Source: a virus (lineage: Duplodnaviria > Caudoviricetes). From it: 54,185 nt of DNA. The translations under genes were made by a program, and so were the position numbers. The stretch spans positions 1-54,185 of the IMG/VR virus record IMGVR_UViG_3300017651_000176. The stretch is one strand, 5' to 3'. Position 1 is the first letter of the stretch. The number at the start of each line of letters is the position of its first letter. Shown piece by piece: positions 1 to 54,185 of this stretch. Under the pieces are notes generated by a model. The model was not told where the DNA came from, did no database searches, and saw nothing but the letters and a program-made list of their open reading frames with translations.

Positions 1-639
1 ATGGAAGGCAACAAACAAAGCGCGCTGGCGCTACGGCTGCGGGCCCTGCGCCAGGCGCGGGAGTGGACCCTCAAGCAGGCGGCCGCGGCCACCGGCGTGT
101 CCGCCTCCACCCTGTCCAAGATCGAGAACGGCCTGCTGTCGCCCACCTATGACAACCTGATCAAGATCGCGGCCGGCCTGGAACTGGACGTGGCCGAGCT
201 GTTCACCGCGCCCGACGCCCACATGGGCACCGGCCGGCGCAGCCTCAGCCGCCAGGGCGAGGGCCGCCAGTACGAAACCCCGTACTACGACCATCGCCTG
301 CTCTGCACGGCGCTGTCGCACAAGCGCATGATGCCGTTCCACACCCGCGTCAAGGCCCGCGCCTTCGAGGAATTCCACGACTGGAGCCGCCACCAGGGCG
401 AGGAATTCGTCTATGTCCTGGAAGGCGAGGTCGAGCTCTACACCGAGTTCTACGAGCCGGCCCGCCTGAAGGCCGGCGAGAGCTTCTACATTGACAGCCG
501 CATGGGCCACCGGGTGATCAGCCTGAGCAAGAAAGATGCGGTCGTGTTGTGGGTCTCCACGCACGCGGACATAGGGGAAGAAGTGGACGCCAACCCGGCC
601 GCCGGCCGCCCGCCGCCCAAACCGTCCGCAACAAGGTAA
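1..639 (+). CDS. Host XRE-family HTH transcriptional regulator with C-terminal cupin domain
   Basis: N-terminal LRALRQAREWTLKQAAAATGVSASTLSKIENG (HTH_3) and cupin motif HQGEEFVYVLEGEVEL; very high GC3, outside the prophage. Confidence 0.9.
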   Translation: MEGNKQSALALRLRALRQAREWTLKQAAAATGVSASTLSKIENGLLSPTYDNLIKIAAGLELDVAELFTAPDAHMGTGRRSLSRQGEGRQYETPYYDHRLLCTALSHKRMMPFHTRVKARAFEEFHDWSRHQGEEFVYVLEGEVELYTEFYEPARLKAGESFYIDSRMGHRVISLSKKDAVVLWVSTHADIGEEVDANPAAGRPPPKPSATR

Positions 640-670
640 AATGCGGCGCCCGGACCGGTTCCGGGGTCGC

Positions 671-747
671 GCGGCAGTAGCTCAGCTGGATAGAGCACGG
701 GCCTTCTAAGCCTGAGGTCGGGGGTTCGAGCCCCTCCTGCCGCGCCA
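671..747 (+). tRNA. tRNA-Arg(TCT), prophage integration site
   Basis: Acceptor GCGGCAG/CTGCCGC, D-arm GCTC-AGCTGGATA-GAGC, anticodon loop CT-TCT-AA, T-arm GGGGG-TTCGAGC-CCCTC, encoded CCA; 87 bp from the integrase stop. Confidence 0.97.
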
Positions 748-760
748 GAATCACCAGACA

Positions 761-831
761 AATCAATGGCTTGTGAGTGATCTGAAATTGCTAACATAGC
801 AAGCGTTAGAACAGAATCGCCAGCGTTAGAA
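761..831 (+). other. attL arm: IHF-like site plus integrase arm-type direct repeats
   Basis: AATCAATGGCTTG (761-773) fits IHF consensus WATCAANNNNTTR; AGCGTTAGAA repeated at 802-811 and 822-831. Confidence 0.6.
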
Positions 832-833
832 TT

Positions 834-1982
834 TTACTCAGTCGCAGAGGCCCGTTTTACGCGTCGTCGGTCATAGTGCCGGTGTGTAGTCGCCGGGTTT
901 GCATGCGCGGCAAAATCGTATGCGTCTACGTCGCGTTTTTGCAGCTTCGAAGTAATCGCTGCGGGCCGTATGTCCTGGAGATTGAAGTACATAGGATGGG
1001 CCGTGAGGTTCTTCTCGCTAACAGTCTGATCGTAGGTTTGAATCCAGGCGAGCATGGCATCCTTCCAGGTCGAAGCCCATCCCCACCGCGTATAGGAATC
1101 GCTGCGCTTGGTTGGTGCGAACAGGTACGGGCTGTCTTGGTCCTGACGCGCGAGAGAGCGGGCCACGACACAGCGCAACCGTGTAGACCAAAGCCGCTCC
1201 TTTTCGGTGATGACTTCGCCCTTCCTACGCTTCGTCGCAATGACGCGCACTGCATCCTTCTGAATCCCAGTTTTCAAGAATGGCCGGGCTTCGGACGAAC
1301 GAAAGCCCGTGAGATAAGTGAACATGGCAGCGCATCCCATCGTGCGGTAGTTTTGCCGTTGCTTCAGGCTCCATAGGTAGAAGCGCAGGATCAATCTGCG
1401 CGGCACTACCTTCCCTTCCGCGGTTCCCCTGTTTTTCATCATGTTCGTGAACGGATTGGCGGCGAGCAGGCCCCACCGGACCCCGTAATGGCAGATGACG
1501 GAAAACTGGCTGATTTCCTTGTTGGCCTTGATGGGGGCGCCTCCCTCGGCGCGGTCCTCCAAATACTGATAGCCGTGTTGGGTCGTTAAGTGCGCCGGCG
1601 CCATTTTTCCGAAGAACTTGGTGAGGTTCTCATACATGGATTTTCGAATCCTGCGGCCATCTTTCGACTGGTCTGCGTAGTACTCGGGGTCTACCTGAAG
1701 TTCGAAGCGTTCGATCATGTCGGCGACCGAACCCGCAACCACTACGCCTTGCTGTATCTCAATGGCTGAGCGGGTCGCCCTCCGCTCAGCGGCAAAGCGT
1801 GCTTCCCGGTCCCCAAGACCACAAGACGCCAACGTTTGGGATCGGCCGTCCAGGTGCTTGTAGATCCAGCTAATGCGCTGCTTGCCGACGCGCTTGTACA
1901 GCCTTGGTACTGAGGTCTTTTCCCACGCGGGCGAACGCTTCTCGGTTTGGCGCGCCGGCGAGGCCGGCTTTTTGCGGGCCAT
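834..1982 (-). CDS. int: Tyrosine recombinase (phage integrase)
   Basis: TGFRSSE (catalytic R), QDIR (variant HxxR), AHANPATTHRHY (H...Y); adjacent to tRNA. Confidence 0.9.
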   Translation of the reverse strand: MARKKPASPARQTEKRSPAWEKTSVPRLYKRVGKQRISWIYKHLDGRSQTLASCGLGDREARFAAERRATRSAIEIQQGVVVAGSVADMIERFELQVDPEYYADQSKDGRRIRKSMYENLTKFFGKMAPAHLTTQHGYQYLEDRAEGGAPIKANKEISQFSVICHYGVRWGLLAANPFTNMMKNRGTAEGKVVPRRLILRFYLWSLKQRQNYRTMGCAAMFTYLTGFRSSEARPFLKTGIQKDAVRVIATKRRKGEVITEKERLWSTRLRCVVARSLARQDQDSPYLFAPTKRSDSYTRWGWASTWKDAMLAWIQTYDQTVSEKNLTAHPMYFNLQDIRPAAITSKLQKRDVDAYDFAAHANPATTHRHYDRRRVKRASATE

Positions 1983-2154
1983 CTATTACTCCAAGTTTCT
2001 TATCTCGATATGCCCGCAGCACTCGCGGGACGCCATTTTTGTCGATGACGTAGCGCCAGCCGTGTCGAATGAGCCAGCGCGCCATCATCGCTCGTTGATT
2101 CGGCTTGCACCCGACCAGCGCGGCCAAGTCTGACGCCGATAGATATTCGTCCAT
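1870..2154 (-). CDS. Excisionase-like DUF4224-type protein
   Basis: MDEYLSASDLAALVGCKPNQRAMMARWLIRHGWRYVIDKNGVPRV; overlaps the int start; start taken at internal Met. Confidence 0.75.
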   Translation of the reverse strand: MDEYLSASDLAALVGCKPNQRAMMARWLIRHGWRYVIDKNGVPRVLRAYRDKKLGVIDGPQKAGLAGAPNREAFARVGKDLSTKAVQARRQAAH

Positions 2155-2236
2155 CCGGGTCTCCAAAAGCGGAGCCCGCTCTAGGCGGGTCTCCAGCCAT
2201 TCTTCGTGGTGTCCAGCAAGCGCTGGATTGTGTCGG

Positions 2237-2569
2237 TCATTTCGCTGCTTCTTCGGCCGCCTTGAGCATCCACCGCCATCGCCAGATAGACAGCGGGTCC
2301 TCATCGCGGTCACACTCGCCGGGGCGGGCAATATGGACCTGGCTTTCGAGATCCATTTCCATCGAGCCGCCCCGTCCGTGGCGAAACAGCGTGGCGCCGT
2401 TCGCGTTCTTGGCGTGCGCGAGCATTTCGCCCGCCGTGGCGTTGGCGGCCGGTTCGAAGGCGATTTCGTACCAATCGCCCTCCCAGCACCCCGCACGGCC
2501 GAAGCCTTGCGGGAAAACGAGATCCGGAGGCACCTCTTCCAGCAATTGGATAAGTCGTTTCAGATCCAT
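2237..2569 (-). CDS. Phage hypothetical protein
   Basis: MDLKRLIQLLEEVPPDLVFPQGFG...; co-oriented with left operon. Confidence 0.65.
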   Translation of the reverse strand: MDLKRLIQLLEEVPPDLVFPQGFGRAGCWEGDWYEIAFEPAANATAGEMLAHAKNANGATLFRHGRGGSMEMDLESQVHIARPGECDRDEDPLSIWRWRWMLKAAEEAAK

Positions 2570-2618
2570 ATATGATTCGTTAATGATGCACAAACCTCGT
2601 CTGTGCGCGTTTTATGAG

Positions 2619-4136
2619 TCATCCGTATACGGCGCCGCCGTCGGTGTGGGAGTTTCCGGTTTCCGGATCGGCTGGAACTGGCGCCGGGCAAGGGTTGCCG
2701 GCCGATGATGGCGAAGAAATTGCCGGTTTGTCTGCCGGTTGCGCGGACAGACCGGCGTACCCGTCGTTGACTGGGCAACCCTTGCTGCCACAAGACGAGA
2801 TCACCTTCAGTTCGCAGGCCCGGCATTCCACCTCGGGCAAGTTTCTGGCGTGTTCCAGGTTGCAGTCGCGCACCGCCTCGCTGGCCTGGGGCGCGGCACA
2901 AAGCGCCATAACAGCCGCGACCCCATCGCGCATGCGGTAGGTCTGATGGCACGCGGAGCGCTCGAAAGCCTCCACTGCTGCATCCAGCGTCACAGCGCTG
3001 ACCTGGGGCGCGGCAAGCAGCGCCGCTATGAGGTCTCCGGCTGGCGTGTCGCTGTGCGCGACCCAATCCCCTCCAGTCGGCGGCGTGATGCGGTAGCCGT
3101 GCCCGTCCACCACCTTGACGCGGTAGCCTGTAGGCATGCGCACCTCCCCGGCTACAGGGCCTAGGGCGCCGCCCTTAGATTCAGTGCTGGCGCGGCTTTC
3201 CGGCCGATTCGGGACCGATTGGGCGCCATCGTCCCAGGCCACTACCGGGCCGCCCAAGTGATCGCCGGGGACTCGCGTTTTCCCATCCCCGGCTACAGGG
3301 GCGCTTGCCGGGGTATACCCGTCCACGCCGTGAGTGCCGATGATGGCAAGCATGTGCCGGCCTTTAGGCAGCGCGGCCAATTGCTCGTCGGTGAGGTCGG
3401 TGCCCACGTCCATATAGCCGCCCGCGCCCAGGTCGAGATACGCCACGGCCTGCCGCCCATCCGTTACAGCGGACGCGTCCAGGAACGGAGCCTTGTAGCC
3501 CGCGCCGCGTAGCAGGTTTTGCACCTGCACGGGTATGGCGCGGAACTGATGCGCGCAGCTCGGGCAGATTACGGCGGTATTGTCCGGCCGTACACCGTTG
3601 GCGCGGTCGCATTCGTCGTTTGCGCACAGCACGCCATCAGCTTTGGCCGCTTGGCACACGTCGGTCTGGCATGCCTGGGACACTACAGGGGCGCTTGCCA
3701 GGGCGGCGCGGGCAGCTTCCCACGCGGCAGGTAGCGCCTTGTGATAGTAGTCATAGTCGGTCCCGTGCCCGCTCTCATGAAGGGCGCGCAAGCGCAGCCG
3801 CATATCCTCCAGGTGCACCAGCTTTTGCAGCGCCGCCCGCTCATCGGCTACAGGGGCGCGCACCTGAGACATGATGCAGGCGCGCCAGCCGTTGGTGAAG
3901 TGGGTCAGGTCGCTGGCGCAGGCCGGATTGTCGGCGTCGGCGCCGTAGGTCAGTTCGAAGCCTTCGCGGATATCAGATACCGGGGCGCGCAGCTGGTACA
4001 GGAGGGCGGATTCGAGCAGCGCCTGGATATGGTCGCGCCGGGGGTCGACGCCAGGCTCCATACTCACTGCCTGTGCGAAGCCAAGATAGGTCAAGATTTG
4101 GGCGGCCGCCTGGGCCGCGGTGGTGTGGTCGGTCAT
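2619..4136 (-). CDS. Modular mosaic phage protein with repeated ASAPVA/AAPQAS linkers
   Basis: 505-aa ORF; linker peptides and matching DNA repeats separate unrelated segments. Confidence 0.75.
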   Translation of the reverse strand: MTDHTTAAQAAAQILTYLGFAQAVSMEPGVDPRRDHIQALLESALLYQLRAPVSDIREGFELTYGADADNPACASDLTHFTNGWRACIMSQVRAPVADERAALQKLVHLEDMRLRLRALHESGHGTDYDYYHKALPAAWEAARAALASAPVVSQACQTDVCQAAKADGVLCANDECDRANGVRPDNTAVICPSCAHQFRAIPVQVQNLLRGAGYKAPFLDASAVTDGRQAVAYLDLGAGGYMDVGTDLTDEQLAALPKGRHMLAIIGTHGVDGYTPASAPVAGDGKTRVPGDHLGGPVVAWDDGAQSVPNRPESRASTESKGGALGPVAGEVRMPTGYRVKVVDGHGYRITPPTGGDWVAHSDTPAGDLIAALLAAPQVSAVTLDAAVEAFERSACHQTYRMRDGVAAVMALCAAPQASEAVRDCNLEHARNLPEVECRACELKVISSCGSKGCPVNDGYAGLSAQPADKPAISSPSSAGNPCPAPVPADPETGNSHTDGGAVYG

Positions 4137-4194
4137 TGGGGTCCAGTTTTCGGAGCGCTAACATTCGGCCCATACTCATTTCGAGGAGCTCGGC

Positions 4195-4806
4195 ATGCTT
4201 CAGGTGTTTTGGTTGGCAGGCGCGGCATTCGCAGGCGTGATGGGAGGGGTCATCATTACGTCGGTCGATGCAGATGCGAAGTGGTGGGAAGCGTTTTCGG
4301 CTATCGGAGCAATCATTGCCGCGGTGGGCACAGTTGGAACACTCGCCTATCAGGCGGTGCAGAGCGCGCGAGTCCAAGCACTGCTAAGAACTCAAGCCAT
4401 GCAGCAAGAATTCGTTGAAGCAGAGCAGCTGGAGCAGTGGATCCGCGACCTCGTGTACGTGTCTCGCGATATGTACCGAATCATTAGGAGCCCAGATACC
4501 CACTCTCTGTCGGACGCCATTGCTGCACGAGAGAAGTTTGAGCGAACACACGAGGGGTTCAAAAATGGAAAGGTTCGGATTTCCTCCAAGATGGGGCAGA
4601 AGCTCGCATCTCTGATAGACGGCTCCTACCGGTTCGGGCTGGAGCTAGCGAGTTCGTTGGCGGGGCGTCCGTTTTTCGAGCGCGAGGAGAAGTTCTTCTC
4701 GGGCCTATCGGGCCTGTACGATGAATGGAGCAATAAACTCTTGGAAATTGAGTTGCCCCTGGACGCTTGGCGGCGCGAGTTGGAGTCTAGGATTGCGAAC
4801 GAATAG
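4195..4806 (+). CDS. Moron-like membrane protein (inverted orientation)
   Basis: Two N-terminal hydrophobic helices then helical soluble region; lower GC; opposite strand to neighbours. Confidence 0.7.
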   Translation: MLQVFWLAGAAFAGVMGGVIITSVDADAKWWEAFSAIGAIIAAVGTVGTLAYQAVQSARVQALLRTQAMQQEFVEAEQLEQWIRDLVYVSRDMYRIIRSPDTHSLSDAIAAREKFERTHEGFKNGKVRISSKMGQKLASLIDGSYRFGLELASSLAGRPFFEREEKFFSGLSGLYDEWSNKLLEIELPLDAWRRELESRIANE

Positions 4807-4854
4807 TCACGCTGCGTTGGCCTCGAATCACGCGCGATATGTGGTCGGCTATGG

Positions 4855-5070
4855 TTATTTGCTGTTTCCGGATAGGACAACTTGAATGGCGACCGGCTCG
4901 CCGACCATCTCCATTTTGTTGTGTTTCTGGAGGGCGATTTGCAGGCTTTGCTTGGCCTCGCGGATTACCTGCTCGCGCAGGCTGGCGAACGTCGCGCTCT
5001 CGTTCCAGGCGCCGACATGCACCTCGACCTTCAGCGTGACCAGAACCGATGCGGATGTTGGCATTGTCAT
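4855..5070 (-). CDS. Phage hypothetical protein
   Basis: 71 aa, start overlaps upstream stop. Confidence 0.6.
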   Translation of the reverse strand: MTMPTSASVLVTLKVEVHVGAWNESATFASLREQVIREAKQSLQIALQKHNKMEMVGEPVAIQVVLSGNSK

Positions 5071-5624
5071 GCCTCACCCCCTTTGCCCTGCTGGGTGGCG
5101 ATGGCGGCGTCCGCGCGCTTGAGGGCGGCCTGCGCGTCGCGCACGTATGCCGGGTCAAACCCGCCGGCGAGGTGGATCACCGCCTGGCATGCGTGCAGCT
5201 CGCGCCGCGCCTCGATCAGCGCGCCAAGCAGCTCCTGCGCATCGTCAGCAGCAGGGGCGGGCGTCAAGAGAGCAAGGAATTCACGCTCGGCCAACAGGCC
5301 GCCTACGGCGTCGCTCAGCAGGAACCGTTCGAACTCGGTGGGTGTATGGCACCCTTCATCGAGGCGCAGCTCATAGCCATCCAGATACTCGTCGATGGCT
5401 GCGTCGATTGCCTTCCAATCCCGGCCCGGCGGTGCCGTGGTGCTGGAAGCGTCGGGGGCGGCTTCCACGGCCAGGCCGTCGTGACGGATCACGCCGGATA
5501 CCTTGTGCCCCTGTTCCATCCATTGCTTGACCACGGAGACGGAATCGGTGAAGAGGGCGGGGAATGATCCTTCGCGATACCAGCCGAGGAGCTGTAACGC
5601 TTTGGTGTTGGTGGTGTCGCTCAT
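5067..5624 (-). CDS. Phage hypothetical protein
   Basis: 185 aa, coupled to both neighbours by overlapping start/stop. Confidence 0.65.
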   Translation of the reverse strand: MSDTTNTKALQLLGWYREGSFPALFTDSVSVVKQWMEQGHKVSGVIRHDGLAVEAAPDASSTTAPPGRDWKAIDAAIDEYLDGYELRLDEGCHTPTEFERFLLSDAVGGLLAEREFLALLTPAPAADDAQELLGALIEARRELHACQAVIHLAGGFDPAYVRDAQAALKRADAAIATQQGKGGEA

Positions 5625-6622
5625 GCGTTGGCTTCCTCTTTCGGGATGTCGATAGGGGTCTGTGCATCGGGGGCGGCCTGCTGTGCGTCCTTGGCGGCTT
5701 TTTCGGCGCGCTTTGCCCGGATGGATTCGACCGCGCCGTGGGCCTGGAAGAGGTCCAGCAGATCGTTGGTGTTTACAGTGATGGTTCCTTCGGCGACGCG
5801 CCCTTCCAGGGTGTCCAGGAGGATGACGCGCTGCTTAGCGGTCAAGCCGCCCATGAACTTGTCCACGCTGCTGATGAGCGGGGAGACGACTTTGCGGGGC
5901 AGGGCGCGGCCGTGGATGGCGCTCGGCGTGATCTTCGACTTGCCTGCGGCCCTGACCTTGTCCAGTTGCGCTTGAAGGAACGGGCCGGCGGCTTCGCCAT
6001 GCTTGGCGATTGCGTCGATGGCTGTGGACGCCTTGACCGCGCCGGACCGGACCAGGGCATGCACGTCGCTGTTGGCGTGCGCCAAGGTGAGCATCTTGCC
6101 TACCCACTGCGGCGAGACATGATCCAGGCGGGCGATGCGTTCGTTATCCCACTTGAAACTTGCCAGCTTGGCGTAGCCGATAGCGACTTCCAGCGGGCGG
6201 AGGTGCCGGCCCTTGGCGCTGCTGATGATTCGGGCGGTGCGGTCTGCGTCGTTGCCGACGAATGCCACAACGTCGATCCAGACAATACCGTCCTCGTCCT
6301 GAAGCGGCGCGCCGGCCGCGATTGCTCGGCCGATCTGTTCGTGACGACGGTGGCCGTCAACGATCCACACGCCTGCGCCTGGCCGGGGGCGGACCTCCAG
6401 CGGCGGAACTTGGCCGCCGGCCATGATGTGCTCGAACAGCGCCTTGTCGTCCGCCTCAGCGGCCTCGCGTTCCTCGCCTTCCAGCAAGTCGATAGGGGTA
6501 CGCAGGTTGAAGTCGGGTTCGACGTACAGGTCCTCGTAGCGGACCTGCATTGCGTGGGCGCGCTTGATTTCCTTGGCCAGGATCTTCTGGCGGAAAGACA
6601 CGGGGGCGGTGGATACGGTCAT
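5621..6622 (-). CDS. ParB/Srx-like domain protein
   Basis: VPPLEVR...VWIVDGHRRH ParB-type motif followed by HTH-like region; start MTVSTAP overlaps upstream stop. Confidence 0.75.
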   Translation of the reverse strand: MTVSTAPVSFRQKILAKEIKRAHAMQVRYEDLYVEPDFNLRTPIDLLEGEEREAAEADDKALFEHIMAGGQVPPLEVRPRPGAGVWIVDGHRRHEQIGRAIAAGAPLQDEDGIVWIDVVAFVGNDADRTARIISSAKGRHLRPLEVAIGYAKLASFKWDNERIARLDHVSPQWVGKMLTLAHANSDVHALVRSGAVKASTAIDAIAKHGEAAGPFLQAQLDKVRAAGKSKITPSAIHGRALPRKVVSPLISSVDKFMGGLTAKQRVILLDTLEGRVAEGTITVNTNDLLDLFQAHGAVESIRAKRAEKAAKDAQQAAPDAQTPIDIPKEEANA

Positions 6623-7332
6623 GCGTGGGCCTCGGCCGGTTGGGGGTTCTGTTTCACACCAGGTTTGGGCAGGAGTGCACGGCGGGCGCTGATCGGCTTC
6701 GGCTCTTCGGTCAGCGCCCAATCAGGCGGGGTGGTCCTGGGGTTGGTATCAGGGACGAAGGGCATTACGACCCCCATAAAGTCCTGACTGTGGTAAGACG
6801 AGGGGAACACGAGCGCGCCGCCAGGGCCGTTGTGCCGCACCTCGATGCTGCTTGCGTGGAGCTTGAGGCTCCCATACATGTCGTGGGCGGCCTTTTCGAA
6901 GTCTGCGAGGTATTGGGGTCTGATATTCGCGGCCTCGCCGGATGTGGTTTTGGGAACGACGGAACGCCAGTTGGGAAATATGCCCTCCACCGACCGGAAC
7001 GCGACCTCCATGTCCCACTTCAAGAGGGGAACGAGCCATTTCCCCTGATCAACTTGCGTGAGGGAAATTGTGGGGACTCCTTTGAGGGACCCAGCCACAA
7101 TGCGCTGCGCGACTTCTCCAGGGATGATCAGGGTTTCGGCCTGGCGCACGTCGTTCGGAACTTCCTTTCGCAGCACGAGTAGGCGGTGGCCATCGGTCGC
7201 TGCCAGGATGGTTTCGGTGGGCGTGGCTTCGACATAGACGCCGTTGAGGTAATAGCGAATGTCGTTCTTCGCCCTGATGCGGCAGGCGGCTTTGAGGGCG
7301 GCGTGGTCGAATTGAATGACGGGTTGGATCAT
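6619..7332 (-). CDS. DNA polymerase III beta-clamp-like protein (partial clamp fold)
   Basis: DIRYYLNGVYVE...AATDGHRL and EGIFPNWRSVVP resemble DnaN motifs; about 237 aa; GGAG-like RBS. Confidence 0.75.
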   Translation of the reverse strand: MIQPVIQFDHAALKAACRIRAKNDIRYYLNGVYVEATPTETILAATDGHRLLVLRKEVPNDVRQAETLIIPGEVAQRIVAGSLKGVPTISLTQVDQGKWLVPLLKWDMEVAFRSVEGIFPNWRSVVPKTTSGEAANIRPQYLADFEKAAHDMYGSLKLHASSIEVRHNGPGGALVFPSSYHSQDFMGVVMPFVPDTNPRTTPPDWALTEEPKPISARRALLPKPGVKQNPQPAEAHA

Positions 7333-7402
7333 GCTGACACCTTTTGGAGGTTGGGATACGATGCCCGATCGACAATTGCGCTTGCACAATGTGGGGAGCA
7401 AT

Positions 7403-7966
7403 ATGAGCTTGTGGGTGGATTTGCAGACGGTCGGCGCGGCGTGGGCTTCCGCGGTGGCGACCGCCGCCGCTACCGGCACGGCCTTATGGTTAGCGCTGTC
7501 CGAACGTCGGCAGCGACTAATCGAGAGGGACCGCGCAGTAAAACTGATCGCTTCTGGTGTTGCTGTCTATCTGGAGGAGATACGTCTCGAGTTGATAACG
7601 GCTCTCGCCTCGATCGAGAAAGGCCTTAGCATGGGGAATCCCGCGCTGCTCGCGGAATTCTTGAGCACGGTTGCCGATCATGTGAGGACGCTCAACACCG
7701 CGGTGTTGGCGGGGCAAGAGCTCAATGTGCTTGCGGCGCTGCCAGAGAATGCCGGCGAGAAGATCTACACAGCACTTTCATGCATACGATCAGTACAGGA
7801 TGGCCTTTCCCGCCGTCTGGATATCGTTACTGGCGGAAATCCGGAGGCTGGCGTGATGGTCGAGCATTGGAGGAACCAGTTGAGTTGGGCGCGTGGACTT
7901 GTAGAAGAGGGCCAAGCGGTATGTGCTCGGTACGGAACTCTTCGTGTCGTTCAGATCAAGGGATAG
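7403..7966 (+). CDS. Moron-like membrane-anchored protein (inverted orientation)
   Basis: N-terminal TM WASAVATAAATGTALWLA then helical domain; RBS GGGGAG before ATG 7403. Confidence 0.7.
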   Translation: MSLWVDLQTVGAAWASAVATAAATGTALWLALSERRQRLIERDRAVKLIASGVAVYLEEIRLELITALASIEKGLSMGNPALLAEFLSTVADHVRTLNTAVLAGQELNVLAALPENAGEKIYTALSCIRSVQDGLSRRLDIVTGGNPEAGVMVEHWRNQLSWARGLVEEGQAVCARYGTLRVVQIKG

Positions 7967-8192
7967 TCCTTGACCGCCGCGCCCACATATTTCTAATGGT
8001 CTGCGGCGACACGCCGTAGCACTCGGCCAGCTCGTAGGTGCTGAGTCGGCCTCGGACTGATCGGATAAATTCGATCTCCTCGGGCTTGATTGCCTCGGCC
8101 TTCGCGCCGACCCAGCGAAGACGGCGCCGCGGCAGGGGAATGGGTGGCATCCACCCGGCGCGGTCGCGCAAGATGAACTCGATGCCGTTCAT
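7956..8192 (-). CDS. Small HTH DNA-binding protein
   Basis: LSTYELAECYGVSPQTIRNMW HTH pattern. Confidence 0.7.
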   Translation of the reverse strand: MNGIEFILRDRAGWMPPIPLPRRRLRWVGAKAEAIKPEEIEFIRSVRGRLSTYELAECYGVSPQTIRNMWARRSRTIP

Positions 8193-8422
8193 AGGGCGAA
8201 GCGGAGCAGCCAGCCCAGGAACTGCGGGCCGAAGAGGAAGAACGCGGCGAAGGCTAGGGCGCCGGGCCATGCCCACCACGGGATATCTGCGTCCTTGCTC
8301 CAGTTGCCGCGGCCGGCGTGGTCGCGTGGGGCGATCAGGTCGCCCAGCCTGCGGCTGGCCTTTGTGATGACTTGCAAGGGGCGGATGCGCACCGGGGGCG
8401 CGCCTGCGCTGATGGTGTTCAT
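8189..8422 (-). CDS. Small phage membrane protein
   Basis: C-terminal hydrophobic helix; overlaps downstream start. Confidence 0.6.
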   Translation of the reverse strand: MNTISAGAPPVRIRPLQVITKASRRLGDLIAPRDHAGRGNWSKDADIPWWAWPGALAFAAFFLFGPQFLGWLLRFAL

Positions 8423-8447
8423 GTGGGGCTCCAGGAATCTGCCGCAG

Positions 8448-8984
8448 TCACTTGGCCGCGGTGGTGTATTTGATCGGGCGGCGTACCGACGTACGAGACA
8501 TGCCCTGCATCATCGCGGCCGCGGCCGCGAGATCCTCTTCGGAATATTTGTGCGGGCCGTCGCTTTCTTCAGGCACGCCGCTGAAGATGTCATTGCGGCT
8601 GATGAATGCGAGGTACGCGAGGTCCAAGGCCTTCTTCAGGTCCCGGCTGAATGCACGGTAATGAAGTTCGATCTCCAGGAACTGGGCCTTTGTGACTTTG
8701 AGCCAAACGTTTTTTTTCCCGCGGTACTGGCGCGTGATGAACGAATTGGATTTGAGAACCATGCCGGCGACCTGGACGAGGAGCCGGCGGTCCTGAGCCG
8801 TTTTGATCGGAAAGCACATCCAGTCTGGGGCGTGGTCGTCTTCGTCAAGATCGGCAAGAGTCATTCCATGCTTTTTGAGCATGGATTCCAGAAAGCGCTG
8901 CGCGTTGTCCTTTTCGCCACCTTCTCCGCGGCGGGCCAGCGCCAGCAGCTTGAGCATCCGCTGGCGTGCTTTGTCATTGGTCAT
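8448..8984 (-). CDS. DUF2786-like phage protein
   Basis: N-terminal RMLKLLALARRGEGGEKDNAQRFLESMLKKHG. Confidence 0.7.
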   Translation of the reverse strand: MTNDKARQRMLKLLALARRGEGGEKDNAQRFLESMLKKHGMTLADLDEDDHAPDWMCFPIKTAQDRRLLVQVAGMVLKSNSFITRQYRGKKNVWLKVTKAQFLEIELHYRAFSRDLKKALDLAYLAFISRNDIFSGVPEESDGPHKYSEEDLAAAAAMMQGMSRTSVRRPIKYTTAAK

Positions 8985-9108
8985 GTCGATTCCAGGGGTC
9001 TGCCGCGGCATGGCGGCGGGTGAAGTGATCGCCGATGGGGACCAGGGCCACCGCCACCAGGGCGAGCAGCGCCAGGCCCCACCAGATGGCGGGGATAGTG
9101 GAGGCCAT
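8974..9108 (-). CDS. 44-aa single-TM peptide (not in ORF track)
   Basis: MASTIPAIWWGLALLALVAVALVPIGDHFTRRHAAADPWNRHDQ read manually; stop overlaps next gene start. Confidence 0.55.
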   Translation of the reverse strand: MASTIPAIWWGLALLALVAVALVPIGDHFTRRHAAADPWNRHDQ

Positions 9109-9308
9109 GGGAATTTGCGCGGGGTGCGCGGTGGTTTGGATACCGATTACGTTATCCGGCGTCAGGTGACTTCTGACCGCTCCTGGCCTTTTCCGCGGCT
9201 TGTCAGGCGCTGCTATGTAGGCGCGGAGCCAATGTCTTTATCTCTCGTCTGGCGGCGAGTCGCAGGCGCCACGGGTTGGTTGCCGTGGCGGGGTCTGCAT
9301 TGGTCCTG

Positions 9309-9402
9309 CGGCTTCGGGGAGCGGGCCGGTAGCCCGGTGTAGTTCCTGAAAGTCACTTTCAGCGCCGGTGACGTTGCGGCGCCGGCCCGCTTTCCGAAGC
9401 CG
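9309..9402 (-). ncRNA. Cloverleaf-like structured RNA element, copy A
   Basis: Closing stem CGGCTTCGGGGAGCGGG / CCCGCTTTCCGAAGCCG enclosing small hairpins; shares a 20-mer with 12059-12078. Confidence 0.5.
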
Positions 9403-9527
9403 GCCCAGGTCGGGGCAGGCGTGCTGCTACTTGCTGATCGAACGGCCCAAGTTGAAAACGTCGATTAGTTCTTCAATGAGACGAGTGATTGCGTTTAGCA
9501 TCAGGCTTTCCTTTTTTTCAGACCGCT

Positions 9528-10241
9528 ATGACACAGGTGATGGACGAAATTAAAGACAAACTCGGTGTGCCCATCTGGGCGACGATTTACGCGTTCGCAC
9601 TGAGTGGCCTCTATTCTTTTGCGTTTTGGAGACCATTCGGTCTTCAACCGTTTACCTTTTACGCAGTCCAGGACGTCGTTACCTTCGGGTTGGGCAGGAC
9701 TGCCTACTTGGCAGTTGCGCCTTTGATCACCGCCATTGCAGGCTGGGGGCTGTTTTATTGGGGGGTTCTAGCCAGTGCGATATGGCTGCGAGTCTTAATG
9801 GCGTGCTTGCTCGGCGGCATATTCGCAAACCAATTCATTGATGCAATTGACACCTATAAAGCTTACAGTTTTCATTTTTCGAACGAGCTTTCGATACCTG
9901 TGGTCGCTGGAGTCCTGTTCGTTGGCGCCATTGCGCTGTTCGTTAGAGCTTATTGGCATAAGCAAGCTGCTTACGCGCAGGTTCTCGCTCTCGCCGCTGT
10001 TCAGGGCGCAACGATGCTTGCAGCGGGCTACTCAGATGGCAAGCAGATTTACGAAGGCACAGATACGGTTTTCTTTTTGGAAAACAGAGGCCTGTGCGAT
10101 GGCTACTCCCCTCGCGACTGGGTCCATGTTGCCACTCTGGATGAAAGGTCAATCTTTTTGAACACGATCGACAAACGAATTTGCTTCACCAACGAAACCG
10201 ATTTTGTCTTGGTGTCTCGCAAGCGAAGCGAAGTTTTGTAG
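9528..10241 (+). CDS. Moron-like polytopic membrane protein (inverted orientation)
   Basis: About 5 hydrophobic segments plus C-terminal soluble domain with two Cys; AT-richer. Confidence 0.7.
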   Translation: MTQVMDEIKDKLGVPIWATIYAFALSGLYSFAFWRPFGLQPFTFYAVQDVVTFGLGRTAYLAVAPLITAIAGWGLFYWGVLASAIWLRVLMACLLGGIFANQFIDAIDTYKAYSFHFSNELSIPVVAGVLFVGAIALFVRAYWHKQAAYAQVLALAAVQGATMLAAGYSDGKQIYEGTDTVFFLENRGLCDGYSPRDWVHVATLDERSIFLNTIDKRICFTNETDFVLVSRKRSEVL

Positions 10242-10251
10242 GAGCTTCTTA

Positions 10252-10443
10252 TCATCCAAATGACGCGGCGTGAGTGCTTGTAGTGAACGATACGCCGGAG
10301 CTCTCGTCGCCACGCATTTCCAGGTCGTCGCCGGGTCGGTACGCGTGGCTGGCCAGGGCGGCTTCGAGGTCATCCTGGGTCAAGGACCTCGGCGCGGACA
10401 GCCGGTACAGTTTCTGATCCTTGAACCAAATAAAGAGCTCCAT
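10252..10443 (-). CDS. Phage hypothetical protein
   Basis: 63 aa directly downstream of ssb. Confidence 0.5.
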   Translation of the reverse strand: MELFIWFKDQKLYRLSAPRSLTQDDLEAALASHAYRPGDDLEMRGDESSGVSFTTSTHAASFG

Positions 10444-10463
10444 GGCGGCGCCGCCGTCCAGGG

Positions 10464-10964
10464 TTAGATGAAGTGGGCTTTGCGCCCGCCCAACGGGGCG
10501 AAGGGGATGTCGTCGTCCATCGAGGCGAGGCTGCCGCCGGCAGGCTGCGACGAGGTGGGGTTCTGGCGGGGGCGGGAATCGGTGCCGTCAGGCGCGTCAG
10601 CCGCATGGCCGCCCTGCTGAGAGGCATCGCGGCCGCCCAGCATTTGCATTTGATCGGCGATGATCTCGGTGCTGTAGCGGTCGGCCCTGGTTTCTCGGTC
10701 TTGCCACTTTCGGGTCTTGAGGCGGCCTTCGATGTAGACGGGCCGCCCTTTGCGCAAGTATTCGCCGGCGATTTCAGCCTGGCGGTTGTACATAACCACG
10801 CGGTGCCATTCCGTCTCTTCGCGGCGCTCGCCCGTGGCCTTATCCTTCCACGTGGAAGTGGTGGCGACGGACATGTTGCAGATCGCCGCGCCATCGGGTG
10901 AGTAGCGCACGTCCGGGTCGCGGCCGAGGTGGCCAATGAGGATCACTTTGTTGACTGAAGGCAT
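10464..10964 (-). CDS. ssb: Single-stranded DNA-binding protein
   Basis: [19 protein letters not shown]...EWHRVV...DDDIPF. Confidence 0.95.
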
Positions 10965-10967
10965 GAC

Positions 10968-11624
10968 CTACTCCAGGACGTTGCGCACCAGCGCGTGGTG
11001 GACCTCTCGAGCGAGTTCCTGCAGGCCGAGCTCGTTGCTGATCGCGTGGGCGCAGGCGATGTCTTCGATCTTGGACTCGCTGGGATGTGTGGCCGGCATG
11101 CTGTCGGCGATGCGGCGACGGATGCGCCACAGCTCGCCGACCAGGCTTTGCGTGATGTACCCGGCCTCGTTGGAAAAGCGAACGTCCGTAAAGCAAAGAC
11201 GCCGGTAGCCAGCGGCCATGAGCACATTGACGCGGTCGTTTGCGCGTTCGATCCAATAGTTCTCCCCGTCCACCTGGCGCCGGTACTCCGTTCCCCACAA
11301 CCGCAGAATTTCGCGGGGAGAGCGGGCGCGCCACAAGTCGAAACCCAGGCGGTTGGCGCGGTCGATGAAACGCTGATCACCGGACCGGCGAATCTGCAGG
11401 GTGTCGACGGGGCGCTCCTTCAGCAGTCGATCCGCCAGGATCGCCGGATCTATCGCGAACGCCGCGGTAACTTCATCACGCAGTGCATCTGCAAAGGCCA
11501 GCCGGGCGAAGCCACGCGTCTGGACCAGGATGTCCGCGCAGGTGTCTTTGCCGGCGCCGGCGCGGCCGACGAGGCCGACGACTGTGTATCGGGGGATGGG
11601 GGAAGGGGGCGGGGTTTGGGGCAT
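10968..11624 (-). CDS. Deoxynucleoside monophosphate kinase (phage type)
   Basis: P-loop GLVGRAGAGKDT, FADALR, PREILRLWGTEYRR, TDVRFSNE. Confidence 0.85.
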   Translation of the reverse strand: MPQTPPPSPIPRYTVVGLVGRAGAGKDTCADILVQTRGFARLAFADALRDEVTAAFAIDPAILADRLLKERPVDTLQIRRSGDQRFIDRANRLGFDLWRARSPREILRLWGTEYRRQVDGENYWIERANDRVNVLMAAGYRRLCFTDVRFSNEAGYITQSLVGELWRIRRRIADSMPATHPSESKIEDIACAHAISNELGLQELAREVHHALVRNVLE

Positions 11625-11677
11625 TGATTCAATCTCGTTCCGTGGCTTGGAGGCCGCCCGGGGCGGTTGTTGAAGCG

Positions 11678-11959
11678 CTATCGAAGCGCCAGGTGTTGAT
11701 CGAGATACGGGTATTGCGGAATCTCGGCGGTGATCGTTTGGCCGTCGGGGTTGGTCCAGGCGCACACGTACTCATTGCGCATAGGGTCCAGCAGCAGGCG
11801 GCCTGCTTTCCCGCAGGAGCGGGCCAGCAGTGTGGTGCGGTTCTTGTCGTCAGCGGCAAGTAGGCGTTGGTCCCTTGCGCCTACTGCGTTTCCGGCGGCG
11901 AAAATGATCGCGGAGGCCGGCAGCGCGACTGCCGCGGCCACGAGTGCAAGTCGTTTCAT
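11678..11959 (-). CDS. Secreted or membrane-anchored phage protein
   Basis: Signal-like MKRLALVAAAVALPASAIIFAAG; two Cys. Confidence 0.6.
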   Translation of the reverse strand: MKRLALVAAAVALPASAIIFAAGNAVGARDQRLLAADDKNRTTLLARSCGKAGRLLLDPMRNEYVCAWTNPDGQTITAEIPQYPYLDQHLALR

Positions 11960-12056
11960 TTCGAGTCCGATGTGATATGGGCGCAATGCGCAGGGGGAAT
12001 TCCGGCTTTGACCATGTCCGGCATGGGCCTGTGCGCGTCAGGCTCGCGGAAGGTGA

Positions 12057-12156
12057 GGGGCTTCGGGGAGCGGGCCGGAAGTGGCCCGGGAGGTCATGGG
12101 TTGAACCGCGATTGCGCCGGCGGCTGGGCGGCGCCGACCCGCTCTCCGAATGCCCC
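12057..12156 (-). ncRNA. Cloverleaf-like structured RNA element, copy B
   Basis: GGGGCTTCGGGGAGCGGG / CCCGCTCTCCGAATGCCCC closing stem; same internal GCGCCG...CGGCGC and CCGG...CCGG hairpins as copy A. Confidence 0.5.
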
Positions 12157-12189
12157 CCCCCATGCAACAGAGCACTGGGGGGCGGCGGA

Positions 12190-12372
12190 TTAGCTGACCA
12201 GGCGGTTCTTGAAGGTGCCCATCGAGCACTGATGCACTTTGTTGTCGACCTTGTAGGTGACGGTGTGGCCCAGGCCGCGGCGCGTGATGGCGGTGACGTT
12301 CGCCGCGACGGGTTTACCGCGCGGGCTGGAGGGCTTCAGTTGATAGGTCTGGCCGGTGGTGATTTCGGGCAT
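12190..12372 (-). CDS. Small basic phage protein
   Basis: 60 aa, RBS GAGGA upstream. Confidence 0.65.
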   Translation of the reverse strand: MPEITTGQTYQLKPSSPRGKPVAANVTAITRRGLGHTVTYKVDNKVHQCSMGTFKNRLVS

Positions 12373-12784
12373 GGGTTCCTCTGTGGTTGTTGACGCCGAC
12401 CGGGCGTCACGGGGTTGAAAACGGGTCTACCAGTGGTTCGCCTTGGCGATCACGTGGAGGATGTTGAAAAGGGCCGCGCCGAGCTGGCGCATCTGCTGCG
12501 TGAAGATTGCGAACATGGATGGGGCCTTACGAGAGGTGAAAGAGAGACGCTCAGGGCGGCGCATCCCGTCGCCGGGGCGCGCCTTTCGCACAGTGTTGGA
12601 CCCCGGCCTGGCGAAATGCCTCGGGGATGCGCCGGCCTGAGCGGCCGTGGAGGGATGCCGGGTTTCCACCGGACTGCCCGCCTGGATGTCTCGGCGGTCT
12701 ACCCCTCATGCCGAAGCTTCGGGCGAATCGGGTGATGGGCCGGCCGTCGCCGCGCTCCTAAGAACGAGCGCCCGAAGGCGCTTC

Positions 12785-12902
12785 ACCATCATCGAAGCGG
12801 GCCGGGCTTGATACCGGCTCTGCCACCCCCGCATGCGTAGACGTGGCGCTCCCGCATGCTCTTGGTTGCGTGTCCTATCCACGCCGCCGCTTCGATGATG
12901 GT
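12785..12902 (-). ncRNA. tRNA-elbow-like structured RNA, copy C
   Basis: Perfect 16-bp stem ACCATCATCGAAGCGG/CCGCTTCGATGATGGT; on minus strand a D-like arm GCGTG-GATAGGA-CACGC and T-like arm GCCGG-TATCAAGC-CCGGC. Confidence 0.55.
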
Positions 12903-13128
12903 CCCCGTCTTTCCGGGGTGTCACATCGCTACGAGCCGACCAGCCGGGGCCGATAGGTCGCTAAGCCAACAGCATCGCGCTCGATGAAGCGCCATCGTCA
13001 CAGGGTTGGCTCCCGCCGCACCTAAGCTGACTCGGTGCGGAATCCCGTGTTTACGACAGTAGGTTGTCAGCCCAGCGGGAGGATCGTGCCCAGCTCATTC
13101 CCCGCACGCGGGGCATGAGCCGGGGCTG

Positions 13129-13338
13129 CTAGCGATATGCGCTCATTCCAGCGGTCGATTTCACGGCGGCAAGCCTTTCCAGTGCGGCGCGCGTCAAGCC
13201 TTCGCGGAACATGTGTTCTGCGCACAGAGTCGCGGTTTCGCGGGAGCGCTCGCGCACGTCGGCGGGCAGCGTTTCGTCATCGCGTCGCGCTTCGGCTTCG
13301 GTCAGGGTTTTCCACAGTTCGGCGTAGGTCATGGTCAT
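13129..13338 (-). CDS. Phage hypothetical protein
   Basis: 69 aa helical, RBS GAGGA. Confidence 0.6.
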   Translation of the reverse strand: MTMTYAELWKTLTEAEARRDDETLPADVRERSRETATLCAEHMFREGLTRAALERLAAVKSTAGMSAYR

Positions 13339-13355
13339 TTCCTCAGTGCTGGGGT

Positions 13356-14075
13356 TCAGTCGTCATACTGTTCGGAAGCGGCCGATTCCACGTCATCCGG
13401 GTCCATGTCGAATTCGAGACGCGCGCGACCCACGTAGAGGGCGAGCAGAGTTGCTTCGAAGCTGCCGACGGCATTGGGAAGCGATCCCGGTGTAATTTGC
13501 CTGCCGCTCAGCTTCATCGCATAGCAATGGCCGTCCTTGTCGAAATCAAGCCGGTAGTCTGCGGCGTGCTTTTCGGTTTTGCCGGTCCCGCTTCCGTAGA
13601 GGCTCCCTTTGTTCGTCTGGCGGTCCAGGTAGAGGTGCGAGAACCCGTACTGTTGCTCAAACAGCGCGTAGAACGCCTCGTGTTCCTCGACGAACAATCC
13701 GTGTCGCGCATCCTCCATCAGCTGGGACAGTTTGACCGTGGCGGGTACGTCGGGCATCACGCTATCTACAGCCTTCTTGAGCGCCGTGTTTAGTGCGGCT
13801 GCGTTCTGGCCGTGAACCGCGTCGCGCAAAGCTTCGTTCAGTACGTGCTGGAACTTCGCGACATCGGCTACTTCGATGCCGTGCGGCATCGCCGCAGCAA
13901 GTTGGTCCTTGAGGGTGGTGCGGAAAGTGCTGCGATAGCCTGTGGCGTCATCAATGGCGCTGGTGATGGCCCCAATGATGTGCTTGTCCAGGATGGGCTG
14001 GAGCTTTTCGGGTGCCAGGGCCTGGGCAACGGCGGCCTCCAGGTCGATGTTGATCTTCAGTTCCATGAGGGGCAT
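13356..14075 (-). CDS. Phage hypothetical protein
   Basis: 239 aa, RBS AGGA, left operon. Confidence 0.75.
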   Translation of the reverse strand: MPLMELKINIDLEAAVAQALAPEKLQPILDKHIIGAITSAIDDATGYRSTFRTTLKDQLAAAMPHGIEVADVAKFQHVLNEALRDAVHGQNAAALNTALKKAVDSVMPDVPATVKLSQLMEDARHGLFVEEHEAFYALFEQQYGFSHLYLDRQTNKGSLYGSGTGKTEKHAADYRLDFDKDGHCYAMKLSGRQITPGSLPNAVGSFEATLLALYVGRARLEFDMDPDDVESAASEQYDD

Positions 14076-14120
14076 GTCCTATAAGGGGATTGCCCCGGGA
14101 AGGCACCCGGGGCGGGTGGG

Positions 14121-14426
14121 TCAGGCAAAGACGGTTTGGCCGATGTAGTTGCGCACTGCGGGCTTGAGGGTCCAGCCGGTGGAGCGCTTGCGGTGCTGGT
14201 CGAAGTCGGAGGCGTTCGCTGCATGGCCGCAGCTGCGGGCCATGGCGGCGCGGCTGATGATCTCTTCGCAGTCTTCGCCTACGGCGTCGCCGTTGCTCAT
14301 CAAGAAGCCTTTGACGATGCGAAGACCGCAGCAGGCGCAGCGGCGGCGGTCCTCCATCGGGGGCGAGACCTTGCGACCCGACAAGAAGTCGACGGCGCGG
14401 TCATCGAAGCGTGCAGCGCGATTCAT
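14121..14426 (-). CDS. Phage hypothetical protein with possible Zn ligands; first gene of the left operon
   Basis: CACCG...GEDC; start MNRAARF. Confidence 0.6.
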   Translation of the reverse strand: MNRAARFDDRAVDFLSGRKVSPPMEDRRRCACCGLRIVKGFLMSNGDAVGEDCEEIISRAAMARSCGHAANASDFDQHRKRSTGWTLKPAVRNYIGQTVFA

Positions 14427-14687
14427 ATGGGTTCTCTGTAGTTGGCTTCGGTAAGCGCCGCACGCGGCGCTGGCCGAAACCCGCTTTTCAGCGGAATCGG
14501 TTGCCGGCATTCCAACCGGCGTGACCGTTTCTGTTCTTGGCCGTCTGCGCCTCACCCTGTTGACCGTGAACCGCGCTTTGGCGGACTGGATACGGTAGGG
14601 ACACCGCGCAGAGCTGCGGCCATGCCCGCAGTTGCGATTGAGCCGGACGAACACCCCACAGGCGGGGTGAGCAACATCGGCGGCAGA

Positions 14688-14699
14688 TTGTTAAGGAGC
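14688..14699 (-). promoter_or_regulatory. boxA-like antitermination element (nutL-like)
   Basis: GCTCCTTAACAA on minus strand, 1 mismatch to boxA GCTCTTTAACAA, about 120 nt downstream of OL. Confidence 0.6.
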
Positions 14700-14822
14700 T
14701 GTTCTCGCCTTCCCCAGTCCGACTTAGTGGCGGTGACGTCTCCCGCTTGAGGCGATGCCCTGACTGCTGACTGCGGGTCCGTGGGGGTGTTTCTGGCGCC
14801 GCGTTTGCAGCGTTGAATGAAT

Positions 14823-14865
14823 AATAACCATGGTTATTTAATGAGTCAATAACTATGGTTATTGA
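14823..14865 (-). promoter_or_regulatory. OL operators and pL promoter
   Basis: Palindromes AATAACCATGGTTATT (14823-14838) and AATAACTATGGTTATT (14848-14863) matching OR; minus-strand TTGACT -35 with TATTAT/TATTCA-like -10. Confidence 0.85.
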
Positions 14866-14938
14866 TTGGGCAGGGCGGAACGCGAGGCAGCTTTCGGCTA
14901 CTATCGAAGAATCGTTTTGTTACAAAAGGGAAAGAAAA

Positions 14939-15676
14939 ATGCGGATTCTTACGGGCGGGCTATTAGCTTTGTCGCTATTGGGATGTAAACCCGCAGTGCA
15001 GGGGGATGCGAACAAAGAGCCGCCCCGCAGTCCTGTAGCATCAGCTTCAGAGGGGGCTAGCGCGCCGGCGTCCGCTGTTCCTAAGCCGGCGCAGCCCGGA
15101 GCGGCGCCTTCCTCTGACGCGAAAGGCATCGACCCGGCCGAAATTGTCGAATGCGCTCGTGAGGTGAGCACGGTCATTCGGCTTGCGTGCTACGACGCAC
15201 TTGCCGTGTCGGAAGGTCTTGCGCCGAGAGCCGAAACCGTCGAGAGACCAGCGGTTGGTGCCTGGCGCGTTCGCAAAGACGTTGATCCGCTCACTGACAA
15301 CCCGATCTACTTCGCGACGCTGTTTGCAGATACAGGAAAGGGTAGGTATGGAGGCCCAATCACCCTGACGGTCCGTTGCAAGAACAGTCTTACTGAACTG
15401 TATGTGGGCTGGGGCTCCTACTTGGGAAGCGACGATACGGAAGTCGTTTACCGAATAGACAAGGAAAAGCCGATTCGAGCCGACTGGTCGAATTCGACCG
15501 ACAACAAAGCAACTTTTTTCCCGGGGTCTCCAGTGGCAACATTGAAGAGATTAGTTGACAGCACGTCGTTTGTTGCTAGCGTGACTCCGTACAATGAAAA
15601 CCCTATAACGGCAACGTTTAATACTTCGGGCGCGAAGGAAGCGCTAGCAGACTTGCGTAGTGGCTGCGGTTGGTAG
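14939..15676 (+). CDS. Lipoprotein, VasI/TagO-like (T6SS-associated family)
   Basis: Lipobox LLGC, Pro/Ala linker, CAREVSTVIRLACYDAL, W...DPLTD and terminal CGW pattern. Confidence 0.65.
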   Translation: MRILTGGLLALSLLGCKPAVQGDANKEPPRSPVASASEGASAPASAVPKPAQPGAAPSSDAKGIDPAEIVECAREVSTVIRLACYDALAVSEGLAPRAETVERPAVGAWRVRKDVDPLTDNPIYFATLFADTGKGRYGGPITLTVRCKNSLTELYVGWGSYLGSDDTEVVYRIDKEKPIRADWSNSTDNKATFFPGSPVATLKRLVDSTSFVASVTPYNENPITATFNTSGAKEALADLRSGCGW

Positions 15677-15741
15677 TGCGCCGATTGAGCCAGTAGGTGA
15701 GCCTACCTGTCGATTCTTTCGTGAACGCTGTATTGACGCAA

Positions 15742-15763
15742 CAAAGCCACCCGAAGGTGGCTT
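15742..15763. terminator. Hairpin, possibly bidirectional terminator
   Basis: AAGCCACC-CGAA-GGTGGCTT between convergent genes. Confidence 0.6.
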
Positions 15764-15768
15764 GGGTC

Positions 15769-15834
15769 TTAGTAGGCTGGCTGTGCCCAGAGGGCCAGTG
15801 CCAGCACTGCCACCCAGATCATGATTCGCATCAT
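15769..15834 (-). CDS. 21-aa hydrophobic peptide, Ibs-like type I toxin candidate
   Basis: MMRIMIWVAVLALALWAQPAY with AGGAG 6 nt upstream; same MM[KR]...AY frame as E. coli Ibs peptides. Confidence 0.6.
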   Translation of the reverse strand: MMRIMIWVAVLALALWAQPAY

Positions 15835-16004
15835 GACTGGCTCCTTCTGCCTAGGAACCATCTCCTAGTAAAGGAGAAGTCATGATCAATTGCAGATAAT
15901 TGGGCCGAGCAACGAGAGAGCCACTTGAAGGGACTGCTCCTAGGGCTGGGTCAGTATCCAGCTTTTGGGGTGGTCAGTTCAGGAGGTGATTTGCTGTTAG
16001 CAGG

Positions 16005-16409
16005 TCAATGACTGGATTCTTCAATATCCCACCCGCCCCACCCCCATGCCGAAAGCTTGAGATGGACGAAAACAGGCTTGGCTCCGACCTCGAGACCTAG
16101 TTCTGAGGTGGGCCGCGATTCACCATTACGGCTGACACCGACTAGGCGACGGCCCTCCGGCAAGAAGACTTGGAGGACTTCTCCGTCACCTATAGTCCCA
16201 ATCCGCTTGCCGTCCACATAGATGCCCAGCCGATAGGCATGGAGCGGCCAGCTATCTCTTTTTATCGTGACTGAGCCTCGATCAGCGGCAGGTTCCAGCA
16301 AACTCTGATCCAGAACTTCAGCGTTTGCGGTTTTACGGCCGGTGCTTGCGTCGGGCACAGAGGCGCACGCGGTGAGTAGGGAAGCTAAGACGAGTGCGGC
16401 AATCCGCAT
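16005..16409 (-). CDS. Lipoprotein
   Basis: Lipobox LLTAC; beta-rich body IYVDGKRIGTI; RBS GAGG. Confidence 0.8.
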   Translation of the reverse strand: MRIAALVLASLLTACASVPDASTGRKTANAEVLDQSLLEPAADRGSVTIKRDSWPLHAYRLGIYVDGKRIGTIGDGEVLQVFLPEGRRLVGVSRNGESRPTSELGLEVGAKPVFVHLKLSAWGWGGWDIEESSH

Positions 16410-16494
16410 TGAGCAACCTCTTCAAAGAATAATTTTGTCATTGCAGGAGCAGATTGCCGATTGTAAGCCAGGGCAAATCCGTGTGCGGCGAAAC

Positions 16495-16516
16495 AAAAAA
16501 GCCACCCGGAGGTGGC
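16495..16516 (-). terminator. Rho-independent terminator for the leftward cI-CapRel transcript
   Basis: GCCACC-CGGA-GGTGGC preceded by A6 (U-tract on minus strand). Confidence 0.7.
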
Positions 16517-16610
16517 GTTATTATGCGGGCGGCTTAGTAGGCCGCCGCACCCATTGCCCAAGACTCTCTGTATACTTTACGAACCGCATTCTAGAACTTT
16601 GGAGACCAGC

Positions 16611-17051
16611 ATGAGTTGGCTTGGCAAAGAGCGGGAAGCAGAGGTTTTTGTCGAACGCCTGATTTGGCCGACAGGGCCACGATGCCCCTTTTGTTCGTCG
16701 GCGCGCTCCACCGTGTTGCAACGAGCGGATGGCAAGGTACAGCTCTATAAATGCCGAGATTGCAGAAGGAATTACACGGTCAGGCGGGGGACCGTGTTCG
16801 ACCACACTCATCTCCAGCTATCGCAATGGCTCGAGGCCATGCGGGTTCTAGCTGAAAGTCCGAGCGTATCTGCGGCTGATCTGGCACAGCGAATTGGCGT
16901 TTCTCGAAGGACCGCCTATCGAGTCCTATCGTCGTTGCGTGAGGTGATAGGGAACGTCAGTAACGCGCCTCAATCGGAGGCGCACTTAAGTTTCGACGAT
17001 GTCGCCTCCGCCATCAGGGCGTCATGGCAGGCTTGGTTTGTTGAGGAATGA
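16611..17051 (+). CDS. IS1595-type Zn-ribbon plus HTH protein lacking a DDE domain
   Basis: WPTGPRCPFC...YKCRDCRRNYTVRRGTVFDHTHL..SAADLAQRIGVSRRTAYRVL; RBS GGAG; ends at 146 aa. Confidence 0.75.
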   Translation: MSWLGKEREAEVFVERLIWPTGPRCPFCSSARSTVLQRADGKVQLYKCRDCRRNYTVRRGTVFDHTHLQLSQWLEAMRVLAESPSVSAADLAQRIGVSRRTAYRVLSSLREVIGNVSNAPQSEAHLSFDDVASAIRASWQAWFVEE

Positions 17052-18111
17052 TTGGGTCAGGTATTTCTCCGGCAACCACTTTGTCGACCAAACTGGCAAA
17101 GGCATTGGTATCCATGAAGTAGTTCGGGTAGGCCCGACGCAGCGCGTTGATGTTGTCCACAGACACCAAGACCACTTGCCGAGTCGAGCCCTCTGGGATC
17201 AAGCTTTCGAGTTCCGTGTACTTTGCGTTTGCCTGTTCGGAGTGTTTGGCCTTGTAGCGCCAGACAGTAATTCTTGGAGTAGGGGTGGTGCTAGGCTCGA
17301 GCTCAAGCAAAAAGTACTTTGCGTCTTTCGAGTCTCCGACGATTTGGAGGCTGGTGTTATAGACCATCAGCATCTCTTTCACCCGCAGCTCCGTTACCAA
17401 TCCGGCGATCTCCCTGACGAGAGATTTTTTATTGGTAGGTGTGCCGGGAACAGCAGGGGACTTTTCTATTGAAGCAATGGCGGAACCCATTAGGGAAAAA
17501 AACCTCAGCCATTTTTCATCTCCCTGGTTGGATTTCAAGGCCTGTTTAGTAAAAATACCGACAGCTTCGACAGCCGTAGCCCAGGCATGTTGCAATTGTG
17601 TCCTTATCTGCACCTCCACCTTCATCCCGTTATATACAGTGGTGGCCTTTGCTCCGATGTACTCGAAGACTAGATGTACGCATCGATAGCCGTCGGTTTT
17701 CGGGTTAAGGATGTAGTCCTTCTTGCCGCGTAGCTTGTGAGCAAACTTGTTGTTCGTGTACTGATCAACAAGTCGGCGGACACTGACCATTTTTTTTAAA
17801 ATGGCTCGGCAGCCAGCGATATCCTGCATCTGGCTCATGCGCATAGTGGGATGCCTAGACAGCTTGGCGTGGACGGACTCCAAGCGCTTCGTGCGTTGTG
17901 CCACGACAACGTCCCGTTCTAGTTTTCTGGCCTTATTACGCAGGGTAATTTGGAAGGTATTCAGCGGGTACGCATGGGAAGAGCGCCAATTGTTCAATAC
18001 CGTTAGCGCCAACAACCCTTCGTCGTCAACGACCGGAAATTCCAGATGCGCCAACATTCGGCCAGCTCGATTGAGGGATTCGGTGTCATGCTGAGGAATT
18101 GCCCAATCCAT
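17014..18111 (-). CDS. capRel: Fused CapRel-type toxic small alarmone synthetase (toxSAS), anti-phage defence
   Basis: RelA/SpoT synthetase motifs QRTKR...QDIAGCR...DY...GYRCVH...EVQIRTQLQHAWATAVE plus C-terminal LRRAYPNYF (YxxY) autoinhibitory signature; low GC; downstream of cI. Confidence 0.85.
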   Translation of the reverse strand: MDWAIPQHDTESLNRAGRMLAHLEFPVVDDEGLLALTVLNNWRSSHAYPLNTFQITLRNKARKLERDVVVAQRTKRLESVHAKLSRHPTMRMSQMQDIAGCRAILKKMVSVRRLVDQYTNNKFAHKLRGKKDYILNPKTDGYRCVHLVFEYIGAKATTVYNGMKVEVQIRTQLQHAWATAVEAVGIFTKQALKSNQGDEKWLRFFSLMGSAIASIEKSPAVPGTPTNKKSLVREIAGLVTELRVKEMLMVYNTSLQIVGDSKDAKYFLLELEPSTTPTPRITVWRYKAKHSEQANAKYTELESLIPEGSTRQVVLVSVDNINALRRAYPNYFMDTNAFASLVDKVVAGEIPDPIIPQQTKPAMTP

Positions 18112-18202
18112 CTTCTCAGTTTCCAGTAATATTAATTATCGATCTCATTATTGGTTTAGCGATAGCTGCCTTCGCGATCTCTTGAATTAATATTAGGCAG
18201 CT

Positions 18203-19270
18203 TCAGCCCCGCACCCACTGCCCCGCCTCATCATCGCGCAGCCTGGCGCCCGCCCATACGACCTGGCCTAGCACGCGGACAGGGTGGCCGTTCTCCAGCG
18301 GGATATCGGGATAGGTCGGGTTGAACGAACGAGCCACCCAGCGCTTCGTCAGACGATCACGGGTTACGGTCTTCACGATCATCTTGCCGTCATAGTTGAT
18401 GGCATAGACTCCGCCGGCGGCGATGTCTCGTAGCGTCAAGGTTTCGTTCGGGACGACAAGGAGGGCGGCGCCATCGCGGATGACGGGTTCCATGCTGTCG
18501 CCTTTCGCATACACAACGCGGGCCTTGCCGTTGTCCGCGCCTACGGCCTTAAGGAACGAGCGGCGGAACTGAATCATCCCCGTCTGCTCTTCGGCGTGGT
18601 TTTCGATCGGATCGCCGGCTGCCAAGCGCACGTCCGCCAGTTCGGGCACCTTCTCGAATCTGTCGTTGGCGGCAGGCGGCTCGCCCACTCCGACATTTGC
18701 GATCACACCTGTCTGCGTGCTGATACGGACCTTGCGGTCCCGCTCCGCTTGGAATGTGGTCGCGCCGCTTTCCCAGGGGGCAGGCGGCAAGCCTTCGATG
18801 CGCATGGGGAACGGATCATCCGCGGCATCCAAGTCTACGAGCGAGCCCGGGGCGTTCGGCGAGTTCGCAGGGGGCGGAGGCTTCGAAACCGTGATGCCGA
18901 GTTTCATTTGAGCGATCGCCAATGCGATCGCCCCTTCCAATGCGTTCAGCTTCTCCGGGGGCAGGGCTCGGATGGAGGCTTCAGATATCGACGCGAAGGG
19001 CCATTTCTGGGGCGGCGTATCGCGCTCCTGGACGGGGGGCGTTGCGCTGGCGCTGTCGGTTGAGTTTTCGTTGTGACCCGTTTCCAGAAAAGTCAGCGAA
19101 ACACCCAGGGCCTCGGCCAACAATCTGCCGTGACGAGTATTGCCCCCGCCCTCAATTTTCTTGATAGCGACTTGCGAAATCCCCACCCGACGGGCGAGCT
19201 CAGCCTGCGAGATCTGTAGCTGCTCGCGGCGCTCCTTAACCCGAGACGCAAAAGTGGAGGGGGAATTCAT
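18203..19270 (-). CDS. cI: CI repressor (HTH plus S24 peptidase)
   Basis: ISQAELARRVGISQVAIKKIE HTH; LAAG cleavage site; GDSMEP Ser; IVKTV Lys. Confidence 0.93.
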   Translation of the reverse strand: MNSPSTFASRVKERREQLQISQAELARRVGISQVAIKKIEGGGNTRHGRLLAEALGVSLTFLETGHNENSTDSASATPPVQERDTPPQKWPFASISEASIRALPPEKLNALEGAIALAIAQMKLGITVSKPPPPANSPNAPGSLVDLDAADDPFPMRIEGLPPAPWESGATTFQAERDRKVRISTQTGVIANVGVGEPPAANDRFEKVPELADVRLAAGDPIENHAEEQTGMIQFRRSFLKAVGADNGKARVVYAKGDSMEPVIRDGAALLVVPNETLTLRDIAAGGVYAINYDGKMIVKTVTRDRLTKRWVARSFNPTYPDIPLENGHPVRVLGQVVWAGARLRDDEAGQWVRG

Positions 19271-19281
19271 GGCGGCATCCT

Positions 19282-19348
19282 ATAACCGTGGTTGTTATGG
19301 GTCAAAGAACCATGGTTATTGACGTATCAATAACCATGGTTATAAGAT
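19282..19348. promoter_or_regulatory. OR operators (three) with pR
   Basis: ATAACCGTGGTTGT (19282), AGAACCATGGTTAT (19306), ATAACCATGGTTAT (19330) at 24-bp period; TTGACG -35 at 19319 and TATAAG/TAAGAT -10. Confidence 0.88.
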
Positions 19349-19356
19349 GGCGTCCT

Positions 19357-19620
19357 ATGCATACCCAGAACCCATCTCGCCCCGCAATCGAAAAGGCTAT
19401 CCGCTTGGCGGGGTCTCAGGCCGCGCTCGGCCGACTAGTCGGGAAGAAGCAACCTCACATCCACAAATGGTTGAACAGCAAGAACGCACTGAAGGCCGAT
19501 CACTGCGTCCTTCTTGAAGACCGGATAGGGGTTACACGCCAAGAACTCCGGCCGCTGGACTATTGGGTCGTCTGGCCAGAGCTTCAACGTCCCCAGGTCG
19601 AGGAGTCCTCCCATGCGTAG
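19357..19620 (+). CDS. cro: Cro/YdaS-family repressor
   Basis: AIEKAIRLAGSQAALGRLVG...GVTRQELRP; divergent from cI. Confidence 0.88.
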   Translation: MHTQNPSRPAIEKAIRLAGSQAALGRLVGKKQPHIHKWLNSKNALKADHCVLLEDRIGVTRQELRPLDYWVVWPELQRPQVEESSHA

Positions 19621-19843
19621 CGCTGTCATCCTTGACCGCTTCGCCAACTGGTTCTGCAGCCAGATGTGGGTTTGGGGCTGGGCCGAGAAGCGCGGGAGTC
19701 GCCTTGCTGTCCGGACGTGCCGGCTTTGTATGGCTCGTGGGGTAGGCGTGTCCATACGGTGGGCCCACCTGGTTGGCAAGCTGGATCTCAACGACGCCTT
19801 AGCTGATCACGCGGCACCATGCGAGGTTCGCCGACATGCGTAG
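19613..19843 (+). CDS. Phage hypothetical protein
   Basis: GAGGAG RBS, overlaps cro end. Confidence 0.45.
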   Translation: MRSAVILDRFANWFCSQMWVWGWAEKRGSRLAVRTCRLCMARGVGVSIRWAHLVGKLDLNDALADHAAPCEVRRHA

Positions 19844-20180
19844 TCAGCCAGTGTGTAGCGGCGGCGTCTTTTCGCGCCATCCAGTCTTGGCCAATTTCCA
19901 GGACCAACATGTCCTTGAGCGCTTCGCTGCGTTCATGGTCAAGCCCAGCGATAGCGCGATTCCATATCGACGCGGCCACAAGTTCGGTTTCTACAAGGAT
20001 GCCGATGCCTTTGGAGTCGATCCACAAGGGATTGGATTTCGGATCCACGTCCTTTTTGATGTTCTGCACGACGGCCTGCGTCATGGAAAGGCTGTCCTTG
20101 CCAGCAGACAGCAGAACCAGAAATTGCCGTTTTTCGGAAGTAGAGGTGGCGTCGTCGTCGCCAAACGGATTCTCGGTCAT
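19788..20180 (-). CDS. Inverted accessory protein, possible ferredoxin-like (Cas2/VapD-like) fold
   Basis: RBS GGAGAGGA; alternating beta/alpha pattern ending DMLVLEIGQDW...HWLTTH; fold is a guess. Confidence 0.6.
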   Translation of the reverse strand: MTENPFGDDDATSTSEKRQFLVLLSAGKDSLSMTQAVVQNIKKDVDPKSNPLWIDSKGIGILVETELVAASIWNRAIAGLDHERSEALKDMLVLEIGQDWMARKDAAATHWLTTHVGEPRMVPRDQLRRR

Positions 20181-20499
20181 GGTCGGTCCTCTCCTGTGGG
20201 GGCGAGTGTGTTGTGTGAGAGCAATCATTCTAAAGGGCCGGCCGCCAGTTTTAAGGAGAGCGCGCATGGATAGCGCACCGAAGGATTGTCAAAGACCGCG
20301 CTACTGAGCGGTGGGTGCCGGTGACCGACTGGTTTTTCAATGGAACAGCCGATGCACCCAGCGAAGCCGCGGCCGCATCGCCGAAGCAGGATGAAATGGT
20401 CCAGATCGGGCCGCTCGACGTGTAGGGCGCAATTCGTATTTCCATGCGGCGCATCGTAAAGCCGCTGATCAGCAATTAATACGTTCAGGAAGTGACCCG

Positions 20500-20943
20500 A
20501 TGAACACCCAAGACGCCGCGTACCACACAGTCCACGACTACACCGGCGGTAGCGAATCCCTGGCCCCGCGTATCGGGATGTCGGCGGCCGTGCTGCGCAA
20601 CAAGGTGAACCCCAACAACGAAACGCACCACCTTACCTTTGCCGAGGCGCAGCGCATTGTCGCGATGACCGGCGACGCGAGGATGTTGCGGGCCTGGGCG
20701 CATCAAGAAGGCTTTCTGCTTCTCAAGGCCCCGGCAGGGCGCGGCGAGACCGACATGTCCGTCCTGGAGAGCGTGGTCGAAACGGGCATGGCGCACGGCC
20801 ATTTCATGCAGTCCATCTATGCGGCATTGGCTGACGGAAAGGTGGATAACGGCGAGGTCCGGGAAATTCGCCAGGCCGAGCGCACGCTGCAAACCGCCGC
20901 GGCCACCGTGACGATGCGCATGGCGGGGATGGCCGAGGAATGA
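20500..20943 (+). CDS. cII: Phage regulatory CII family protein
   Basis: AAYHTVHDYTGGSESLAPRIGMSAAVLRNKVNPNNETHHLT...ALADGKVD. Confidence 0.85.
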   Translation: MNTQDAAYHTVHDYTGGSESLAPRIGMSAAVLRNKVNPNNETHHLTFAEAQRIVAMTGDARMLRAWAHQEGFLLLKAPAGRGETDMSVLESVVETGMAHGHFMQSIYAALADGKVDNGEVREIRQAERTLQTAAATVTMRMAGMAEE

Positions 20944-21347
20944 AGGGCATCGCACCGAACGCCACGGAAAAGCGGTTCCATGACCTGCTTTGTAGCGTCG
21001 TGGGCTGCGCCGCCTGCCGTTTTGGGCACGGCGTCGTCACGCACCATGTGAGCGTGCATCACCAGCGGGGCCGCGTGCGGCCGATGGCGCAGTACTTCGT
21101 GTTGCCGCTGTGTGCCGGCCACCACCAGAAGGGCACGGGGGCGCGCTGGATGCTGGCGGTACATGAGGACAAGGCCTCCTTTATCGCTCGGTACGGAAGC
21201 CAGGAGCACCTCCTGAACCGGTCCGTGTTGCTCTTGCTCGCGCTGGGGCATTTCGTGCCGCCGCTGGCGCTCGAGGCCGCAGGCATTGACCCAGACGACG
21301 CCGTGCAGGCGCTGGCGATGCGGCAGCAAGCCTGGGGCGGCGTATGA
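20940..21347 (+). CDS. Ref-like HNH nuclease
   Basis: GCAAC...VHH...LPLCAGHH Zn/HNH pattern. Confidence 0.75.
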   Translation: MKGIAPNATEKRFHDLLCSVVGCAACRFGHGVVTHHVSVHHQRGRVRPMAQYFVLPLCAGHHQKGTGARWMLAVHEDKASFIARYGSQEHLLNRSVLLLLALGHFVPPLALEAAGIDPDDAVQALAMRQQAWGGV

Positions 21348-21622
21348 ATGTCCACGGATACGAGGTCCCCGACGACGCCATCGACGCGGCCTGGGAATAC
21401 ATGCGCGCCGGCAAGACGTTCGACTGCAGTGCGCTCGCCAAGGTGATCGGTCGCTGGTTTCCTTTCCGCAAGACCACGATGAGCAGGGAAGGGCATTCGA
21501 CCGTTTGCCACGACGCCGCATACCGCCTGATGCGGGAAGCCCGTACGGACCTTGAGCTGGTACGGCGCGGCTTCCGTAATGAACACCACCACTACCGCTG
21601 GCGTACGCGCCCTGAACAGTAG
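21344..21622 (+). CDS. Phage hypothetical protein
   Basis: 92 aa, coupled start/stop. Confidence 0.6.
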   Translation: MNVHGYEVPDDAIDAAWEYMRAGKTFDCSALAKVIGRWFPFRKTTMSREGHSTVCHDAAYRLMREARTDLELVRRGFRNEHHHYRWRTRPEQ

Positions 21623-21630
21623 GAGCCTAG

Positions 21631-22389
21631 ATGAACGCGCTCATCATTTCCACCACCGCCATTCGCCAGGACGCGGCAGGGCGCTTTAGCCTGAACGACC
21701 TGCACCGGGCCGCCGGCGGAGAGCCGCGCCACCAGCCGGCCAACTGGCTGCGCCTGCAACACACGCAGGACATGGTTGCCGAACTGGCCGGCGGCGAGAT
21801 TCCTCAGAACCGAGGAATCGAATCAAAACAAGGACTTGGCACGTTCGTTGTCCGCGAGCTGGTCTACGCCTATGCGATGTGGATTAGCCCGGCGTTCCAG
21901 CTGCGCGTGATCCGCGCCTTCGACGCGTTGCACCAGGGGGCGCCGGCAGTGCCGCAGGACTTCGCCGCCGCCTTGCGCCTGGCTGCCGACCAGCAGGACG
22001 AGATCCTGCGTCAGCGCGAGGAGCTGATCGCCCAGCGGCCCAAGGTGGAGTTTGCCGAGGCCGTACGCAGCACCGTGGACGCCATCAGCATCAGCGACAT
22101 GGCGAAGCTGCTGGGCACGGGCCAGAACCGCCTGTTCCGCCAGCTGCGCGCCGACCACATCCTGCTGGAGGACAACAAGCCGTACCAAGAGTATCTGGAC
22201 CGCGGCTATTTCCGTCTGATCGAAATGCCCTGGCGTGACGCGGATCAACAGGTGCACGTGTCGTTCAAGACCCTCGTCACCGGGAAGGGCCAGGTGTGGC
22301 TCCAGCGCCGTTATGGCGTGGCCGCCACCTCCATGCCTTCCCAAGCCTTGACGTGCCGCCCCAGCAGGCCGTCGCACGCCACTGCATAG
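21631..22389 (+). CDS. KilA-N plus KilAC (ANT) antirepressor
   Basis: IRQDAAGRFSLNDLHRAAG...YAYAMWISPAF; PKVEFAEAV...GQNRLF...VTGKGQVWL. Confidence 0.9.
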   Translation: MNALIISTTAIRQDAAGRFSLNDLHRAAGGEPRHQPANWLRLQHTQDMVAELAGGEIPQNRGIESKQGLGTFVVRELVYAYAMWISPAFQLRVIRAFDALHQGAPAVPQDFAAALRLAADQQDEILRQREELIAQRPKVEFAEAVRSTVDAISISDMAKLLGTGQNRLFRQLRADHILLEDNKPYQEYLDRGYFRLIEMPWRDADQQVHVSFKTLVTGKGQVWLQRRYGVAATSMPSQALTCRPSRPSHATA

Positions 22390-22397
22390 GATTCCCC

Positions 22398-23210
22398 ATG
22401 AGCACCATAGTTATGTCGGCCTGCTGGCCGTTGCAAACCAAGACACCGGCCCAGAAGGCGGTGCTGATCAGCCTGGCGGATAACGCCAACGATGAGGGCG
22501 TCTGCTGGCCGTCTGTTGCTCGGATCGCCGAGCGGACGTGCCTGTCGGAGCGCGCCGTCCAAGACGCTATCAAGTGGCTCATCAAGCACGGCGCGATTGC
22601 GGCGACTGGCCGGACTGGGCGCTCTACGGTCTACACCGTGACCCCCGCGAGATATGCACCCCCGCAGGATTTGCACCCCCGCAGCAAATGCACCCCCGCA
22701 GAAGCTGCACCCCCGCAGCAGGTGCACCCCACCCCCGCAGGATCTGCACCCCCACCCCCGCAGCATCTGCACCCCACCCCCGCAGCATCTGCACCCAGAA
22801 CCGTAAAGGAACCTACAGAAGAACCGTCAGGGAACCGCCAAGCGGGCGCCGAAGCGCCCCCCAGGCCTAGCCACCTGACTGCGGAACAGGCCGCCCGGCT
22901 CAACAAGGACGAACTCTGGCAGGCGGGCAAGTCCCTGCTGAACCAGCTGGGCGGCATTCCGCTGGAGCAGTGTGGGGCGTACGTGGGCAAGCTGGTCAAG
23001 GACTACGGCGCCGACACGGTCATGGAGGCCGTGCGCCAGGCCGTGGTGGAGCGACCCGCTGAACCCCGCTCGTACCTGATGGCCACCTGCAAGTCCATCC
23101 GTGCTGGACGGCCGGCGGGCGTGGGCAACAAGAACCGGCAGGAGCAACTGGAGGAGCGCAACCGGCAGGCCGCTTTGGCCGCAGCACGCGGCGAAGGGGG
23201 GGCGGAATGA
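22398..23210 (+). CDS. Replication initiator (O-like, HTH_36)
   Basis: KAVLISLADNANDEGVCWPSVARIAERTCLSERAV; internal iteron array. Confidence 0.85.
   Translation: MSTIVMSACWPLQTKTPAQKAVLISLADNANDEGVCWPSVARIAERTCLSERAVQDAIKWLIKHGAIAATGRTGRSTVYTVTPARYAPPQDLHPRSKCTPAEAAPPQQVHPTPAGSAPPPPQHLHPTPAASAPRTVKEPTEEPSGNRQAGAEAPPRPSHLTAEQAARLNKDELWQAGKSLLNQLGGIPLEQCGAYVGKLVKDYGADTVMEAVRQAVVERPAEPRSYLMATCKSIRAGRPAGVGNKNRQEQLEERNRQAALAAARGEGGAE
22641..22796 (+). repeat. Replication origin iterons (8 copies of CCGCAGnnnnTGCACCC)
   Basis: Eight 17-bp cores, first one degenerate, inside the initiator gene as in lambdoid ori. Confidence 0.85.
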
Positions 23211-23887
23211 TCGAGTCCGACAAGTCCGCTCTGTTCGAGCTCGTAGGCAACGTGTATTCGTTCTACGCCCGGGAAGCGTCCGTCTTTGTGTTCAACGTCT
23301 GGTGGGAGGCCGTGAAAGCGTACGACCTGGACGCGGTATCGCAGGCTTTCAGCCGGCACTGCGCCAACCCCGATTCCGGCCAGTACCTGCCGAAGCCGGC
23401 CGACGTGGTGAAGATGCTGCACGGCTCCACCCAGGACACGGCCTTGCAGGCCTGGGCAAAGGTCGATCGCACGATCCGCAGCGTGGGCACCTGGGCGAGC
23501 GTAGCCTTTGACGACCCGCTCATCCACCGCGTGGTGCACGACATGGGCGGCTGGGCCACGCTGGGGCGCAAGGAAGAGCGGGAATGGCCGTTTCTCGCCA
23601 ACGAGTTCGTGAACCGCTACCGCGGCTACCGGGGGCGCAGCGAGCGGCCCGAATACCCGCCCGTCCTGCTGGGCGATACGGACGCGCATAACGGGCGGAT
23701 CGGCGCCGCAGCCAGCGCGCCGGTACTGGTCGGCGATGCGGCGCGCGCCGCTGCGGTCATGGCCGGGGGCGCATGCAGGCCGCTGGTGGAGTTCCATCGG
23801 CCGGAAGTGTTGGCGCTGGGGGCGCAGCCTCGCCAGGCCTTGCCGGCGGCGGCTCGGACTGATGAAGAAGTGGCGGTGCTGGCATGA
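23207..23887 (+). CDS. Replication-associated protein (DUF6475-like, P position)
   Basis: YLPKPADVV...VAFDDPLIHRVVHDMGGW...EFVNRY. Confidence 0.75.
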   Translation: MIESDKSALFELVGNVYSFYAREASVFVFNVWWEAVKAYDLDAVSQAFSRHCANPDSGQYLPKPADVVKMLHGSTQDTALQAWAKVDRTIRSVGTWASVAFDDPLIHRVVHDMGGWATLGRKEEREWPFLANEFVNRYRGYRGRSERPEYPPVLLGDTDAHNGRIGAAASAPVLVGDAARAAAVMAGGACRPLVEFHRPEVLALGAQPRQALPAAARTDEEVAVLA

Positions 23888-24294
23888 CGCGGATGACGGT
23901 TGAGCAATTGGCCGAGTACCGGCGTCTGCAAGCCCAGGACCTGGCGCGGAAGCGCTTCCAGGCCCTGGGCCGGCTGCCGAAGGCCAAGATGAACAACACC
24001 GAGAAAGCGTATTCCCTGCGCCTGGAGGCGATGCGCCAGCGCGGAGAGGTGCTGGGCTGGTTGTTCCATCCGATCCGGGTCCGGCTGGCCGATGCGACGT
24101 TCTACGAGGTGGACTTCCTGGTCCTGCACGCAGACATGCGGATTGCAATCCACGAGGTGAAGGGAGGGCATACGACGGACAAAGGCCAGCTCAAGATCAA
24201 GCTGTGCGCCGAGGTGCTGCCCTGGTTCGTGATCTACAAGGCCGTCAAGCAGCCAGAGAGGCTCGGGGGCGGCTGGAAATTGGAGGAGTACTGA
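23884..24294 (+). CDS. PD-(D/E)XK endonuclease (DUF1064-like)
   Basis: MNNTEKAY...YEVDFLV...HEVKG. Confidence 0.75.
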   Translation: MTRMTVEQLAEYRRLQAQDLARKRFQALGRLPKAKMNNTEKAYSLRLEAMRQRGEVLGWLFHPIRVRLADATFYEVDFLVLHADMRIAIHEVKGGHTTDKGQLKIKLCAEVLPWFVIYKAVKQPERLGGGWKLEEY

Positions 24295-24297
24295 TGC

Positions 24298-24708
24298 ATG
24301 GAACTGCGCAACAGATCTACCGCGCCCTTGGAGGGCGGCAGCGCGGCATATTCCTCAAGGCCTATGCCCGGCTCAACGGCGACGAGGCAGTCCGCGCCAT
24401 CGATCCCGAATACGGCGTCCGAGCAATGGCGCAGGGAATGCGAAGCGAGGCATGTGCTGTCTCTGCCGTTCCCGATGCGCAGGCCGTACCTGGATCGGAT
24501 CGGGAAGGTGCGGGGGGCGGCTGCCTTGAAGGAACTGGAGGGCGAGGTGCGGCGGCAGTATGGCCTGCGACCGCAGCCGGGGGCGCGCGATGCAGCTAAG
24601 TCGATCCCTCGCCCTGCTCAGGGGGCAAACGGCCGTAGCGCAAAAGGTATACGCAGTCCTGCCGGCCAAGCCGGGCACCGAGTACACGCCCGCGGATATC
24701 GCCCGTGA
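24298..24708 (+). CDS. Phage hypothetical protein
   Basis: SEQWRRECEARHVL...RRPYL...RG resembles recurrent phage proteins; competing frame 24294-24599. Confidence 0.5.
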   Translation: MELRNRSTAPLEGGSAAYSSRPMPGSTATRQSAPSIPNTASEQWRRECEARHVLSLPFPMRRPYLDRIGKVRGAAALKELEGEVRRQYGLRPQPGARDAAKSIPRPAQGANGRSAKGIRSPAGQAGHRVHARGYRP

Positions 24709-25147
24709 ACTGAAAGGGACCACGGGGGCGGGGATGGACATCCACACAATGCGCGGCTGTCTGGCCCGCCTGGTGGATAGCGGATTGGTCCGAGAAGTTG
24801 TGCCGGGCAGGTTCCGGCGAGAGGAAGTAAAGGAGAAAGAAAGCATGAACGTACAGCGCATTGCCACGCCGGCTTTGTCATCCGGGTTGACGACAGCGAA
24901 CGGATCGGCCGCCGGGTTCTCGCCGGGCGCGGTGGCGAACACGGGTAGGGAGCTGGCCCTGAAGGGCGAACCCCTGGAAGTAATCGGCGGCATTTCAGCC
25001 CGGCTGCGGGGCGAAGCCAAAGCGCTGCTCAAGATCGCGGACGAGCTGGACGCGGGGGCAATTGCAATGGCAGAACGAGCACAGAAGCTGACGGAGGAGG
25101 TTGCTACCGTTCGCCAGATCGCAACCCTGCTGAAGGGGCTGGGCTAG
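24590..25147 (+). CDS. Winged-helix protein with C-terminal coiled coil
   Basis: TPADIARELK...GCLARLVDSGLVREVVPGRF. Confidence 0.7.
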   Translation: MQLSRSLALLRGQTAVAQKVYAVLPAKPGTEYTPADIARELKGTTGAGMDIHTMRGCLARLVDSGLVREVVPGRFRREEVKEKESMNVQRIATPALSSGLTTANGSAAGFSPGAVANTGRELALKGEPLEVIGGISARLRGEAKALLKIADELDAGAIAMAERAQKLTEEVATVRQIATLLKGLG

Positions 25148-25160
25148 GCCCGGGGGCGCG

Positions 25161-25520
25161 ATGGCTGACCGAATGGATGCGGATGCAGTTCTCTGGAATT
25201 GGGCGCGCTGGTGCTGGGCAGGCGCGCCGGTGGGCAACATGCTGCATTACGTGCCGGAGACGGAGGACTATTACCCGATTCATGCGGATCAGGCGCAGGC
25301 GGTCGAGCGTCTGCATCAGGCTCTACCGCGCCACGAGGCGATGATCATCATCGCCGAGTATCCGCAGCGTCATGAAAGATTCGCGGGGCTGGAGGCGCAC
25401 CAGCGGCGCACAGCGGCCCTGCGCTGGATTGCCCAGGTGACGGGCAAGGCAATTTCGGCCACCGAATACAGGCTGTATCTGGGGCTTTTCAAGGACAAGG
25501 TGAAACGTGAAGTTTGCTAA
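25161..25520 (+). CDS. Late antiterminator Q-like protein
   Basis: LWNWARW N-terminus; position before terminator and tRNA leader. Confidence 0.6.
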   Translation: MADRMDADAVLWNWARWCWAGAPVGNMLHYVPETEDYYPIHADQAQAVERLHQALPRHEAMIIIAEYPQRHERFAGLEAHQRRTAALRWIAQVTGKAISATEYRLYLGLFKDKVKREVC

Positions 25521-25749
25521 GGAAATCATCGGGTTGATGGCTGCCTATCCAAAGCGCGATTTCAAGATGATCGAGCTGGTGCGGCACGCAACGGGGGCGC
25601 GGGAGCTGGGCCCACGCGAGCGCGAACGAGAGCGCAAGGCGGTTATGCGCGTTCTGGCGCAACTGGCGGATGCTGGCCATGTCTTGCGTCGGCCGACCCG
25701 CAGCGGGGTGCGCAATTCGCTCTGCTATCGCTGGAAAAGTGGGACATGA
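25507..25749 (+). CDS. Small basic wHTH-like protein
   Basis: 80 aa; RKAVMRVLAQLADAGHV...YRW. Confidence 0.65.
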   Translation: MKFAKEIIGLMAAYPKRDFKMIELVRHATGARELGPRERERERKAVMRVLAQLADAGHVLRRPTRSGVRNSLCYRWKSGT

Positions 25750-25823
25750 AGTCCTCGCAAAGTGGGACGTGATCTGGGACAATTCGTCCGTCCACAGGTG
25801 CGTCCACATGAAGCGCACCTGTC

Positions 25824-25860
25824 AACCCGCCAGATGCAAGTCGGCGGGTTTTTATTTTTT
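25824..25860 (+). terminator. Rho-independent terminator (tR'-like)
   Basis: AACCCGCC-N11-GGCGGGTT followed by T-rich tract. Confidence 0.8.
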
Positions 25861-25978
25861 GCGCGGTGCCCGAGATGCCGAAAGGTCTGGACGAAGGGTG
25901 ATGCCGCTACAGACTCTCCAGTGGGGCGCGCACCCAATACTGGGGAGTCCCTGGGTTCGAATCCCAGCCGCGCAACCT
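25860..25978 (+). ncRNA. tRNA-like RNA without canonical anticodon arm
   Basis: Acceptor TGCGCGG/CCGCGCA-A-CCT; T-arm CTGGG-TTCGAAT-CCCAG; class II-like D-arm CCCGAG...AAGGG; long arm GACTCTCCAGT/ACTGGGGAGTC. Confidence 0.7.
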
Positions 25979-26051
25979 GCGGGCATGCTCATGGTGAGCC
26001 GCCGGCCTTCCAAGCCGCGCAGCGAGGGTTCGATTCCCTCTGCCCGCTCCA
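25979..26051 (+). tRNA. tRNA-Gly(TCC), atypical
   Basis: GCGGGCA/TGCCCGC-T-CCA; anticodon loop CT-TCC-AA; T-arm GAGGG-TTCGATT-CCCTC; 5-nt D-loop, bulged anticodon stem. Confidence 0.85.
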
Positions 26052-26103
26052 CGAAAATGAAAGCCCCGATACGGATTCTCCGGCCGGGGCATTCTCCAAC
26101 TGC

Positions 26104-26433
26104 TTACAGATCTATGTGTTTGGTGCCTGTGATTGAGATCGTGGGCGCCCCGGGAACTGCCGAGATTGTGCCGACCAACTTCAGGGCTTGACCTTCGAGG
26201 CGTCCCTTTACCGCAACCGTATAGTTTGGAACTTGGGGAATGAGCGGCGGAAAGGCTCTGTTGACATACCTAATTGTCAATTCGCCGCTCACTTCTCCAC
26301 CCCGTTCCGTGACAGTGCCGATGTAGGTGCATGCGGCATCCCCTCCGAGGGCTTTGTCGCCATTAATGACGACTGCACCGCCGCCGTGGTTGCCGGGTAC
26401 TTGAAAGACAACGTGCCAAAGGCCGTTCAGCAT
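26104..26433 (-). CDS. GrlR-family beta-barrel protein
   Basis: MLNGLWHVVF...GGGAVVI...GGDAACTYIG pattern; RBS AGGAG. Confidence 0.7.
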   Translation of the reverse strand: MLNGLWHVVFQVPGNHGGGAVVINGDKALGGDAACTYIGTVTERGGEVSGELTIRYVNRAFPPLIPQVPNYTVAVKGRLEGQALKLVGTISAVPGAPTISITGTKHIDL

Positions 26434-26710
26434 TTTTTTCTCCTGTTTGTTATTGCTTCTTGTAGCGAAGCGGCAACCACCGTATCCGATTTTCCTTACA
26501 GGTTTGTAAGGATTCGGTTTGCGGCCCTTTCATTAATGGAGCTCATATGTTTGGTGGACACGATCCCGAAAGCTGCCCCTTTACGCCCAAGCGTAAACGT
26601 GGCCTTGGCGGCCAGTAGCAAGACAGTCCTGTCGCTATGTAGTGCAGTCGTAGCTGGCCGGGCTCATGGCCCCGTAGGCCATAGGTAGAATCCTGCCGCC
26701 GCAACCAACG

Positions 26711-27037
26711 TCAGGCGTTCCACTCTCGCCATCGGGGCTGGCTTTGTTCGCACGAGGTAACCCAGTCTGCTAACTCTTGGATCATCGCCTGAGCTCTGGC
26801 CGCGTCAATTTCGCCCGAGTGGAGCTGGCCCCATATAAAGCGAAGAAAATCGCCAACCCGAACGGGATACTGAATGTTGTCCTGGTGGAAGTTGCCGATC
26901 AAATGAGGCGAACCGTCCGGCTCGCATGGCCCGCTGTGGGCCATGTGCTGAAGATCCCAACCGGTTTCGGTTTTAGTCAAACGGTAGGTGTCCGTGTGCC
27001 CCCAGCGGCGCGAAAACACTGCAAAAGAAAATTCCAT
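26711..27037 (-). CDS. Integron-cassette-protein-like (Vch_cass3-like) protein
   Basis: VFSRRWGHTDTY...DNIQYP...IW...GEID...IQELADWV...P resembles my recollection of Vch_cass3; RBS GGAG. Confidence 0.55.
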   Translation of the reverse strand: MEFSFAVFSRRWGHTDTYRLTKTETGWDLQHMAHSGPCEPDGSPHLIGNFHQDNIQYPVRVGDFLRFIWGQLHSGEIDAARAQAMIQELADWVTSCEQSQPRWREWNA

Positions 27038-27073
27038 GATTCTCTCCGGCCAATAGGCCAAGCAATGAAAGAC

Positions 27074-27175
27074 GGCGGCGACAGCCGAGGAATCGCGAGT
27101 TCCCAAGCTGACAGCCGAAACACGGAGCAGGCCCGTGAACGACCCAAGGCCGCCCCACCTGTACAGGCGGGGGCC
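27074..27175 (+). promoter_or_regulatory. Structured leader of the methyltransferase gene
   Basis: GGCGGC/GCCGCC closing multi-stem and overlapping hairpin CCCCACCTG-TA-CAGGCGGGG. Confidence 0.45.
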
Positions 27176-27196
27176 AGTTTACATGGATGCTCACAA

Positions 27197-27985
27197 GTGG
27201 CAAAACCGATCATTCCCTGGCTGGGTGGCAAGCGCCGCCTGGCCGACAAGATACTTCCCCATTTCCCCAAGCATTCCTGCTACGTCGAGCCCTTCGCCGG
27301 GGGCGCTGCGCTTCTCTTCGCAAGATCGGAGCCGGCCAAGGTGGAGGTGTTGAACGACATCAACGGCGACCTGGTCAACCTGTACCGCGTGGTGCAACAC
27401 CACCTGGAAGAGTTCGTCCGCCAGTTCAAGTGGGCGCTGACCAGCCGGCAGATGTTCAAGTGGCAGAAGGAAACCCGCCCGGAGACCTTGACCGACATCC
27501 AGCGGGCGGCTCGCTTCTACTACCTGATGCAGAACTGCTTTAGCGGCAAGCTGGAGGGTATGACGTTCGGTACGGCGACCACTGCGCCGCCTGGGTTGAA
27601 CCTGCTACGGCTAGAGGAAACGCTATCCGCCGCGCACCTTCGGCTCGCCCGCATCTACGTGGAGCAGTTACCCTGGCGGGATTGCGTGAAACGCTATGAC
27701 AGGGCTCATACGCTGTTCTACATGGACCCGCCTTACTGGGGCACCGCTGGCTACGGCGTGGAGTTTGGCATTGAGGAATATGCCGCCATGGCCGAAGCTA
27801 TGCGGACCATGAAGGGCCGCGCCCTGGTGAGCGTCAACGATCACCCGATGATGCGCGAAGTGTTTGCCGGCTTCCCCATGCAGGCACTGGACATCCGCTA
27901 CACAGTGGGCGGCGGCGCAGGCGTACCCAGGGCGGAGCTAATAATTCAGAGCTGGCCTGCTATGGATGAGGCAGATCAGTGCTGA
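27197..27985 (+). CDS. DNA adenine methyltransferase (D12 class, orphan)
   Basis: WLGGKRRLA, YVEPFAGG, EVLNDIN, FYMDPPY; GTG start. Confidence 0.93.
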   Translation: MAKPIIPWLGGKRRLADKILPHFPKHSCYVEPFAGGAALLFARSEPAKVEVLNDINGDLVNLYRVVQHHLEEFVRQFKWALTSRQMFKWQKETRPETLTDIQRAARFYYLMQNCFSGKLEGMTFGTATTAPPGLNLLRLEETLSAAHLRLARIYVEQLPWRDCVKRYDRAHTLFYMDPPYWGTAGYGVEFGIEEYAAMAEAMRTMKGRALVSVNDHPMMREVFAGFPMQALDIRYTVGGGAGVPRAELIIQSWPAMDEADQC

Positions 27986-28043
27986 GTCAATGAAAATCCG
28001 CTAGGCGGTACGGTCGGGATATCGGCCAGCCTTGCCTTTGAGG

Positions 28044-28433
28044 TCAGGCGTGCTCCATCTCGCGTTCAGCGGCCATCGCGAGAAACGCTGAGCGGGAAAG
28101 GTGGCGCGCCTTGGCCTCCTCATCGATACGGTGAACCAGGTTCTCCGGCAGGCTGATATTGAGCCGTACGGCCTTCGTGTTGACCTTGGACAGGTCAATA
28201 TCGACCATCATCCAATATCCGCCTTGATAGTCTTCGTCCTTGGCCCAGGCTTCAGGGGCGGACGGGGCGGGGATGCGCTCAGTCTCGCCGTAGAAGTGTG
28301 CTTCAACTGCTTCCTGGGCTGCGCGGGGAAGATCTTGGAGTTCGTCGGCGGCAGCAAAGCAGCCGGGAAAGTCAGGGAAGGACGCCCCGTAGGCGCTGTT
28401 TTCGTCCTTGTTGACGTGGATAGGGTAGAGCAT
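28044..28433 (-). CDS. hicB: HicB antitoxin
   Basis: YGASFPDFPGCF...RLNISLPENLVHRID...SRSAFL (RHH). Confidence 0.93.
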   Translation of the reverse strand: MLYPIHVNKDENSAYGASFPDFPGCFAAADELQDLPRAAQEAVEAHFYGETERIPAPSAPEAWAKDEDYQGGYWMMVDIDLSKVNTKAVRLNISLPENLVHRIDEEAKARHLSRSAFLAMAAEREMEHA

Positions 28434-28455
28434 TCGATTCTCCTGAATGGCCTGC

Positions 28456-28638
28456 TTATCGCAGGTCGGCCTGCTTAAGGATGCTGCGCTGTGTCGCTAT
28501 CGGCAAATCCTTCTTGGGATGCGGCACTGTGACCTTGCCGGGCTTGGTCGGGTGCTTGAACTGGTGGTGTGAACCCACGGTGTGCACGTGGTACCAGCCG
28601 TCGGCTTTCAATTGCTTGATGAGGTCTGCGCTGTTCAT
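28456..28638 (-). CDS. hicA: HicA toxin (mRNA interferase)
   Basis: GW...GSHHQFKHPTKPGKVTVPHPKKDL; palindrome GTGTGTAATTATACACAC at its start (likely operator). Confidence 0.95.
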   Translation of the reverse strand: MNSADLIKQLKADGWYHVHTVGSHHQFKHPTKPGKVTVPHPKKDLPIATQRSILKQADLR

Positions 28639-28887
28639 GTGTGTAATTATACACACTACACAAGAATACACAACATTTATTTGCCTCCGCCACTTTGCCA
28701 CTGTGAGCCCGGTGTAGGAGGTGACGCGGGGATTCGGCCATCGCGGCCGGCAGATGTTCAGTAGGTTCCGCCCGCGATGGGCGCGTGGGCTTGACGGGCT
28801 TACACGGTGCAAGCCTTACATCGTGTAAGCGCGAAAACGGCGCACAAGCATGATCGAAAATAAATCGATACGGCGAGGGCTTAAGCC

Positions 28888-28950
28888 GGGGGCCCCTAGG
28901 GAAATCGGTCCGGTAAGGGTAATTCGAACCCCGAACGCTCGCTAGTCACG
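28888..28950 (+). other. Candidate cos packaging site
   Basis: GGCCCCT...GGGTAATTCGAACCCC...TCGCTA roughly parallels lambda cosQ-cosN layout; non-coding, upstream of lambda-type terminase. Confidence 0.4.
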
Positions 28951-29075
28951 GGCGTGCTAAGGGGGGGTAATGATAATTTCCGCCACCAAGCCACGATTGA
29001 TGCGGACTTTCGGCTTCCGTTGAATGTGTTTCGCCGAGCATTTCCCTGGGCGGCGGGCTTATATCCGAGGGCTTT

Positions 29076-29864
29076 ATGAAGCTGCGTCATCACTCGTCGA
29101 TGGAGGAGGGTGTGGATTTCTTCGCCCAGGCGCAGCGACAGTTGCCTTATGCCACATCGCTGGCCCTGAACCGAGTGGGGCAGCACATCATGGATGCGCT
29201 GGTTCGCGTAACGGGCGAGGTGTTCGACCGCCCGACGCCGTACACGATGCGCGCCCTACGGCTGGCCCGCGCCACCAAGGACAACTTGGTCGCCACTGTC
29301 GAGTACCGCGACGGCGCAGGCAAGGGCCTCTCAGCGGACAAGTACCTGCCGCCTCACGTGCTGGGGGGCGGCCGGCGCCTCAAGCGCTCCGAGCGAGCGC
29401 TGGCTCGGGCCGGCCTGCCGACGGGCGCCTTTACGGTGCCGGCGGCGGGGGCCGAACTGGACGCTTACGGCAACATGTCCCGCGGCCAAATTGTGCGCCT
29501 GCTTTCCTACCTGCAGGCCTTCGGTGAGCAGGGCTATCGGGCGAACTCCACGTCTCGCAGCCGTGCTCGTACGGCGAAAGTTGGACGGACGGCCGACGGC
29601 TACAAGCGTATCAACGGAGTCCAGTACTTCGTCTCCCGCGGCAAAGGGTCTATGTCCGGCAATCGCGAGCAACGGCTGGCCGCGGGTGTGTGGCAGAAGA
29701 GCGGCACGCATGGGACGGACGTGAAACCCGTTTTGCTTGCAGTGGCCGAGCCGTCGTATGCGCAACGGTTCCCCTTTTACGAAACGGCCGAGGCGGTCTA
29801 CGGCGAGCGCTACGACGCCGAGTTTTCCACCGCCCTAGACCTGGCGCTGTCTACCGCAAGATGA
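29076..29864 (+). CDS. Phage protein, possibly tail-completion (gpZ-like)
   Basis: QLPYATSLALNR...FDRPTPYT...RFPFY; basic; coupled to small terminase. Confidence 0.6.
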   Translation: MKLRHHSSMEEGVDFFAQAQRQLPYATSLALNRVGQHIMDALVRVTGEVFDRPTPYTMRALRLARATKDNLVATVEYRDGAGKGLSADKYLPPHVLGGGRRLKRSERALARAGLPTGAFTVPAAGAELDAYGNMSRGQIVRLLSYLQAFGEQGYRANSTSRSRARTAKVGRTADGYKRINGVQYFVSRGKGSMSGNREQRLAAGVWQKSGTHGTDVKPVLLAVAEPSYAQRFPFYETAEAVYGERYDAEFSTALDLALSTAR

Positions 29865-30358
29865 TCGACCTAGACAAAAAGACGACCCAAGCCCGCTTCG
29901 GACAATTGGTCGGCATCACCCAGCCTGCCGTAAGCGGCTTGCTCATGCGCGGTGTCATGGTAGCGGGCGACACGCTGGGCAATTGGTTGCTTTCGTACTG
30001 CGGACACATTCGTGATATTGCGGCTGGCCGTCAGGCCGGGGCGGAGGATCGAACGCTCGATCCTGCGGAGGAAAAGGCGCGTCTCTATGCTGCGCAGGCG
30101 GACAAGGTCGAAATGGAGAACGCGGTCGCGCGCGGCGAGCTGGCTCCAGTCAGCGTGCTGGAGGACGTGCTCACGCGGGCTGGAACAAAGGTCAGCGCCG
30201 CCATGGACGCGATTCCGACGGCGCTGAAGCGTCGGCTGCCGAATCTGACTGATGCGGATCTGACCATCGTGCGGCGCGAGCTTGCCAAAGCCCGCAATGC
30301 GGTTGCATCCCTGTCGCTGGAGGACCTGGAGGCTGACGAAGAGAACGAGGGTGAGTAA
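29861..30358 (+). CDS. Terminase small subunit (Nu1-like)
   Basis: TQARFGQLVGITQPAVS HTH; EKARL..AQADKVEMEN...GEL. Confidence 0.85.
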   Translation: MIDLDKKTTQARFGQLVGITQPAVSGLLMRGVMVAGDTLGNWLLSYCGHIRDIAAGRQAGAEDRTLDPAEEKARLYAAQADKVEMENAVARGELAPVSVLEDVLTRAGTKVSAAMDAIPTALKRRLPNLTDADLTIVRRELAKARNAVASLSLEDLEADEENEGE

Positions 30359-32424
30359 TGCTCGTAGAGTCCAATCGCGCCGCGGTCGCGCGCGCGCTGA
30401 GACGCGGGCTTGCATCCTTCGCCGCTCCGGAGCCCATGACCCTGCGCGAATGGGCCGAGCGCCATTTCTATCTGTCGGCGGAATCGTCCTATGTCGAGCA
30501 GCGCTGGGAGGCCTGGCCGTTTCAGCGGGCCATCCTCGCCTGCGTCGGCAGCGACGATGTGCACGAGGTTGACGTGATCAAGTCGGCCCGCGTCGGGTAC
30601 ACCAAGATCCTGCTGGCGGCGATCGGCTATTTTGCCGAACACAAGCGGCGCAATCAGGCGTTGTGGCAGCCGACCGACAGTGCGCGTGACGAGTTCGTCA
30701 AGACCGAACTGGAGCCGATGCTGCGGGACGTGACGGTCATGCATCCGATCTTTCCGACACGGCTGGCGCGGCACAAGGACAACACGCTGCTGGTGAAGAA
30801 GTTTCGCGGCAGTGTGCTGCATCTGCGCGGCGGCCGGTCGGGCGACAACTACCGGCGCCTGTCCATCGGCGTTGCCTTCTTGGATGAGTTCAGCTCGTTC
30901 GATTCGAACATCGACGGCGAAGGCGATCCCGGCCAGTTGGCAGCCAAGCGTCTCGAGGGCGCGACGTTCCCGAAGATGGTGGTCGGATCTACACCGAAGC
31001 TGAAAGAGACCTGCCTGATGGACAAGCGCGCAGCCGGCGCCGATGCGCGATACGCCTATCACATCACCTGCCCGCACTGCGACGAGCACCACGCATTGAC
31101 CTGGGGCGGCAAGGACGAACCGCATGGTTTCAAGTGGGTCGACGGTGATCCGGAATCGGTGAAGCATCTGTGTCCGCACTGCGGCTGCCTCATCACACAG
31201 AGCGAGTACCTGGAGGCCTCGGAGTTTGGTTTCTGGTACGGCTCGGACGGCACAACCATTGACCGCGACGGGGTTTTCCGCTCCGCCAATGGTGAAGTGA
31301 TCCCGGCCCATCGCCGCGTCGCGTTCCACGTTTGGACAGCCTACAGCCCCATGGTCAGCTGGGCCAAACTGGTACGCGAATTCCAGGAGGCCTACGCAAA
31401 AGCGAAGCTGGGCGACGACGAGCCCCTCAAGACCTTCTGGAATACCACCCTGGGCCAGGCCTGGGAAGGCGAAGTCGAGAAGATCGAAGCGGACGAGCTG
31501 AAGCGCCGAGCCGAGATCGAAGCCTACCGGCTTCCCGGATTGGCCGAGAACCTTGTTCCGATGGGGTGCGTGTTGCTGCTTGCCGGCTGCGACACGCAAG
31601 GCAATCGGGTGGAGGTCGGTGTCTGGGGCTTTGGCCGCGGCGGGGAAATGTGGACCGTCGACCACCAAATATTCCACGGGAACCCGGCAGAGGATGATGT
31701 CTGGTCCAACGTGGCGACCTACCTGTTCGAGCGGCGTTTCCAGCATGAAGGCGGCCAGCAGATGAGCATCTATGCCACGGCCATTGACAGCGGCGGTCAC
31801 CACTCGAATGCGGTCTACGACTTCGCGCGCCGTAACAAGGCGCGCCGAGTTTTTGCCGTCCGCGGCCGCCCCTTCGGCGAGAAGGCCATCAAGGACGGTG
31901 CGGGCCAGGTGGATATTGACTGGCGAGGGAAGCGGATCAAGAAAGGCGTGATCCTGTGGCACGTCGGCACGAACCTAGCCAAGGACCTGCTGCATAGCCG
32001 CCTGGCCATCGAGACGCCGGGTCCCGGCTATGTACACCTGTCCGAGGACCTTTCGGACGAGTGGTTCCGCCAGTTCTCGGGTGAGGCACGGGTATCGCGA
32101 AAGACGGCCACAGGCGTTCGAACGCTGTGGACGGCGCTGCGGAAACGTGTCGAAGCACTGGACTGCGCGGTGTATGCACTGTGGGTGGCGGAGCATCTGA
32201 GCCTGTCTCGCAAGACAGAAGCCTGGTGGGACGCCATGGCGGAAAAGCTCGATGCACTACCACCACCGCGGGACGAGGAGGTTGACCCGCTGCCGCCCTC
32301 AACCAAACGGCAAGCCGCTCCTGGCAAGCCCGCGCCCACGGCGCCGGTGGCGCGGGCCGTGCCGGCGGTCAAACCGGCGCGCCGGCGAGTTGCGGCTTCC
32401 AGCTACCTCAGGGGACGCCGGTAG
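30358..32424 (+). CDS. Terminase large subunit (gpA family)
   Basis: KSARVGYTK Walker A, LDE, GSTP, DSGG, EALDC. Confidence 0.95.
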   Translation: MLVESNRAAVARALRRGLASFAAPEPMTLREWAERHFYLSAESSYVEQRWEAWPFQRAILACVGSDDVHEVDVIKSARVGYTKILLAAIGYFAEHKRRNQALWQPTDSARDEFVKTELEPMLRDVTVMHPIFPTRLARHKDNTLLVKKFRGSVLHLRGGRSGDNYRRLSIGVAFLDEFSSFDSNIDGEGDPGQLAAKRLEGATFPKMVVGSTPKLKETCLMDKRAAGADARYAYHITCPHCDEHHALTWGGKDEPHGFKWVDGDPESVKHLCPHCGCLITQSEYLEASEFGFWYGSDGTTIDRDGVFRSANGEVIPAHRRVAFHVWTAYSPMVSWAKLVREFQEAYAKAKLGDDEPLKTFWNTTLGQAWEGEVEKIEADELKRRAEIEAYRLPGLAENLVPMGCVLLLAGCDTQGNRVEVGVWGFGRGGEMWTVDHQIFHGNPAEDDVWSNVATYLFERRFQHEGGQQMSIYATAIDSGGHHSNAVYDFARRNKARRVFAVRGRPFGEKAIKDGAGQVDIDWRGKRIKKGVILWHVGTNLAKDLLHSRLAIETPGPGYVHLSEDLSDEWFRQFSGEARVSRKTATGVRTLWTALRKRVEALDCAVYALWVAEHLSLSRKTEAWWDAMAEKLDALPPPRDEEVDPLPPSTKRQAAPGKPAPTAPVARAVPAVKPARRRVAASSYLRGRR

Positions 32425-32455
32425 GCCGCAGAACAGAAACGAATAGGGCAAGTTC

Positions 32456-32662
32456 ATGGCATACACCCAGGCGGACCTGGAAAGGTTGGATCGCGCGATA
32501 GCGAACAGCCAATTGGAGGTTCAGTACGACGGCAAGCGCGTGCGCTTTCGCAGTACGGACGAGTTGATGCGCGCCCGCGCCCATGTGGAGCGGGAACTGA
32601 GTAAAGGCAAAGGGCGCCCGCGGCAGTTCCGGTTGCGCAACGCCGGTAAGGGGATACGATGA
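32456..32662 (+). CDS. Head-tail joining protein (gpW-like)
   Basis: YTQADLERLDRAIA...VQYDGKRVRFRS. Confidence 0.85.
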   Translation: MAYTQADLERLDRAIANSQLEVQYDGKRVRFRSTDELMRARAHVERELSKGKGRPRQFRLRNAGKGIR

Positions 32663-34179
32663 ACTATCTGAAGCATCGTGGTTCCGGCTTGCTGGTGCCG
32701 CGCCGGCTGAGCGCGCAGATGAGCAGCAGCTACGAAAGCGGCAGTGCCACCGGAAGCCGGGCGCGGAACTGGAATCCCTCGGGAGCGGGGCCGAACGCTG
32801 CCGCAACGCAGAACCTGGGCCTGCAGCGGCGTCGCGCGCGGGATGCCGTGCGTAACGATCCTTGGGCGCTCACCGCCACCACGCGCTGGGTGTCCAACGT
32901 GATCGGAACGGGGATTCAGCCGTACCCCAAACATCCGGACCCGGATGTCCGGCGCGCGCTGAAAGAGCTGTGGGCCGACTGGGTGCAGGAAGCCGACGCC
33001 GACGGCCGATTGGACTTCTACGGGATGCAGGCGCTGGCCGTACGGAGCATCTTTCAGGATGGCGAAACCCTCTTTCGTTTGCGGCCGCGACGGCCGCAGG
33101 ACGGATTGTCCGTACCTCTGCAATTGCAGCAGATGGAAGGCGACCAACTGCCGGTCGAACGCTCACAGTCCTTGCCGAACGGCGGCGAGATCGTGAATGG
33201 CGTGGAATTCGACGTCATCGGACGCCGTGCTGCCTATCACCTATGGCGCCGCCATCCGGGCGAATTCGGCCGCGATGCAATGGGGCAAGAAACGGTCCGG
33301 GTGCCAGCCGAGCAGGTCATTCACGCCTACCCGATGCTGCGGCCGGGCCAGGTGCGGGGGGTGACTGCGCTGGCCACGGTGCTGCTGCGGCTGAAATCCA
33401 TCGACAACCTGGACGATGCGGTGATGTACCGGCAAGAGGTGGCGAACCTTTTCGCCGGTTTCATCACGAAGCCGGACCCTGATGCTGACCCCCACAACCC
33501 GCTTACGGGTGAATCGGACGGGTACGAGGTCGATGACGATGGCACGCCGTTGGTCTCCATGGAGCCCGGCACGATGCAGGAGCTCGCACCGGGCGAGGCA
33601 GTAACGTTCTCCAGCCCGCCTGACGCTGGCAACAACTACGAAGGTTTCATGCGCCAGCAGTTGATGGGTGCGTTTGCCTCGGTCGGCGTGCCTTACGAGA
33701 TTGCAACTGGCGACCTGCGCGGCATCAGCGACCGGACGCTGCGGGTGGTGGTCAACGAGTTCCACCGGCTCATCGAGCAATACCAGTGGCACTGTGTGAT
33801 CCATCAGCTTTGCCGCCCTGTCTGGAATGCTTGGATTGACGCTCTGGCGCTCTCCGGCACGTTTCCCATGCCCGATTTCTACCGCCGCCGGCGCGAGTGG
33901 TTGCGCGTGCTGTGGGTGCCCCAAGGATGGCCGTACTTCAACCCCGTGCAGGATGTGCAGGCCGACAAGGAATCGGTGCGAAGCGGCTTTTCCAGCCGGT
34001 CGTCGATCATTCTCAAGAAGGGCGACGACCCGGACCACATTGCGGCGGAAATCCTCGCCGACAACGAAGCGGCCGACGCTGGGGGCTTCGTATTCGACAG
34101 CGACCCCCGGCGGACGACTAGCGCAGGCAAAGCAACCGTATCGGAGGGCGGCGGCGGCCCCGACTCTCTCAATCATTGA
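32659..34179 (+). CDS. Portal protein, lambda family
   Basis: RARDAVRND, RPGQVRG, position after gpW. Confidence 0.93.
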   Translation: MNYLKHRGSGLLVPRRLSAQMSSSYESGSATGSRARNWNPSGAGPNAAATQNLGLQRRRARDAVRNDPWALTATTRWVSNVIGTGIQPYPKHPDPDVRRALKELWADWVQEADADGRLDFYGMQALAVRSIFQDGETLFRLRPRRPQDGLSVPLQLQQMEGDQLPVERSQSLPNGGEIVNGVEFDVIGRRAAYHLWRRHPGEFGRDAMGQETVRVPAEQVIHAYPMLRPGQVRGVTALATVLLRLKSIDNLDDAVMYRQEVANLFAGFITKPDPDADPHNPLTGESDGYEVDDDGTPLVSMEPGTMQELAPGEAVTFSSPPDAGNNYEGFMRQQLMGAFASVGVPYEIATGDLRGISDRTLRVVVNEFHRLIEQYQWHCVIHQLCRPVWNAWIDALALSGTFPMPDFYRRRREWLRVLWVPQGWPYFNPVQDVQADKESVRSGFSSRSSIILKKGDDPDHIAAEILADNEAADAGGFVFDSDPRRTTSAGKATVSEGGGGPDSLNH

Positions 34180-34190
34180 ATGGAGCCAAT

Positions 34191-35309
34191 ATGGCAAAGA
34201 AGGCTTGGTATTCGATCTCCGCCAAGGCGCAGGGTGAGAAAAAGTCGGTCGAGATCCGAATCTACGACGAGATCGGATTCTGGGGAACCACTGCAGAGGC
34301 GTTCGCGGTAGAGCTGGACGCCGCGGCAGCCGAGGCCGCGGAGATCGTCGTCTCGCTGAATAGCCCCGGCGGTGATGTGTTCGATGCGTTCACCATCTAC
34401 AACGCGCTGCGGCGTTATGCCGGGAAGGTGACCACTCGGGTGGATGGCGTTGCCGCATCCGCAGCCTCGCTGATTGCGATGGCGGGCGATCAGCTCATCA
34501 TGCCCGAGAATGCCCAGCTGATGATCCATAACGCATGGGTCATCACCGGGGGCACAGCGGAGGACCTGCGGAAAACAGCGGACATGATGGACAAGATCCG
34601 CGATGGCGTTGTTGCCGCCTACGCTCGCAAGAGCGGGCTCGACGCGGAGCGGATCATCGAAATGATGGACGAGACGACGTGGATGTCGGCGCTCGAAGCC
34701 CAGGCGCTGGGCTTCTGCGACATGCTCGAGGAGCCGGTCCGATTGCAAATGTCGGATAGCGCCGCCGCGGTGCTGGAAAAACACAAGAATCTGCCCGAAG
34801 ACGTGAAAGCCATGCTCAAGGCGCAGGAGGAAGGTGGCCCCGGGCCTGCGCCCGCACCGGAGCCGGAACCCGAACCCGCTCCCGAGCCCGAGCCCGAGCC
34901 CGCACCGGAGCCCGAGCCCAAGCCGGCTCCGGCTGCAGACGCACCGACGGCTTCTGCGCTGGCCGCTCGCGTCTATGCGTCCTGCAGGCAAGAAGGCATT
35001 CCCGAACTGGCCGAGGGCGTGCTGCTTACAGGCGCGCTGGACAGTATCGAACTGGCGGATCAGCGCGTGGCGCACGCCAAAGAGATCGCTGGTATCTGCC
35101 TGGCCGCCAAGCTGCCGGAGAAGGCCGCTGGGTTTGTCTCGGCGGGTCTCAGTGTCGAGCAAGTGCGCGCGCGCCTGTTCGATCAGCTTCTGGCCGGCGA
35201 GGCCGACTCGATCAATAACCGTCAACCCACCAATTCATCGGCCCCGAAGCAGAGCGGGCCGAATCCCCAGGCGATCTACGCCAAACGAAAAGCCCTCTCT
35301 GCCAACTAG
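34191..35309 (+). CDS. ClpP-type head maturation protease/scaffold
   Basis: NSPGGDVFD, AASAAS, MIHN, ETWMSA; Pro-Glu linker. Confidence 0.92.
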   Translation: MAKKAWYSISAKAQGEKKSVEIRIYDEIGFWGTTAEAFAVELDAAAAEAAEIVVSLNSPGGDVFDAFTIYNALRRYAGKVTTRVDGVAASAASLIAMAGDQLIMPENAQLMIHNAWVITGGTAEDLRKTADMMDKIRDGVVAAYARKSGLDAERIIEMMDETTWMSALEAQALGFCDMLEEPVRLQMSDSAAAVLEKHKNLPEDVKAMLKAQEEGGPGPAPAPEPEPEPAPEPEPEPAPEPEPKPAPAADAPTASALAARVYASCRQEGIPELAEGVLLTGALDSIELADQRVAHAKEIAGICLAAKLPEKAAGFVSAGLSVEQVRARLFDQLLAGEADSINNRQPTNSSAPKQSGPNPQAIYAKRKALSAN

Positions 35310-35320
35310 GAGCCAGCACC

Positions 35321-35671
35321 ATGCCCTTCATCCATCAACAGGCCCGGACGGCCGATTTCATCCTCTCCGAAGCTAACGGCCAACGCTCGCGCGAAAACGC
35401 GCTGCTCGCCGCCACCCTCGTCACGCTGGCCGCGGGCCAACTCCTCACGCTGGGGGGCGACGGCAAGTATGTCGTTTACTCCGGGCCGGGGGCAGACCCC
35501 GACGCACCGATCACCGCCGACGCCGTGCTGTACAGCAATGTCCCCGCGTCCGACGCGGATCAGCAAATCGTCGTCATCGCGCGTGACGCGGAGCTGGCCG
35601 GCGAACTTCTCGTCGGCGTGGACGCGCCCGCGCGCGTAGCCCTGGGGGCGGCCGGCATCATCGTTCGCTGA
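35321..35671 (+). CDS. Head decoration protein
   Basis: FILSEANGQRSRE; position before capsid. Confidence 0.85.
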   Translation: MPFIHQQARTADFILSEANGQRSRENALLAATLVTLAAGQLLTLGGDGKYVVYSGPGADPDAPITADAVLYSNVPASDADQQIVVIARDAELAGELLVGVDAPARVALGAAGIIVR

Positions 35672-35747
35672 TCCTCACCTATACAAATCCATCTTTCCAA
35701 CATCTGCGGCCGCCTCCGGGCGGCCGATTCTATTTCTGGAGCCTTAC

Positions 35748-36749
35748 ATGGCCGATATCAATATCTTTCAAGACGAGAAATTCACGGTTTCCGCCTTGAC
35801 CGCCGCCATCAACGAGCAGCAGAGCATCCCGGGCCGCATCGGCAAGCTGGGCCTTTACTCGGAAGAGGGCGTTTCGTCCACCGTCGTGCAAATCGAATAC
35901 GACGGTCAGAAGCTGGGTCTGATCCCGGCCAAGCCCCGTGGCGGCGTCGGCGAATCCGTCATTCTGGCTGGCCGCAAGATGATTCCGTTCAACACCGTGC
36001 ACTTGCCGGCACGTTCCACGATGCTGGCGGACGAGATCCAGGGCATCCGCGCGTTCGGGAGCCAATCGGAGCTGGAATCGGCCGAAGCGCGGGTCGCCAA
36101 GTACCAGAAGAAGCACCGCCAACAACTGGACCTGACGCACGAGTACCAGCGCGTCGGCGCCATCAAGGGGCTGATCCTGGATGCGGACGGCACTTCGGTG
36201 CTGCTGGACGTCTATCAGTCGTTCGGGATCGTGCAGCAGGAATTCGCCATGGACCTGACGAATGCCGGCACCATCGTTCGCCAGAAGTCGGACGATGTCG
36301 TGGACCTGATCGAGGATGAGCTGGGGGCGACGCCGACCAGCGGCGTTCGCGCGCTGTGCGGCAAGAACTTCTGGAAGACGCTGATCAACCACAAGAGCGT
36401 GCGCGAGACCTACCTGAATACCGCGCAGGCGGCCGAACTGCGGGGCAAGCCGGCCGACTCCTTCGAGATCGGCGGCATCACCTACGAACGCTACCGCGGC
36501 AAACTGGGTGGCAACCCCTTCATCGGCGACGAGGTGGCCTACGCCTTTCCCGATGGTGTGCCCGACTTCTTCATCACCCGTTTCGCGCCGGCCGACTATA
36601 TGGAAACCGTCAATACCGACGGCCTGCCGTACTACACGCGGGTCGAGCCGCTGAAGTTCGGCAAGGGGCTCGAGATCGAAAGCCAGTCGAACCCGCTGCA
36701 CCTGCCGACGCGCCCCAAAGCCATCATCAAACTGAAGATGGGTGCCTAA
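35748..36749 (+). CDS. Major capsid protein (gpE family)
   Basis: FTVSALTAAIN...FAPADYMETVNT...QSNPL. Confidence 0.93.
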   Translation: MADINIFQDEKFTVSALTAAINEQQSIPGRIGKLGLYSEEGVSSTVVQIEYDGQKLGLIPAKPRGGVGESVILAGRKMIPFNTVHLPARSTMLADEIQGIRAFGSQSELESAEARVAKYQKKHRQQLDLTHEYQRVGAIKGLILDADGTSVLLDVYQSFGIVQQEFAMDLTNAGTIVRQKSDDVVDLIEDELGATPTSGVRALCGKNFWKTLINHKSVRETYLNTAQAAELRGKPADSFEIGGITYERYRGKLGGNPFIGDEVAYAFPDGVPDFFITRFAPADYMETVNTDGLPYYTRVEPLKFGKGLEIESQSNPLHLPTRPKAIIKLKMGA

Positions 36750-36753
36750 GGCC

Positions 36754-37059
36754 ATGGAATGGGATAACTCCGTGTTTGATGATGCCTTCGACGCGGTGGG
36801 GCTGCGCGAGCCGGCGCTGCTGCTGGGCACGGAGCCTCCCGTTCCATTCAAGGTGCGGTTCGACCGCCCGCAGGTCATCGACGAAGGGGATCTGGTGCAT
36901 TCGACCGACTATGAAATCGAGTACACCACTGCCGACGCACCCGGCCTGGTGTATCACAGCCAGGTGGAAATCGCAGGTATCCGCTACCGGGTCCGTCAGG
37001 AGCCTACGGCGGTGGGCGACGGATTCTGGTCGCGCGCGATGCTGGAGCGCCTGCCATGA
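36754..37059 (+). CDS. Head-tail joining protein (FII-like)
   Basis: Position and beta-rich pattern. Confidence 0.7.
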   Translation: MEWDNSVFDDAFDAVGLREPALLLGTEPPVPFKVRFDRPQVIDEGDLVHSTDYEIEYTTADAPGLVYHSQVEIAGIRYRVRQEPTAVGDGFWSRAMLERLP

Positions 37060-37475
37060 CTACCCTGGCAATGCAGTACGTCGAGGACCTGCGCGCCGCC
37101 CTCAAGGCGGCACCCGGCTTTCCCGCCGAGGTCGAATCCTCGCCGGTACGGGCAGTCGCCAGGGAAGCCCCGATGGTGATCTCCGTGCAGTTGGGCGGAG
37201 AGTCAGTGGAGAGCATCAACCCTCCACGCGTAACGCGCGTACGCGAGATCCACATCCTCGTTCACACGGCAGGCGACGACCATCAGGCCCTTGCCGAAAA
37301 GGTGTTCGAGCTGGCCCACCCAGTCGTTATGGCTTACGACGGCCCCAACGTGGTTGAAGTGCTCGAGTTTGGCACCGATGAGCCGAAGTATGTCAATGGC
37401 GACCTGCGGCGGCAGGTTGTGAACAAGCGGTATCGAATTACCTACCAAACCGACGAGCATGCTTTGGACCGGTAA
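37056..37475 (+). CDS. Tail terminator-like protein
   Basis: Position before tube; YRITYQT C-terminus. Confidence 0.6.
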   Translation: MTTLAMQYVEDLRAALKAAPGFPAEVESSPVRAVAREAPMVISVQLGGESVESINPPRVTRVREIHILVHTAGDDHQALAEKVFELAHPVVMAYDGPNVVEVLEFGTDEPKYVNGDLRRQVVNKRYRITYQTDEHALDR

Positions 37476-37490
37476 GTTCCTGGAGAAATC

Positions 37491-37682
37491 ATGAGCAAAA
37501 TCAAGACGGTGGCCGACGAAGAGCAGATCGTGCCGGCCACCAGCGCGTCGGCGGCGCCGGCGCCTGTGTCCAGCGCTCCCGACGAGCACCACGGTCGCGG
37601 CGGCACCTATCTGCGCGATCCGGTTACCGGTGAGCGGGTCCTGGTTCAGCGGACCGCACCCTGCGCCAACTGCCAGGCCTGA
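37491..37682 (+). CDS. Small phage protein
   Basis: GRGGTYLRDPVTGERVLVQRT; RBS GGAG. Confidence 0.65.
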   Translation: MSKIKTVADEEQIVPATSASAAPAPVSSAPDEHHGRGGTYLRDPVTGERVLVQRTAPCANCQA

Positions 37683-37736
37683 TAGGGCTGGCGCATCACA
37701 AATAGGCCCTGTCGGGGCCATCGTTTTTTGGAGCCC

Positions 37737-38675
37737 ATGATGGCTAAGAAAACCCGAAAGTCCGTCGTGCTGGCCAAGCTGCAGGCCTCCGGCGGCACCG
37801 ACGCCCAGCCCACGGGCGCCACCGACGCGGTGCTGGTCCGAAACCTGACCGCGACGCCTCTATCCGCCGAGTTCGTAGAGCGCGAACTGCTGCGACCCTA
37901 TATGGGTAATTCCGGCCAGGTCGCCGTAACCCAGTACGCGCAACTGGAATTCGAAGTCGAATTGGCCGGCTCGGGCGCGCCCGGGACTGCACCCGGCTGG
38001 GGGCCGCTGTTGCGGGCCAGCGGATTCGCCGAGACGATCACCGAAGCCACGGACGTTCGCTACCTGCCCGTGTCCGATGACTTCGAGCTGATTACCCTGC
38101 ACTACTTCCTGGACGGACTGTTCCACAAGATCGTGGACGCCCGCGGAACCGTGGCGATCGACCTGACCGCCAAAAGCATTCCGGTGTTGCGCTATCGCTT
38201 CATGGGGGCATACCAGCCCATCACCGATGGCGCGATGCCGGCGGGGGTGAACTTCGAAGCCTTCCAGATCCCGAAGGCGGTGAACAAGGCAAACACTCCC
38301 GTCTGGTCGCTGGGCACCTACACGGGGTGCCTGCAGTCCATGTCGTTCGATATCGCGAACCAACTGGTATGGCGCACGCTCATCGGCTGCGAGGGGGCCG
38401 AGATCACGGACCGCAAGCCGACCGGAAAGCTGTCCCTCGAGCTGCCGCGCATCGCCGACCTGAACTGGCCGGACATGGTCCTTTCCGGCGCGGGTTCCCC
38501 GCTGTCGATCACCCATGGCGTGGCCGCGGGCCACATGGTGCAGATCAACGCGAAGGCGTCCCAGCTGACCAACCCGACGTATTCCGACCAGGACGGCGTG
38601 GCGATGCTCAACCTAAATATGAACATCAACCCCGGCGCCGTCGGCAACGACGAGCTGGAGATCGTCGTCAAGTAG
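37737..38675 (+). CDS. Tail tube protein
   Basis: 312 aa before chaperones; GNDELEI C-terminus. Confidence 0.85.
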   Translation: MMAKKTRKSVVLAKLQASGGTDAQPTGATDAVLVRNLTATPLSAEFVERELLRPYMGNSGQVAVTQYAQLEFEVELAGSGAPGTAPGWGPLLRASGFAETITEATDVRYLPVSDDFELITLHYFLDGLFHKIVDARGTVAIDLTAKSIPVLRYRFMGAYQPITDGAMPAGVNFEAFQIPKAVNKANTPVWSLGTYTGCLQSMSFDIANQLVWRTLIGCEGAEITDRKPTGKLSLELPRIADLNWPDMVLSGAGSPLSITHGVAAGHMVQINAKASQLTNPTYSDQDGVAMLNLNMNINPGAVGNDELEIVVK

Positions 38676-38712
38676 CCCCGCTAGATCGGGAACCCCCTCC
38701 CGCCATTCCACC

Positions 38713-38739
38713 ACGCCCGGCCCATGCCGGGCGTTTTCT
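38713..38739 (+). terminator. Terminator after tail tube gene
   Basis: ACGCCCGGC-CCAT-GCCGGGCGT-TTTCT. Confidence 0.7.
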
Positions 38740-38755
38740 ATTCTGGAGAGATCTC

Positions 38756-39166
38756 ATGTCCTTCGTCGCAACGCGTCGCCCGATCGCGGCCTTCCCGCTG
38801 AGCATCATTGTCAATGGTGCGAATGGCGATCCCGTCACGATCGAGTTCGTCGCGCAATACCACCGGCATTCCCCGGAACAACTGGCCGATCTGCGGGACG
38901 GCATGGCGAACAATGTTCGAGCCGCCCAGGGCTTGGACCCGATCGTCCGGCCCGGCGGGCATGCGCCCGCCTATCCCTACAACAGCGACATCGAGTTCAT
39001 CAAAGACAAGATGGCCGGCTGGCTCGGGGTCAGGGACGCCATGGGTGATTCGATCCCCTTCGGCGAGGATTCGTTGAAGCGCGTGCTGGAGGACTGGCCG
39101 GAACTGGTCGTCCCCTTGCACAACGGCTTCTTTTCCGCCCATGAAGGGGCCAAGCAAAAAAACTAA
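38756..39166 (+). CDS. Tail assembly chaperone (gpG-like)
   Basis: Ends QKN-stop on slippery A-AAA-AAC. Confidence 0.85.
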   Translation: MSFVATRRPIAAFPLSIIVNGANGDPVTIEFVAQYHRHSPEQLADLRDGMANNVRAAQGLDPIVRPGGHAPAYPYNSDIEFIKDKMAGWLGVRDAMGDSIPFGEDSLKRVLEDWPELVVPLHNGFFSAHEGAKQKN

Positions 39167-39552
39167 TCGAGGCCGCCAAGTACTGGGCTAGTGGAGCGCA
39201 GTCATCGGGCGATGACTTCGACGCTGATGACGAGGTGCTGGCGGCACTGCGGGCGGCCGGCGCGCCGCAGGAAGTACTCGAAGCAGCCAGGCCGGCCCGT
39301 GAGCAGCAGGCGATGGCCTTCGAGGTATGGCCGGAGAACTGGGCAACGCTGGAAGCGTTCCTTGCGCTCGGGCGGTGCTGGACCTGGGTTGCGCCCGCCA
39401 TGGGGGACCCCGTGCGGGTCGGCATACCGACGGCCGAAATTGAATCGACGTTGCGTTTGCTTCGGGTGAAGCGGCGCGCCCGTCGCGAAATCTTCATGGA
39501 GCTCAGGGCGATGGAGCAGGCCGCCATTGAGATCTTTGACAGTAAGGGATAG
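39157..39552 (+). CDS. gpT-like -1 frameshift extension (DUF1799-like)
   Basis: -1 frame open from slippery site: KKLIEAAKYWAS...FEVWPENW...LRAMEQAA. Confidence 0.8.
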   Translation, partial: KKLIEAAKYWASGAQSSGDDFDADDEVLAALRAAGAPQEVLEAARPAREQQAMAFEVWPENWATLEAFLALGRCWTWVAPAMGDPVRVGIPTAEIESTLRLLRVKRRARREIFMELRAMEQAAIEIFDSKG

Positions 39553-39573
39553 GCGCAACGCCGAATATCGGAA

Positions 39574-42573
39574 ATGACGGAAAAGACTCTTGGCGTTCGG
39601 CTCACCGGCGACGAGGCGGACCTGCTGCGCGCGTTCGGCGCGGGCAGCGCCGCTTCGGCTCAGTTCGCCGCCAAGACCGAGACCGCGCTTGGACGTGCAG
39701 CCGCGGCCGCGGAGCGCATGGGCGCGTCCTCGTCTCAAATGTCGGTGTCGGTGAACGCCGCTTCCGCGGGTGCCCAGGCCTACGCGACGGCCGGCGACCG
39801 CTTTCTGCAAAGCCTTGAGCGCCAGGCGCAGGCCATCGGGAAGACCCGCTCCGAACTGCTGGAGCTGCGCGCGGCTGAGCTGGGCGTGGCTGGTCAGGCA
39901 GCGCCTCTGATCGGGCAGATGAGGGCGCAGGAGGCCGCGCTGAACGCTGGGTCTGCGGCGTTGAACAAGCACGGTAAGACCGCTGGGGAGACGGCCGCGG
40001 CTATGCGCGGTGTTCCCGCACAGATCACGGACATTGTCGTATCGCTGCAGAGCGGTCAGCAGCCGATGACCGTCATGCTGCAGCAGGGCGGGCAGCTCAA
40101 AGATATGTTCGGCGGCATCGTGCCCGCGGCGCGCGCGCTCGGCTCGACGCTGATGGCCATGGTGAACCCGTACACGCTGGTAGCGGGTGCTGCGGTGGCG
40201 CTTGGCATAGCGGCATACCAAGGCCACGAAGAGACCGAACGATTCAATCGGACGATCAGGCTCACCGGCAACTACGCCGGCGTCACAGCGGGCGGCATCC
40301 GGGAGATGTCGGCGGCTGTCGCGCAGTTGGGTGGCGGTGGTCTGGGCAAGGCGCGCCAAGCGGTGGAATCGTTGGTTGCGACGGGCCAGATCTCGAAGGA
40401 CACAATTTCGAACCTGGGCGCCACGATGGTGGAGCTGCAGCGGGTGTCCGGCCAATCCATGGATGATATTTCCAAGGATTTTGCAAGGATGCCGGAAGGC
40501 GTCACGAAGTGGGCGGAAGAGCACAACCGCTCCATGAACTTCATGACGCTCGCCCAGTGGGACTACATCCGGTCATTGGAGGAGGCTGGCAACCGCGAAG
40601 CGGCGATGCAGGCTACTTCACAGGCGTTGCACGACTACCTCGGTACAGAGGCCGCCCAGCGTGTGGGCGTGCTGGAACGCGCATGGCGTGGCCTTAAAGG
40701 GGAGATCTCCGGCGCCTGGGAGGCGATGAAGGCGTTTGGCCGCGACGCCACGCTGGACGATCAGATCCGGGAGGTTGAGGATCGCATCCGGAAGCGTGAA
40801 CAACGCTTGGAGCGTGGGGCGCTCACTGATGTAAATCGCCGCCGGACGGAGATGAATCTGGCGTCGGATCGAGCCGAGCTTTCGTCGCTCCGGGACCAGA
40901 AAGGTGTAGAAGACGCCACCGCGCAAGTCAAAGGCCTGAACGCGGGGGCGCAAAAGGCTGCAATCGAGGCCAGGAAAGAGCTTTTGAAGCTTGGCCTGGC
41001 TGCAGACAAAGGAAAGCAGCGCGAAGATGCGCTGAAGCAGCTGGATTCCTGGGTTACTGAGATCAAGAAAGTAAGTCCCAATGATCCAGACATCGAGCCA
41101 CAGAAAATTGAGGCGCTAAAGGCTCACCTCCGGAAGCAGTTTGAAGACAAGGGCGCTAGCGCTGCCGCCCAGAATGGAATTTCCGCCCAGTTGGCCGCAA
41201 TGCAGGCGCAGGCGCGGCTGCGCGAGGAGGCGCTACGGCAGGAAAACACGCGCCTGGAGGGTGAGCGCGCCCGCGGCCTGCTGTCCGAAGAGCAGTTCAT
41301 CCACAGGCGTGCCGAGGCTCAGCGCGCTGCATTGCAGGACGAGCTCGAGCTTGCCCGCAGGCAGGCCGAGATCGCCGGCGGCAAGAAGCAGTTGGCCGAG
41401 CGGGAACGCTACCTCGGCCGGGTAAAGGAGCTGGAGGCCCAGATCGTGCGATCGCACGAGCAAGAGGCCACGGACATCGAGAAGTACCAGGAGAAGATCC
41501 GGGGGGCATTGCGGACCACCCAGCTCGACATCCAGAACTACCAGGAATCGCGCGATCTGCAGGCTAGCCGGCAGATCAATGCGATGACCCTCGGGGCGAA
41601 TGACCGCGCGTTGGTCGATTCGATCAATCAGGCGCAAGACCGCTTCCGGCGAATCCGTGACGGCTTCACGGACAAGATGTTGCGCGAGGGCGGCGCGGGA
41701 GCGCTGGACTCGGAGCAATACCAGCAGGGCATTGCTGAAATCGACGCTGCCATGCTGGCTCAGGTTGAGCGTGAGCGCGGTTACATGCAGCAGCGCGTCG
41801 CTCTCCAGGCCGACTGGAAGAATGGCGCGCTGCTGGCCGTCAACGAGTGGGTCGACGGCGCGGCCAACCTGATGGGCCAGTCCCAGCAAGTCTTTTCAAC
41901 CCTCTTTTCGGGTATGGAGAACATGGTCGCGTCGTTCGCGACCACCGGGAAGGCGAACTTCGCAGATTTCACCAGAAGCGTACTCGCTGATCTCGCAAAA
42001 ATCGCCGCCCGTCAAGCGATGATGGGATTGGTCACGTCGGTGGCCGGAAGCTTGTTCACGATGGCTTCCGGTGCGGCATGGGGGACGGAGAAAATTGCCA
42101 GCGACGTGCAGGCCTCGGGCGGTGATGGCATCGGATCCCTCATCGCATCGAATGGGTGGGTTGCGAACGCCAAGGGCAATGTCTACACGTCGCCCAGCCT
42201 CTCCACGTACTCCAACGGCGTCTACGACACCCCGCAGGTATTTGCGTTTGCGAAAGGTGCGGGCGTTTTCGCTGAAGCCGGGCCCGAGGCAATTATGCCG
42301 CTGCAGCGCGCCTCGGACGGAAGTCTGGGGGTTAGAGCTCAGATTCCCAACTGGCAGGGCCAGTCACAGGGTGGTTCGGGCGCGGCAGAAATCAACATCA
42401 TCACCACCATCACGATTGCTGATGGGGCCACTACGCAACAGACGAACGACGGTGCCGGAGCGGAGCAGTCGGCGAAGCAATTGGGCGATCTGGTGGTGGC
42501 TCAGGTGCGGTCCACCATCGCGAACGAACTGCGATACGGCGGACTGCTTTACCACACGATGAGGAGGAGCTAG
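39574..42573 (+). CDS. Tail tape measure protein
   Basis: PAQITDIVVSL..GQ.P..V.LQQGGQLKD; helical 999 aa; EAGPEAIMPL. Confidence 0.95.
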   Translation: MTEKTLGVRLTGDEADLLRAFGAGSAASAQFAAKTETALGRAAAAAERMGASSSQMSVSVNAASAGAQAYATAGDRFLQSLERQAQAIGKTRSELLELRAAELGVAGQAAPLIGQMRAQEAALNAGSAALNKHGKTAGETAAAMRGVPAQITDIVVSLQSGQQPMTVMLQQGGQLKDMFGGIVPAARALGSTLMAMVNPYTLVAGAAVALGIAAYQGHEETERFNRTIRLTGNYAGVTAGGIREMSAAVAQLGGGGLGKARQAVESLVATGQISKDTISNLGATMVELQRVSGQSMDDISKDFARMPEGVTKWAEEHNRSMNFMTLAQWDYIRSLEEAGNREAAMQATSQALHDYLGTEAAQRVGVLERAWRGLKGEISGAWEAMKAFGRDATLDDQIREVEDRIRKREQRLERGALTDVNRRRTEMNLASDRAELSSLRDQKGVEDATAQVKGLNAGAQKAAIEARKELLKLGLAADKGKQREDALKQLDSWVTEIKKVSPNDPDIEPQKIEALKAHLRKQFEDKGASAAAQNGISAQLAAMQAQARLREEALRQENTRLEGERARGLLSEEQFIHRRAEAQRAALQDELELARRQAEIAGGKKQLAERERYLGRVKELEAQIVRSHEQEATDIEKYQEKIRGALRTTQLDIQNYQESRDLQASRQINAMTLGANDRALVDSINQAQDRFRRIRDGFTDKMLREGGAGALDSEQYQQGIAEIDAAMLAQVERERGYMQQRVALQADWKNGALLAVNEWVDGAANLMGQSQQVFSTLFSGMENMVASFATTGKANFADFTRSVLADLAKIAARQAMMGLVTSVAGSLFTMASGAAWGTEKIASDVQASGGDGIGSLIASNGWVANAKGNVYTSPSLSTYSNGVYDTPQVFAFAKGAGVFAEAGPEAIMPLQRASDGSLGVRAQIPNWQGQSQGGSGAAEINIITTITIADGATTQQTNDGAGAEQSAKQLGDLVVAQVRSTIANELRYGGLLYHTMRRS

Positions 42574-42575
42574 CG

Positions 42576-42908
42576 ATGGAGACGTTTACCTGGCTCCCGA
42601 GGACCAAGGCCAAGGGCAAAGTCGGGTTCAACACGTTGAGCGCCCAGTTCAACGATGGGTATGCGCAGTTCGCGCAGGATGGAATCAATGCTCGTACCGA
42701 ATCCTGGCCGCTGGAGTTCTTTGGCAAGGAATCCGAAATCAAGCCGATCAAGGAATTTCTTGACCGACATGGAGATTGGAAGCGGTTTCTTTGGGCGCCG
42801 CCTATGGGCCGCGAGTCGCCATTCCGGATGCGCGGGGGATACGAACTCGTCCCCTTGGGAGGTGGTTGGTACACGCTTTCGGTGACCTTCGCCATGCATC
42901 CAGGATAG
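42576..42908 (+). CDS. Minor tail protein M
   Basis: AQFNDGYAQ...DGIN...FLDRH...FLWAPP. Confidence 0.88.
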   Translation: METFTWLPRTKAKGKVGFNTLSAQFNDGYAQFAQDGINARTESWPLEFFGKESEIKPIKEFLDRHGDWKRFLWAPPMGRESPFRMRGGYELVPLGGGWYTLSVTFAMHPG

Positions 42909-43282
42909 GCGAGTAGGACTCAGGGCAGGCGTCGGGTCACTGGAAATGCAGGAGCATTCTTATGAGGGATACGTGGCAAATAATTGTAACGGTTCGTGGC
43001 TCACTTCGAACGAGGTAATGCCGTGATCGCGAATCCACTTATTACGGCTATTAGCAATGCTGGTCAGGACGTGGTTCTGTCTCAGACTGGGCAGCTCGCA
43101 ATGAACATCTCGGCGAGCGCGGTGGCGGAGCAAGCGCGCATCGAGCAGGGATTCCGGAATAGCGATACCAGTTTCTTGCTGCCGCCGCTTGCCCCTCGGC
43201 TGCTGCCTGCTGGGGATTGCCACTGCATCCGCCCGCCCCGGGCTTCGAGATTCGGTGGCCGCCGGAATGGATGGAATACGCA

Positions 43283-44017
43283 ATGACGATCTACGCTGAT
43301 ATTCAGCGCCTGGATGTCGGTGAACTCGTCGATCTCTTCGAGATCGACTTGACGGCATTGGGTGGGGAGCGACTGCGGTTCCACGGCTATCTGCAGGTTG
43401 GCTCAATATACTTCGACGGCCAGGAGTACGAGCCATGGCCTATTCAGGTCGAAGGCTTGGGGCAGACCTACGATGGCCCGCAGCCGACTCCGACTCTTTC
43501 GGTGTCCAACTTGGGCAGCGATGTAAACGGGGATGCGGTGCCCGGGTTCGTGTCTGCCTTATGCCTGCAGTTTCAGGACATGGTAGGTGCAACCGTGACG
43601 GTCCGGCGCACCTTGGGCCGTTACCTGGACCCCGCGAACTTCCCGGACGGCAACCCGGACGCTGATCCGACGCAGCAGTTGGCGCCGCAGCGATGGGAGA
43701 TCGAGTGCCGGCAGGACGAAGATGATTCGGTGGTGTCCTTCGAGTTGGCCAATGTCATGGACGCCGAAGGCGTGCAGATTCCCGATCTGACGGTGCAAGC
43801 AAGTATCTGCCCGTGGGTGCGCAAAGGAGGCTACCGAGGCCCGTACTGCGGCTATACCGGTGCGGCAATGTTCGACCTGGACGACAACCCCACGACCGAC
43901 CCTGCGAAAGACCGATGCCCGGGGCGCCTGTCATCCTGTAGGCTCCGCGCGGCCGGTTTTCCCGACCAGGTCATCAATTTCTCAGGCTGTCCCGCGGCCG
44001 ACAGGATCCGAGCATGA
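43283..44017 (+). CDS. Minor tail protein L
   Basis: LFEIDLT...CPW...YRGPYCGY...DRC...SCRLR. Confidence 0.9.
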   Translation: MTIYADIQRLDVGELVDLFEIDLTALGGERLRFHGYLQVGSIYFDGQEYEPWPIQVEGLGQTYDGPQPTPTLSVSNLGSDVNGDAVPGFVSALCLQFQDMVGATVTVRRTLGRYLDPANFPDGNPDADPTQQLAPQRWEIECRQDEDDSVVSFELANVMDAEGVQIPDLTVQASICPWVRKGGYRGPYCGYTGAAMFDLDDNPTTDPAKDRCPGRLSSCRLRAAGFPDQVINFSGCPAADRIRA

Positions 44018-44796
44018 TTGGCAAAGCGATTATCAAGGCCATGCAGGCGCATGCCGAGAGGGAGTATCCGCGCGAATCGTGCGGTTTTTTGATCCTGAAT
44101 GACGCCGGCGAGACCGAGTACCTTCCCCAGGTCAACCACAGCACAAAGCCTGGTGATCAGTTCGTCATTAAGCCCGAGTGCGCTATGGCGGCTGAGGAAC
44201 ACGGAAAGCTTCTGGCGGTGGTGCATTCCCATCCCGATGGGCCGGAGGGCCCTTCCCCCGGTGATCAGATCGCCTGCAACGCCGGTTCGCTGCCCTGGTA
44301 CATCATTCCAGTGTTTCTCGAAGAGGGCGTTCCACGATCCCGAAACGTAATCGGGATTGCGCCCAAACAAACGGCCGTGCCCCTGATGGGCCGGCCGTTT
44401 TTACATGGGGTCCTGGATTGCTACAGCCTGGGCCGGGATTGGTTCATGCGCGAACGCGGCGTGGTTCTACCCGATCACCCGCGCGCTGACGAATGGTGGG
44501 CCAGAGGCGAGAACCTGTACGTCGACAACCTGGCTCGCGACGGCTGGCGCGTTCTGGCTGAAGGCGAGGCCCTTCAACCCGGGGACATGATCCTGATGCA
44601 GATCGGGTCCGACGTTCCCAATCACGCCGCTTTCTATATGGGAAGCGAGCAGCTTTCCGAGGGGCCAACGATGTACCCCTTGAATGAAGCAATCATCCAT
44701 CACTTCTATGGGCGCCCTTCGGAGCGCGTGCTCTATGGCGGCATGTGGAAGCACTGCACCGCCATGGTCGCCCGCCATGAATCACAGGAAAAATGA
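44014..44796 (+). CDS. Tail assembly protein K (JAB plus NlpC/P60)
   Basis: YPRESCG, HSHP, DCYSL, PNHAA. Confidence 0.92.
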   Translation: MIGKAIIKAMQAHAEREYPRESCGFLILNDAGETEYLPQVNHSTKPGDQFVIKPECAMAAEEHGKLLAVVHSHPDGPEGPSPGDQIACNAGSLPWYIIPVFLEEGVPRSRNVIGIAPKQTAVPLMGRPFLHGVLDCYSLGRDWFMRERGVVLPDHPRADEWWARGENLYVDNLARDGWRVLAEGEALQPGDMILMQIGSDVPNHAAFYMGSEQLSEGPTMYPLNEAIIHHFYGRPSERVLYGGMWKHCTAMVARHESQEK

Positions 44797-45443
44797 TCAT
44801 GAGCATGCTCGCGAGAGTTGACGAAGAGGCCGTCCGCACCGTGCTGTTGTATGGCCGGCTGGGCGAGTTGTTCGGTCGCAAGCATCGACTGGTCGTAACC
44901 AGCGTGGGCGAGGTGATCCGTGCGTTGGGCGAACTGATTCCCGGCTTCAAGAAGTACATGACGCAGGCTGCCGCTGATAAGCAGGAATTCGCCTGCCTGC
45001 ACGGCACGCGCCGTATCGGGCCCGACCGTCTCAAGGATTGGCTGGATGACGAAGATCCTATTCGCATCGCGCCAATTGTCAAAGGAAATAAGCGTGGGGG
45101 CTTGTTCCAGATCGTGCTCGGCGCGGTCTTGGTGGTGGCCGCCGTAGCCTCTCAACAGTGGAGCGTGGCGGCTGCATTTGCGGCCAAGGGCGCTGCTGGA
45201 ACTGCCGCTTGGATGGGGGCCGCTATGGTTTTGAGTGGCGCTGCGGCAGCGTTATCCGCGACACCGTCGAGTCTGTCTGGTGGTGATCCGCCGGACAACA
45301 AGGCGTCGTACGGGTTTAACGGCCCGGTAAATGCACCGGCGCAGGGAAACCCCTTTCCGGTCGGGTATTCGGATGCTGACGGATTTTTCTGGGCCGGCAG
45401 TGTGGTTATTGCGCAGGGCATTTATTCCGAGGACAGGCAGTAA
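44793..45443 (+). CDS. Tail assembly protein I
   Basis: LYGRLGELFGR...GLFQIVLGAVL...SYGFNGPVN...QGNP. Confidence 0.9.
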   Translation: MIMSMLARVDEEAVRTVLLYGRLGELFGRKHRLVVTSVGEVIRALGELIPGFKKYMTQAAADKQEFACLHGTRRIGPDRLKDWLDDEDPIRIAPIVKGNKRGGLFQIVLGAVLVVAAVASQQWSVAAAFAAKGAAGTAAWMGAAMVLSGAAAALSATPSSLSGGDPPDNKASYGFNGPVNAPAQGNPFPVGYSDADGFFWAGSVVIAQGIYSEDRQ

Positions 45444-48400
45444 TGACCGAAGTCAAGCATCACGAAGCCGGCGTGGTCGGCTACGGTGGTAAAGGCGGCG
45501 GAGGCGGGCGAGTTGCCAAGGAGGCGCCGGATAGCCTGCACAGCACGCAGTTCGCACGGATCTTGGACGCGATCAGCGTGGGGCCCACGGGCGGCCTCTT
45601 CAGCGGTGAAGAGTTCGGACTACGGGACATCTTTCTGAATGGCACGCCAGTGCAGAACGCGGACGGTTCCATGAACTGGCCCGGCGTAGAAGTCCATTTC
45701 CGCCGTGGCACGCAGAATCAGGATCCGATACCGGGATTCCCGGGCGCCGAGAACACGGTGGCCGTGGGCTTCCAGTTGAAGACCAGCGCTCCCTGGACGC
45801 AGCAAATTACGGGCGATGAACATGATGCTGTTCGCATCACGCTTTCCACTGACCGTCTGACCGAGCAGAACACCAAGAACGGTGATCTGAACGGCTACTT
45901 CATCGACTACGCCATCGAGCGCCAGGTGAGCGGTGGCGAGTGGGAGACGGTGCTTACGGCTTCGATGCGTGGCAAGACCACGAAGCGCTACACGCGTACC
46001 CATCGTATCGAACTGCCGCTGCGCAGCGGACCTTGGAACATTCGCGTTCGTCGCAACTCGCCGGATTCCACGGGCCAGCATATCGCCAGCAATCTGTACG
46101 TGGATGCCTACACCACCGTGACGGATCAGCGCCTGCGCTATCCGATGATTTCACTGGTCGGCTACAAGATTCCGGCGGAACTGTTTTCCAGCATCCCGGC
46201 GCGTGCAGTGCGTTCGAAGGGGCGGGAAATCCGCATTCCGTCGAACTACAACCCGGTCACGCGTACTTATGCCGGAACCTGGGACGGCTCGTTCAAGCTG
46301 GGCGTGTCGTCGAACCCCGTGTGGGTGCTGCTGGACGTGATCTTGTCTGATGTGTTCGGGCTCGGCCAGCGCATCAACCTGGGCATGATCGACCGCTGGT
46401 CGCTGTATAGCATCGCGCGCTATTGTGACGAGATGGTGCCGGACGGCCTGGGCGGAATGGAGCCGCGATTCCGCGCCGTGGGTCAGATCGCCACGCGTGA
46501 GGATGCAAGCAAGTTGCTGCAGGACTTGGCGAGCATCTTTCGCGGGGCGGCGTTCGCCGCCAACGGCACGGTGGTCACGGTGGCTGATATGCCTGCGCAG
46601 CCGGTGTATACGTATAGCCGTGCAAACGTGAAAGGGAAGTTCCGCTACACGGGAACGCGCCGCCGCAAGCGCTTCACCGTGGCACAAGTGACCTACAACA
46701 ATCAGGAGGACTTCGGGCGCCAGAAAGTGGAGTCCGTGGAAGATTTTGAAGGCCTGGCGCGCTATGGCGTTCGTGAAACCAAGCTGTTGGCATTCATGTG
46801 CCCCAGCCGCGGCCAAGCGCATCGCCTTGGGAGCTGGACGCTTCTGACTGCCCGGGAGCAGACGCGCGGTTTGAGGTTCCGTGTGGGGCTCGAGTACGCG
46901 GTGGTCATGCCGGGGTCCGTGGTGGAGATCGCGGACAACGTGCTTGCTGGGGCGATGATTGGCGGGCGCGTTGCGTCGGTCGTGTCGCAGTCGGAGTTGA
47001 CGCTGGACCGCCGCGCGCGGGTCAAACCTGGCGACATGCTGACTGTCAACCTGCCTACCGGCATGTGCGAGACGCGGCGGGTGAACGGCGTGGAGTTCCT
47101 GGAGAACGCTGTCAAGCTCACCGTGGATGCGTTCAGCGAACAGCCGAACCCGGAGGCGGGGTGGAGCGTGTCGGCGAACGACCTGAAGCCGCAACTGTTC
47201 CGTGTTACAGGACTGGCCCATACCGGGCCTATGGAGGTCGAAATCACCGCGCTCCAGGAAATCCCTGGCAAGCATGAGGCGGTCGATTTCGGTACGAAGC
47301 TGGATCCGCTGCCGACGACCATCATTCCCAGCCGAGAAATGGGGATGCCCACAAACGTCCGAATCGCAAGCAACACCAGCGTCGACCAGGGCGCAGCGGT
47401 CCACACCATGCGCATTGAGTGGGATGGGTCAAAGGACGCCAGCGCCTATTCTGTCCAGTGGCGCCGGGATAATTCGGATTGGATCGCTTTGCCGGATACG
47501 TCTTTGGAGTCTGCGGAGGTTCCGGGAATTCGTGCCGGTACGTACCAGGCTCGCGTTCAGGCCATCAGCGCGCTCGACGTGCGTTCTGGCTGGGGCGTTT
47601 CCGAGTTCACTGCGCTGCAGGGCACGCTGGAGCCGCCGCCGGTCCTCGCGTATCTGCGTACGGTGTCCCGCCTTTATGGAATCGGCTTGGAATGGGGGTT
47701 CCCGGAAACCATTAGCCCGCTGCGTCGGACCGAAATCTACTGGTCGCCGGCGCCAGACTTCTCGCAAGCCACGCTGCTATCGGAGATCTCGTTTCCGACT
47801 TCGCAGCTGGAATTGCCGGGGCTCAAGGCCGGATCTGAATTTTGGTTTTGGGGGCGTTTGGTGGATTCGCTCGGCGAGAAGGGCGACTTTTTCCCCATTT
47901 CTGGCGACGGCGTTCACGGGATCACGATCACCGATCCCACCGAGTACCTGGAGGCTATCAAGGACGAAGTGCTGTCGTCGGAAGTCGGACGCCAGCTGCT
48001 GGCCGACATCGAAAACCTCAATCAGTCCATCGCGGAGATAGATGCCGAACTGGCCACTCAAGGCCTGGCAATGAGCGAGCAGGCCCGCAAGCTGATCGAC
48101 CTGACCGAGGAGCTGCGGCTTGAGGCCGTTGCGCGTTCACAGGGCGATCAGGCGAACGCTGCGGCAATCAGCGCTGAAGCGGCTGAACGCAAGTTGCAGG
48201 CTGACGCTAACGCAGCCGCGTTGGGCGCTCGGGTCGACGCCTTGCAAGCGGAGGTTGCAAGCCTGGTCGGCACTCCGGCCTGGGAGGACGGCAAGGCATA
48301 CCCCGCAGGGGTCGTTGTTTCCTGGCAAGGTGGCCTATACCGCGCCAAGCAGGAAGTGCGGCCTGGGGTGACGCCTGGCGACACCGGATACTGGGACAAG

Positions 48401-51400
48401 ATCGGCAACTACGACTCTCTCGCGGAAGCTGTGGGCGACCTGACCGGACGCATGGCCGCCGTGGAGGTTGTGACGGCCGGCAATGTCCAGAAGATCAGTC
48501 AACTGGAGGTCGTGCAGGGCGAGCAGGCAGCCGCCATTACGGACGTGCAGCAGGTCCAGGCTGGGCACGCCACGCGCATGGCGACCATCGAGTCCAAACA
48601 GGGGGAGCAGGCGAGCAAGATCCATAGCCTGGAAACCGTGACGGCTGATACGGCTCAGACCTTGCAAAACGTGGTTGTCCAGCAAGGCGATATGCAGAGC
48701 GCCATCAGCACGCTGCAAACCGTGACGGCCGACATGGCCAGCCGCTTCGATACGCTCAGCACCAAAGTGGACGGGCAGGAGAGCAGCATCAGTACGCTGC
48801 AAACCACCCAAGCGGGCCAAGCCCAGCGGATCACCACGCTGGAGGCAAATCAAGGCGATCAGGCGTCCAAGATCGAAACGATCGAGGACATACAGGAGAG
48901 TCAGGCACTGCGCATGACCAGCTTGGAAACCAAGCAGGGGCAGGATGCCAGCAAGATCCAGAATCTGGAGACCACCACCGCTAACTTGGCTAGCCGCACC
49001 AGCTCCCTGGAAACCACCCAAGGCGAGCAGGCGAGCAGTATCTCCACCATTCAGCAGACCCAGGCGAATCAGGCCACGCAGATCAACACGCTGCGAACGG
49101 ATGTAAACGGGAATGCTAGCGAGATTTCCTCGCTAAAGACCACCACCGACGGTCTGGTTCAGCTGAGCAATTCTATGTCCACGACTATCGGCCAGAATAC
49201 GGCCGCGATTCGTGCAGAAGAGCAGGCTCGGGTCAGCGCGGATGACGCGCTGACGCTACGCATCAACCAGACCAACACGGCGGTCGGCCAGAATACGGCG
49301 CGCATTGGCCAGGAGGAGCAGGCGCGCGCTACCGAGGACGCCGTGCTTGCCCAGCGTATTACCCGGATGGAGGCCGGGCAGCTGGAAAGCTTCGATACCG
49401 AGCGCGCATGGAACTTCGACACCAGCACTGAAGGATGGGTGCCTTACGGAACGAATCCCGGTAACGATCTGACCTGGGTTGGCGAAAGTCCGTACTACAT
49501 TCGAAATACGCAGAAACCCAATGCACCGTCGCTACTCGGACGCGCCGACAGTGGCTATTTGCCTATTTCGGAGAGATTCGACGGAAAACTGAATAACATT
49601 ATTCGGGTTCGAATTCGGTTTCGAAATAAAAGCGTTCGGCAGCATTTGATTTGCTACGTTGCCATCAACAACGCCGCGTCTCCCGGGACACAATTCTTAA
49701 ATGTGCCGATCAATAGTGAAAGTACCGATTGGCAGATCGTAGATTTCGATTTGAACGAATTTCCGGGTGGTGTGCCTACCGCGACGAATATTTCGCGTAT
49801 TGTCATTGGCGATACGCGGGATTCTCAAAACGGACCTTTTGATATCGACTTTGTAGCGGTTGGACGTTACGGCGCTCCGCTATCGCATGCTCTTCTCCAG
49901 CAGGAGGCACGTGCGCGGGCCGATGCTGATGGTGCCCTGGCGCAGACGGTGGACACTCTGCGCACGACCACGGCCGCCGAGGACGCGCGGCTGGATGCAG
50001 CCGTCAAGGCCGAGGCGCAAGCGCGGACCACTGCCGTTGATGCGCAGGCCCAGCGCATCACGCAGCTCAAGGCCGAGTACAACGTGCAGGCCAACGGTGA
50101 GAACCTGATTCGCGACCCGTATTGGGATGCGCCTCAGATTCACTGGTCTGGTTCGCTTGCCAACAGGTTCAGCAAACGGACGCTGCCGCTCAACAACCAG
50201 AACGACGGCAACGGATATCCCTTCGTTGCCTCGATCACCGCGAGCGGCGGCGCGGCAAACGCTTTCGTTGGCGACCTCATAACCCGGCGTGATGCGTCGG
50301 AGAATCCCGGCGTGTTTGCAGGGCAACCCATTGAGGGAGGGAAAACCTACACGTTCAGTGGCAAGGTCGCGCTCAACAACAACGATTCTGTGGGCGTCGT
50401 TCAAGTTCGATGCCAGTTTTTCGACGCAAACGGCGATCAGGTTTCCGATCCCATTCTTGCGACTGCAGACCTGTCCGCGCAAGGTGTCTGGCCCTGGTCT
50501 GCGACCTTTACGGCGCCGGGCTCGGCGGCATCGTTCAGGTTCCGGTATCGGTTCATCTACGGGCCGCAGGGCGGTGACTTCCGCGTCACCAACATGGGGC
50601 TGTTCGCCACGCGCATGCAGCTGCAGTCCGTGTCCGAGGCCAGCAACGCCGCGGACATTCGCACCGAGCAGACCGCGCGCGCCAGCGCGGATACGGCGCT
50701 GGGCCAGCGGATCGATACGGTAACGTCTCGCGTAGGAACGGTGGAAACCTCCGTTGCAACGCAGGCCAATACCCTCGCGACGTTGGATGGCCGGGTTTCC
50801 AGTAATTGGACGGTTCGCGTTCAGGCCAACAATGCCGGCCGCAAGTACCTGGCCGGCATCGGCGTGGGCATCCAGTCCGATGGCAACGGCGGTACGGTGG
50901 ATTCGTACATCACCATGATCGCGGACCGCCTGGTTCTGCTCACTTCGGTGAACGGCACCCTGTCGTCGCCTTTCTCAGTGGTCAACGGACAGACGTTCAT
51001 CAACGATGCATTCATCCGGAACGCATCGATCACCACGGCCAAGATTGGGGACGCGCAGATCACCGGCGCCAAGATCGGGAACGCGCAGATCTGGAGCGGG
51101 CATATCGCCAATGCCCAGATCCTCAACGGGCACATCGAAAATGCGCAGATCAGCACCGCCAAGATCGGTATTGCCCAGATCGACACCTTGCGCATCGCCA
51201 ACGGCGCTGTGGTGGGCGGCGCATCTGGATCGTGGAATACCGAGTTCGGTTCGTCGGGAAATATGCAGGTGCCGATTGGCAACGTTCCTCTTTACCTCCC
51301 CTATGGAGGCACGCTGCTTGTGTTCATTCAGGCGAAAACTGCCGGCGGCGCATGGGGGCAGGCTGGTTCAGCCTTCGGTAGGTTCCCCACGCTGATTGCC

Positions 51401-51613
51401 AGCATTAACGGAAACCCTCTCATCCTGAATGCGACCCCTTCGGGATGGAAGAATCCCAACGGCGGGGACATGAATACCATCGCTGATGGGTTCTCCTATG
51501 TTTATGGGCCAGTCGGCCCCGGCGCATACTCGCTTTTCATGGATGTGTACCGGCCCACTAATGGCACGGCGACGTATGCGGTTTCTGCCGCCCTCCTTGG
51601 TTTCCAAAGGTAA
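45443..51613 (+). CDS. Host-specificity central tail fibre J, extended (2056 aa)
   Basis: gpJ N-terminus (SNPVW, YCDEMVPDG.GG.EPRF), FN3 domains, coiled-coil stalk, DUF1983-like AGIG...ADR...PFSVVNGQTFI. Confidence 0.93.
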   Translation: MTEVKHHEAGVVGYGGKGGGGGRVAKEAPDSLHSTQFARILDAISVGPTGGLFSGEEFGLRDIFLNGTPVQNADGSMNWPGVEVHFRRGTQNQDPIPGFPGAENTVAVGFQLKTSAPWTQQITGDEHDAVRITLSTDRLTEQNTKNGDLNGYFIDYAIERQVSGGEWETVLTASMRGKTTKRYTRTHRIELPLRSGPWNIRVRRNSPDSTGQHIASNLYVDAYTTVTDQRLRYPMISLVGYKIPAELFSSIPARAVRSKGREIRIPSNYNPVTRTYAGTWDGSFKLGVSSNPVWVLLDVILSDVFGLGQRINLGMIDRWSLYSIARYCDEMVPDGLGGMEPRFRAVGQIATREDASKLLQDLASIFRGAAFAANGTVVTVADMPAQPVYTYSRANVKGKFRYTGTRRRKRFTVAQVTYNNQEDFGRQKVESVEDFEGLARYGVRETKLLAFMCPSRGQAHRLGSWTLLTAREQTRGLRFRVGLEYAVVMPGSVVEIADNVLAGAMIGGRVASVVSQSELTLDRRARVKPGDMLTVNLPTGMCETRRVNGVEFLENAVKLTVDAFSEQPNPEAGWSVSANDLKPQLFRVTGLAHTGPMEVEITALQEIPGKHEAVDFGTKLDPLPTTIIPSREMGMPTNVRIASNTSVDQGAAVHTMRIEWDGSKDASAYSVQWRRDNSDWIALPDTSLESAEVPGIRAGTYQARVQAISALDVRSGWGVSEFTALQGTLEPPPVLAYLRTVSRLYGIGLEWGFPETISPLRRTEIYWSPAPDFSQATLLSEISFPTSQLELPGLKAGSEFWFWGRLVDSLGEKGDFFPISGDGVHGITITDPTEYLEAIKDEVLSSEVGRQLLADIENLNQSIAEIDAELATQGLAMSEQARKLIDLTEELRLEAVARSQGDQANAAAISAEAAERKLQADANAAALGARVDALQAEVASLVGTPAWEDGKAYPAGVVVSWQGGLYRAKQEVRPGVTPGDTGYWDKIGNYDSLAEAVGDLTGRMAAVEVVTAGNVQKISQLEVVQGEQAAAITDVQQVQAGHATRMATIESKQGEQASKIHSLETVTADTAQTLQNVVVQQGDMQSAISTLQTVTADMASRFDTLSTKVDGQESSISTLQTTQAGQAQRITTLEANQGDQASKIETIEDIQESQALRMTSLETKQGQDASKIQNLETTTANLASRTSSLETTQGEQASSISTIQQTQANQATQINTLRTDVNGNASEISSLKTTTDGLVQLSNSMSTTIGQNTAAIRAEEQARVSADDALTLRINQTNTAVGQNTARIGQEEQARATEDAVLAQRITRMEAGQLESFDTERAWNFDTSTEGWVPYGTNPGNDLTWVGESPYYIRNTQKPNAPSLLGRADSGYLPISERFDGKLNNIIRVRIRFRNKSVRQHLICYVAINNAASPGTQFLNVPINSESTDWQIVDFDLNEFPGGVPTATNISRIVIGDTRDSQNGPFDIDFVAVGRYGAPLSHALLQQEARARADADGALAQTVDTLRTTTAAEDARLDAAVKAEAQARTTAVDAQAQRITQLKAEYNVQANGENLIRDPYWDAPQIHWSGSLANRFSKRTLPLNNQNDGNGYPFVASITASGGAANAFVGDLITRRDASENPGVFAGQPIEGGKTYTFSGKVALNNNDSVGVVQVRCQFFDANGDQVSDPILATADLSAQGVWPWSATFTAPGSAASFRFRYRFIYGPQGGDFRVTNMGLFATRMQLQSVSEASNAADIRTEQTARASADTALGQRIDTVTSRVGTVETSVATQANTLATLDGRVSSNWTVRVQANNAGRKYLAGIGVGIQSDGNGGTVDSYITMIADRLVLLTSVNGTLSSPFSVVNGQTFINDAFIRNASITTAKIGDAQITGAKIGNAQIWSGHIANAQILNGHIENAQISTAKIGIAQIDTLRIANGAVVGGASGSWNTEFGSSGNMQVPIGNVPLYLPYGGTLLVFIQAKTAGGAWGQAGSAFGRFPTLIASINGNPLILNATPSGWKNPNGGDMNTIADGFSYVYGPVGPGAYSLFMDVYRPTNGTATYAVSAALLGFQR

Positions 51614-51618
51614 TCATC

Positions 51619-52068
51619 ATGAGCTTTGAAGGCGTCAACTACAAGAACTACGAAGACGTGCAACTCGGGCACCCATTCAGGACCAAATCCGGATACGTCG
51701 GCTACTTCGATCCGGATACGCTCCTGATGACCGGTTGGGTCAATTGCCAGGGCTTCATGGTGGCGCGGGGATACCAAAAGGACGGCGTGCCGTTCATCGG
51801 TATCAGCGGCCCGATGGAGGCCCAGGACTTCATGGTTGATCCAATCGCCATGACGTTTGTGGAGCGCCCTGATATGGGGGTTGAGCTGGCCGGCGGAATC
51901 CTTAGCGGGGTTCCGCTGGATGCAGCTCTATGCGTGAATGGTGCCTACTACGCCGTGACGGATTCCACTATCAAGTTGGAGGCCCCGCCCGGCAAGGTCC
52001 TGCACATCTCAGTGGAGAAACACCCGTACAAGACTTTTCGAGGAGTTTATGCAAGTCCTGAGCTTTGA
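51619..52068 (+). CDS. Tail-associated hypothetical protein
   Basis: 149 aa immediately after J. Confidence 0.65.
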   Translation: MSFEGVNYKNYEDVQLGHPFRTKSGYVGYFDPDTLLMTGWVNCQGFMVARGYQKDGVPFIGISGPMEAQDFMVDPIAMTFVERPDMGVELAGGILSGVPLDAALCVNGAYYAVTDSTIKLEAPPGKVLHISVEKHPYKTFRGVYASPEL

Positions 52069-52261
52069 TATGGAGTATGACAAGCGCCGCGAACGCGAGT
52101 ACCCGAAGATCGGGGATCAGGTCGACGCCATCATGAAGCTGGCGAACCACTTGCGCCAGCAGGGCGCCGAGCTTCCGACCGAGGTTTGCGAATGGGTCGA
52201 CAAATGCCTGGAGGTGAAGCGCCGGCATCCGAAGCAAGCTGACAGTAACCCACCCGCCTAG
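52049..52261 (+). CDS. Tail-fibre-associated small protein
   Basis: RREREYPKIGDQVDAI...VKRRHPK; RBS AGGAG. Confidence 0.7.
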   Translation: MQVLSFDMEYDKRREREYPKIGDQVDAIMKLANHLRQQGAELPTEVCEWVDKCLEVKRRHPKQADSNPPA

Positions 52262-52289
52262 AGCGGGCAATTTTTTGGAGTACGGATAG

Positions 52290-52637
52290 ATGGCAGAACC
52301 TGCAAGCACAGGTGTTGTGGCGGCAGCGGCCGCGGGCGTGACGCTCGCCGGCCTGCTGCCTGGGATTGATGGCAATGCTCTCATCGGGGCGTTTGCCGGG
52401 GCGTCCCTTTTCGTCGTGTCGCGCAAGGAGGGTGGCTTGCTGTCGCGCGGTATCTACTGGGCCATCTCATTCGTGATCGGCTACCTGGCCGCGCCGGACG
52501 TGGTGGCGCTGACGCCGATCAAGGAAACCGCCATCGCGGCCTTCGGTGCGGCGGCGCTGGTCGTCACTATCGCTCTGGCGGCAATCGAGCGCATCAAGAC
52601 GTTCGATTTCACCGCGGTCTTCAAGAAAGGGGGCTGA
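52290..52637 (+). CDS. Putative holin
   Basis: MAEP...IGAFAGA; several TM segments; first lysis gene. Confidence 0.8.
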   Translation: MAEPASTGVVAAAAAGVTLAGLLPGIDGNALIGAFAGASLFVVSRKEGGLLSRGIYWAISFVIGYLAAPDVVALTPIKETAIAAFGAAALVVTIALAAIERIKTFDFTAVFKKGG

Positions 52638-52638
52638 T

Positions 52639-52938
52639 ATGCATCCTGCCGAAATGATCAGCATGGGCCACCAGCATCTGGTGGCCCTTTTGTTTGTGGT
52701 GGCGAATTTCGCGTCGGCGGCGCGGCTGCTGCTGTATCGCCGGAAGGGCGCGCGGTTCCGGCGGGGAATGTCCTGGCTGGCCTACCTGCTCATCGTTGGC
52801 ACTGGCGGGCAAGCCTTGGATGTTCTCGTGCGCCACGAGCCTGTCACGGTATGGCAGGCGGTGGTAGCCGTACTGATAGCCGTGCTGGTTTATCGCGCCC
52901 AGGGGAACGTGGCGTGCATTGTGAGGATCAATTCATGA
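52639..52938 (+). CDS. Holin/antiholin family protein (3 TM)
   Basis: RLLLYRRKGARFRRGMSWLAYLL...GNVACI. Confidence 0.8.
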   Translation: MHPAEMISMGHQHLVALLFVVANFASAARLLLYRRKGARFRRGMSWLAYLLIVGTGGQALDVLVRHEPVTVWQAVVAVLIAVLVYRAQGNVACIVRINS

Positions 52939-53483
52939 CGCTGAAAGAGATTATCGCAGGGGCTATCAACCCCGCGCTGGCGCTGCTTCCGGCCAATATG
53001 GACACGCCTGCGGCGCGCGTCCAGATGCTGGCTACCGGTCTGCAAGAAAGTCGCTTTGTGGACCGCCGCCAACTGGTCGGCAGCCCGCCGCGACCGACTG
53101 GCCCCGCCAAGAGCTTCTGGCAGGCGGAGCGGGGCGGCGGCATGGTACATGGCGTTCGGCTGCACGCGGCTACGAGCGCCGCGGCCGCGCACCTCTACCA
53201 GGTCCGGGGTGTGCCCGCGCGCGATGCCGCAATTTGGGACGCCATCGAGCATGACGACGTGCTGGCAGCAGGCCTGGCTCGTCTGCTGCTGTGGAGCGAC
53301 CCGGGCCGGCTTCCGCTTGTGGGTGACGAAGAGGGCGCCTGGCGGTTGTATCTGCGCACCTGGCGGCCCGGTGCTTACGACCGCGGCACGCCCGCCCAGC
53401 GCGCGGAGCTTCGCGCCAAGTGGGGCCGCAACTATGCCCAGGCCGTTGCTGAGGTGGGAGGTGGAAATGCTGCCGTGGCTTGA
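52935..53483 (+). CDS. Endolysin (lysozyme-like)
   Basis: LATGLQES...GPAKSFWQ; between holins and spanins. Confidence 0.75.
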   Translation: MTLKEIIAGAINPALALLPANMDTPAARVQMLATGLQESRFVDRRQLVGSPPRPTGPAKSFWQAERGGGMVHGVRLHAATSAAAAHLYQVRGVPARDAAIWDAIEHDDVLAAGLARLLLWSDPGRLPLVGDEEGAWRLYLRTWRPGAYDRGTPAQRAELRAKWGRNYAQAVAEVGGGNAAVA

Positions 53484-53733
53484 ACGTATCAAGGGGTGGA
53501 TCTTGCTGGCCGGCCTGGCGCTGGCTGCGCTGGCCAGCGTTTTCTACCGAGGGCGGGCTACGGGCCGACAGGCCGAGCGCCAGGAACGGCAGGAGCAGAT
53601 CAACGAACAGGCGGCAAAGGCTCGCCAGGAGGTGCGCGATGTGCAGCAGGAGACGGCTCGGATGGACGATGATGCTGTTGCTGATGAGCTTGAGCGTGAT
53701 TGGGTGCGCGGCTCCGGCCCGCGTGGGCGTTGA
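53467..53733 (+). CDS. i-spanin (Rz-like)
   Basis: N-terminal TM then coiled coil; RBS GGAGG. Confidence 0.75.
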   Translation: MLPWLERIKGWILLAGLALAALASVFYRGRATGRQAERQERQEQINEQAAKARQEVRDVQQETARMDDDAVADELERDWVRGSGPRGR

Positions 53734-53866
53734 GTATTGCGATCACGCGCAGCCAATTTACTTTGAGTCCCAGGAACAAGTTCGGGCTACTCCGCCGCCG
53801 ATTCGACGGCAAGCTTTGGCGGAAAACAAGAAGTGGGCTCGTCTTTGCGAGACCTCGCGGCTGTAG
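53639..53866 (+). CDS. o-spanin lipoprotein (Rz1-like)
   Basis: Overlaps Rz in another frame; RBS AGGAGG; lipobox VIGC. Confidence 0.75.
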   Translation: MCSRRRLGWTMMLLLMSLSVIGCAAPARVGVEYCDHAQPIYFESQEQVRATPPPIRRQALAENKKWARLCETSRL

Positions 53867-53954
53867 CCTTTGGTTGGGGATGATTTAGGCACGGCACATG
53901 CGGACCGCAATAGGCATGTACCGCGGCACGGGACCGCGACAGACGGGGACTACG

Positions 53955-54185
53955 ATGGAGCGCGACGAGCTTTTGGTGCAGATGATTAGCAGGTCGGCGG
54001 AGCTTAGGAATTTCGGGGACTGGGTGGATATCCTGGGGAAGTACGCCGACTGCCTTGCTCAGGTGGGTACAAAGTTGGCGCCGGACGAAATGGAGCGGTT
54101 TCTGAATGTCGGTGCGACGTTTTACCGAACATTGGCGCGTGCGGAGGACTATCGTCTCAATACACTGCCGAGTCCCAGAGGCTAG
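53955..54185 (+). CDS. Hypothetical protein
   Basis: MERDELLVQM...; RBS GGGGA; stop at window end. Confidence 0.55.
   Translation: MERDELLVQMISRSAELRNFGDWVDILGKYADCLAQVGTKLAPDEMERFLNVGATFYRTLARAEDYRLNTLPSPRG

Follow-up and report, generated by a model that had tools for sequence, protein, structure and literature searches.

Do the folded segments lying between the genes of an early leftward phage operon form one family of structured elements, and what might be their role there? The question is raised by the window, i.e. the whole 54,185-nucleotide stretch of viral DNA analysed, for which an earlier note had proposed three related cloverleaf-like RNA elements, punctuating the leftward transcript. 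The elements are listed below, together with a fourth one.

9309..9402, minus strand, the same as the operon transcript: E1, member of a long-stem family; an inverted repeat, 112 bits with the covariance model R1
9403..9416, minus strand: small GC hairpin, placed after the upstream stop codon and before E1
12057..12156, minus strand: E2, divergent second copy of the E1 family, in direct orientation to E1; R1 69 bits
12548..12643, minus strand: E4, fourth long-stem element, overlooked in the earlier note; 20-nt arms 95% complementary, z -4.7
12785..12902, minus strand: E3, degenerate tRNA-like element of a different family; R2 112 bits

Two families of folded elements

The exact 20-mer said to be common to E1 and E2 is present: GGCTTCGGGGAGCGGGCCGG is found at 9310-9329 and 12059-12078, its reverse complement, with 2 mismatches, at 9382-9401, while its reversed control pattern yields 0 matches. 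The complementary arms (CCCGCTTTCCGAA at 9386-9398, CCCGCTCTCCGAA at 12138-12150) and the GCGCCG...CGGCGC hairpins of both elements are likewise found in the sequence. E1 is composed of a closing stem of 20–21 bp, generated by the inverted repeat 9309-9329/9382-9402 (21 nt, 90%), a GAAAGTCACTTTC hairpin, a GCGCCG-loop-CGGCGC hairpin and a CCGG-TAGC-CCGG mini hairpin. The left arms of E1 and E2 are the same, and the differing right arm of E1 results in two G-U pairs; the E2 subtype is shared with one other locus, L044. The minus-strand folds of E1, E2 and E3 feature z values of -4.45, -3.06 and -5.01, with 0 of 200 shuffles as stable; their plus strands fold about equally well.

The proposed relatedness of the three elements holds for E1 and E2, which are 70% identical over about 90 nt and both score in the R1 search, and fails for E3, to which R1 assigns 8.2 bits (E 8.6). 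Reciprocally, R2, the E3-family model, misses E1 and E2, its top score on any copy of their family being 15 bits (E 0.17). On these scores, the leftward operon is home to two element families, not one. E4 is borderline in the R1 search (22.5 bits, E 0.0025).

The cloverleaf likeness divides along the same line. For E1 and E2 it concerns topology only: tRNA identity was rejected, as ARAGORN reports nothing, RF00005 does not match and T- and D-loop signatures are absent. For E3 the ancestry is real, since its relatives match the Rfam tRNA model with 42–46 bits. The perfect 16-bp closing stem attributed to E3 is confirmed (12785-12800/12887-12902, 16 nt, 100%), and combines a 7-bp acceptor with a 9-bp leader/trailer helix (ACCAUCAUC/GAUGAUGGU). 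The relatives, found in genomes G011, G039 and G038, align with E3 at both ends, have intact acceptor, D and T arms, and score 43, 42.4 and 45.8 bits against RF00005, whose gathering score is 29. E3 itself has no RF00005 match (E<=10), and retains the acceptor stem, the GUGGAUAG D-loop and a T-like arm. By these alignments, the relatives of E3 are tRNA-like elements of 121 nt, extended by a 9-bp leader-trailer helix, and E3 is a degenerate version of this type; among the elements, sequence comparison makes tRNA derivation demonstrable for E3 only. Members of the E3 family differ from tRNA in their length (121 nt), in a deviant anticodon region and in the pairing of leader and trailer over 9 bp; ARAGORN calls a tRNA in none of the 121-nt elements. 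Three compensatory pairs preserve the long stem in this family, despite the lost tRNA identity. The 5' arm of E3 overlaps a promoter-like match (12924-12895, minus strand), which was discarded: it is weak (9/12) and within chance expectation.

Conservation of the fold

Members of the E1/E2 family are about 95 nt long, their 20-bp closing stem enclosing two or three hairpins. Among 35 copies, 94.5% of the cells pair and 13 pairs are changed on both sides, versus 4.5±1.3 in shuffles and at most 6 in slid controls, and among 63 distinct copies 94.7% of the cells pair and 10 pairs are changed on both sides, versus 4.4±1.1 in shuffles; as the copies are mutually related, the shuffle counts are not probabilities, and the alignments (A6 and A12), both fitted to the model and A12 partly picked by interior motif, are biased towards structure. 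The interior motifs are near-invariant, among them the 13-bp palindrome GAAAGTCACTTTC (33 out of 35 copies), while closing-stem positions vary: in the distant copies L048 and L049 the arms are still complementary, despite their altered sequence. In E2 and L044, hairpin 2 is swapped for another hairpin. G-U cells are 43 on the plus strand versus 31 on the operon-sense strand, where the operon RNA has 43 A-C mismatches, and the plus strand is the more stable fold in 25 of 36 copies.

Distribution and novelty

Judged from sequence, E1 and E2 are copies of an undescribed, conserved folded element, which occupies intergenic positions of the early leftward operon in Achromobacter prophages. Of the 62 Achromobacter species genomes searched with R1, 27 contain the family, three of them at two places and the others at one. 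Pairs of copies lie 1.6 kb apart on the same strand in G009 and G011, and G004 has two copies. The one or two places per positive genome rule out a REP/MITE-type dispersed repeat. A single place is present in each of three whole genomes searched, and R1 gives 2 weak matches in 148 other genomes, sampled from the same taxonomic family. An interior-motif scan of viral contigs led to 43 IMG/VR viral stretches with the element; pattern matches in L009 (Gemmatimonadales) and L013 (Mucilaginibacter) were dropped as chance arm matches. A locus search anchored on the phrog_421 protein returned one viral locus only.

The idea that an unannotated structured family punctuates the leftward operon is thus borne out: the stems covary and Rfam is blank. 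Rfam 15 has nothing for E1, E2, E3 or E4, either at the gathering threshold or at E<=10, and nothing at E<=1 for the element in 20 loci with relatives. GenBank phages, searched by blastn in distant mode with E1 as query, give no match, and nothing relevant was found in the literature on Achromobacter prophage intergenic stem-loops. For the 'Burkholderiales-2' motif, too, no relevant literature was found; the main text of PMC5737381 does not mention Burkholderiales, and its supplements may describe the motif. With 63 distinct sequences aligned, the E1/E2 family makes a clean, well-bounded candidate for Rfam.

Genomic position and neighbours

The following features complete the map of the leftward transcript:

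8974..9108, minus strand: gene for a single-pass membrane peptide of 44 aa, without a Shine-Dalgarno sequence
9427..9501, minus strand: pepA, 24-aa ORF (MLNAITRLIEELIDVFNLGRSISK), ending 25 nt before E1
12190..12372, minus strand: 60-aa gene of family f4, directly upstream of E2
12427..12516, minus strand: conserved 29-aa ORF, downstream of E4
14444..14481, minus strand: short hairpin in the 5' leader of the leftward operon, overlooked in the earlier note; R1 borderline, 21.7 bits
14821..14849, minus strand: PL-like promoter match TTGACT-17-TATTAT, 10/12

The promoter match overlaps two 16-bp palindromic operator-like sites; as a motif match, it probably marks where the leftward transcript holding all the elements begins. 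The leader hairpin carries the shared GGCTTCGG..AAGCG arm motif, and E4 sits upstream of the 29-aa ORF. For the small peptides, no family was found in Pfam, PHROGs, NCBIfam or ESM Atlas.

Around the element the intercistronic order is fixed: upstream stop codon, GC hairpin, element, mini hairpin, next start codon. A counterpart of the 9403..9416 hairpin (GCCCCG-loop-CGGGGC) was seen beside most family copies, when flanks were inspected. The element lies between a tiny upstream gene, a pepA-type ORF in 12 of 36 copies and an f4 gene in 5 loci, and, usually, a 42-aa membrane-peptide gene, whose homologue begins 28–33 nt past the element in 23 of 36 loci and 200 nt away in the window. Orientation is constant wherever the flanking small gene could be typed (membrane peptide, 23 loci; pepA, pepB or f4, 22 loci), and coarser gene maps of 36 copies agree. 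The sole flipped copy (L012/L018) is located in a degraded remnant, the interior of L012 being flipped between the arms; in another remnant, G063, the interior motifs are kept and the arms are gone. Since the membrane-peptide gene is found without the element in 7 of the 10 loci examined, the element is dispensable for this gene. In the flanks of 36 copies no U-tract follows the element on either strand, and no promoter match adjoins it, so that its being an intrinsic terminator or an independent gene is improbable; a terminator-like site is absent at every element.

Other neighbours are variable, and include RdgC, ParB-HTH, SSB with dNMP kinase, a reverse transcriptase with RT-15 RNA, CspA and a low-GC membrane ORF; the elements are found at mosaic breakpoints beside variable cargo genes. 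Candidate cargo is represented by the retron-type reverse transcriptase with its RT-15 RNA, CspA, membrane proteins and the SSB/dNMP-kinase block. A retron- or RT-associated non-coding RNA was considered and rejected: the reverse transcriptase is adjacent in only 2 of 36 loci, where it lies on the upstream side of the element, and is accompanied by an RT-15 RNA of its own (132–134 bits).

Proposed function

With family, fold, conservation, position and orientation of E1/E2 demonstrated, the reading that we prefer, at a probability of roughly 0.4, is that they may act in cis within the leftward transcript, as signals of the RNase III kind for RNA processing or stability. Each would be a prophage-specific structured module, presumably transcribed within the leftward early operon and defined by a helix of about 20 bp, closing a small branched domain; its role would be played at the RNA level, between cistrons. 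The long stem would be the cleavage site of a nuclease specific for double strands, of the RNase III type. The cut would part the upstream small-gene segment from the downstream genes, and the structured ends left behind would set the relative stability and expression of the segments. E3, E4 and the leader hairpin may be further long-stem modules of the same transcript: in E3, the paired leader and trailer of the tRNA-like ancestor would yield the same kind of long stem. In PMC3867540, an RNase III substrate is a regular helix of about two turns (~20–22 bp), idealised as 22 bp for Escherichia coli; the closing stem of the family, at 20 bp, falls within this range.

Some of the observations count against the processing reading. 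The wobble-pair counts of the plus and minus strands give no strand signal, and in most copies the plus strand is the more stable fold. The membrane-peptide gene, often found without the element, does not need it. The near-invariant GAAAGTCACTTTC palindrome fits sequence-specific recognition better than a plain double-stranded signal, and the branched interior is unneeded for a plain RNase III site.

The element might instead work as DNA, as a recombination joint or a semi-mobile palindromic unit: a conserved linker for the swapping of prophage modules or cargo, the hairpin potential being a by-product, or an aid to strand exchange. Homology with other prophages begins or ends exactly at element edges (e.g. 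9310), four DNA contig sets show mosaic breakpoints (loose ends at 9406-9412, a joint from 9406 to 13100), and genes around the element are highly variable; gene boundaries, however, are mosaic breakpoints in temperate phages anyway. The flipped interior of L012 is also in line with recombination, as is the fact that only the 93-nt element is common to L012 and the window in that orientation. The same holds for paired copies: the window has two in direct orientation, 2.65 kb apart, with identical left and different right arms, and pairs are found in G009, where they bracket a CspA gene, G011 and G004. Yet one or two places are occupied per genome, always at the same operon position, no target-site duplication was seen in the flanks of the copies, and no transposase or dedicated recombinase gene adjoins the element. 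Since the changes in the stem are compensatory and the orientation is constant, selection seems to operate on the folded strand, and we consider recombination an unlikely role.

Near-invariant interior motifs within a varying closing stem are what a protein-binding site would feature. A phage or host protein, be it a translational repressor, an antiterminator or a DNA-binding regulator, would recognise the invariant interior (GAAAGTCACTTTC and an inverted GTCAC/GTGAC pair) on the stem. The G063 remnant, retaining interior motifs without arms, the ParB-HTH genes often nearby and the downstream peptide gene devoid of a Shine-Dalgarno sequence are all compatible with such binding. No candidate binding protein, however, co-varies with the element; the fold is kept in E2 and L044 even though the GAAAGTCACTTTC motif is missing there, and the rest of the window has no excess of the motif (12 matches with <=3 mismatches versus 7.7±2.9 expected), which makes this explanation rather improbable.

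P1 c4 and P4 CI RNA are cut out of operon transcripts, and the elements, compact and with a long closing stem and conserved loops, could similarly be excised as stable small RNAs, acting in trans as regulators or tRNA-like decoys. The tRNA-like relatives of E3 would be substrates of RNase P or Z, but E1 and E2 are without tRNA features. Complementary target sites are not conspicuous within the window (26 matches versus 20±3.8 and 12 versus 7.7±2.9 expected), and neither Rfam C4 nor any other family matches, so that a function of this type appears doubtful.

It is, finally, very unlikely that the element anchors a cargo-capture hotspot, where one-copy modules would enter by recombination at a resident copy and accessory or defence genes would end bracketed by direct copies, as integron-like cassettes at a new folded site unrelated to attC.

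If the elements serve RNA processing or stability, temperate phages of high-GC Betaproteobacteria would be shown to punctuate their early operon with a family of long-stem RNA modules, including one that was recycled from a tRNA, offering handles on how early gene doses are set. A recombination hotspot would help to explain the swapping of defence and accessory genes at a fixed prophage place.

Comparison with known systems

Compared to a tRNA, E1 and E2 have a 20-bp closing stem, and their T-like arm is of 4 bp with a 4-nt loop. Phage C4/CI antisense RNAs are small structured RNAs inside phage operon transcripts, formed by a closing stem and two hairpins. E1 and E2 resemble them in the closing stem, in the two hairpins and in the location within a phage operon; an antisense RNA of this type was rejected, as there is no Rfam match at E<=10, loop motifs are unenriched in the window and no complementary target boxes were found.

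Integron attC sites are imperfect inverted repeats of 60–140 nt, flanking variable cassettes in direct orientation. E1 and E2 are also imperfect inverted repeats, beside variable genes and in direct orientation; unlike attC, their arms are without a GTTRRRY-type core, their copy number is one or two, and no integron integrase gene was seen adjoining the element.

REP/BIME and Correia-type miniature elements are about 100 nt long, have terminal inverted repeats, and are intergenic, co-transcribed and found at rearrangement points. The E1/E2 family is similar in size, terminal inverted repeats, intergenic site, predicted co-transcription and association with rearrangement points. In contrast to them, it is undispersed, with one or two places per 6–7 Mb genome, all in the prophage operon, and no target duplication was seen.

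The RNase III signals of phage T7 early mRNA have no sequence relation to E1/E2, whose interior is branched, with invariant motifs, and whose host is Achromobacter; most of these prophages have one copy, and cleavage of E1/E2 is only predicted. The likeness lies in the arrangement, several related hairpins between genes of one early transcript: T7 has five processing signals in one polycistronic early RNA (PMC3867540). The T7 signals and E1/E2 share a helix of about two turns, and in T7, according to PMC3867540, RNase III cleavage leaves structured ends that set mRNA stability.

Setting of the elements

The window is a provirus record in IMG/VR, and its closest relatives are found in Achromobacter genomes. 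A leftward operon, starting from a PL-like promoter match, includes genes of unknown function, a 60-aa gene and the genes for dNMP kinase, SSB, an RdgC fragment, a phrog_421 protein, a clamp-like protein and a ParB-like protein. The elements E1 to E3 are all intergenic within this operon, and its transcript would also include E4 and a short hairpin in the 5' leader.

671-747, tRNA-Arg, adjoining integrase and excisionase
8974-9108, membrane-peptide gene, 200 nt from E1
9309-9402, minus strand, E1
12057-12156, minus strand, E2
12548-12643, minus strand, E4, a structure of the same style with 20-nt arms
12785-12902, minus strand, E3
14444-14481, short hairpin of the same style
14849-14821, minus strand, PL-like promoter match overlapping two 16-bp palindromes

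The strongest sigma-70-like match in this region overlaps both palindromes, AATAACCATGGTTATT and AATAACTATGGTTATT (16 bp each, 14823-14863, 9-nt gap), which probably serve as operators for the immunity switch. Between the promoter match and the first leftward gene, Rfam places a Burkholderiales-2 RNA (RF02917; 14608-14681, plus strand; 97.7 bits, gathering score 67.9), antisense to the leftward transcript. The first rightward gene (14855-15676, plus strand), where a regulator might be expected, encodes a type VI secretion VasI domain (PF11319, E 1.6e-10). Tandem iterons, CACCCCCGCAG....TGCA, present in 6-8 copies of 17-22 nt at 22641-22796, are probably the prophage replication origin. A phage-borne tRNA-Gly(tcc) at 25979-26051 (plus strand) is a normal tRNA, found besides the degenerate, tRNA-like E3.

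Two distinct families

An earlier note had taken E1, E2 and E3 for three related cloverleaf-like elements. The underlying sequence features are all present: the shared 20-mer is found without mismatch at 9310 and at 12059, and E1 is closed by its near-complement; the arms match the description, as do the inner GCGCCG...CGGCGC hairpins; E3 is closed by a perfect 16-bp inverted repeat. E1, E2 and E3 fold far better than shuffles, on both strands alike. The relationship holds in part: the covariance model R1, built from E1, E2 and five copies from an arm-pattern scan, gives 112 bits for E1 and 69 bits for E2, which form one family, while E3, at 8.2 bits only, belongs to a distinct one. Rfam contains no match to the elements, the E1/E2 family included, in agreement with their reported unannotated status.

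Relatives of E3 in the Achromobacter genomes G011, G039 and G038 are 121-nt tRNA-like elements, scoring 43, 42.4 and 45.8 bits, respectively, with the Rfam tRNA model; none of the three is called a tRNA by ARAGORN. All of them feature a 9-bp leader/trailer helix, by which the acceptor stem reaches 16 bp; in E3, three compensatory pairs preserve this stem, and a D-loop remnant and a T-like arm are retained, while tRNA identity is lost. The E3 model, R2, detects this family in several of the same prophages, with no E1/E2 copy among its matches. Between E4 and E3, a non-coding segment of about 90 nt (12649-12743) recurs at 93-97% identity in four further Achromobacter genomes, where its flanks are unconserved; its folding z-score is only -1.55. 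In another Achromobacter genome, a sub-threshold match to Methylophilales-1 RNA (L062:1758-1855, minus strand; 50.6 bits, gathering score 79.9, E 2e-8) lies near an E3-like arm.

Fold and distribution of the E1/E2 family

The family element is about 95 nt long, with a 20-bp closing stem around two or three hairpins. In alignments fitted to the model, of copies related to one another and, for part of the alignment A12, chosen through the interior motif, paired cells are 94.5% across 35 copies, with both-side changes at 13 pairs (shuffles 4.5+-1.3, slid controls at most 6), and 94.7% across 63 distinct copies, with both-side changes at 10 pairs (4.4+-1.1). The interior, GAAAGTCACTTTC plus CGGTGACG, is near-invariant (33 of 35 copies); in E2 and in locus L044 a different hairpin takes its place. 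G-U cells (43 on the plus strand, 31 on the minus) do not point to a functional strand; the plus strand gives the more stable fold in 25 of 36 copies.

Of 62 Achromobacter species genomes, 27 contain the element according to R1, three of them at two places and the others at one; a sample of 148 further genomes of the same bacterial family gave two weak matches only. Scanning IMG/VR viral contigs for the interior motif yielded 43 stretches, most of them lying 6-8 kb from the end of a contig, and GenBank phages no match.

Genes next to the element

In operon sense, the element is preceded by a tiny gene of the 24-aa pepA type in 12 of 36 loci, by the 25-aa pepB type in 5, with 3 variants, and by the 60-aa f4 gene in 5. 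The tiny-gene stop codon is followed by a GC hairpin of 5-6 bp, then by the element. On the 3' side, 23 of the 36 loci feature a GCGC-loop-GCGC mini hairpin and, 28-33 nt past the element, the start of a 42-aa membrane-peptide gene devoid of a Shine-Dalgarno sequence. Of the 62 genomes, 33 encode the peptide. Among 10 further loci inspected, 7 have the peptide with no element nearby, and one of these 7 (G063) retains the interior motifs alone. Neither a U-tract nor a promoter match was found adjoining the element. Its orientation to the operon is constant wherever the flanking small gene could be typed, and coarser maps of the genes around the 36 copies concur; only in L012/L018, inside a degraded remnant, do the arms enclose a flipped interior. 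A 69-aa gene ends just before a two-tier GC hairpin at 13088-13128. When 62 Achromobacter genomes were searched, 11 contained the 32-nt core of this hairpin at 89-100% identity, in most cases 0.15-0.6 kb away from the element.

The edges of the element are exactly where homology to other prophages breaks off, and the neighbours are highly variable: RdgC, ParB-HTH proteins, SSB with dNMP kinase, reverse transcriptase and, on the opposite strand, CspA. In the window the two direct copies, E1 and E2, are separated by 2.65 kb. Same-strand pairs with a spacing of 1.6 kb are found in G009 and G011, that of G009 bracketing a CspA gene, and G004 has two copies. In two Achromobacter prophages (L016:1-1405 and L040) a reverse transcriptase (RVT_1), itself preceded by an RT-15 RNA (RF03018, 132-134 bits), has been inserted immediately upstream of the element: this looks like retron-type cargo. 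In the window, RdgC (10252-10443, minus strand) is truncated to its first 63 aa, most of it being replaced by a 237-aa membrane ORF (9528-10241, plus strand) of no known family and of low GC content (about 0.50 vs 0.64); contigs of the relatives part from the window at 10394.

Possible roles

What the elements have in common is a long helix that closes a compact domain within one early transcript. This arrangement is consistent with RNase III-type processing or stability signals, a tentative reading to which we assign a probability of about 0.4. Binding of a protein and recombination at the DNA level are candidate roles as well, both kept alive by the invariant interior, the edge-exact breakpoints, the direct copies on either side of cargo and the absence of a strand signal. 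A dispersed repeat is ruled out, since each of three whole genomes has the element at a single place. For the RNase III-type reading, phage T7 offers a precedent: PMC3867540 describes its five processing signals, and an idealised RNase III substrate consisting of a 22-bp helix.

Follow-up and report, generated by a model that had tools for sequence, protein, structure and literature searches.

The closest described systems to the locus analyzed here are the fused CapRel proteins CapRel-SJ46 (PDB 7ZTB, 9ERV), CapRel-Ebc and CapRel-Kp. Like the protein reported here, they are prophage-borne and encoded by a single ORF of ~365–373 aa, in which an N-terminal toxSYNTH domain is combined with a YXXY switch and a C-terminal pseudo-zinc-finger domain (pseudo-ZFD), the sensor and the most variable part of the protein. 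Within this group, a toxic N-terminal domain, pyrophosphorylation of tRNA 3′ ends, defence that depends on the G-loop tyrosine and activation by phage proteins have been demonstrated, according to the available parts of the primary reports (PMC9712102, PMC11578894). As described there, the C-terminal region of fused CapRels is a variable sensor that sets phage specificity (PMC9712102), and CapRel-SJ46 senses two unrelated proteins (PMC11578894). In bipartite toxic small alarmone synthetases (toxSAS), the antitoxin is a pseudo-ZFD whose YXXY 3-10 helix blocks the ATP donor site, and enzymes that make (pp)pApp are neutralized by Tis1-like domains (accessible text of PMC11782079). The pair PhRel/ATphRel of mycobacteriophage Phrann is likewise a prophage defence (PMC9712102, in the part available). 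What a sequence-only reading of this DNA had presented as established for CapRel-SJ46 agrees with the accessible portions of PMC9712102, PMC11782079 and PMC11578894.

The window, by which we mean the whole 54,185-nt stretch of DNA that was analyzed, derives from an IMG/VR provirus record, and the phage is a lambdoid siphovirus. In phage lambda, the defence genes rexA and rexB lie directly downstream of the repressor gene cI, on the same strand, in an immunity-region operon. The locus described here shares with cI-rexA-rexB the same-strand placement, the lack of a terminator in between and the closing terminator, whereas the rexAB proteins and their mechanism are unrelated to CapRel and the transcript structure here is a prediction. 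CapRel-SJ46 is carried by a P1-like phage, in contrast to the lambdoid immunity region that harbours capRel here.

The features of the locus are collected in Table 1. Besides the genes listed there, the window encodes an Ant-like protein, a large terminase, a portal, a protease, a tape measure and a J-type tail fibre. The capRel ORF, the 91-bp gap between it and a cI gene on the same strand, and the resident capsid gene, all of which the sequence-only reading had proposed, were each recovered; the upstream gene carries the HTH_3 and Peptidase_S24 domains of a repressor, and the capsid gene encodes a major head protein. The E values behind these identifications lie well outside what chance would give. 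In a 59-sequence alignment, the N-terminus of the capRel product agrees with the homologue consensus from residue 1. Because the G+C content falls from ~0.63 to 0.47–0.57 across positions 14650–18250, we consider capRel to lie in a moron-like island.

Table 1. Positions of capRel, its parts and its neighbours in the window; candidate and predicted features are marked as such.
Feature	Coordinates	Strand	Remark
Intrinsic-terminator-like hairpin and T-run (T6)	16491..16516	(-)	right cassette end; conserved in provirus L033 at 7596-7611
Mobile cassette, ~1.75 kb	16495..18256	unstranded	common to second provirus L033
Zn-ribbon (IS1595-type) + HTH gene	16611..17051	(+)	146 aa; Zn_ribbon_IS1595 1.9e-11, HTH_11 1e-7
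Fused CapRel-type toxSAS gene (capRel)	17014..18111	(-)	365 aa, ATG start, stop codon included; ORF list
YXXY switch Y328-P-N-Y331	17119..17130	(-)	invariant in 59 sequences; aligns to SJ46 Y352/Y355
Predicted pseudo-ZFD sensor/antitoxin core, residues 266-317	17161..17316	(-)	AF2 secondary structure; cysteine-free
RelA/SpoT synthetase core, residues 72-183 (R73, R102, Y142, E166)	17563..17898	(-)	Pfam PF04607 and invariant columns
Leader between cI stop and capRel start	18112..18202	(-)	91 nt, AT-rich
cI-like repressor	18203..19270	(-)	355 aa; HTH_3 + Peptidase_S24; phrog_4 'transcriptional repressor'
Promoter-like site just before the cI start (candidate for the maintenance promoter)	19277..19305	(-)	TTGACC, 17 nt, TAGGAT, 9/12; consensus match only
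cro/YdaS-like gene	19288-19620	(+)	profile searches
cII-like gene	20500-20943		profile searches
gpD-type decoration protein	35321-35671		profile searches
Major capsid protein of the resident phage (lambda gpE type)	35748..36749	(+)	Pfam Phage_cap_E 9.2e-99; phrog_29

To determine the family of the capRel product, sequence, profile and structure comparisons were combined. Pfam PF04607 (RelA_SpoT) matched residues 72–183 with an E value of 1e-17, and the N-terminal half has a RelA/SpoT-type synthetase (toxSYNTH) fold closest to CapRel and then to RelP/RelQ. Two computational groupings cover the protein at full length, namely the PADLOC candidate defence model PDC-S33 (2.1e-121, residues 1–346), of which a literature search found no mention, and PHROG 4773 (phrog_4773; 4e-97, residues 5–345), which is labelled 'unknown function'. 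Among all PDB sequences, the best phmmer matches were 7ZTB and 9ERV (E 5e-40, residues 34–343), entitled 'Salmonella tRNA pyrophosphokinase CapRel' and 'CapRel bound to Bas11 Gp54'. BLASTP against CapRel of Salmonella phage SJ46 yielded a nearly full-length alignment (E 3e-49, residues 35–346 versus 39–370) with just 30% identity, the level at which the only characterized relatives stand. When a profile built from 59 homologues was compared with the PDB, CapRel (7ZTB/9ERV) scored 6.8e-76 over residues 6–343, RelQ/RelP 1e-23 over the synthetase core only, and FaRel2 0.03. The AF2 model (pLDDT 90.9, pTM 0.89) likewise retrieved 7ztb and 9erv as top Foldseek matches over the full length (E ~1e-22, TM 0.65–0.71); SAS enzymes followed, aligned to the N-terminal half only. 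The protein does not have the profile of a housekeeping small alarmone synthetase (RelQ/RelP, YjbM): NCBIfam matches to YjbM and RelA/SpoT models were weak and below threshold, GTPPhKinYjbM giving 50.4 bits versus a cut-off of 320, and the protein carries an extra C-terminal domain of ~150 aa. Toxin and antitoxin are joined in one ORF of 365 aa; neighbouring genes differ among the relatives examined, and a separate antitoxin gene is not conserved. The toxSYNTH chemistry would be expected to be the same as in PhRel/ATphRel and FaRel2/ATfaRel2, which, in contrast to the single chain found here, consist of separate proteins acting in trans; FaRel2 itself shows marginal sequence similarity.

Residues R73, R102, G141, Y142, E166, Q168, R170, Q174, H175 and A327–F332 are invariant in the 59 aligned homologues. 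The groups R73/K75/K83, D97..R102, G141-Y142-R143..H146, E166-x-Q168-x-R170 and Q174-H175-x-W177, which we take to be the synthetase motifs, are invariant or nearly so, and under this naming the claim of a complete motif set holds. Residue roles described for CapRel-SJ46 (available text of PMC9712102) were transferred via the BLASTP alignment. SJ46 R79 and R116, which coordinate the ATP adenine, correspond to R73 and R102, and the G-loop tyrosine Y155 to Y142. The tyrosines of the YXXY switch, Y352 and Y355, align with Y328 and Y331; of the switch scaffold, A77, V338, L339 and A351 are kept as A71, V314, L315 and A327, and A341 is changed to S317. The protein described here thus shares with CapRel-SJ46 both arginines of the ATP site, the tyrosine of the G-loop and the majority of interface residues. 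The C-terminal AYPNYF noted from the sequence is present as residues 327–332 (window positions 17116–17133), is letter for letter the same as that of CapRel-SJ46 and aligns with its YXXY motif. In the AF2 model, a short helix (329–332) covers P329–F332, and Foldseek superposition on the open crystal form leaves an rmsd of ~10 Å despite the TM values given above; both features are compatible with a modelled closed state. Taken together, sequence, profile, fold and motif conservation bear out the proposal of a fused CapRel toxSAS with a YXXY motif, and they strongly support the prediction that its catalytic site and switch are intact.

The C-terminal part of the AF2 model consists of strands 266–272 and 280–286, helix 288–303 and strand 312–317, all at high confidence, followed by helices 321–327, 329–332 and 336–346. 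This arrangement, a sheet of three strands in which a helix links the second to the third, has the topology described for the SJ46 pseudo-ZFD, and the translated ORF holds no zinc-binding cysteine in residues 256–320. The pseudo-ZFD sensor is the least conserved part of this CapRel: in the pseudo-ZFD, 42 close relatives are on average 56% and 16 distant ones 23% identical to it, compared with 70% and 43%, respectively, in the synthetase domain; the switch region, which averages 71% among the close relatives, is conserved. This variability agrees with the pattern reported for CapRel in the accessible part of PMC9712102. Compared with SJ46, the sensor lacks 8 residues at one place and 6 at another and has 6 extra residues elsewhere in the BLASTP alignment, which leaves the trigger-contact leucines L280 and L307 of SJ46 opposite gaps. 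CapRel-SJ46 requires these two leucines to sense the capsid of SECPhi27 (PMC9712102, available portion); because their positions fall in gaps, the SJ46 trigger cannot be transferred to the protein described here. Judged from sensor loops that differ from those of SJ46, its trigger need not be a capsid protein. A complex prediction for CapRel with the resident capsid, run without controls, scored 0.00 and is informative neither way. The provirus L033 encodes a CapRel that is 98% identical and a gpE-type capsid that is 42% identical to the resident one, and no gpE-type capsid was detected with the resident capsid as query in three other CapRel-bearing proviruses. Such capsid divergence beside the same CapRel allele agrees with a sensor that has not been adapted to the capsid of its own phage, and it proves nothing.

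Relatives of capRel are numerous and patchy in occurrence. At E ≤ 1e-10, 4526 homologous proteins were found; apart from members of its own 99% cluster, the closest are 71% identical (one such cluster is source-named Bordetella bronchiseptica). Of 401 genomes sampled from a single bacterial order, 11 had a match at E ≤ 1e-30. The clade is annotated just as 'RelA/SpoT domain protein'. Gene neighbourhoods vary widely; of 33 metagenome loci, 6 have a distant relative (~36% identical) immediately behind type I R-M methylase or specificity genes. A conserved partner gene is lacking, as it should be for a one-gene system.

What is new here is that capRel travels in a cassette of ~1.75 kb that it shares with a provirus whose cI is unrelated. 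By blastn, the window and L033 are 95.7% identical over 1763 bp, confined to positions 16495–18256, and their flanks are unrelated; the repressor of L033, also of the HTH_3+S24 type, has 256 aa and is unrelated to the window cI. Read along the capRel strand, the cassette runs from the 3′ tail of cI through the leader and capRel to a Zn-ribbon-HTH gene, which converges on capRel and overlaps it, and closes with a terminator. On the left, its junction falls within the window cI, 54 nt before that gene ends (18203–18256). In L033, these 54 nt form a non-coding scar behind that provirus's own cI stop codon, with 47 of 54 positions identical, and upstream of the scar the similarity drops to random. 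The right junction lies just past the terminator-like hairpin and T-run. A 34.8-kb contig (X6) likewise holds only 16496–18249 and differs on both sides; it may represent the L033 lineage and was not counted as independent. In this cassette, set directly after cI, capRel moves between prophages.

The convergent gene, which the sequence-only reading had overlooked, is the other half of this two-gene cassette; its final 38 nt overlap the 3′ end of capRel, and its presence is a point of difference from CapRel-SJ46. Comparison of the window provirus with L033 shows purifying selection on each of the two cassette genes, with 6 nonsynonymous and 22 synonymous differences in capRel (ratio 0.08) and 3 and 11, respectively, in the Zn-ribbon-HTH gene (pN/pS 0.09). 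The Zn-ribbon-HTH protein has three homologue clusters only (81–94% identity, 146 aa), one of them source-named 'transposase [Achromobacter denitrificans]', and the Atlas places it among stand-alone IS1595-type Zn-ribbon proteins of ~130–150 aa. Its gene was found beside CapRel only in the L033 record in a viral scan and nowhere in a metagenome scan, and the L034 provirus, with a CapRel 71% identical, carries no such neighbour. It is conceivable, and in our judgement unlikely, that the cassette works in two parts: CapRel would be made in the lysogen from a transcript that starts with cI and has capRel as its distal gene, the 3′ end of this transcript (~500 nt) would be antisense to the Zn-ribbon-HTH gene, and the Zn-ribbon-HTH protein, or transcription of its gene into capRel, would lower CapRel expression on prophage induction. 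If true, this would give the resident phage a means of sparing its own lytic cycle. The portions of PMC9712102, PMC11782079 and PMC11578894 available to us describe no regulatory partner of this kind for a fused CapRel.

The placement of capRel is that of a gene in a cI operon: both genes lie on the same strand, a consensus scan found neither a terminator-like nor a promoter-like site between them in the window or in L033, and the sole same-strand hairpin with an unbroken T6 in the scanned stretch follows ~500 nt past the capRel stop (16516–16491), with the same arrangement in L033. Co-transcription with cI, which the sequence-only reading had called probable, is plausible on this evidence, and the cassette keeps the cI tail; the AT-rich leader and the autonomy of relatives speak against it. 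We lean only slightly towards expression by read-through from the candidate cI maintenance promoter. The same protein could instead be made from its own promoter in the cassette-borne leader, with the proximity of cI reflecting a permissive insertion site or a recombination hot spot, an alternative that we regard as quite possible, if short of probable. It draws on the base composition of the leader, which at 37% G+C in a phage of 62% G+C could hold a non-consensus promoter, on its movement with the cassette together with the cI tail, and on a match seen by eye (TCGCTA, 17 nt, GATAAT; 8/12) just below the scan threshold. Against it, no promoter-like site reaches that threshold in the leader of either provirus and no terminator isolates the gene from cI. 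Constraint on the leader is not seen either: 82 of its 91 positions are identical in L033 (9 mismatches and 1 indel, compared with a pS of 0.09–0.10), a divergence at about the synonymous rate that speaks neither for nor against a small promoter. Its predicted RNA fold is no better than that of shuffled sequences (z +0.74). An 11-nt inverted repeat and an 8-bp stem within 18112–18202 were rejected as functional elements, being altered in L033 and folding no better than shuffles; in the X6 contig, a 5-nt insertion at 18193 breaks the first arm of the repeat. Relatives occur as autonomous units in unrelated contexts, which favours an own promoter. Of 8 distinct provirus arrangements, 3 (L033, L034, L035) have an S24 repressor upstream in the same orientation and 1 has a convergent one. 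None lies upstream at the 10 genome loci, for which 42 of the 52 ORFs listed were scanned with small ones omitted, or at the 33 metagenome loci (36 of 71 chosen by match length and upstream flank, less the apparent duplicates L159, L168 and L174); adjacency to cI was therefore dropped as a family trait. At one locus (L137), a strong 15-pair terminator stands 74 nt upstream of the capRel relative, which argues that the family normally brings its own promoter, and an upstream hairpin with a T-run was seen by eye at L035 and L038. A contig considered as a bridge between cI and capRel (X5 record 19, 17235–18227) was discarded, as it reaches just 25 letters past the cI stop. Read-through from cI and a cassette promoter may also coexist.

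Whichever promoter is used, the gene probably encodes a single-polypeptide CapRel-type toxSAS that serves a lambdoid prophage in superinfection defence. This proposal starts from what was observed, namely the homology and fold of the protein, the conservation of its catalytic and switch residues, the structure of the cassette, and purifying selection. Toxicity, autoinhibition, the tRNA target and defence are carried over from CapRel-SJ46 by homology, and the transcript structure is also inferred. In the lysogen, CapRel would be made, most simply by read-through from the cI maintenance promoter as for lambda cI-rexAB, and would be held closed, its C-terminal pseudo-ZFD docked on the N-terminal synthetase and the YPNY turn (Y328, Y331) inserted between R73 and R102 such that the ATP site is blocked. 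A protein of an incoming phage would bind the variable C-terminal domain and open the enzyme, which would then transfer pyrophosphate from ATP to tRNA 3′ ends; translation would stop and the infection would be aborted. Were the enzyme instead a toxSAS acting on nucleotides, or simply a small alarmone synthetase of the ordinary kind, it would make (pp)pApp or (p)ppGpp in place of modified tRNA; such an enzyme would share the synthetase core common to RelQ/RelP and could account for the weak sub-threshold NCBIfam matches to YjbM and RelA/SpoT. We hold this to be very unlikely, as full-length similarity to CapRel exceeds that to RelQ/RelP by more than 50 orders of magnitude and as a pseudo-ZFD with a YXXY motif blocking the ATP donor site is the neutralization mode of tRNA-targeting toxSAS (PMC11782079, available text). 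That the gene is instead a selfish toxin-antitoxin relic, stabilizing the prophage or the cassette by addiction and playing no part in phage defence, seems very improbable. A fused toxin-antitoxin on a mobile cassette would suit such a relic, and no defence phenotype is known for the clade, PDC-S33 being absent from the literature search. A single fused polypeptide leaves, however, no separate antitoxin that could decay faster than the toxin; defence against phage was shown for three fused CapRels (PMC9712102, in the part accessible); purifying selection together with a faster-evolving sensor fits a sensing role; and some relatives stand in R-M contexts.

Collectively, it is well supported that capRel encodes a single protein combining toxin and sensor, that it belongs to the known CapRel anti-phage family and that it lies directly after a repressor gene. 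Equally well supported is its standing as a further fused CapRel in a lambda-rex-like position, not a new kind of system, and the current understanding of CapRel is unchanged by the finding. It adds a divergent fused CapRel from a large uncharacterized clade with thousands of homologues in Proteobacteria and beyond; the sensor of this CapRel is remodelled relative to SJ46, which makes it a reasonable candidate for finding a new trigger. The cI-tail scar, the common terminator and the companion gene show single-gene defences being swapped among lambdoid prophages at the immunity region.

The final 54 nt of the window cI-like repressor gene (18203-18256) are found again at positions 5855-5908 of L033, a second provirus whose CapRel protein is 98% identical, where they are non-coding and lie past the stop codon of that provirus's own cI, which is unrelated. 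The persistence of this cI tail as a non-coding scar in L033 places a recombination junction at the 3' end of cI. The repressor itself is long, with ~150 residues separating its HTH and S24 domains. Upstream of the gene, a promoter-like -10 element ends 7 nt from the ATG; judged from sequence, this candidate site suggests that the cI mRNA is near-leaderless.

The shared cassette also contains a small Zn-ribbon-HTH gene; it converges on capRel, and the two genes share a 38-nt overlap. The Zn-ribbon-HTH gene is under purifying selection and is inherited together with capRel in the cassette. If the capRel transcript ends at the terminator-like hairpin at 16516-16491, the Zn-ribbon-HTH gene would lie antisense inside the capRel 3' UTR. 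The VasI-domain protein and lipoprotein genes, contained in the remainder of the low-G+C island (14650-16409), both lie outside the cassette.

At the left end of the window (834-4806), the large ORFs 834-1982, 2619-4136 and 4195-4806 gave no Pfam match; the first two were also scanned against PHROGs, likewise with no match. Of the window ORFs that were scanned, none was recognised as an integrase. The HTH+cupin regulator may be a host gene.

Features of the window and their coordinates
Feature	Window position	Strand	Details
HTH+cupin regulator	1-639		ORF
VasI-domain protein	14855-15676		PF11319, phrog_1848
Lipoprotein	16005-16409		phrog_890
Small Zn-ribbon (IS1595-type) + HTH gene	16611-17051	+	
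cI-like repressor	18203-19270		355 aa; HTH residues 11-62, S24 domain residues 215-338

Homologues of CapRel occur in several other settings. A Burkholderiaceae MAG (L007:2921-6068) has an HK97-type Phage_capsid gene and, two genes downstream in the same orientation, a 42%-identical homologue. Upstream of the homologue genes of L137 (2420-2495) and L139 (2330-2407), whose products are 66% and 64% identical, respectively, a conserved ~30-nt motif is followed by a -10-like element; together these may constitute a dedicated promoter or operator. At six metagenome loci (L165, L166, L167, L171, L173 and L186), genes of a subclade ~36% identical to the window CapRel immediately follow a methylase or specificity gene of type I R-M, which places them within defence loci.

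Follow-up and report, generated by a model that had tools for sequence, protein, structure and literature searches.

Results

A selected tRNA-like RNA gene that lacks an anticodon arm

The window (the whole stretch of DNA analyzed, 54,185 nucleotides) is a prophage of an Achromobacter-like bacterium and contains a 119-nt element which, on comparison with its homologues, is a real, selected RNA gene with a fold maintained by compensatory changes. To judge from its likeness to serine tRNAs, the element derives from a serine-type (class II) tRNA but does not decode, and it is a small module circulating among the temperate phages of Achromobacter and its relatives in the Alcaligenaceae. The structural parts and boundaries that an earlier note had assigned to this RNA all hold on direct reading; they are given below, with position n of the element corresponding to coordinate 25859 + n.

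25860–25978, + strand: tRNA-like RNA gene, 119 nt, by direct reading (148.8 bits with covariance model R1)
25860–25866 with 25968–25974, + strand: acceptor stem, UGCGCGG (U1–G7) with CCGCGCA, 7 of 7 perfect pairs from U1-A72 to G7-C66
25869–25898, + strand: class II D-arm, D-stem C10–C12/G37–G39, carrying the D-loop insert
25877–25886, + strand: D-loop mini-hairpin between A16 and G18, 3 bp with a GAAA (GNRA) loop
25899–25911, + strand: 13-nt linker UGAUGCCGCUACA in the position of the anticodon arm, by direct reading
25912–25949, + strand: long arm of 38 nt in the variable-arm slot, 11 bp, then 3–4 inner bp and a 7-nt loop
25951–25967, + strand: T-arm CUGGG-UUCGAAU-CCCAG, canonical 5-bp stem and UUCRANY-type loop
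25968–25978, + strand: acceptor 3′ strand, A73 (25975) and a CCU tail

U8 and G9 lie directly 3′ of the acceptor 5′ strand, followed by the D-stem, in which CCC (25869–25871) pairs with GGG (25896–25898), and by a D-loop that reads A14 G15 ... UGGACGAA. The long arm carries a 3-nt bulge on its 3′ side and is separated from the T-stem by a single C (25950), which takes the C48 position. The tRNA core is thus complete in the element (U8, A14, G15, G18-G19, A21, C48, and G53-U54-U55-C56...A58...C61). A 5-bp stem with a 7-nt loop cannot be drawn in 25899–25911, where the best stem has 3 of 5 pairs and is unconserved. Retention of the acceptor, elbow, and T face together with loss of the anticodon arm, first noticed in the window, extends to 26 of 26 family members; lacking that arm, the RNA cannot decode. 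The minimum free energy fold of the single window sequence is unremarkable alone (z = −1.89), and the structural case is therefore carried by the homologues.

The element was passed over by standard RNA finders. ARAGORN and Rfam, which the earlier note had named as checks, made no tRNA or tmRNA call for 25860–25978 at default settings and gathering scores, respectively. No Rfam family matched the element at E ≤ 10 over 25780–26100, and the tmRNA mode of ARAGORN returned nothing for it even at an 80% threshold. When 25780–26100 was compared by blastn with a phage collection, 242 records were matched, all in the part occupied by the neighboring tRNA-Gly and none in the element. The family thus escapes standard tRNA and RNA-family annotation.

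Conservation and covariation among homologues

The family comprises 26 distinct sequences, the majority of which were recovered by exact patterns taken from the element (only L091–L093 were found via the covariance model), such that the apparent invariance of those parts of the element is inflated. Across the 26 sequences, 94.3% of cells are paired, as compared to 35–54% when partners are slid by 1–3 columns; both-side changes occur in 13 pairs, and the observed values were reached by 0 of 500 shuffles. A MAFFT alignment of 21 sequences gave the same picture. Random decay, the outcome against which the homologues were to be checked as set beforehand, was not seen, and the compensatory changes in both alignments bear out the original view that the preserved pairing is not that of a simply decaying tRNA.

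The constraint differs among the parts. In the acceptor stem, 98.9% of cells are paired and the commonest pair type is kept in 24–25 of 26 sequences per pair (C3-G70 in 25 of 26), whereas the long arm retains pairing (94.0% of cells, 26 sequences) with both-side changes in 9 of its 11 outer pairs, and persists in L091 despite an almost wholly different sequence. Pairing is complete (100%) in the D-stem, where pair 12–37 changes from C-G to U-A in two sequences. A rival small hairpin (G38–G41/C46–U49) would compete with the D-stem; its eight columns are all invariant, and the D-stem is favored because of the C12-G37 to U-A change. The mini-hairpin has GAAA, GGAA (L011), or GAGA (L092) loops, a C-G to U-A change in L092, and a G·U to G-C change in six sequences. 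In the T-arm, 97.7% of cells are paired, and the loop is invariant save in the decayed copies L009 and L093. Of the 13 linker positions, 10 do not vary in the alignment of 21 sequences and hardly vary in the 26; variation is confined to positions 43 and 51 and one C-to-U change in L092, and a conserved stem cannot be drawn. At the 3′ end, A72 and A73 are found in at least 24 of 26 sequences, C74-C75 in 17, and a full CCA in 9. About a fifth of long-arm cells are G·U pairs, which would be A·C mismatches on the other strand, and the fold therefore belongs to the + strand RNA.

Over 17 loci, pairs of sequences are on average 91% identical in the 5′ part of the element, 96.5% in the 3′ part, and 81% in the long arm, as compared to 86.5% in the adjoining tRNA-Gly and 53–65% in the flanks.

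Probable derivation from tRNA-Ser

When the genome of Achromobacter agilis was searched with covariance model R1, the element scored 144 bits, followed by tRNA-Ser(GCU) at 37.7 bits and tRNA-Ser(CGA) at 30.3 bits. The class II tRNA-Ser genes used for comparison (GCU and CGA of the Achromobacter host, and the phage-borne GCU genes of L011 and L031) likewise have a 7-bp acceptor stem and U8, a class II D-arm, the UUCGAAU T-loop, and one C between extra arm and T-stem, and the D-arm of short variants of the element nearly equals that of host tRNA-Ser(GCU). In contrast to tRNA-Ser, the element has 13 unpaired bases in place of the anticodon arm, an extra arm of about 15 rather than about 5 bp, U1-A72 rather than G1-C72, and, in most members, a hairpin inserted in the D-loop. 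It also has A73, whereas four of four tRNA-Ser genes compared have G73.

Distribution of the family

Eighteen further IMG/VR records carry the element, as do 12 contigs from metagenomes, five of the 62 Achromobacter genomes searched, and four of 151 genomes of the bacterial family. The missing anticodon arm is family-wide, whereas the D-loop hairpin is limited to part of the family: the short variants (the L028 group and L093; 106 nt for the short form) have a plain class II D-loop with no insert. Visibly damaged copies occur (L009, L017, L070, L093, and partly L004), indicating that the gene is dispensable in some lysogens. Candidate loci L010 and L012 were dropped as matches within coding sequence, and 8 of 9 loci from the genome scan and 44 of 56 from metagenomes were dropped as chance matches; many of these 44 resemble tmRNA 3′ ends by appearance. 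L031 carries a second tRNA-like element, for which a pattern scan returned only L031. Logan contigs of four runs (mostly probable DNA) gave partial cover, and one variant contig spans the junction between the element and tRNA-Gly.

Genomic setting

The element is flanked in the window by the following features.

25794–25822, + strand: leader hairpin 1, from the fold of 25790–25859
25824–25859, + strand: GC-rich hairpin and U-run, read as an intrinsic terminator, ending directly before the element
25979–26051, + strand: tRNA-Gly(UCC), called by ARAGORN and by Rfam (tRNA, 41.7 bits), adjoining the element with zero spacer

The two hairpins of 25790–25859 fold with −32.8 kcal/mol (z −5.85; 0 of 200 shuffles were as stable). 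Relatives L008 and L005 share the two-hairpin layout with a different sequence, with z values across the window and these relatives of −5.9, −5.4, and −3.1, and most of the relatives inspected have a hairpin and T-run directly 5′ of the element. A simple terminator scan of the window did not flag the hairpin at 25824–25859. Promoter-like sites lie upstream in L008 (72 nt, 10 of 12 matches) and L005 (76 nt, 9 of 12); no sigma-70-like promoter was found upstream of the element in the window. Most relatives encode, ahead of the leader, a member of a family of ~200-aa Cys-rich proteins that matches nothing in Pfam or PHROG, whereas the window has different small ORFs there.

In three packaging modules that are unrelated to one another, HNH/TerS/TerL genes lie downstream of the element and share its strand. 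Lying between the leader terminator and the packaging genes, the element is well placed for the late expression that the earlier note had supposed, and the RNA may be made late. The abutting tRNA-Gly(UCC) is found at a fixed 4-nt distance in 14 of 18 related virus loci; L053, L091, and L093 have the element with no tRNA-Gly. In L092 and L096, the element follows the HNH gene and a tRNA-Gly remnant and is succeeded by its own terminator-like hairpin, an order indicating that it stands alone there and not as a leader. No site complementary to the linker, as expected of an antisense target, was found in the window; its two matches there with 2 mismatches are same-sense or in an unrelated gene.

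Proposed processing and function

On balance, we lean toward the composite explanation that the element is a selected, non-decoding class II tRNA-Ser derivative which belongs to a phage module and acts in trans. Its activity is proposed more tentatively: the RNA may be a stable mimic of class II tRNA that occupies a host protein blind to the anticodon. Late transcription reading through the leader terminator, as at lambda pR′-tR′ under Q, would make the RNA, and RNase P would cut on the 5′ side of both U1 and the first base (G1) of the abutting tRNA-Gly, with two such cuts leaving a 3′ end of exactly A73 and three bases. Trimming and the CCA-adding enzyme would finish this end, and the product would take the L shape of the upper body of a class II tRNA. 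A host protein would then be bound via the acceptor end, elbow, and long variable arm, with the anticodon ignored; this protein may be a synthetase or one of the defence toxins that attack tRNAs. No protein common to the window and all three divergent prophages was found (the CI-type repressor is the only protein common to the window and two of them, and the third shares nothing), and in view of there being no conserved phage-encoded partner, the partner should be a host factor.

Enzymes with the appropriate reading habits are described. As set out in the sections available of a study of MenT3, this toxin requires the acceptor-T stem, the D-T core, and a long variable loop, and a shortened anticodon stem is of little consequence (PMC11162799). 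The element may act as a decoy of some tRNA-targeting toxin. A more specific version, in which an RNA anti-defence decoy made at the onset of late transcription sponges up host abortive-infection toxins that select class II tRNAs, appears doubtful at present. Candidate targets would be toxins that disable the acceptor end and pick tRNAs by the long variable arm, such as MenT/AbiEii-type nucleotidyltransferases or toxSAS. Of the 62 Achromobacter genomes, 30 encode AbiEii-family toxins, among them two of the five that bear the element; there was no association signal, in a test of low power because only five genomes are positive for the element. Observations that count against the favored explanation as a whole include the full CCA encoded in only 9 of the 26 sequences, the damaged copies, the empty promoter search upstream of the element in the window, and the lack of any association with a defence gene (among the same five positive genomes).

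Alternative explanations

An unlikely alternative is that the RNA is a chargeable, non-decoding tRNA, which would titrate SerRS (or LeuRS or TyrRS, given A73) or feed a non-ribosomal transferase; in its bold form, this proposal makes the charged RNA a private, non-decoding aminoacyl carrier. The class II body, intact D-T core, A73, and mostly present C74-C75 are consistent with charging. According to the available text of one study, serine identity is set by the variable arm, with no part played by the anticodon; variants of tRNA-Leu with no anticodon arm can be charged if A73 and the D-T contacts are kept, and G73 of tRNA-Ser blocks LeuRS and TyrRS (PMC9976931). The element has A73, as opposed to the G73 of all four tRNA-Ser compared. 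However, U1-A72 and C3-G70 are unlike the aligned Ser-type acceptor stems, and the Levitt pair is G15-C48 rather than the A15-U48 given for E. coli tRNA-Leu in the same text (PMC9976931). The long arm also far exceeds natural variable arms, put at 3–7 bp in the accessible part of a preprint (10.1101/2024.07.05.602228), and no linked transferase or synthetase gene was found in the neighborhoods checked.

It is improbable that the element is instead a cis-acting processing or stability signal, i.e., a tRNA-shaped RNase P site from which an RNA with no role is released. Such a signal would sever the terminated leader from late transcripts or define where the downstream RNA begins, consistent with a post-terminator, pre-packaging place that is kept in several unrelated phage backbones and with the fixed distance to tRNA-Gly in 14 of 18 loci. 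However, an ordinary tRNA would suffice for this purpose, and one usually follows. Processing in cis also leaves the near-invariant linker, the acceptor sequence, A73, and the maintained 15-bp arm unexplained, and in L092 and L096 the element ends the unit, before its own terminator-like hairpin.

The earlier note had joined the element to a toxin of the same prophage as a candidate system of CapRel and late tRNA mimic, in which the RNA would act as an antidote to the prophage's own CapRel by soaking up tRNA pyrophosphorylation when capsid protein is made. The toxin part of that claim stands, as the prophage does encode a CapRel-like fused toxSAS.

17014–18111, − strand: CapRel-like toxSAS, about 370 aa, N-terminal RelA_SpoT domain and C-terminal sensor/antitoxin part

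This assignment is supported by matches to PF04607 (residues 72–183, E 1e-17), PADLOC PDC-S33 (residues 1–346, E 2e-121), and PDB chains 7ztb_A/9erv_A (residues 34–343, E 5e-40); 7ZTB is CapRel SJ46. The pairing itself is not supported, in that the two genes do not co-occur in the other virus records or in the Achromobacter genomes searched. Neither the toxSAS protein nor any RelA_SpoT domain (PF04607) was found in any of the 18 other virus records bearing the element, 10 of which are at least 90% complete, and among 62 Achromobacter genomes the element was found in five, a CapRel-like protein in two, and both in none, a test of low power given only five positive genomes. In the window, the genes lie ~8 kb apart in different modules (immunity and late leader). 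As far as described in the accessible text of the preprint, toxSAS reads the first five acceptor pairs and CCA only, and modifies a minihelix (10.1101/2024.07.05.602228), so an RNA with no anticodon could be a substrate. However, of the four FaRel2 determinants named in that text, the acceptor stem of the element has only G4-C69, and those of CapRel may differ. We give this antidote role very little credence.

Equally little speaks for a dead tRNA-Ser gene carried beside a useful tRNA-Gly. The empty results of the tRNA finders and the damaged copies L009, L017, L070, and L093 are what such a relic would produce, whereas both-side changes in 9 of 11 long-arm pairs, a single-stranded linker that is nearly invariant, and a core identity at least that of the adjoining true tRNA-Gly are not; L053, L091, and L093, moreover, keep the element with no tRNA-Gly to be carried beside.

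That the element is a decoding tRNA in working order, interrupted by introns or bearing an unusual anticodon arm, can be practically discounted. At an 80% threshold and with introns permitted, ARAGORN forces a "tRNA-Trp(cca)" containing a 27-nt intron at 25860–25977, yet its default and intron-allowing runs are empty, and the forced setting also places a spurious tRNA on the strand opposite tRNA-Gly. The supposed anticodon loop falls inside the covarying long-arm stem with bases that vary among relatives, and no splicing endonuclease for such short inserts is known in bacteria.

Implications

The presence of tRNA genes in phages is commonly attributed to codon supply or, lately, to the replacement of tRNAs destroyed by host defence systems. 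In this case, selection maintains in a phage a tRNA body that is unable to decode, and the parts retained (acceptor end, elbow, and long variable arm) are exactly those read by anticodon-blind enzymes and toxins. If the RNA is a decoy or sponge, it would represent a new sort of RNA-based counter-defence and a natural tool to trap tRNA-binding proteins. Were it charged, it would amount to a carrier of aminoacyl groups dedicated to non-ribosomal use. For the design of experiments, the family now offers a covariance model and about 26 distinct members.

Comparison with known systems

Beyond tRNA-Ser, the layout of the element is reminiscent of tmRNA, in which a long helix leaves a tRNA-like body on the variable-arm side. 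Both have an acceptor/T-arm body with no anticodon arm, and tmRNA is described as the upper half of tRNA in the accessible text of one article (PMC3929946). In contrast to tmRNA, the element has C3-G70 rather than the G3·U70 alanine mark, has a true D-stem, and is only 119 nt long, with no mRNA-like part, tag frame, or pseudoknots.

Several other small RNAs are tRNA look-alikes. Stable RNAs C and D of phage T4 (species 1 and 2) are small RNAs of unknown function with tRNA-like ends in a tRNA cluster; they come from a virulent coliphage, whereas the element comes from a temperate Alcaligenaceae phage, and the two are likened by description alone. YrlA (Y RNA-like) is a non-decoding elbow mimic in which the RNA ends form a Ro-binding stem and no acceptor stem. 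The pseudo-tRNA "tRNA-Other" of Bacillus cereus is a non-decoding copy of a whole tRNA that keeps its anticodon arm. Both are handled by tRNA enzymes, as the element would be.

An RNA decoy with no anticodon arm was not found in the literature searched. Phages use tRNA isoacceptors against tRNA-directed defences, according to the available part of the FaRel2 preprint (10.1101/2024.07.05.602228), and the element, likewise located in a cluster of phage tRNA genes, could act against a toxin directed at tRNA. However, the phage tRNAs that evade defences and the inhibitors of toxSAS-CapRel are decoding tRNAs or proteins, and the element is neither.

Architecture of the tRNA-like element

Direct reading of the IMG/VR provirus record (54,185 bases) resolves the element as a tRNA cloverleaf minus one arm, and every structural feature that the earlier note had described is found in its place. 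The following features were read from the sequence.

Window 25860–25978, + strand: the whole element, comprising in 5′ to 3′ order:
Acceptor stem, + strand: 7 bp, first pair U1-A72
U8 and G9, then the D-stem, + strand: 3 bp, CCC/GGG
D-loop, + strand: A14, G15, UGGACGAA
D-loop insert, + strand: 3-bp hairpin with a GAAA loop, between A16 and G18
Linker, + strand: 13 unpaired bases in the anticodon-arm slot
Long arm, + strand: 38 nt, with 11 pairs, 3–4 inner pairs, a 7-nt loop and a 3-nt bulge
Lone C at the C48 position, then a canonical T-arm, + strand
3′ end, + strand: acceptor 3′ strand, A73, CCU
tRNA-Gly(UCC), + strand: G1 is the base directly after the CCU; called by both ARAGORN and Rfam

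Neither ARAGORN nor Rfam, at gathering scores or at E ≤ 10, calls the element as a tRNA or tmRNA. Folded alone, the window copy exhibited an unremarkable minimum free energy (z −1.89, single sequence), and the structural case therefore had to rest on relatives.

Relatives and selection on the fold

Pattern scans with four different parts of the element identified 18 IMG/VR records among viral contigs, one true match among nine loci of the species-genome collection (Achromobacter agilis LMG 3411) and 12 true members among 56 metagenome loci. L010 and L012 were rejected as chance matches within coding sequence. A covariance model built on 21 distinct sequences detected the element in 4 of 151 sampled host-family genomes, which contributed three new divergent members (L091, L092 and L093), and in 5 of 62 Achromobacter genomes (G019, G189, G194, G216 and G220). 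Copy number is one per genome.

When 26 distinct sequences were aligned with the model, 94.3% of pair cells were standard, as compared to 35–54% with the 3′ partners slid by 1–3 columns; 13 pairs exhibited changes on both sides, and none of 500 column shuffles matched any of five measures. As this alignment was fitted to the structure, a MAFFT alignment of 21 sequences served as an independent control and displayed 94.6% pairing, seven double-change pairs and the same contrast to slid controls. Covariation is strongest in the long arm, with double changes in 9 of the 11 outer pairs; L091 keeps a 10-bp long arm despite an almost wholly different sequence. G·U pairs account for about one fifth of long-arm cells, summed over the pair table, and would be mismatches on the opposite strand, and the fold is therefore that of the + strand RNA rather than of a DNA site. 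One D-stem pair covaries, changing from C-G to U-A in two lineages. One pair of the D-loop hairpin covaries too, and the GNRA loop of this hairpin is kept (GAAA, GGAA or GAGA). Hardly any variation was observed in the acceptor stem, T-arm, core bases and 13-nt linker, although most members were retrieved with exact patterns from the element itself, which inflates invariance in the parts so used; the three members found with the model exhibit the same conservation pattern with a few changes. Across 17 loci, mean pairwise identity was 91% and 96.5% for the two conserved parts and 81% for the long arm, with 86.5% for the adjoining true tRNA-Gly and 53–65% for the flanks. Selection acts on a + strand RNA that folds like the upper body of a tRNA, bears a class II extra arm and lacks an anticodon arm; the acceptor stem, A73 and linker are constrained in sequence and the long arm in shape. 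The earlier argument against simple decay is borne out, the homologues presenting the opposite of random decay (pairing kept, core and linker near-invariant).

The D-loop hairpin is absent from L093 and from a group of six loci (L028, L029, L030, L063, L078 and L102), in which an ordinary class II D-loop yields an element of 105–106 nt. The 3′ tail also differs between members: nine of the 26 end in CCA, four each in CCU, CCC and UCU, and the other five have different tails or are damaged.

Genomic setting

To the left of the element, the window carries early-right genes encoding a CII-like protein, KilA/ANT, replication proteins and a resolvase-like protein; to the right are a small ORF (− strand), a Dam-type methyltransferase, a HicAB pair (− strand) and, from 29076, structural genes. 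tRNA-Gly(UCC) abuts the element with zero spacer in 14 of 18 related virus loci, and the distance from A72 to G1 of tRNA-Gly is always four bases. In the host-family member L091 the element follows tRNA-Met. The order in L092 and L096 is an HNH gene, a tRNA-Gly remnant, the element and then its own terminator-like hairpin. The element shares its strand with, and closely precedes, HNH, small-terminase or large-terminase genes in three unrelated packaging modules. The conserved feature of this setting is position; the gene upstream of the element encodes a different protein in the window than in most relatives, and no protein common to the window and all three divergent prophages was found.

Further features were observed at or near these loci.

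Window 671–747, + strand: tRNA-Arg(UCU) near the left record end, adjoining a host-like ORF with high GC3; likely the prophage integration site
Window 14608–14681, + strand: full-length Burkholderiales-2 RNA (RF02917; 97.7 bits, gathering score 67.9), just upstream of a + strand ORF (14855–15676) with a T6SS VasI-like domain
Window 28044–28433 (HicB) and 28456–28812 (HicA), − strand: toxin-antitoxin pair between the tRNA module and the structural genes; clusters of spurious and real ORFs suggest HicAB at the same place in about four related loci
L096 (Alcaligenaceae genome) 6781–7131, − strand: HNH-endonuclease-like ORF ending just before the tRNA-Gly remnant
L096 6759–6780: 12-nt remnant of a tRNA-Gly 3′ end, preceding the element; the arrangement looks like a homing-endonuclease insertion into a phage tRNA cluster
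L031 1628–1777, − strand: second aberrant tRNA-like element, between the first and tRNA-Gly, with a 6–7-bp acceptor stem, leucine-type D-arm and good T-arm, and with about 100 nt of branched hairpins replacing the anticodon and variable arms; no ARAGORN or Rfam call, and no further copies in an exact-pattern scan of viral contigs
L101 670–743, − strand: phage tRNA called “tRNA-???” by ARAGORN with a four-base anticodon (tata), resembling the L091 tRNA-Met(CAU) but with an additional C and with UAU in its loop; it may be a tRNA-Ile that reads AUA, or a tRNA with an 8-nt loop

Leader and predicted expression

A two-hairpin leader, the second hairpin with a U-run, lies directly 5′ of the element. 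A sigma-70-like promoter is positioned 72 nt upstream of U1 in the related locus L008 and 76 nt upstream in L005, and similar hexamers are readable upstream of several other loci; none was found upstream of the element in the window. Three short-repeat copies (AAGUGGGAC twice, then UCUGGGAC) precede the leader hairpins in the window (25740–25800, + strand) and in L013, which, like the window, contains no sigma-70-like promoter upstream of these hairpins. The repeats may bind a different late activator.

In most relatives, the gene immediately 5′ of the promoter and leader encodes a Cys-cluster protein of about 200 aa (30–40% mutual identity), from a family with no Pfam or PHROG match; the family is absent from the window, where two small unrelated ORFs take its place. 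By position, the family is a candidate late-gene regulator (antiterminator).

L008 2595–3185: Cys-cluster protein
L005 676–1371: Cys-cluster protein
L091 1843–2451, − strand: Cys-cluster protein

The layout is reminiscent of a lambdoid late leader (pR′-tR′), where read-through requires an antiterminator. By this analogy the element would be transcribed late. RNase P would set both ends. From what is known of the enzyme, cleavage at G1 of tRNA-Gly would leave three bases after A73 on the upstream RNA, as long a tail as on a mature tRNA. The RNA would then be CCA-repaired and fold into an L shape, with the D-loop hairpin directed away from the elbow.

The CapRel-like toxin

The earlier note had also proposed that the element and a CapRel toxin form one system. 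The toxin is indeed present in the prophage.

Window 17014–18111, − strand: CapRel-like fused toxSAS (RelA_SpoT domain; PADLOC PDC-S33; full-length match to PDB 7ztb_A/9erv_A)
Window 18203–19270, − strand: adjoining CI-type repressor (HTH and S24 peptidase)

The site is typical of prophage defence cargo. Neither a CapRel-like toxSAS nor any RelA_SpoT domain was detected in the 18 other element-bearing records, by a family search that was positive in the window and 11 control genomes. CapRel-like proteins are rare in Achromobacter (2 of 62 genomes, G180 and G218), and neither genome is among the five with the element. Because of this absence from other records and from any shared Achromobacter genome, the pairing in the window seems to be a chance meeting of two mobile modules, and the single-system proposal is not upheld. 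Its biochemical premise is sound. According to the FaRel2 preprint (10.1101/2024.07.05.602228), toxSAS enzymes recognize the CCA end together with the first five acceptor pairs and modify a minihelix, and the tRNA preference of CapRel SJ46 is different and still undefined; the CapRel triggers listed in the available part of PMC13728456 are proteins only.

Function

On the most likely reading, the element would act in trans by occupying a host protein that reads the acceptor end, elbow and variable arm, since the retained parts are exactly those used by anticodon-blind class II tRNA readers and the recognition rules of SerRS, LeuRS and the toxin MenT3 fit such reading. According to PMC9976931, SerRS relies on the variable arm, and anticodon-less substrates that have A73 are still charged by LeuRS; according to PMC11162799, MenT3 needs the acceptor-T stem, D-T core and long variable loop, and hardly the anticodon stem. 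No conserved phage protein partner emerged between the window and three divergent prophages. AbiEii-family proteins, presumably linked to MenT toxins, are frequent among Achromobacter genomes (30 of 62) and displayed no association with the element among these genomes.

The LeuRS rule would also suit a chargeable carrier, a reading we consider unlikely. Less credence still is given to a cis-acting processing signal. The element occupies a tRNA slot behind a terminated leader, and stands alone in the related locus L053 and in L093. Damaged copies do occur, with an altered T-arm and acceptor (L009), mismatches and a truncated tRNA-Gly (L017), a deletion fusing the element to tRNA-Gly (L070), an altered T-loop (L093) or a broken lower long arm (L004/L101), and a dead gene is nonetheless very improbable given the pairing kept across the family. 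A spliced tRNA is scarcely credible, and the anticodon arm is absent in 26 of 26 members.

Relationship to known tRNAs

No matching family was found in Rfam 15 and no matching sequence in the deposited-phage collection; full-text literature searches, covering RNAs of this kind as well as RNA decoys directed at CapRel or at tRNA-targeting defences, returned nothing relevant as judged from abstracts. In the A. agilis genome, the next-best matches of the covariance model after the element are tRNA-Ser(GCU) and tRNA-Ser(CGA). The D-arm of the host tRNA-Ser(GCU) is almost identical to that of the short-variant element, and the variable arm of phage tRNA-Ser(GCU) in the related loci L011 and L031 resembles a 12-nt block of the element (D-stem 3′ strand and linker). 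In contrast, position 73 is G in all four tRNA-Ser genes compared and A in the element. The family is read as derived from a serine-type class II tRNA by loss of the anticodon arm and growth of a very long extra arm, the D-loop hairpin probably being a later gain in one branch in the order of events that we infer. We rate the element among the tRNA-derived, tRNA-like small RNAs.
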